From contig JBHHUM010000026.1 of the NCBI GenBank assembly GCA_046861645.1, positions 1 to 27,489 of the forward strand: a DNA stretch of 27,489 nt, given 5' to 3'. Positions 1 through 27,489 of this stretch are shown here, in pieces. The notes beneath the pieces are model-generated. The model was not told the DNA's origin, searched no databases, and saw only the letters and a list, made by a program, of their open reading frames with translations. How positions within the stretch are numbered: the stretch's first letter is position 1; the number at the start of each line of letters is the position of its first letter. A program made the position numbers and the translations under genes. The stretch comes from Fidelibacterota bacterium (GTDB taxonomy: Bacteria > Fidelibacterota > Marinisomatia > Marinisomatales > UBA2128).

Positions 1-104
1 GTTAAACAAAACACCTGGAGCAAATAACGGCTTAGAACATTGTTGTAAAGATCCCCCTGACTGTTCCTGGCCTGAAGGCTGTTCTTGGTGTTGATAACGT
101 TGCT

Positions 105-2258
105 GTGAATTCCATGACAGAGGTCTCTTTAACCGGTAATGTATCTTCCTCATTAACGGGAGGGCCTCTTGAAGGAGCGGAAGTATCTGCAGAGGAGAGT
201 GATTTTGGGTTTGAGTATGCAACCACTACTGATGTCAATGGAGATTATAGTATCGCTGGGTTAAGTGGGACATATTCATTTACTGTGCGAGCCGAAGGAC
301 ACCAGACTGCAACTGCCGATAGTGTGGATGCTAGCGACGGCGCGGTAGTGGATTTTGTACTTGATCCGGATCTACCCGGTGTAGTAGGTCTCGCTGCTGC
401 AGATGCCGGAGACAAGAAAATCCAACTTGAGTGGTTAGAACCCGGCTCTGTGTCTGAGTATGAGCTTTTCTACCACGACGAGGATTATGAATCACAGCTT
501 GGATGTGGAGGCGGATGCTGGTTAGGTACAAAAATGACACCACCGGCTTATCCAGCAACACTGGTAGGTGCTTTCATGGCCTTCCAGGGAGATGCGAATA
601 CTACTGGTGGTACGATTCAGGTCTGGGTTGATCCTTCTGGAAGTGGCGATCCAGCTAATAACGCAGAGCTTATCTGGGAAAGTGATCCTTTTGCTGCTCC
701 CCCAGGAGAGTATTTCTTTGAAATCCCTGATATTGAGATTACTTCGGGTGACTTCTATCTGATGCATAATGAAGCCGCCACGGGGTTCTCCGGAATCGGT
801 ATGGATGAAAGTGGTGGTTATTCTGACCTAATGTTTTATGCCAATACTGATGGTTGGTTTCTCATTGCAGATGTGGGTTATCCCTTTAACTACTTTCAGA
901 CGGCCTACATGGTCGGTGTACCCCCCGGTCTTCAGGGTCCTGCTCTAATTGAGAAGTCTTCTTCTAATATCAGAATGACTGATCCTCAAAGATATAAGCA
1001 GATGTTGAATGTGGTGGATATCTCCATAAAGAATAAATCTCAGATTAAGGAAGCGAACGCTGATCTTAATCCAGCTTTTGTACTGGAGTCCATTGATGAG
1101 TATTTCACAGATCCTGAAACATGGGCTTCCTATGGCACTCTTAACGCACCTGCTCGCGATTCTTCAATTACTGCCCTGGAAGTTTATCGTGATGATTCCT
1201 TAATTGCCACACTGAGTGGAAGTGAGCTCACTTACCTGGATGCTGACACTGATCTTGTGTACGACCAAGAGTATTGTTACTTCGTTCGTACGCAGTGGTA
1301 CATCAGTGAATACGATGCTTCAGTTTATGGTCGTAATTCTAATATAGCCTGTGCCATTCCCCGCCTGTTAGGTGATGTAAATGGTGATCATGTTGTTACT
1401 GTGGATGATATCGTGATCGTTATCGATTTCATCCTTGAACTGGATGTACCTGATGAGCTGGAATTCATGATGGCTGACGTTAATATTGATGGTGCAATTA
1501 ATATTCTTGACGTAGTGAAGATGGTTGATTTCATACTGGGTAAAGCTGCGGGTAATGCCCGTATCTCAGCTTCAAATGGAGAAGCATTGTTTGAGATCAT
1601 GACTACATCCTTCGCTAACAGCTATCCCACCCTCGACGTAGCTTTGAGGTATGAAGGTGATGTTCAGGGTGCCCAGTTCACCTTAAGGTATGATAACAAC
1701 CTGATCTCTCTAGGTGATCCTGTTTTGACTGTAGAGGGTCCTTCTATTTTTACCAAGGAAACTGCTCCAGGAGAAGTGACGGTATTGATTATCAATTTGA
1801 ATGGTGATTATCTAAATTTACCTGAAGGTAGTTTGGTTACCTTCCCAGTGGAAAAAGCAGATGAACGAATGACAGGAAAGATGCAATTTGATTTTATATC
1901 GACTATTGCTGCAGGTCCTTTTGGTCAGGATATTCCCACTGCTTCCAAATCGACAAGTATAGATCTCGATGCTATTCCAGATACTTATGCTTTACATCAG
2001 AACTTCCCGAATCCATTCAATCCTACTACAAGTATCCGTTTCGATCTTAAGGATGAAGGAACAGTAAACATATCCGTTTACAATTTACTGGGTCAGAGAG
2101 TGAAGACGTTGGTTAACACTGATTTAACTGCTGGCTACCATGAAGTAATTTGGAACGGAACAAATGAACAAGGTGCTCCAGTAGGAGCTGGAGTATACAT
2201 TTACTCTCTCTCCAGTGAGTACTTTAATCAAACACGGAAAATGATACTACTTAAATAA
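105..2258 (+). CDS. Secreted/surface multidomain protein, 5'-truncated. Domains: carboxypeptidase-regulatory-like, split FN3, dockerin, cohesin-like, FlgD-Ig/T9SS-type C-terminal domain
   Basis: Motifs: GNVSSSLTGGPLEGAEV..TTDVNGDYSI (CarboxypepD_reg-like); twin EF-hand-like GDVNGDHVVTVDD / ADVNIDGAINILDVV (dockerin, ~1371-1541); DVQGAQFTLRYD (cohesin-like); IPDTYALHQNFPNPFNPTTSIRF..RKMILLK (C-terminal domain). No signal peptide, and the frame is closed upstream by TAG at 33-35. Confidence 0.85.
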   Translation: MNSMTEVSLTGNVSSSLTGGPLEGAEVSAEESDFGFEYATTTDVNGDYSIAGLSGTYSFTVRAEGHQTATADSVDASDGAVVDFVLDPDLPGVVGLAAADAGDKKIQLEWLEPGSVSEYELFYHDEDYESQLGCGGGCWLGTKMTPPAYPATLVGAFMAFQGDANTTGGTIQVWVDPSGSGDPANNAELIWESDPFAAPPGEYFFEIPDIEITSGDFYLMHNEAATGFSGIGMDESGGYSDLMFYANTDGWFLIADVGYPFNYFQTAYMVGVPPGLQGPALIEKSSSNIRMTDPQRYKQMLNVVDISIKNKSQIKEANADLNPAFVLESIDEYFTDPETWASYGTLNAPARDSSITALEVYRDDSLIATLSGSELTYLDADTDLVYDQEYCYFVRTQWYISEYDASVYGRNSNIACAIPRLLGDVNGDHVVTVDDIVIVIDFILELDVPDELEFMMADVNIDGAINILDVVKMVDFILGKAAGNARISASNGEALFEIMTTSFANSYPTLDVALRYEGDVQGAQFTLRYDNNLISLGDPVLTVEGPSIFTKETAPGEVTVLIINLNGDYLNLPEGSLVTFPVEKADERMTGKMQFDFISTIAAGPFGQDIPTASKSTSIDLDAIPDTYALHQNFPNPFNPTTSIRFDLKDEGTVNISVYNLLGQRVKTLVNTDLTAGYHEVIWNGTNEQGAPVGAGVYIYSLSSEYFNQTRKMILLK

Positions 2259-2283
2259 CCATACTCATAACATGAATCAGGGG

Positions 2284-2314
2284 AAGCCCTTCTCTTTGGA
2301 GAGGGGCTTTTCTT
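2284..2314 (+). terminator. Rho-independent terminator
   Basis: AAGCCCTTCTC-TTTG-GAGAGGGGCTT hairpin followed by a T-rich tail, 25 nt after the stop codon. Confidence 0.8.
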
Positions 2315-2358
2315 ATATGAAACTTTTGTCAATCTTCCTCATTGAAGAGTAAATTCAA

Positions 2359-3783
2359 ATGAAAGGAGCAAATATGAAACGATTTATGTTACCAGTAATT
2401 TCGATAATTCTTCTGTCAACATTAAGTGCTGGGTCACTGGACGCAAAGGAATTGAGTGATACTTTCGTTTCCGTTGTGGAAAAAGTGAATGCAGCTGTGG
2501 TTACAATCACCAGTGAAAAAGTTATTACTCAGGAAGGAGATAGATTTCGGCATCCCTTTGAAGAATATTTTGGAGATGACTTTTTTCCATTTCAGTTCAG
2601 GTGGCCGGATAGAGAATATCGAAGCCAAGTGTTGGGTTCGGGTGTTATCGTGGATGCCAGCAATGGGTACATTCTGACCAATAATCATGTGGTTGAAGAA
2701 GCAGATGAAATCACGATTCTGCTTATTGATGAACGAGAATACAAAGCCGAAGTGATCGGTACAGATCCGCAAAGTGATCTGGCAGTTTTAAAGATTAATG
2801 CTGATGGGCTGATAGCAGCAAAGTTAGGTAATTCAGATGAACTGGATGTGGGTGAATGGGTTTTAGCGATTGGCAGCCCTTTTTCGGCTGAGTTAAGTCA
2901 TACGGTAACTGCTGGGATTGTGAGTGCCAAAGGTCGCAGTCGTATTATTAACGGTACCAGTTATGAAGATTTCATTCAAACGGATGCCGCTATTAATCCT
3001 GGGAACAGTGGAGGTGCCCTGGTTGATCTTGATGGTAATCTTGTAGGAATTAACACGGCCATTGCTACAGGAGGTTTTTCCCGGGGGAACGTAGGTGTGG
3101 GATTTGCCATCCCCATTAATCTAGCCCATAGCATTATGGATGCCCTGATTGCAGACGGTAAGGTTATTCGTTCCTGGTTGGGCGTTTACATTCAGGATGT
3201 GGATGATGGTATTGCCCGAGCATTGGGATTAGATGATAGACAGGGGGTAATCGTCACTCGTATTGTTGAGGGGAGCCCGGCTGAAGATGGAGGAATGGAA
3301 GTGGAAGATGTAATTGTTGAATTCGATGGGACTAAGATTCGCGATGCTGCTCACCTTAAGAATGTCGTGTCCTCTACATCTCCAGGCTCAAGATCAGTTG
3401 TCAAGGTCATCAGAAATAATAGAAAAAAGACCATAAGGGTTAATCTGGTTGAATTACCTAAAGACGTTACCGTTTTTGCTTCAGTTCGAGACAGAAGCCG
3501 ATCTCTCGGTATTTTGGCACAGGAATTAACAGACGAATGGCGCCGAAGGCTACGTCTCGATGAGGATATTCAAGGTGTTGTAGTGACAGATATTGACAAT
3601 AGAAGCCCTGCCGCAAAAGCCGAATTGCAAGTTGGAGATGTGATTAAGAGAATCGGTGATACGGTGATACGTGATTTGAAAGACTTTCGTTCCGCTGTGG
3701 ACAGTCTTGGAGAAGGTGAGTCTGTTCTGTTTCTTGTGTTGCGACAAGGATATGCCAGATTTATCACGGTGGAAAACAACTAA
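2359..3783 (+). CDS. degP: DegP/HtrA (Do) serine protease with two PDZ domains; the start may be the ATG at 2374
   Basis: Signal peptide, GSGVIV, TNNHVV (His), SDLAVL (Asp), [14 protein letters not shown] (Ser), two PDZ repeats. Confidence 0.95.
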
Positions 3784-3810
3784 ACGCAACTGGTCAATTG
3801 AAGATAAGAG

Positions 3811-3834
3811 AGGGGCTATTACAGCCCCTTTTTT
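3811..3834 (+). terminator. Rho-independent terminator
   Basis: AGGGGCT-ATTAC-AGCCCCT hairpin followed by a T run, downstream of degP. Confidence 0.85.
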
Positions 3835-3959
3835 GATGCTTGAGCTTACTTTCTGAGTAATTTTTCTGTGGGTGGAATTGATTGATTTTCTGAAGGTCTT
3901 TCGGTAACTTCCCCGTCTGAAAATCGCTAACTTTGAATTTTCTGTAGATACTAAAAATC

Positions 3960-6900
3960 ATGTTAAAACCTGTTGATTCAAAAGTTGATTTTGTCGCTCT
4001 TGAGCATAGAGTGCTTGAGTTCTGGAAGAAGAACGACATCTTCCGGAAGCGGGTGGATGCCAACCGTGGCAATCAGAAATGGTCGTTCCTCGATGGACCC
4101 ATTACTGCCAATAATCCCATGGGTGTCCATCACGCCTGGGGCCGGACGTATAAGGATATCTTCCAGCGTTACAAAGCCATGCAAGGTTTCGATCAACGTT
4201 ACCAGAATGGTTTCGACTGCCAGGGTCTCTGGGTTGAAGTAGAAGTGGAAAAAGAACTCGGTTTCAAATCCAAGACGGATATTGAGGAGTATGGTATAGA
4301 AAAATTTGTGGAGGCTTGCAAAGCGAGGGTTCGTAAATATTCAAAGATACAGACCAACCAATCAATTCGTCTGGGTTATTGGATGGATTGGGACAATTCA
4401 TATTACACTATGTCTGATGAAAACAACTATACCATCTGGCACTTTCTTAAGACCTGTCATGAACGCAGTTGGATTTATAAAGGTAATGATGTATTACCTT
4501 GGTGTATAGACTGTGGTGCGGCTCTCAGCGAACACGAAATCGCTACTGAGGGATACGCCGAACGTACACATAAAGCCATCTATCTTCGTTTCCCCTTAAT
4601 GGATGGAGAAGGTGAATCGCTTCTTCTCTGGACTACTACGCCATGGACTTTGACCTCTAATGTCTCGGCTGCCGTCAAGGCTGATATGGATTATGTGAAA
4701 GTAAAGCAGAGTGAAGAGTTTCTCTACTTGGCTGAGAATCGGGTGGACGTACTGAAGGAGAAGGGACCATTCGAAATTGTGGAGAAATTGAAAGGAAAGG
4801 AGCTTATCGGCCGTTCCTATGAAGGTCCCTTTGATTCGCTGGAGGCTCAAAAGGGAGTGGAACATCTTGTCATTGAATGGGATGAGGTCAATGATGAGGA
4901 AGGAACAGGTATTGTCCATATTGCTCCCGGTTGTGGTCATGAGGATCTTATGATTGCTAAAGATTTGGGTTTGGCTATCATTGCCCCCCTGGACGAATTT
5001 GGTACTTATCTGGAAGGATTCGGTTGGCTTACTGGACGAAATGTTCGAGATGTAACTCGGGAGATCTTCGATGATCTGAAAGATCAAGGCAAATTGTATA
5101 AACGTGAGCAATATACCCATCGCTATCCGATTTGCTGGCGACATAAGTCAGATTTGGTTTTCAGGTTGGTGGATGAGTGGTTCATTGCTATGGATGAATT
5201 CCGTCATGACATCATGAAAATCACCGAAGAAATTCAATGGCTTCCAGAATGGGGTAAGGATCGGGAGTTGGATTGGCTTCGTAACATGGATGATTGGATG
5301 ATTTCCAAGAAACGATACTGGGGTCTGGCTTTGCCGATTTTTGAATGTGGTAACTGTGGACATATTACCGTAATTGGAGGTCGAGAGGAACTCCAGCAAA
5401 GAGCTGTGGAAGGGTGGCTTGAGTTTGCGAGTCATTCTCCTCACCGACCGTGGGTGGATGCAGTTAAAATCAAGTGTGATGACTGCCATGACGTAGTTTC
5501 CCGTATTCCAGATGTCGGAAATCCTTGGCTTGATGCAGGTATTGTCCCTTTTTCTACTATGGGTTATTTGGATCGTCCTGATTATTGGAAAGAGTGGTTT
5601 CCAGCAGATTTTATCACTGAGAGTTTTCCGGGACAGTTCAGAAATTGGTTTTATTCCTTGCTTGCCATGAGTGCCGCTTTGGAGCAGAAACCCCCTTTCT
5701 TAACTGTTTTAGGTCACGCCCTGGTTAAGGATGAGAAGGGTGATGATATGCATAAGAGTGCCGGGAATGCAATCTGGTTTGATGAAGCTGCTGAAGAGAT
5801 GGGAGTAGATGTATTACGGTGGATGTTTGCGAAGCAAAACCCGGAACATAATTTACTCTTTGGTTACGGAGCAGCACGAGAAATAAGGAAACAGTTGATC
5901 ACTCTCTGGAATGTTTATTCCTTCTTTGTAACTTATGCTCGATTAGATGAATTTGATCCTGCTGTAGAGTCCGTACAAGACGATTTTACTAAACTGGATC
6001 GTTGGGTTTCTGCCCGTCTGGGTCAACTTGTATTATTAGCTGAAGATTCCTATAATAAGTATCATATTAACCGCCTGATGAAGCAGGTTGTGCGTTTTTT
6101 GGAGGATTTATCCAACTGGTATGTACGACGTAATAGAAGAAGATTTTGGAAAAGTGAAAATGATAATGACAAAGCTGCTGCTTATCACACGCTTTATGCT
6201 GCCTTAAAGGGAGTGTTGGGAGTACTGGCCCCTATTATTCCCTTTGTCACCGAAGCGATGTACCAAAATTTAATACGTGGATTGGAGCCTGACGCCCCGG
6301 AGAGTGTACATCTTTGCCGTTTTCCAGAAGTTGACTCAACCACCATTGATGACGAAGTCATTCGCGATGTAGATGCAGTGATTAAATTGGTGGAAATGGG
6401 TCGACATGCCAGAAACAAGGTAAATCTTAAAATTCGTCAACCCCTGTCCAAACTCCAGTATGCTGTGAAGGATGATGCTCTAGCTAAAGCTTTTGAACAG
6501 AGCTCTTTAGAAATAAAGGATGAACTGAATGTCAAAGAAATTGAACGCGTACCTTCCCCTGAAGAAATGGTAAATTTTACTTTAGAGCCAAACTTCAGGT
6601 CAATTGGTGAAAAATACGGAAGTGATTTACAGCAGATATCAGAACTTTTATCCGAAATAAACTATGCTGATGTAGCTGATGACCTCGAGGGAGACGGCCT
6701 AATCACACTATCGAAAAATGGGTCTGTTTACGAGCTGACTGCGCAGGACATTATTGTTAAAGAAAGTGCTTTACAGGGAAAATCGGCTGTATCAGAGAAA
6801 CATCTTACGGTAGCAGTCATTACTGATCTGACGGAGGAACTTATTCAAGAGGGAATTGTCAGGGATATGATACGACAGGTACAGAACATGCGCAAGGAAG

Positions 6901-7109
6901 CTGGGTTCAACGTAGAAGATCGGATTTCAGTTGATTGCGATGCCCCAGAAAATTTGAAAAAGGCACTACAATCTTTCGAGAACTATTTTTGTAATGAAGT
7001 TCTTGCCGTAAATTTGAACTATACAGGAGCAAACGGGGAGTATTGTAAAGAAGTAGATATCAGAGGCTATAAAGTAAACTATGGTATTTCAAGATTTGAG
7101 CAAAACTGA
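3960..7109 (+). CDS. ileS: Isoleucine--tRNA ligase, type 2 (IleRS2), with a GVHH signature motif
   Basis: DGPITANNPMGVHHAWGR, WTTTPWTLTSN, GTGIVHIAPG, DWMISKKRYWG, DMHKSAGN, and an IleRS2-type C-terminus (EGIVRDMIRQVQNMRK). Confidence 0.97.
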   Translation: MLKPVDSKVDFVALEHRVLEFWKKNDIFRKRVDANRGNQKWSFLDGPITANNPMGVHHAWGRTYKDIFQRYKAMQGFDQRYQNGFDCQGLWVEVEVEKELGFKSKTDIEEYGIEKFVEACKARVRKYSKIQTNQSIRLGYWMDWDNSYYTMSDENNYTIWHFLKTCHERSWIYKGNDVLPWCIDCGAALSEHEIATEGYAERTHKAIYLRFPLMDGEGESLLLWTTTPWTLTSNVSAAVKADMDYVKVKQSEEFLYLAENRVDVLKEKGPFEIVEKLKGKELIGRSYEGPFDSLEAQKGVEHLVIEWDEVNDEEGTGIVHIAPGCGHEDLMIAKDLGLAIIAPLDEFGTYLEGFGWLTGRNVRDVTREIFDDLKDQGKLYKREQYTHRYPICWRHKSDLVFRLVDEWFIAMDEFRHDIMKITEEIQWLPEWGKDRELDWLRNMDDWMISKKRYWGLALPIFECGNCGHITVIGGREELQQRAVEGWLEFASHSPHRPWVDAVKIKCDDCHDVVSRIPDVGNPWLDAGIVPFSTMGYLDRPDYWKEWFPADFITESFPGQFRNWFYSLLAMSAALEQKPPFLTVLGHALVKDEKGDDMHKSAGNAIWFDEAAEEMGVDVLRWMFAKQNPEHNLLFGYGAAREIRKQLITLWNVYSFFVTYARLDEFDPAVESVQDDFTKLDRWVSARLGQLVLLAEDSYNKYHINRLMKQVVRFLEDLSNWYVRRNRRRFWKSENDNDKAAAYHTLYAALKGVLGVLAPIIPFVTEAMYQNLIRGLEPDAPESVHLCRFPEVDSTTIDDEVIRDVDAVIKLVEMGRHARNKVNLKIRQPLSKLQYAVKDDALAKAFEQSSLEIKDELNVKEIERVPSPEEMVNFTLEPNFRSIGEKYGSDLQQISELLSEINYADVADDLEGDGLITLSKNGSVYELTAQDIIVKESALQGKSAVSEKHLTVAVITDLTEELIQEGIVRDMIRQVQNMRKEAGFNVEDRISVDCDAPENLKKALQSFENYFCNEVLAVNLNYTGANGEYCKEVDIRGYKVNYGISRFEQN

Positions 7110-7120
7110 GGGAACAAATC

Positions 7121-7507
7121 ATGGCACGAAAAAAATTATCTAAAGTGAAACTAGCGGAGTTTGAAAAAGTTATTCTTAAAATGAGAGAGAAGGCTTTGGA
7201 AGAGATGGGATTTATCAGAGATAGTTCCATCGATGATACTGCTAATGTTGATTCCATGACCAGAGATTCGAACTATGCTTATCACATGGCTGATGTCGGT
7301 ACAGATGCTCAAGAGCGGGAGAAAGCTTTTCTGTGGCTTACAAGAGAGAAGAATTTTATTCGTTATTTGGATGAAGCACTTGATCGCATAGCCAGTGGAT
7401 CTTATGGCAGTTGCATTGTCTGTGGTGAACTGATACCGGAAGCTCGTCTGTTGGAAGTTCCCCATACTCAACACTGCGTAGAGTGCAAAAACAAAGATAA
7501 CCGCTAA
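7121..7507 (+). CDS. dksA: TraR/DksA C4 zinc-finger protein
   Basis: Coiled coil with HMADVGTD tip; CIVC..PEARL..CVEC zinc finger. Confidence 0.88.
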   Translation: MARKKLSKVKLAEFEKVILKMREKALEEMGFIRDSSIDDTANVDSMTRDSNYAYHMADVGTDAQEREKAFLWLTREKNFIRYLDEALDRIASGSYGSCIVCGELIPEARLLEVPHTQHCVECKNKDNR

Positions 7508-7511
7508 TTAT

Positions 7512-7985
7512 ATGAATGTATTGGCCTGGTCGGGCTTGGTACTGATCCTGGATCAAGTTACCAAGCAAATTATCCGTGCCAATCTTGAACGAGGTGAATC
7601 TCTTCAAGTTATAGGTAATAATGTACTTATTACTCATATTGAGAACCCCGGGATTGCTTTTGGAATTAATATCGAGGGGGGATCATCTTTTTTCATGATG
7701 GCTTCTTTACTGGCAACCTTATTGATTATTATTTATCTCTGGCGCTGGCGTAAGGGATCCCTTTCCATCAGGATTTCGTTGTCGTTGATATTAGGAGGAG
7801 CTTTAGGCAACCTCATTGACAGGTTCTTATTTGGCAAGGTAGTAGATTTTATCCAAGTAGGAGCTGGGGGCTGGTACTGGCCTGTATTTAATGTGGCTGA
7901 TTCGTGTGTGACCATTGGAATGATCCTTTTTCTATATATTTCCTTCTTCAGATTGAAAAGTGAAACTGCCGAGTTAGTCAAATAA
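7512..7985 (+). CDS. lspA: Lipoprotein signal peptidase II
   Basis: DQVTK, NPGIAFG, GGALGNLIDR, VVDFI, FNVADS motifs; follows ileS. Confidence 0.96.
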   Translation: MNVLAWSGLVLILDQVTKQIIRANLERGESLQVIGNNVLITHIENPGIAFGINIEGGSSFFMMASLLATLLIIIYLWRWRKGSLSIRISLSLILGGALGNLIDRFLFGKVVDFIQVGAGGWYWPVFNVADSCVTIGMILFLYISFFRLKSETAELVK

Positions 7986-8945
7986 ATGGGGGTGCTTAAA
8001 CTTACCGCTGATCGTTCTGACATACGTTTGGATCGCTATCTTGCTGATGAAGTGGAAATTCTTTCCCGTACGAAAGCACAGCATAATATTAATGCTCATC
8101 GTGTTCTGGTAGATGGTATCCCCGCTAAACCGAGCCTGCGCTTATCCGGTGGGGAACTCATTCAGATTGATCTGCAGGACAGTCGGGAAATCGACTTGGA
8201 ACCGGTCGAAATGGATCTGGATGTGCTTTATGAAGATAACGATTTAGTGGCCATTAATAAACCAGCTGGATTGGTGGTTCACCCTGGTGCGGGACACCTT
8301 ACGGGGACATTGGTGAATGGATTAATTTATCACTTTAAAGAATTATCTAAAGTTTATGGCTCACAAAGACCGGGTATTGTTCACAGGTTAGATAAGGATA
8401 CTTCTGGGGTACTTCTCATCGCTAAGAATGATCTAACACATATGAACCTCTCTCAACAATTTGCTGAAAGGAAAATAAAGAAGGTCTATTTAGCGCTGGT
8501 GTGGGGTAATCCATCTAAAAAGGAAGGTGTAATTTCAGGTTCTATAAAACGGCATCCTCTTAACAGAAAGAAATTTATAGTCCATGAGGTGGGACGTGAG
8601 GCTGTAACCAGTTATCGTGTTATTGAATCATTTGAGGATTTCTCTTTAATTGAACTACAACCCAGAACGGGAAGGACTCATCAACTTCGAGTGCACATGC
8701 AATCTTTAGGGCACTCAATTTTTGGAGACGGTGTTTATGGGGGCGATAGACCCCGAAACCGCGGGCTCTCCCCTCAAAAAAAGAAAATTGTTACTGCTCT
8801 ATTTAGAATAATGTCAAGGCAGGCTCTCCATGCTCTTTCCATCAGATTTTATCATCCCGGACAGAAGCAGTTTTTGGAACTGATAGCGCCTCTCTCTGAA
8901 GATTTTCAAACTTTACTCACCCTGTTAAGACCTGATTATGCCTGA
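7986..8945 (+). CDS. rluD: RluA-family (RluD-like) pseudouridine synthase with S4 domain
   Basis: RLDRYL S4 domain, NKPAGLVVHP, HRLDKDTSG, TGRTHQLRVH, RQALHA. Confidence 0.9.
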   Translation: MGVLKLTADRSDIRLDRYLADEVEILSRTKAQHNINAHRVLVDGIPAKPSLRLSGGELIQIDLQDSREIDLEPVEMDLDVLYEDNDLVAINKPAGLVVHPGAGHLTGTLVNGLIYHFKELSKVYGSQRPGIVHRLDKDTSGVLLIAKNDLTHMNLSQQFAERKIKKVYLALVWGNPSKKEGVISGSIKRHPLNRKKFIVHEVGREAVTSYRVIESFEDFSLIELQPRTGRTHQLRVHMQSLGHSIFGDGVYGGDRPRNRGLSPQKKKIVTALFRIMSRQALHALSIRFYHPGQKQFLELIAPLSEDFQTLLTLLRPDYA

Positions 8946-9873
8946 TTTAAAGATTAGTTCAGTAGAATCGTTTCTCATTTATCTTAAAAAAGAGCGAGGG
9001 TATTCACATCATTCTATTCGGAGTTATCAAACAGACTTGATCCAGTTCTGTACATTTTTAGATGAATCTTCAGGACAAAAGAGCAATGACTTCAGACTTG
9101 TAACTAAAACGACTATTCGTAATTTTCTGGGTCATCTAATGGAAAAGGGTCTTGCGGAAACTACAGTAGCTCGTCACCTGGCATCGTTGAAGTCCTTTTT
9201 TAAATATTTACTACGATCAGAAGAAGTACAGACAAATCCCGCAGCTAACGTAAAGACTCCCAAGACAAGAAAACGCCTGCCCACTTACCTTGAAGAAGAG
9301 GTAGTGGCTAAATTACTGATGTTGCCGGAGAAGGAGTCTTCCTGGTTAGGTTACAGGGACCGGGCGATATTAGAACTTTTTTACAGTACAGGGATTCGTG
9401 TTAGTGAGTTAGTCAACCTTTCCTGTAAGGATGTCGATCATAAAACCATGCTTGTTAGGGTATTAGGTAAAAGGAACAAGGAAAGGTTAGTTCCGTTTGG
9501 GAAACGAGCGCTTCATGCCATGGAGAAATATATCAGACTGAGAGAGAATCTATTTGGTAAAATAAATTCGTATGATCCTCTATTTATCTCTAATCGTCAG
9601 AAAAGAATTGCTGCTCGAACTGTACGTGATCGCTTGGAGTATTATCTCAAAAAGTTTGAACTTTCTAATGAAGGAGCACGCTACAAAGGGATAAAGTGGA
9701 GTCCACATACTCTCCGACATGCCTTTGCTACTCATATGTTGGACCGAGGTGCAGACATTCGTGCAATTAAGGAATTATTGGGACACGCCAGTCTCTCTTC
9801 TACTCAAGTTTATACGCACCTACAGGTAGAAAAAATAAAGAAAATATTTATACAATCACATCCACATGCGTAA
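8938..9873 (+). CDS. xerC: Tyrosine recombinase XerC
   Basis: SAM-like N-terminal domain, RDRAILELFYSTGIRVSEL, GKRNKER, PHTLRHAFATHML, LLGHASLSSTQVYTH, C-terminal HPHA. No IntI-specific insertion. Confidence 0.9.
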   Translation: MPDLKISSVESFLIYLKKERGYSHHSIRSYQTDLIQFCTFLDESSGQKSNDFRLVTKTTIRNFLGHLMEKGLAETTVARHLASLKSFFKYLLRSEEVQTNPAANVKTPKTRKRLPTYLEEEVVAKLLMLPEKESSWLGYRDRAILELFYSTGIRVSELVNLSCKDVDHKTMLVRVLGKRNKERLVPFGKRALHAMEKYIRLRENLFGKINSYDPLFISNRQKRIAARTVRDRLEYYLKKFELSNEGARYKGIKWSPHTLRHAFATHMLDRGADIRAIKELLGHASLSSTQVYTHLQVEKIKKIFIQSHPHA

Positions 9874-9887
9874 GGAGGTACTATTTA

Positions 9888-11510
9888 ATGAACCTGCAAA
9901 GTCTGGGTTTGAAATCAATAGGTGAAATTAGCCGCAATACAACTCCGGAAATCTTAATTGAGACAGCCTTGTTGAGACATGAAGGTGTGCTGGGAATGAA
10001 TGGTGCACTTATGGTGGATACAGGAAAATATACCGGTCGCTCACCTAAAGATAAATTTATTGTGAAAGAATCAACCACCGATGATAAGGTCTGGTGGAGT
10101 GATGTGAATCAACCCATATCTTCTAAGATATTTGACCTTCTCTACCAAAAAGTTATTGATTTTTACAACTTGAATGATGGTGGCTCAGGTGCTTTCGTTT
10201 TTGATGGTTATGCCGGAGCACAAGCGGATGTTTCCTTACCTATTCGAATCATTGCCAAGAAAGCATGGCAGGCTCTCTTCGTAAACAACATGTTCATCCG
10301 ACCTGAACCCGAGCAATTGAACGATTTTGAACCACAATTTACGATTATCAATGCTTCACCAGTGGTAGATGACCAATGGAGAGAACATGGTCTTCATTCA
10401 GAAACATTCATCCTCTTCAACTTGGAACAAGGGATTGCTATTATCGGAGGATCAGAATATGGTGGAGAGATGAAAAAGGGCATCTTCTCAGTAATGCACT
10501 ATTATTTACCCTTGAAGGGAATATTAACTATGCATTGTGCCGCTAATGTTGACCTGAAGGGTCAGAATCCGGCGCTCTTTTTTGGACTTTCAGGGACAGG
10601 TAAAACTACTCTTTCCACTGATCCTAACCGGTTACTTGTCGGTGATGATGAACATGGCTGGTCTGATAATGGTATTTTCAACCTTGAAGGTGGATGTTAT
10701 GCCAAAGCCATCAACCTGAACAAGGAAAATGAACCAGGCATCTGGGGTGCAATCAAACACGGAGCCCTGTTGGAAAATGTAGTCTATGATCATAATACTC
10801 GCGTGGTAGATTTTACAAATACGTCCAAGACGGAAAATACCCGTATCTGTTACCCCCTGGATCATATCAGGGAGTCACTCTATGCTCATGGAAAGCCCAG
10901 CGTCGCTGGCCATCCTGATACCATATTATTCCTTTCCTGCGATGCTTATGGAGTATTACCTCCCGTTTCTCGCCTGACCCCTGAACAGGCCATGTACCAT
11001 TTTATCAACGGTTACACCGCCAAAGTCGCTGGAACGGAGCGAGGTATTACAGAACCTCAGGCGACATTCTCACCCTGCTTTGGAGGTCCATTTCTGACAC
11101 TTAATCCGCTGGTTTACGGTGAGCTTCTCAAGGATAAAATGAGTCGTCACGGTACCAAAGTGTATCTTGTTAATACTGGATGGAGTGGAGGTTCGGCAAC
11201 GTCTGGGGCCAAACGCATGCCGCTGCCAGTAACCAGGGCTATTGTCACAGCTATCCTCGAAGGTTATATAGAGCAATCAGATTTTATCAAAGAACCAGTA
11301 TTTGGACTGGAAATTCCTAATCATTTACCCGGTGTTGATGCAACCATGCTCTTTCCCAGGAGGACATGGCAGGACCAGGATGAATATGACCGAACAGCTG
11401 AACAGTTGGTAAAGAAATTCCGTGAGAATTTTGAACAGTACAGTAATGTAGCTGGTGTTTTACAGAAAGCCGGTCCCTATGTGGAAAATGAAATAAAGGA
11501 GGTAGTATGA
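9888..11510 (+). CDS. pckA: Phosphoenolpyruvate carboxykinase (ATP)
   Basis: TGRSPKDK, YGGEMKKG, GLSGTGKTT, GDDEHGW, EGGCYAK, YLVNTGW. Confidence 0.97.
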   Translation: MNLQSLGLKSIGEISRNTTPEILIETALLRHEGVLGMNGALMVDTGKYTGRSPKDKFIVKESTTDDKVWWSDVNQPISSKIFDLLYQKVIDFYNLNDGGSGAFVFDGYAGAQADVSLPIRIIAKKAWQALFVNNMFIRPEPEQLNDFEPQFTIINASPVVDDQWREHGLHSETFILFNLEQGIAIIGGSEYGGEMKKGIFSVMHYYLPLKGILTMHCAANVDLKGQNPALFFGLSGTGKTTLSTDPNRLLVGDDEHGWSDNGIFNLEGGCYAKAINLNKENEPGIWGAIKHGALLENVVYDHNTRVVDFTNTSKTENTRICYPLDHIRESLYAHGKPSVAGHPDTILFLSCDAYGVLPPVSRLTPEQAMYHFINGYTAKVAGTERGITEPQATFSPCFGGPFLTLNPLVYGELLKDKMSRHGTKVYLVNTGWSGGSATSGAKRMPLPVTRAIVTAILEGYIEQSDFIKEPVFGLEIPNHLPGVDATMLFPRRTWQDQDEYDRTAEQLVKKFRENFEQYSNVAGVLQKAGPYVENEIKEVV

Positions 11511-11797
11511 ACATTGAAATTACTGCCCGGCATTTTACTTTACCCGATAATGTGAGAGAACACACTACCCAGAAATTGGAAAGAATTGAGCGATATATAT
11601 ACAATCCAATTGGTTGTCGTGTGATTCTGGAACATGAGAATAACACTCACTCTGTGGAGATTAAACTATCCGTATCAGGTAAAAACATTTTTGTTAAAGA
11701 TTCATCTGATAATCTTCTAAAATCTATTGATAATGCTGTGGATAAATTGGTGGCAAGAGTAAAGAAATTTCAGGAAATCCGTACCAGCCACAGTTAA
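11507..11797 (+). CDS. hpf: Ribosome hibernation promoting factor, short HPF/RaiA
   Basis: MNIEITARHF..KLERIERY..SIDNAVDKL pattern, 96 aa. Confidence 0.9.
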   Translation: MNIEITARHFTLPDNVREHTTQKLERIERYIYNPIGCRVILEHENNTHSVEIKLSVSGKNIFVKDSSDNLLKSIDNAVDKLVARVKKFQEIRTSHS

Positions 11798-11821
11798 CAG
11801 CAACTTTATACCGGATAATCA

Positions 11822-12742
11822 TTGAAAGTTATTATTCCAGTTGCGGGATTTGGTACCCGTCTTCGACCATATACTGAGAGACGTCAGAAGTGTCTTTTAC
11901 CTGTTGCAGGAAAGCCGGTTCTGGATCACATTATTGAACCGCTGATTGATCAAGGGTTTGATGAAATTATTCTCGTTACTGGCCATCTCGAAGATCAGAT
12001 AAAAAAGCATGTCGAAAAGTTTGATGCTGAATTTAAATTTGCCCGTCAGGAAAAGCAATTAGGATTGGGACATGCTGTATTTCAGGGTCTGGAACCTGAA
12101 AATGAACCAGTACTGATTCAATTAGGTGATGTCATATATGATTTGAATATGGGTGAATTTTGCAATTCACCCCAGCACCAAATTGCAGTGGATGAAGTTC
12201 CTGATCCTGAGCGGTTTGGGGTAGTGGAAATCGAGGGAGATTACATAACTCGAGTAATCGAAAAACCGAAATTTCCTACCACTAATTTGGGTATTATTGG
12301 GCTGTACTATTTGACTAACCAGAAAGCACTGTATGATGCTATCCTGCATATGATAGAGAGTGATATTAAGACTAATAATGAAATCCAACTTGCTGATGCT
12401 TTTGAGTGGATGATTGGAATGGGCGAAGTATTTAAACATACCCGGGTTCCACGATGGTATGATTGTGGCATACCTGAAACTTTTCTATCAACAAATCGGG
12501 CGCTTCTTGAACCTTCTGGTTTGCAATGGGAAGGGTCTACTATTCGTGAACCTGTCTTCATAGGAGCTAACTGTCATCTGGAGAGTTCGGTTATTGGTCC
12601 TAATGTAACCATCATGCCAGGCTCTTCGATAACCAATAGTACTTTAGAGGATACCATAGTGTTGTGGAATGCCAAGATAAAAAACGAAACACTGAAACAT
12701 TTGATCTATCCAGAAGGGGATGTAGGGGAAGTAGAGGTATAA
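11822..12742 (+). CDS. Sugar-phosphate nucleotidyltransferase (glucose-1-phosphate thymidylyltransferase-like) with a C-terminal left-handed beta-helix
   Basis: [33 protein letters not shown], hexapeptide repeats; TTG start. Confidence 0.88.
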
Positions 12743-12818
12743 ATCTGTTGGTTTTCCGAGGGGAAGTAGATTAACTTCATTTTCACGCCAGTTTAACATA
12801 ATTAAGTTTGGAAAAGAA

Positions 12819-14024
12819 ATGAGTTCACGAATATTTACGTCTGAATCAGTAACTGAGGGACATCCTGACAAAATTTGCGATCAGATCTCTGATGCTATTC
12901 TTGATGACCTTCTTTGTCGCGATACCGAAGCCAGGGTTGCTTGTGAGGTTCTGACTACTACGGGACTGGTCCTTGTTGCGGGAGAAATTACCACTGCATG
13001 TTATTCTGATATTCCCTCGGTAGTTCGAAAAACTCTCAAAGAGATTGGTTATACAAACCCAGAGTTTGGTTTGGATTATCAGGATTGCTCTGTACTGATT
13101 TCAGTCCATGAGCAGAGCGCAAATATTTCCGTTGGTGTAACAGAGACAGAAGATCGAGAGCAGGGTGCAGGCGATCAGGGTCTTATGTTTGGATATGCCT
13201 GTAATGAAACTGGTGTGTTGATGCCGTTGCCCATTACTTTGGCTCATCGATTGGCTAAGCGTCTTGCTCAAGTTCGCAAAGAGGGTATCCTTCCGTGGGT
13301 ACGTCCAGATGGTAAGTCGCAAGTTTCTGTTCTTTACGAGGATGAAAAACCGGTACGAGTTGAAAAGGTCGTCATCGCTGTGCAACATGATGCTGGAATG
13401 GAGAATAAGACCATTCATGATGAGATTAAAAAGGAAGTGATCTTGCCAGTTTGTGATCGTTGGGTACAGGAGGATACTGTTTTCTTGATAAATTCAACCG
13501 GCATTTTTGAGAAGGGTGGTCCTGAAGCCGATACTGGACTCACCGGCCGGAAAATTATTGTTGATACGTATGGGGGTACGGGTCGTCATGGTGGTGGATG
13601 TTTTTCCGGTAAGGATCCTAGCAAGGTGGATAGATCAGCATCTTATATGGCCCGTTATATCGCAAAAAATCTAGTTGCTGCAGGATTGACCAAGAGATGT
13701 GAGATTCAGCTTGCCTATTCCATTGGTGAATCTAATCCCGTATCATTGAATGTTAATTCATTTGGTACAGGGTTACTACCTGATGAAACACTGGAGAAGA
13801 TAGTTCAGGATCATTTTCCACTTAAACCCAGGGAGATTATTGATTGTTTAAACCTGAAGAATCCAATTTATAAGCCGACGGCATCCTACGGACATTTCGG
13901 TCATGAACCAGAAGTTGTTCGTGTAGAGTGGCAAGAAAATGGAGAGACTTTTTCGTCGGAGCATACCCTTTTTACCTGGGAAAGTACAGATAAGGCTGAT
14001 TTATTGAGACGAGCATTGAAATAG
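12819..14024 (+). CDS. metK: S-adenosylmethionine synthetase
   Basis: [43 protein letters not shown]. Confidence 0.98.
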
Positions 14025-14035
14025 GGGAGGTAAGA

Positions 14036-15292
14036 GTGGCCGACTATCACATAGCGGATATTAATTTAGCTTCGGAGGGTAAGGGGAGAATATTATGGGC
14101 TGATCAAAATATGCCAGTTCTTGCCTCTATTCGGGAAAGGTTCACTGATGATTTACCCCTGAAAAATGTCCGTCTCTCCGCCTGTCTTCACGTCACTGCT
14201 GAAACAGCTAACCTGATGAGAACTCTTCAGTCGGGTGGAGCAGATGTCCTCCTATGTGCTTCAAATCCTCTCTCGACTCAAGATGATGTGGCTGCTTCTC
14301 TAGTGGAAGATTTTGGAATAAGGACTTTTGCGATCAATGGAGAAAACAGGGATTCCTATTACGAGCATATAAAGGCTGCTTTAAATCACAAACCACAAAT
14401 TACATTAGACGATGGTGCTGATCTGGTTAGTACCTTACATTCGGACTACTCTGATGATGTATCTCGGGTGCGTTGTAGTATGGAGGAGACGACTACTGGC
14501 GTCATACGGTTGCAAGCTATGGCTGAAGCCGGAGCTCTAAAGATCCCTGTCGTGGCAGTTAATGACGCTGATTCCAAGCATCTATTTGATAATCAATATG
14601 GAACGGGTCAATCCACTATCGATGGTATTATTCGTGCAACAGATGTCCTGTTAGCCGGAAAGACATTTGTTGTGGGGGGTTATGGCATGTGTGGACGTGG
14701 TCTTGCTAACAGGGCCAGAGGAATGGGTGCCCATGTGGTAGTTACAGAAATTGAACCTCTGAGAGCTCTTCAAGCCGCTATGGATGGTTTTAAAGTTATG
14801 ACGATGGATGAAGCAGCATCCATCGGTGATATTTTTTGTACTGTCACAGGTAATACTTCAGTTTTATCCGTTCATCATTTCGAAAAAATGAGAGACGGTG
14901 CCCTGATCGCAAATTCAGGCCACTTCAATGTGGAAATTAATATTGAGGGGTTGGAAATGCTTGCCACTAAAATCAACCGTAATGTTCATAAGTTTGTAGA
15001 TGAATACCGGTTGGCTGATGGGCGGCGAATCTACCTTTTGGGCGAAGGAAGGCTCATTAACTTGGTAGCTGCAGAAGGGCATCCTGCCGATGTGATGGAT
15101 ATGAGCTTTGCCTTACAATCGCTTATGGCTGAATATAGTGTACAAAATGCTCTGTCACCCTTAGTTCATTCAGTACCTCGGGAAATTGATCAACTTGTTG
15201 CCAGTCTTAAATTGAAGACAATGGGGATCGAAATTGATGTGTTAACTGATGAACAAGAGACCTATCTGAATTCGTGGGAAGAGGGAACTTAA
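14036..15292 (+). CDS. ahcY: Adenosylhomocysteinase, short form
   Basis: [53 protein letters not shown] start after a GGAGG ribosome-binding site. Confidence 0.97.
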
Positions 15293-15310
15293 AACAATCC
15301 TGAATAAACC

Positions 15311-18262
15311 ATGAAGCGGAGAGTCACTTTTCTCACCCTTCTTCTCCTCTGGCTTAACTCCAGTTGTGATTTTCAAGATCCTTCAGAGTTTGAAATACCA
15401 ACCTGGAATGTTACCCTTACCATTCCGTTATTACATGAATGGTATCCCTTAGCCGATATTGTCGATGATTCTGTAATTCTCTCCAGTGGAGATAGTATTT
15501 ACATTGAATTCAACGGTGAGCTACCCAAGGATTCCATCAATGCTGATTATCTAAAGATTCCGCTGGAAATGAATGTCGGTTTCGCTGATACTACGACTGG
15601 TCCCTCAGCCAGCGATATTTTCAATGGTTACACCTTTACATTGAGTGATACGATACCTATCGGAGAAACGATGGAATCCATGGGAATCATCAATTGGGCG
15701 GCGGTTCCGCCGGATACGGTGCAGTTTCCTTCTGACACTTTGCAGAAAATTGATGGACAGTCTTGGAATTTAGTAGCGGAAATCATTGAACAGACTTTAG
15801 GTCAGACTGAGATTGATACTCCCCTCTTTAATTCTGAGGAGTTATTTGCCGATATACCTTTCATCTCCGAAATCATAGGTATCTTTATAGGAGGGGACAC
15901 TGGGGATAATTATTTTCAATCCAACTATAAAAATATCGATTTACCAGTAAATATCGATAGCACTTGGGCTCTTCTGATTTCTGGTGTGGATACGTTAGCA
16001 GATCACGAGTCGGATTCTTTGTCTGGGGCTGAAGAGACTGATTCCACGACATCTCTGGTAGATCAATCCTTATCGGAAGTTATTGGTTTCAGTTTTGGTT
16101 TCAAATTGCAGCGAGTGGCCAATGATGACACACTAACTATTCCTGCAGGAGATGAACTGAATATGCTCATGGGCATTAGTATGGGAATCAAGGATTTGGA
16201 TCATGCCGATGTGGTGGTGACAGAAGCGTCATTGATGGATCCCAATGATATGGATCCTATTTCTTTCGATCAGGCCAGCGTGGAAGCAGAAGACTGTGCC
16301 GTTACAGGTGTTTATGGAGGCGATTTCGCACAAGGGACAACCAATTTACCAAAGGTGAATATTATTGGTGTTTCGGATGTTTATACTACTTTTCCTTTTG
16401 GGATTAACTTCGGGATTGAATTCGAGAATTTTGTTGGTCCCGGTGATAGTTCTTTGTCATTTCAGCACAAACTGGACGAAACGCCATGGGATGACGAACA
16501 GAAATTGGACGGATGGTCGTTTATCAATCCCGATGATCCTGATCCCCAGAATCCATCCGTCCCCCTGGATTCCTTGATCATAATTCCCACAGTGACCACA
16601 GAACCGGGCACAGTAAGTGTAGCTCTGGATGGTTCTGACTGGATTTTCTCCCTTGGAGTAGATGTTTATCCTCTGGAATTCGCCAGTTTAAAGGCTGATC
16701 TCGATTGTGAGTTTCCTCCCCAAACCCAAGAGATAGAGAATATTCCCCAGGGATTTACAGGCATGTCCTTTGGTGAAGTTATTCTGGAGTTCACCATGTA
16801 CAACCAGATCAGATTGCCCTTGAGCCTTAATCTGGACCTGGTAGGCATTGGCAATACCGGTGATTCGGTGGAAGTTGTAGTGGATGCCAATTTAGGAATA
16901 CCAGCGGTAGTTGGAGATACATCTAAAACAGTTCTTCAACTTAGCAGTATCGGTACGGTAGTTAGAATATTTGATAGTGTCAGTGATTCATTGCCTTCCT
17001 CTGCCGATACCATATCTGCCGCTGGAGGAGAGACCAAAACCATTGTTGATCTGATGACGTTAAATCCCAGTCAAATGATCGTGGATGCTACTGCCAGTGT
17101 TCAGGGTATGGGTTCACTGGATCAGAACGCCTCCTTTTGGGGAGAGTATCAGCTGGTAGCTCCCTTCAGTGTAATCATGGATACGATTACCTTTGTTCCA
17201 GTGATATCAACTCCAGTGACGGAGATGGATCATGAGACACGGAATCAATTCCGCAGTTCGATCAAGGGAGCTGCCATGACGACGCGGATAATTAATGGTC
17301 TCCCGGTAAGTGGAGAGATGTCTATTATATTCTCTGATCGAGATCTTTTCCCTGTAGATCGCAAAGCAGTAACTTTGCGAGAGATTGCTGACAGTTTGCA
17401 GTGGTCCGACTCACTCTATATTGTCACTTCATGTTCCACTCTCAAGCCTTCTAATGATGATATGTTTATTTTTAACGTGATGAATGATACCAGTGACTGT
17501 ATTGATGGGGTTGCCTATCTGGTTCGTGGCGTACCTGATGCCCGGGATACTGTTTATTCATTTGTGGATACACTTCTAAAAATGGTGTTGCCCACTCCAG
17601 ATGAATTTTACTCAGTGGGAGATACAAGCGGATCACCAGGCATGGTTAAAACTCCGGGAGATACCATCGTGGTTAGTGAAATAGACTCCAATAGAATTAC
17701 AATGTTGTCCTCGCTAGGGGATCATTACATTAATAATAGAACACAGTTTTATGGTACTGAGGGAAAAGCAGTATTTTTCTCGACACGTGATACGTTGGAA
17801 GTTCTGGCGTATATCTCATTTACATTACAAAGTTCTGGCATCGTGGAAGAAGCTCAGGACGAACTGATCATTACCTATCCCAATGGTAACGAAACTTTGC
17901 TTCAAGACAGTACCATTGTAATCAGATGGCGCTCCCTCGGGAATAAAGTCGGTAGTCAAAATGTGGAATTGTTTATTTCTCACCTGGAAGTACCGGATAT
18001 TACCCAAGATGAAGATTGGGAATCCCTCAGTGGAGGAGCCATTAGTAATGTAGATTCCATGATTTGGACCCCAGGACTTGAGGATGTGGATGACATCGTC
18101 TGGCTTAAGATATGTAACGAAGATGGAACCATATGTGATCAGACTGGCTGGCACTTTGAGATTGCTTCCACCGGCAATAGACATTTGATTGTCAGTAAAC
18201 CTAAAGGGCTCTCTGAAATAAAATCGGAATCAGGAAAAAATCCTTTGGTCAAGAATAGATGA
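15311..18262 (+). CDS. Large acidic predicted lipoprotein of unknown function with a C-terminal Ig-like (PNG.E) domain
   Basis: MKRR, hydrophobic stretch and NSSC lipobox-like Cys; D/E-rich and beta-rich; ends with IITYPNGNETL..IVIRW..WTP. Confidence 0.75.
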   Translation: MKRRVTFLTLLLLWLNSSCDFQDPSEFEIPTWNVTLTIPLLHEWYPLADIVDDSVILSSGDSIYIEFNGELPKDSINADYLKIPLEMNVGFADTTTGPSASDIFNGYTFTLSDTIPIGETMESMGIINWAAVPPDTVQFPSDTLQKIDGQSWNLVAEIIEQTLGQTEIDTPLFNSEELFADIPFISEIIGIFIGGDTGDNYFQSNYKNIDLPVNIDSTWALLISGVDTLADHESDSLSGAEETDSTTSLVDQSLSEVIGFSFGFKLQRVANDDTLTIPAGDELNMLMGISMGIKDLDHADVVVTEASLMDPNDMDPISFDQASVEAEDCAVTGVYGGDFAQGTTNLPKVNIIGVSDVYTTFPFGINFGIEFENFVGPGDSSLSFQHKLDETPWDDEQKLDGWSFINPDDPDPQNPSVPLDSLIIIPTVTTEPGTVSVALDGSDWIFSLGVDVYPLEFASLKADLDCEFPPQTQEIENIPQGFTGMSFGEVILEFTMYNQIRLPLSLNLDLVGIGNTGDSVEVVVDANLGIPAVVGDTSKTVLQLSSIGTVVRIFDSVSDSLPSSADTISAAGGETKTIVDLMTLNPSQMIVDATASVQGMGSLDQNASFWGEYQLVAPFSVIMDTITFVPVISTPVTEMDHETRNQFRSSIKGAAMTTRIINGLPVSGEMSIIFSDRDLFPVDRKAVTLREIADSLQWSDSLYIVTSCSTLKPSNDDMFIFNVMNDTSDCIDGVAYLVRGVPDARDTVYSFVDTLLKMVLPTPDEFYSVGDTSGSPGMVKTPGDTIVVSEIDSNRITMLSSLGDHYINNRTQFYGTEGKAVFFSTRDTLEVLAYISFTLQSSGIVEEAQDELIITYPNGNETLLQDSTIVIRWRSLGNKVGSQNVELFISHLEVPDITQDEDWESLSGGAISNVDSMIWTPGLEDVDDIVWLKICNEDGTICDQTGWHFEIASTGNRHLIVSKPKGLSEIKSESGKNPLVKNR

Positions 18263-19683
18263 GAGCTGGTAATATCATACCAACAGTCATTTTGCTGTTA
18301 ACTATTTCAATGCTTCTTGGTCAAGCCAAGCGTGATCCTCGAATGGTGTCTATGGGGGGAGCATATACTACCCTGGCAGATGGCATCTATGCCGTGGGAG
18401 TAAACCCGGCCAATCTTGCCTTCCAACACGGCAAACCGTTTATGTTGCAATTGGGTACTCTTAACTTTGGATTTGTTAACAATTATTTTTCCCTGGAAAA
18501 TTATACCAGTCTAAGTGGCGCCAATCTCGAGGTGAATAACCAAGAAAAGAAAAAAGAAATCTATGATGAAATAGGAGATGAGCTGCGCTTTACAACAGAT
18601 GTTCACATGAGTTTACCTGCTCTTAACTATTCCTCAGGGAATATGGCTTTTACTAGTGATCTAATTGTAATTGGAGATATTGGAGTTCCTGTAGACATTT
18701 TTCACCTGTTGTTGGATGGGAACCCTATTGACAGACCTCTTGATTTAACTTTGCATTATGAATTGATGGGACTGGCGGAATATGGCTTTTCCTTTGCTGT
18801 GCCTTATGAAAAGTTTTCCTGGGGTATAACGCTGAAATATCTTCAAGGTTTATTTTATCTGGGGATTGATCCCGATTCAAGTTTCACTAACATTTACACT
18901 GATACTCTAAATGTGGCCTTCTTTGGCAATGGCCGTTACTATATACAACAGGGTATTGGCGGTAATGGTTACGGAGTGGATTTAGGATTTACTACATACG
19001 ATTTTAATGGCTGGAAAGTAGGTCTTTCCCTCATCAATGCACTGGGTACGATTTATTGGAATCGTCCCTCGAGCATAAAAGATATATTAGGAGTTAGTGA
19101 AAATAAGGGACTTTTCCAATGGGGAGGTCAGGATGTAGGTGACGGACAGGCCATGGTGTATGATTTTACCATAGATAGTGTCAATGGTCTCGGATTAATG
19201 GAAAATTCTTTGGAAGATAATTTCAGTTCTTCCAAGTCTGTAGTAGCAGATACGATTTCTGGTGGTGAACCACGGCCATTTTCCATCCGGTATCCATCCC
19301 TCTTCCGGTTTGGGATTCAGAAACAGGTAGATCCTGACTTTTTAGTAGTAAGTGATCTGGTGGCTGGTTTTCAGGATCGGCTTTTTGTCCAACGTAAGTG
19401 GAAGTGGTCCCTCGGTATCAAGTTCACCCGATTCCCTGGTTTTCCCCTTCGACTGGGCTACAGTTGGGGTGGTAAGGACTTTAAACAACTGGGTCTAGGT
19501 ATGGGAATCCATAAAGGTCCCATCATGTTCGACTTTGCTATCGCTTTTCGCAATGGCATCTGGTTACATAGTATGAAAGGTATGGCGCTTTCATTTGGGG
19601 TCAGTTTTACTGGTTTGAAAGGACGTGATGGCACCACTGAGGAACCACTTGGGGGCCAACTATTTCCTGACGAAGAAGAGTAA
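18259..19683 (+). CDS. Outer-membrane beta-barrel, DUF5723 / FadL-PorV-like
   Basis: Signal peptide, DPRMVSMGGAY..GVNPANL plug motif, GYGVDLG, PLRLGYSWGG amphipathic strands; 4-bp overlap with the upstream lipoprotein gene. Confidence 0.75.
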   Translation: MRAGNIIPTVILLLTISMLLGQAKRDPRMVSMGGAYTTLADGIYAVGVNPANLAFQHGKPFMLQLGTLNFGFVNNYFSLENYTSLSGANLEVNNQEKKKEIYDEIGDELRFTTDVHMSLPALNYSSGNMAFTSDLIVIGDIGVPVDIFHLLLDGNPIDRPLDLTLHYELMGLAEYGFSFAVPYEKFSWGITLKYLQGLFYLGIDPDSSFTNIYTDTLNVAFFGNGRYYIQQGIGGNGYGVDLGFTTYDFNGWKVGLSLINALGTIYWNRPSSIKDILGVSENKGLFQWGGQDVGDGQAMVYDFTIDSVNGLGLMENSLEDNFSSSKSVVADTISGGEPRPFSIRYPSLFRFGIQKQVDPDFLVVSDLVAGFQDRLFVQRKWKWSLGIKFTRFPGFPLRLGYSWGGKDFKQLGLGMGIHKGPIMFDFAIAFRNGIWLHSMKGMALSFGVSFTGLKGRDGTTEEPLGGQLFPDEEE

Positions 19684-20754
19684 TAACACTCCCCCAATAG
19701 CAAAAACAATATTACCCAACCAGGCGGAAAGTACTGGATCCATTATGCCGTTATATCCCAATGTCTGTCCGAACCGGATGAAAGCATAATACCCAAATAT
19801 TACAAATATGCTCATTCCGGCACCGAAGGCGAGTCCACCCTGGGGTCGAGATGCTACCATAGGAATAGCAAAGAGGACAATGATCAGATTAGAGAAGGCA
19901 AATGATATTTTACCATGGAGATTGACTTCCCAACGCCGATTATCCACCCCACTTTCAGCTAATTCATTAACAAAGTGCTGTAATTCGTTAAAGCTCATTT
20001 CTTCTGGCGAAATGGCTTCCCGGCTGATCTCTGCCGGTTCGAATCCTATTGTCAGAGTTGTATCTTCCTTGGAATAAGAGACCTGGGTTTCACCACCATA
20101 AGTATCAAAAGAACGAATGGAATAATCAAATATTTTCCATGAGTTGTTCTCATCTTGCCAATACATGCGGTTAGCATCGATACGTTTTACTAATTTTCCT
20201 TTATCAAGAAATTGCATAGTAACTCCGTAAGCTCTTTGACGGCTCGATTGATAGCGTTCAATGCCTATTACGAACTGATCAGATTTCTGTAAGAAAATGT
20301 TATTTCGTCGCTCTCGATAATGCTTGTTCCTGGTTTTCCCCAGATATTCTTTTTCAATAAAACGGCGGGTCTGGTTTCCTGTTGTGACCAGTGTATCTTC
20401 CCAGTAGAATGATCCGGCACTTATCAGCGTTGCGCAGAGTAGCAGGGGAGCAGCAATTCTGTAAAGTGAAATACCACTGGATTTCATTGCTGCCAACTCA
20501 TTTCGTTTGGAGAGGATACCTACTGTGAAAATGGTAGCGATTAGTACCGCCATGGGAAGACCGATATTAATAAACCACGGTAAGGAATGAAGATAGTAAC
20601 GAAAAACAATATCCCTTGGAACAGAGGAGTCTATGAAACGATCGATGTTCTCTACTAGATCCACAACCAGAAAAATTCCTATAAAAGCGATTAAGGCAAA
20701 CCCCAGGGTTTGAGTAAACCTCCAGATCAGATAGGCATCTATACGTTTCAACAT
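19660..20754 (-). CDS. lptG: LPS export permease LptG (LptF/G family)
   Basis: IDAYL, LPMAVLIAT, NELAAMKSSGISLYRI, periplasmic jellyroll, PEEMS, SAWLGN. Confidence 0.9.
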   Translation of the reverse strand: MLKRIDAYLIWRFTQTLGFALIAFIGIFLVVDLVENIDRFIDSSVPRDIVFRYYLHSLPWFINIGLPMAVLIATIFTVGILSKRNELAAMKSSGISLYRIAAPLLLCATLISAGSFYWEDTLVTTGNQTRRFIEKEYLGKTRNKHYRERRNNIFLQKSDQFVIGIERYQSSRQRAYGVTMQFLDKGKLVKRIDANRMYWQDENNSWKIFDYSIRSFDTYGGETQVSYSKEDTTLTIGFEPAEISREAISPEEMSFNELQHFVNELAESGVDNRRWEVNLHGKISFAFSNLIIVLFAIPMVASRPQGGLAFGAGMSIFVIFGYYAFIRFGQTLGYNGIMDPVLSAWLGNIVFAIGGVLLLFFVRK

Positions 20755-21044
20755 GTTCAGATTTCTATAGTGCTGCTACAAGGGTATTCCCTGTAAACCT
20801 CCCGGAATTTACATTAGTTATGTAGTCTCTACACAAAAGTAATCCCTAAATTTTAGTTTGAACCCGTCGAAAGACTTACCCTAAAAAATGCTTCCAACTC
20901 TGTCATGTAGTGAGCTATATTAAAATCGCCTGATCATTGTACTACAGACATCCCGTCTGGGGTTTAGGTACTCTGCAGCGTTTTCATAGTCACTATTTTC
21001 ACCATCGTTGAATTGGGAGCAGGAGGAATCTACACAGCTTACGG

Positions 21045-22670
21045 TTGATCTCAATGGAACAACTGAATTCAATAATAGCCAATTTTACAGACTTCATGTG
21101 GAATAAGCCTGTTCTAATTTTGATGTTAGGGGGGGGCGCCTTCTTTACCATCTATTCCCGTTTAGTTCCCTTACGGTTTTTTCGTCATGCGATTCATATT
21201 TTGACGGGTAGATATGATTCGGCATCTGACCCTGGCCAAATAACTCATTTTCAAGCCCTCTCCAGTGCTCTGGCCAGTACGGTAGGAATGGGCAACATTG
21301 GTGGAGTCGCCGTAGCCATCTATACTGGTGGTCCAGGCGCTCTGTTCTGGATGTGGGTTAGTGCGGTTATTGGAATGGCGACCAAGTTCTTTACCTGTAC
21401 ATTGTCCATCATGTATCGGGGTCGGGATGAAAGAGGTGAAGTGCAGGGTGGTCCTATGTACTATATTGAAGAAGGTCTGGGAAAAAGATTCAAACCTTTA
21501 GCCATTTTTTTCAGTGTTGCGGGTCTATTTGGTTGTCTAACTTTTTTTCAAGCCAATCAATTATCCCAGATGATAAGGGATTTTCTTTATAAACCGGCTC
21601 AACTTTTTACAGAGAATCCTATAACTGGAGACGCTTTTTCAGGAGTAATTATGGCTGCTGTAGTGGGGTTAGTTGTTTTTGGGGGAATCCGAAGGATTGC
21701 TCAGGTAGCTTCACGACTTGTTCCTTTTATGGTAGGTGTATATTTACTGGCAGCTGTTCTGATTCTTTTCTCTCATCTTTCGGAAATACCTGACCTGCTA
21801 TGGTTAATTGTTACGGATGCCTTTTCTGGGAATGCTGTGTTGGGAGGAGCTGTGGGAACGGTGATTGCCACTGGAATTCGCCGGGCTGCTTTTTCCAATG
21901 AAGCTGGTATTGGTACTGAGGCGATGGCTCATGGCGCTGCTAAAACCAAAGAACCTGTCCGTGAAGGATTGGTCGCCATGTTGGGACCTTTGATTGATAC
22001 TATCGTTGTCTGTAGTATTACAGCCTTGGTGATCCTTACTTCCGGTATGTGGAAAGCCGGTTTTCAATCCGAGAATAGTATGATCTTGTCTGCTGATGAC
22101 GATACGATTGTATTGAATATAGGCAATATTCAGGAACTGAATTTACCTGATGAAAAGTGGCTGGGATTGGAATTTGAAGTGCGTGATTTACAAAATAATC
22201 AAACTACAGTGACAGAGATTGTAAAAATTGATTCAATACTTGATGATAATACCGTGGTGTTGAAAAACGTTAGTAATAATAAAATTGTTATTAATGAAAA
22301 CTCATGGTTTCATCTGAATGTCAATGGTGTTTCGCTAACAACTTTAGCTTTTGATAAAGAGTTTGGAGTCGCTGGCAAGTTACTGATGGTAGTGGCTGTA
22401 TTGACCTTCAGTTTGTCAACAATGTTTGGTTATTCCTATTATGGACGTAAATGTACTGGTTACCTGTTTGGGGTACGCTGGAAATCGTCCTATAATTGGG
22501 TTTATGTTATCGCCATCGTCTTAGCATCTATGATTAAAATTGATATCGCCATCAATTTCGTTGATGGGATGTTTGCTTTAATGGCTATACCGACAGTCAT
22601 TTCCACGGTTCTGCTCGCTCCCCGAGTGATGCAAGCAGCCAGAAAATACTTTCATGAATTGGAGAATTAA
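21045..22670 (+). CDS. Alanine/glycine:cation symporter (AgcS/AlsT family) with an extra ~90-aa loop; the start may be the ATG at 21054
   Basis: ALASTVGMGNIGGVA, GGPGALFWMW, GGPMYY, FSNEAGIG, IDTIVVCSIT, MAIPT. Confidence 0.93.
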   Translation: MISMEQLNSIIANFTDFMWNKPVLILMLGGGAFFTIYSRLVPLRFFRHAIHILTGRYDSASDPGQITHFQALSSALASTVGMGNIGGVAVAIYTGGPGALFWMWVSAVIGMATKFFTCTLSIMYRGRDERGEVQGGPMYYIEEGLGKRFKPLAIFFSVAGLFGCLTFFQANQLSQMIRDFLYKPAQLFTENPITGDAFSGVIMAAVVGLVVFGGIRRIAQVASRLVPFMVGVYLLAAVLILFSHLSEIPDLLWLIVTDAFSGNAVLGGAVGTVIATGIRRAAFSNEAGIGTEAMAHGAAKTKEPVREGLVAMLGPLIDTIVVCSITALVILTSGMWKAGFQSENSMILSADDDTIVLNIGNIQELNLPDEKWLGLEFEVRDLQNNQTTVTEIVKIDSILDDNTVVLKNVSNNKIVINENSWFHLNVNGVSLTTLAFDKEFGVAGKLLMVVAVLTFSLSTMFGYSYYGRKCTGYLFGVRWKSSYNWVYVIAIVLASMIKIDIAINFVDGMFALMAIPTVISTVLLAPRVMQAARKYFHELEN

Positions 22671-22691
22671 GGAAGATAGGGAGGAGGATGC

Positions 22692-23894
22692 TTACAAAGG
22701 TTTTTTAGTAAGATAAATTCTACGAAGGCGATTAGTTGTTGCCAGCAGAACTTTGGCTCGATATTTCCCCAGGATGAGTGACTCACCTGCCCGGGGGATT
22801 CGACCTAATGAAGAGAGTACAAAGCCACCTATAGTTTCGTAGTTTCCCGTAGGTAGATCGTATCCATAACGTTTTAAATCTTCGATTTCCACCAGGGAAT
22901 CCACGACTAATCCTCCCCCCGGGATGCGTGATATTTTCTTTCCCGCTTCATCAAATATATCTTCGAATTCTCCAAACAACTCCTCCACCAGATCTTCTAC
23001 AGTAACCATTCCTATTGTCTCGCCATTCATTCCGGTGATTAATGCAATACTGGATGTATGCTGTTTCAACTTTTCCAGGGCTGAACTGGCCGTTCGTGTT
23101 TCAGAAATGAAAATGGGTTGTTTCATAATTGCCAGTAGAGATTGGGGATGGGTAAAGAGATCGTGAATGAAAATAACACCGACGATGTTGTTCAATGATC
23201 CCTCGTAAACAGGGAGCTTGGAAAAACCGGTTTCGGCAAGGGCAAGGGCAGCATCTTCCCGAGTGGCTGTGATGTTTATGGAGACGATATCTGACAGAGG
23301 GGTCATGGCTTCTTTGACTGGTCGGCTGCCAAACTCGAAGATGTTCGTTATCATTTCCTTTTCATCTGACTCCAATTCTTCACCTACCTCTTTTTCTTCA
23401 AAGAGTACTTTTAAATCTTCACGAGTGAATAGGGGAGCGTCTGAGTGATTATCCTTGTTAATCAGGTGGGAGTAAAGGCTGACCAGCTTTACAAAAGGAG
23501 CTAGAATGAATTCAATGGCTCTCAGGAGAGGAGTCACTCGCAGGGCAAGCAGGTTGGCATGATCCCGAAAGAGAACTTTGGGTAAGATCTCACCAAATAT
23601 AAGGATCACTAAAGCTATGATGAGCATAGTGGGTGTCTTTCCTATTCCAGAAGCTAAAAGCGTAACTGTGGCGAAAGAGGTCGTCAGAACGTTGGCAATA
23701 TTTGTTCCGATCAATAGTGTGGTTAGGTAGCGTTCCGGTTCTGATAGTAGTCCAAGGGTGCGCCTGGCAGAGCGGTGACCTTGTTTCTGCCACACTTCAA
23801 TCTGGAGGGGATTGGCCTGGATGAAGGCAATCTCCGTCCCGCTGAAAAAGGCAGAGAGGATGAGACCTATGAGGGCAAATATCGGTTCAATCAT
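22692..23894 (-). CDS. CNNM/CorB-type (hemolysin-annotated) protein: DUF21, CBS pair and CorC domain
   Basis: SAFFSGTEIA, LIGTNIAN, IFGEILPK, FSKLPVY, GMVTVEDLVEELFGE, YETIGG. Confidence 0.93.
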   Translation of the reverse strand: MIEPIFALIGLILSAFFSGTEIAFIQANPLQIEVWQKQGHRSARRTLGLLSEPERYLTTLLIGTNIANVLTTSFATVTLLASGIGKTPTMLIIALVILIFGEILPKVLFRDHANLLALRVTPLLRAIEFILAPFVKLVSLYSHLINKDNHSDAPLFTREDLKVLFEEKEVGEELESDEKEMITNIFEFGSRPVKEAMTPLSDIVSINITATREDAALALAETGFSKLPVYEGSLNNIVGVIFIHDLFTHPQSLLAIMKQPIFISETRTASSALEKLKQHTSSIALITGMNGETIGMVTVEDLVEELFGEFEDIFDEAGKKISRIPGGGLVVDSLVEIEDLKRYGYDLPTGNYETIGGFVLSSLGRIPRAGESLILGKYRAKVLLATTNRLRRIYLTKKPL

Positions 23895-23971
23895 CTATTT
23901 TTTTGTGTTGTTCACAGTTCAAAATATCTAATGAGAATGAAATACTCAATAGTTTTAGTTTGTGGCAATCT

Positions 23972-24041
23972 GTTTCCCTCTTGAGCTTCCCTTCCGATAC
24001 TTTACCCCCAACTTTGAAGGGTAAGTGGGGAAGAGGGAAAC
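23972..24041. repeat. Inverted repeat / hairpin at the boundary between core genome and cassette array
   Basis: GTTTCCCTCTT (23972-23982) and AAGAGGGAAAC (24031-24041) form a perfect 11-bp inverted repeat enclosing TTACCC/GGGTAA. Confidence 0.6.
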
Positions 24042-24070
24042 TTTACTCTTGATTAAATAGTATTTGTCAG

Positions 24071-24386
24071 TTATTCAACTGGATTCATATTCCCATAAAC
24101 AAGCCTAATAAACAGGCCGGAAGCTCCTAATACTAACGTAGAGACGAGTGCCAATACTAGAATAGGACCAAAGCCTAAGGAAAACATTGTGCTAAAGAAT
24201 AACGCAAATAGTATTCCGAAAAAAACCCATGAGAATACCGACCCGGAGTCCTTCAGCCAAAGGTGACTCCCCTTCATATCCCTTTGGATGGATATAGGCT
24301 ATGATCAGAGCCATTACCAGGACAGCTATCAGGGGCAAGATGGGTGAACCTCCCTGCGCCGCTCCTGCAGGTTCATAAATGGCGAA
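24071..24386 (-). pseudogene. 5'-truncated, frameshifted small membrane protein gene (cassette remnant)
   Basis: One frame reads IYEPAG..LIAVLVMALIIAYIHPKGYEGESPLAEGLRVGILMGF. It shifts at a T7 run (24219-24225) into GILFALFFSTMF..LFIRLVYGNMNPVE*. In-frame TGA at 24387-24389. Confidence 0.65.
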
Positions 24387-24388
24387 TC

Positions 24389-24521
24389 ACAAAACTTCGA
24401 ATTCACTTGCCTTTTTTTGATAATGCTTGATATAAAATGTCTGTCGGCAGACAGGTGTTCCGGTTATTTCACAGCCGGTTCCGATGTATTGTATCGGGGT
24501 CTGGTTGAGCGTGGGTGAGAA
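24389..24521 (-). other. Degenerate or hybrid attC site (attC3)
   Basis: Minus strand: TTCTCAC (R''-like) and GCTCAACC (L'') just after the hicB stop; AGTGAAT (L'), a 5-nt spacer and GTTTTGT (R'). The L'' and L' boxes do not pair, which suggests two fused half-sites. Confidence 0.55.
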
Positions 24522-24528
24522 GGCACCT

Positions 24529-24734
24529 TTACACCTCGACAAGTTCACTGGTGATCTCCGATTCTGGAATAGGACTTCCTTCTTAGAGAAGTGATTCTAA
24601 ATGGAATTCAATCGCTTCTCAAATTAATTTTCTTACTTCAGATTGAGTTTCTGTGACAGCCACACAACCCGGTAGGTCCGGAACAGATGCTCCATAATTA
24701 TTGTCTGTTTTTTAATTACGACTACATATTGCAT
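24529..24734 (-). pseudogene. hicB: HicB-family antitoxin pseudogene
   Basis: MQYVVVIKK/DNNYGASVPDLPGCVAVTETQSEVRKLI*EAIEFHLESLL*EGSPIPESEITSELVEV*. Frameshift in an A6 run (24708-24713); stops at 24619-24621 and 24583-24585. Confidence 0.9.
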
Positions 24735-24903
24735 TTTTTTCAATCTTATTTCGCGTCCCCAGAGATAAATCCAAACTTAGTTTCCCTGTAACTGTTACTG
24801 TTCCTGGTTTGTTTGGATGTTTATATTATCTATGACCACCCTTAATTCTGTGTAGATACCAGCCCACATTTTCCAACATTTTGATCATTTTTCTAAATTT
24901 CAT
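24712..24903 (-). pseudogene. hicA: HicA-family mRNA interferase toxin pseudogene
   Basis: MKFRKMIKMLENVGWYLHRIKGGHR*YKHPNKPGTVTVTGKLSLDLSLGTRNKI. The HicA GW..R.KGSH.QYKHP.KPG.VTV pattern carries a TAA at 24826-24828. Confidence 0.9.
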
Positions 24904-24967
24904 TGCAATACTGAAAATAAAACAAATACAATATTTTCACAGTAAACTAATACTAATTAATAGTGCC

Positions 24968-25025
24968 TTCTGACATTCAGCATCAGCAGCGGCTCATCGC
25001 TGTGAGTTGCCTGCTGTTGTTTGGA
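24968..25025 (-). other. attC site (attC2), degenerate
   Basis: Minus strand: TCCAAAC-AACAGCAGGCAACTCACAGCGATGAGCCGCTGCTGATGCTGAAT-GTCAGAA, an imperfect hairpin with an unpaired base in the left arm. R'' lies 10 nt after the stop at 25036. About 7 nt appear deleted from the L'' region. Confidence 0.75.
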
Positions 25026-25035
25026 GTTTTTCAGC

Positions 25036-25887
25036 TCAAAAGTGATAGAACAGTGATAGAACAGGCCTCACATGAAACTCTTTGTCCTCAGTCAGGGGTA
25101 GACTAACACCGACTCCGACCTGGAAGCTTGGATTGTCAAACGGCTGAATTTTGAACCCCGGCGTTATGTTGACGAACGTTTCTCCATCCTCCTCACCACC
25201 AAAAACATGCTCGCCGTCGAATTCGAGGAGCGTCATGAGCTGAGGTATCAGGTAATAGAGGATGGATACATTCCAGCCAAGCTCAAAGTCAGCCTCATCT
25301 TCGTCATTGTCATTAAACGGGAACCCGAAAGAGGTGAAGCCGACAATCTCCCAATGATCGCGCCGATAACCCAAATCAACAAAAGGCTCAACCTCCAACA
25401 CCCGGTCAAAACCGATTCCCCTCTCCTCATTGCCGGTGGGTAAGCCGAACTCGATCCCCCCACCCAGTAGCACGCCATGTTCCCCAAGAGTGAAGTTTGC
25501 GTACTTAATACCGACCTCCACATTGTCTAGACGATCCGTAGCATTCCCTTCATTGGTGTTGAGAAACGTATATGGGACATCTGCCTCAAGACTCAGCCAA
25601 GGTGCGAAGGCGTATTCGGACTCCAAGCGAAGTGTGTGGCGTTTAACGCCTTCTTCTCCTGGTTCGTTGGAGAAGAAATAGTCGAAACGCACCTTAGTGT
25701 CTGGAGATGGAGATTCTGCGACGAGAGGGTGAGAGAAATGCAAGTGGCCCTGGTCGTGAATGTGGGGCGTTGGCTCGTGAGCCAGGGCTATCCCTCCGAA
25801 GCTCGCCTGAAGTGTAATGCTTACGATAGTAAGGACCGCTAGTCTCAAGGGGGTTCTGGTTATGGTTCGAAAATAATAGGTTATCAA
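25036..25887 (-). CDS. Cassette-borne predicted outer-membrane beta-barrel with a His-rich N-terminus (putative metal-related transporter)
   Basis: AGGAGG ribosome-binding site and TTG start; signal peptide ending ALA; HEPTPHIHDQGHLHFSHP; alternating beta-strands; terminal Phe (LSLFYHF); visibly more GC-rich than its flanks. Confidence 0.75.
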   Translation of the reverse strand: MITYYFRTITRTPLRLAVLTIVSITLQASFGGIALAHEPTPHIHDQGHLHFSHPLVAESPSPDTKVRFDYFFSNEPGEEGVKRHTLRLESEYAFAPWLSLEADVPYTFLNTNEGNATDRLDNVEVGIKYANFTLGEHGVLLGGGIEFGLPTGNEERGIGFDRVLEVEPFVDLGYRRDHWEIVGFTSFGFPFNDNDEDEADFELGWNVSILYYLIPQLMTLLEFDGEHVFGGEEDGETFVNITPGFKIQPFDNPSFQVGVGVSLPLTEDKEFHVRPVLSLFYHF

Positions 25888-26017
25888 TAACTTTCCTCCT
25901 GAAAATATCTATGTTCCCCTTTCCATTAATGGTGTAACATTTTGTGAGACCCTGACGAGTAAGTCAGGCTAAACACCAGACACAGCTCCAAAGGATCCTT
26001 TGGGAAAGGGGAACGAT

Positions 26018-27083
26018 ATGAATCATAACAACAGAAAGCTAATTGAAAATAAACAATACATACAAGGAAAAGTAATTGCCTGCCCGACATTGGTCAGGCG
26101 GGTCGGGATTGATCCTGCTAAGGATAAGTACCAGGTGAGGATCATTGATTCTTATGGAGTTCCCGTAGGTATGTCCTTTTCTTTTCCCAACTCATACAAC
26201 AGGTATCACAACATTATGTGGAGAAAAGTCAGGAGGTACATAGGGGAACCCAAGCGGAAGGTTATTTTTGCTGTGGAAACTGCTTGTGATTTGTGGCAGA
26301 CGCTGGTTCATTGCCTTTATACTAACCGCCCGTTACTTGCTAAAGCGATACATCCTGCCTCACCATTATCTTACTCTTGATATGGAAAAAGAAACATAAG
26401 CGATTACGTCTATATCCAAGCGCCAGCACGGGAAAGAAACACTTATGTTCCTTCGACAGATGGCAGAGAAAACGATTGGTGTCGATTGTAGTGATAATAC
26501 CGAAGAAAAGAGTTTACGCTTTATCCTTAACTGCTGGTTGAATCAATTGGATTTGATTGAAGAGCAAGCCAGGTAAATTGAATGTGAACTCATTCAACTT
26601 GCCAAACAGTATTCGTCTTATTACAGTATCAGAAGCTTAATGGGAGTATCAGATAAGATGGCAGCTTTATTTATTGCAGAGACCAGGGCTTTAAAGAATG
26701 TCACGCACTATAAACAAATTCAAAAGATGGCAGGAACTAATCTCCGGTTAAACACGTCAGGACGCTACCGGGGTCGTAACCGTTTGAGTCATATTGGTAA
26801 TTCACGCTTGCGTTGGCTTTTATACATGATGACAAAAGAGACGGTGAAATACATTCCGGAGATCAGGGTTCAATACCTGAAGCGGAAGTTGAAGAAGCTC
26901 AGCTATACAAATAACGTTATGGCCTGCACTTCTAAGCTGTTACAGATAATCATGTCATTGGTGAGGGAAGAACGAAAATATGATCCAGGTTTACATCCAG
27001 AAATCATAGTCCAGTGTAAACAGCTGGATGCAGAGTACAAGAGAAAGAAGCGTAACAAGCCTTCTGCTATTCAGTATGCTTGA
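26018..27083 (+). pseudogene. IS110-family (DEDD) transposase pseudogene
   Basis: N-terminal VGIDPAK and FAVETA motifs. A frameshift/deletion near 26320 removes the DxxD region. A second frame reads TARYLLKRY..(TAA 26397-26399, TAA 26574-26576)..GVSDKMAALFIAE..KMAGTNL..TSG..SHIGNSRLRWLLY. Confidence 0.9.
26079..26102. repeat. 24-bp palindromic insertion inside the transposase
   Basis: CCTGCCCGAC-ATTG-GTCAGGCGGG. Removing it converts KVIACPTLVRRVGID to KVIVGID. Confidence 0.8.
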
Positions 27084-27288
27084 ATATGTGCTGATTGACA
27101 ATTAGAATTCTACCTGGGGAATAAGCCAGATAAGGCAACTCTCTTTCGCCGGAACGCCAGGAATTATTCCGGTAATGGAGAAAGCCTCAACGGGAGAGGT
27201 GTGCCCGTATGGTACCGGGAAATCAAGATAATACGCCAAAACAAAGCTTTTTTCTAAGAAACCAAGCTAAGATCGGCTCAGTTTTTCC
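27084..27288 (+). ncRNA. Candidate bridge/seek RNA region (IS110 non-coding right end)
   Basis: Non-coding end with hairpins GCCGGAA/TTCCGGT (27148-27173) and ACGGG/CCCGT (27190-27208). The RNA call rests on IS110-family knowledge only. Confidence 0.4.
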
Positions 27289-27311
27289 TTGACTTTGTAG
27301 CAAGTAGGGTG
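27289..27311 (+). promoter_or_regulatory. -35 half and spacer of the IS circle-junction promoter; the -10 is TAACAT at 25935-25940
   Basis: TTGACT (27289-27294) plus 17 nt ending in the GGTG core abuts TAACAT when the element circularises. Confidence 0.75.
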
Positions 27312-27446
27312 AGCTCACCGGCGTAAAAGATTCTGCCGACTACAGTTCTGTTTAGATTGTGCTTCATTTTTTCTCCAAACTTAAGTTAGAGCCCGCCAGT
27401 CCTTTACGTCCGGTGCAGCGGATTGCTGGGTGTTTCAAGAACATTA

Positions 27447-27488
27447 CTAATACTGAATTGTCTCTTTTATCGTTTCATAGCTAAAAGG
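27447..27488 (-). CDS. Probable 3' end of the next cassette gene, running off the window
   Basis: ..PFSYETIKETIQY* followed by a second stop; ends 15 nt before R'' of attC1. Confidence 0.35.
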   Translation of the reverse strand, partial: PFSYETIKETIQY

Positions 27489-27489
27489 A

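Follow-up and report, generated by a model that had tools for sequence, protein, structure and literature searches.

What kind of element has split an integron attC site near the right edge of a Fidelibacterota contig, and how did it find that site? The window analysed here is the whole of contig JBHHUM010000026.1 of assembly GCA_046861645.1 (27,489 nt; contig C107 of genome G000 in our collection). A preliminary description had proposed an IS110-family element without inverted repeats inside an attC site, possibly belonging to a separate lineage whose guide RNA is programmed for such sites. Comparison with related copies makes it highly probable that the window contains the inactivated remains of an RNA-guided insertion sequence (IS) of the IS110 group, from a distinct lineage specialised on integron attC sites, in support of that proposal, though it had rested on the wrong ends. 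Aligned sequences establish here where the elements of this lineage end, which target they use and how they are oriented in it, how their RNA folds, and that the guides covary.

Ends and decay of the window copy

Table 1. Features in the right part of the window, with positions counted from its first nucleotide.
Feature	Position	Strand	Remarks
Decayed HicAB-type toxin-antitoxin cassette	24498..24972	-	Both core sites mutated
Decayed attC-like hairpin after beta-barrel ORF	~24965-25030		Fold z -0.92, weak
Presumed next cassette: outer-membrane beta-barrel-like ORF	25036..25887	-	PF13505 below cut-off
Expected last spacer base and R'	25897..25904	-	Decayed or rearranged; 3 of 5 element-adjacent bases differ from the family's TAACG
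Whole IS110-group element, decayed	25905..27307	+	1403 bp; end motifs common to relatives
Left end / leader	25905..26017	+	113 nt
Transposase pseudogene	26018..27083	+	Matches residues 1-109 and 180-443 of intact P0005
Right non-coding end	27084..27307	+	224 nt; -35 hexamer at 27289-27294
Interrupted attC	27308..27431	-	R'' 27425-27431, spacer, L'' 27412-27419, variable loop, L' 27313-27319, spacer 27308-27312
3' end of the cassette owning the interrupted attC	27432..27489	-	Cut by contig end

Homologous copies place the ends of the element at 25905 and 27307 rather than at 25935 and 27311, as first described. The left-end motif starting at 25905, with YAACG before it, is common to a stump on contig C163 of the same genome, the copy in genome G005, which belongs to the same order, and stumps in G006 and G022. 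The motif GGTG, previously taken to flank the element on both sides, is indeed present at 25931 and 27308, and it is this pair that speaks for an element spanning 25935-27311 with a 4-nt GGTG core. As a duplication, however, the pair is a chance match, the left GGTG (25931-25934) lying inside the leader and the right one being target spacer. The stretch that such an element would leave out (25905-25934) opens with the family's left-end motif and holds the -10 box; other close copies lack GGTG, which is missing from the same 45 nt at the left end in five other loci (at least 60% identity, called left end). Furthermore, the first bases past the right end show free variation in a set of 52 junctions, and most elements have a single base common to both sides, so a GGTG core is barely conceivable. 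With the corrected end, the left non-coding part is longer than the ~83 nt given earlier (left ends in the lineage have a median of 96 nt), and what had been read as a long right end of ~225 nt is the product of a deletion, as the right ends of intact elements measure 360-619 nt (median 409, n = 59). The reported absence of sub-terminal inverted repeats was confirmed, perfect inverted matches between the two terminal 30-mers of the window element reaching 3 nt at most.

The assignment to the IS110 family also held: on the plus strand, PF02371 exceeds its cut-off at 26640-27083, and PF01548 matches weakly at 26000-26380. Compared to the intact transposase P0005, identity is 47% over residues 1-109 and 67% over residues 180-443. 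A 293-nt deletion near 26321 takes out the third and fourth residues of the DEDD set (the last two D), and the gene has stops and frame changes downstream of it. In the right end, ~140-150 nt with both guide loops have been deleted, reducing the bridge RNA to its outer stem arms (27144-27156 and ~27165-27176), and our RNA model (R1, see below) finds no match in the window element. The copy is 71% identical to the loci L034 and L035 in a global alignment, and it is shorter than its intact relatives (~1810-2100 bp). Its leader includes the -10 hexamer of a predicted circle-junction promoter (25910-25915) and a 10-bp inverted repeat (25913-25922 and 26005-26014), which spans the ribosome-binding region and is found in the nearest clade only. 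As its remaining parts read, the window copy is a dead relic that has lost part of the transposase and both guide loops.

The interrupted attC site has decayed as well. The preliminary description expected that deleting the element would restore a canonical-looking attC, but neither join gives one, as decay has affected both R boxes: R'' has AGC in place of the AAC core, and R' reads ATT with the 25935-27311 join and is non-canonical with the corrected join too. The R boxes are unpaired in the folds of both joins, and only the L''/L' stem is good (12/12 pairs, two extrahelical bases). The right half of the site folds no better than shuffled sequences (z -0.70) and scores 12 under our rule-based scheme, in which one of its 20 shuffles scored 13. 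A homologous intact attC occurs on contig C87 of genome G034, with 75% identity to the interrupted site. Point changes and a deletion are both possible causes of the decayed left flank.

The right 3.5 kb of the window looks like a decayed cassette array. The cut cassette at the contig end matches at 88% the end of a cassette in genome G052 (contig C97), which continues into an intact R''. The HicAB-type cassette is flanked by core sites in three relatives (G005, G006, and G015), and the HicB of G005 exceeds the cut-off of PF15919; the toxin gene of the window cassette is presumably HicA. The attC-like hairpin downstream of the beta-barrel ORF terminates where GTTAG lies in the aligned HicAB cassette. 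A strict attC scan of window positions 23800-27489 found no site at the 9-of-12 threshold, as expected from the mutated cores; across the whole genome no site reached 12 of 12, and one near the C163 stump reached 11 of 12. The integron integrase of this genome, also on C163, has one internal TAG.

Several further observations concern this genome and its relatives. Besides the decayed HicAB-type cassette, the stretch 24090-24972 of the window includes DNA that matches a small membrane-protein gene of genome G047 at 72%. The C163 stump (25915-26333) is a left end of the same family at an intact R' core, ~4 kb from the integrase (29915-30859). Left-end-only stumps with the transposase cut within a few dozen codons are also found at attC R' cores on contigs C3, C35, and C56 of G006 and in the loci L032 and L033. 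Three further IS110-family transposases of the genome, on contigs C80, C95, and C106 (L007, L010, and L009, respectively), are unrelated to the lineage; in L009 the transposase is followed by a long non-coding region, and a DNA search with another IS110 of this genome against plasmids gave no match.

The wider lineage and its insertion sites

Using the G005 protein as query, with its one stop read through as X, we retrieved 407 proteins, mostly of ~440 aa, the named ones belonging to Marinimicrobia, KSB1, Caldithrix, and Anaerolineaceae. Intact P0005 exceeds the cut-offs of PF01548 (DEDD RuvC), PF02371 (Tnp_20), and NF033542, and the D-E-D-D residues and the catalytic serine of the SG motif are invariant in all 64 aligned proteins. 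A TcdB_N match of P0005 (E 0.032) was dismissed as noise, being below the cut-off and without a passing stretch. Matches occur in 11 of 401 genomes of the phylum, including the genome of the window; a single-protein search of genome contigs yielded three loci only, and in metagenomes 289 stretches were confirmed by a scan that provided 79 loci. At a 40% identity threshold, 94 of the 96 loci were retained. In 83 loci, the left end was called by an internal motif alone, after exclusion of the false call L085, and the right end of L093 was set by hand. The ends of L036 and L096 were mis-called; both count as misses in the flank counts and were excluded from the right-end guide, repeat, and length tests. 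An integrase-like match was found in only 1 of the 96 loci, which are short.

The left junctions point to one target. YAACG is present at 55 of 69 distinct left junctions, compared to a background of 98 in 58126 positions (0.17%). The other 14 comprise two with AACG, seven with one mismatch from TAACG, and five others, namely the window, the end-to-end junction L045, L065, L070, and L121. The elements sit one base from the GTT of R' and not, as had been described for the window, within the 5-nt spacer. They are oriented antisense to the cassettes, and for the window copy the orientation against the attC half at 27308-27431 agrees with what was reported earlier. Scored as attC halves by our own rule (not IntegronFinder), 22 of 46 right flanks reach at least 12 and 19 at least 13, against 10 and 2 of 920 shuffles; the 24 flanks below the strict score include the two mis-called ends. 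Thus, other copies also lie at attC sites, as the preliminary description had anticipated. Insertions in the lineage cause no target duplication, and at least one base, usually a single G, is common to both junction sides in 48 of 49 elements; the core of IS621, by comparison, is the two-base CT.

Two loci depart from this pattern, L065 and L070 being inserted between L'' and R'', in the other attC arm from the main clade, which is also the arm that ISPa21 and ISKpn4 occupy. Several loci also bear on mobility. L046 and L047 are identical 1819-bp elements at two different attC sites, and four near-identical 1954-bp copies have two different left and three different right flanks, some of which are perhaps chimeric. 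In sequencing run X17, a contig of depth 69 starts 5 nt left of the element, and several different upstream contigs branch at that point.

Some elements contain additional structures. Sixteen of the 83 left ends are long (~180-240 nt; L050, L051, L054, L060, L069, L077, L079, L087, L093, L097, and L106-L111) and have a second conserved, strongly folding insert, for which a role as regulatory RNA or as another guide-like RNA is conceivable; Rfam gave no match for it in the two long left ends tested. Palindromic short repeats are inserted in the guide RNA or leader of L031 (the right end of the G005 copy), L064, and L089, and a similar repeat lies at ~24440-24455 in the window.

Guide RNA and predicted circle junction

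The attC-programmed guide RNA that had been postulated for the window can be read in intact relatives, where it lies in the right end. Of 65 right ends with the anchor motif, 51 non-redundant ones were aligned, and the alignment folds into a pair of stems, each around a large internal loop. Pairing is preserved in 91.1% of cells, compared to 73.8% in shuffled and 35-54% in slid controls, and compensatory changes are found at 24 of 28 pairs. Within the second loop, base 3 of the left end is complementary to one column in 42 of 44 elements (shuffle mean 16.0), and another column is identical to base -3 of the right end in 40 of 41 (shuffle mean 24.2), although the p-values of all such shuffles overstate significance because the loci are related. 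Since these guides covary with the element's own ends, the second loop is, by this covariation, the donor-binding loop.

The first loop tracks the target. Its 3' strand carries the R core, and the flanks of L043, L094, L065, and L070 mirror its variant cores; guide and flank agree in 40 of 41 cases at positions -3 and -2, and guide positions -8 to -6 show no covariation with the target. The 5' strand of the loop pairs with the L' box, with runs of at least 5 nt in 22 of 38 elements (shuffle mean 5.6, maximum 14), and this pairing starts at +4 to +8 in 37 of 38. For the spacer between the two boxes, pairing with the guide is not in excess (2.79 vs. 2.65, p 0.13). In L065 and L070, which are sister tips in the tree, the R-core guide is on the opposite strand of the target loop, i.e. 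the guides are swapped; judging from guides and flanks together, the pair is a case of natural reprogramming within attC.

Model R1, built from 35 sequences, matched all nine family loci outside the build set and none of 21 other IS110/IS1111 loci. Among 150 genomes it matched eight; G000 was not one of them. Rfam searches of five intact loci and the window region found no bridge-RNA family. A left-end hairpin had also been considered as guide RNA and was dropped, the inverted repeat of the leader being confined to the nearest clade and the covarying guides being located in the right end.

When the two ends are joined, they are predicted to form a sigma70-type promoter. The -35 and -10 hexamers are then separated by 17 nt in 40 and by 18 nt in 8 of 50 elements (48/50 in total), and this regular spacing independently supports both corrected ends. 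One natural right-end/left-end junction was found (L045), which may represent a tandem dimer or an assembly artefact; the contig sets of four sequencing runs searched for L115 contained no end-to-end joint.

Competing explanations and relation to known systems

RNA-guided elements in attC sites are known from the IS1111-attC group (ISKpn4, ISPa21, ISPst6, and ISPa25; Siddiquee et al. 2024, PMC11187229), and the lineage might be an ordinary member of this group with decayed inverted repeats. Both are RNA-guided DEDD elements that use attC, lie antisense to the cassettes, and cause no target duplication, and both have a long non-coding region downstream of the gene with a guide RNA in which the guide complementary to the top strand precedes the bottom-strand guide, the order described for IS1111 seekRNAs (PMC11187229). 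A downstream RNA is not exclusive to IS1111, however, since the same source notes IS110-type elements with a downstream region as exceptions to the upstream position usual for IS110-group guide RNAs. It also gives 330-350 aa for IS1111 transposases and 395-455 aa for the long subgroup of the IS110 group. As a control we used an element of pME-1a, taken as ISPa21 on the basis of PMC7232449 and its likeness to the ISKpn4 sequences in the supplement of Siddiquee et al. Its transposase has 347 aa, against ~440 aa in the lineage, with 18% identity over 103 aa (E 1.1). Whereas IS1111-attC elements have sub-terminal repeats of 11-13 bp (13 bp in ISPa21), the terminal repeats of intact lineage members measure 3-7 nt in 49 of 50, the exception having 9 nt. 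ISPa21 is inserted at the L''/R'' end, as is stated in PMC3001079 and tabulated in PMC13604230, in contrast to the main clade of the lineage, which adjoins R'. Furthermore, the RNAs are unrelated, and model R1 misses ISPa21. In a careful 21-row tree, the lineage forms a clade (100/100) that is sister to long Bacillota-type IS110s (98/95), and an AU test rejects its grouping with ISPa21 (p 2.85e-9) and with all five IS1111 rows (p 0.007); our trees include 20 reference proteins, 14 of them in the careful tree, and contain long branches. The transposase was thus placed outside the IS1111-attC group, in agreement with the separate lineage first proposed, and the lineage shares with the IS110 group the lack of long sub-terminal repeats and the position on a non-IS1111 branch. 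Membership in the IS1111-attC group is therefore very improbable.

Two other explanations accept a separate lineage and question what the RNA reads. The short TAAC-type motif could be the sole target, in which case the association with attC would be a by-product of the motif's frequency in integron arrays. It is true that only ~5 nt of the left guide match constantly and that about half of the right flanks stay below the strict score, but in each host the L' box and the second guide covary, and the reprogrammed members went to the other attC arm and not to unrelated DNA. Moreover, a motif present at 0.17% of flanking positions should often bring the element to places outside attC, and we consider this explanation improbable. 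Somewhat less improbable, if still unlikely, is the idea that the RNA supplies the donor guide and a scaffold while the target is chosen mainly by the protein, which would recognise attC as a folded hairpin or cruciform, and the target loop provides no more than fine-tuning. The offset between the crossover and L' varies (+4 to +8 in 37 of 38), which is hard to reconcile with rigid duplex DNA, and for ISPpu10 a target stem-loop contributes to specificity (bioRxiv 10.64898/2026.03.19.712850). Yet changes in the guide track those in the target, the arm switch included, and fold recognition would be more an addition to the RNA-guided attC specialist than a replacement for it.

Among the bridge recombinases, IS621 and ISCro4 (Durrant et al. 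2024, PMC11208160; PDB 8WT6 and 9T56) share with the lineage the D-E-D-D and SG set, a two-loop RNA with target and donor loops, and very short terminal repeats. The lineage is distant from the 326-aa IS621 (E 1.7e-5) and differs from it by an RNA in the right end, the IS1111-type guide order, the one-base shared core, and the skipped spacer. Its nearest relatives in the tree are the long Bacillota IS110s (IS650/ISChy2-like, with ISBth13 further out) at 27-30% identity, but the RNA model finds nothing in their loci. A YFPEF motif is common to the lineage, IS650, and ISChy2, the latter two being outside the rows of the tree. In the ISfinder protein set, as contained in the available source data of Siddiquee et al., five lineage motifs are absent and a sixth occurs only in IS650 and ISChy2. 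The available text of bioRxiv 10.64898/2026.08.14.744561 mentions neither attC nor integrons, and the same applies to the main text of bioRxiv 10.64898/2026.10.21.760802, whose 86 supplementary bridge-RNA models may include this RNA.

RNA-guided targeting of attC as such is already known; what appears to be new from the comparison of loci is an independent lineage, the use of the other arm, a split-target guide that can be read from sequence, and a naturally occurring switch between arms. In the literature that we searched, which covered the founding IS1111-attC papers (Tetu & Holmes 2008 and Post & Hall 2009) through citations only, an attC lineage of the IS110 group is not described. More tentatively, and with the balance somewhat against it, the lineage could be an undescribed clade of long IS110-group bridge recombinases whose attC targeting is independent of IS1111, with a target split into two short boxes around an unread 4-7-nt spacer, a single shared base, possibly a folded attC strand as substrate, and guides that swap roles to serve either arm.

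For the RNA-guided attC specialist that we favour, the following course of events can be envisaged. By analogy with IS110 and IS1111 biology (PMC11187229, PMC11208160), the element would excise as a circle, whose sigma70-type junction promoter would drive both the gene and the RNA. The donor loop would pair with both sides of the circle junction, and the target loop with two boxes on opposite strands, the R core and L'. The variable 4-7-nt spacer between the boxes would be left unread, so that one guide could serve many attC sites. Insertion would shift R' ~1.8 kb away from the rest of attC, and because R' would be separated from the stem by this distance, cassette excision is expected to be blocked and the cassette should remain frozen until the element leaves. 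Within a cassette array in decay, the window copy would later have been stripped of its guides and of a part of its gene; the integrase of this genome has a stop codon.

If this is true, integron attC has become the target of RNA-guided ISs from two separate IS110-superfamily branches by convergence, with different arms under attack, and such insertions may be a route to the freezing and decay of chromosomal cassette arrays in sediment bacteria. Under the more tentative reading given above, the split target would represent a recognition mode not shown for IS621, ISEc21, or ISKpn4, and the element would be a natural universal inserter into integron arrays. The lineage also provides natural experiments on the rules of bridge RNAs, including donor covariation, spacer skipping, the one-base core, and the arm swap, and some copies (L046/L047 and L115) are intact and recently active.

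The attC sites are also used by group IIC-attC introns, which are likewise mobile parasites of attC on the antisense strand but differ in being retroelements with a ribozyme that insert near the attC 5' end (PMC3001079). At one locus, the stretch directly past the right end of the element (L050:3259-3333) matches group II intron domains V-VI with 39.5 bits, just below the cut-off, which suggests the presence of a group II intron and an IS in the same attC.
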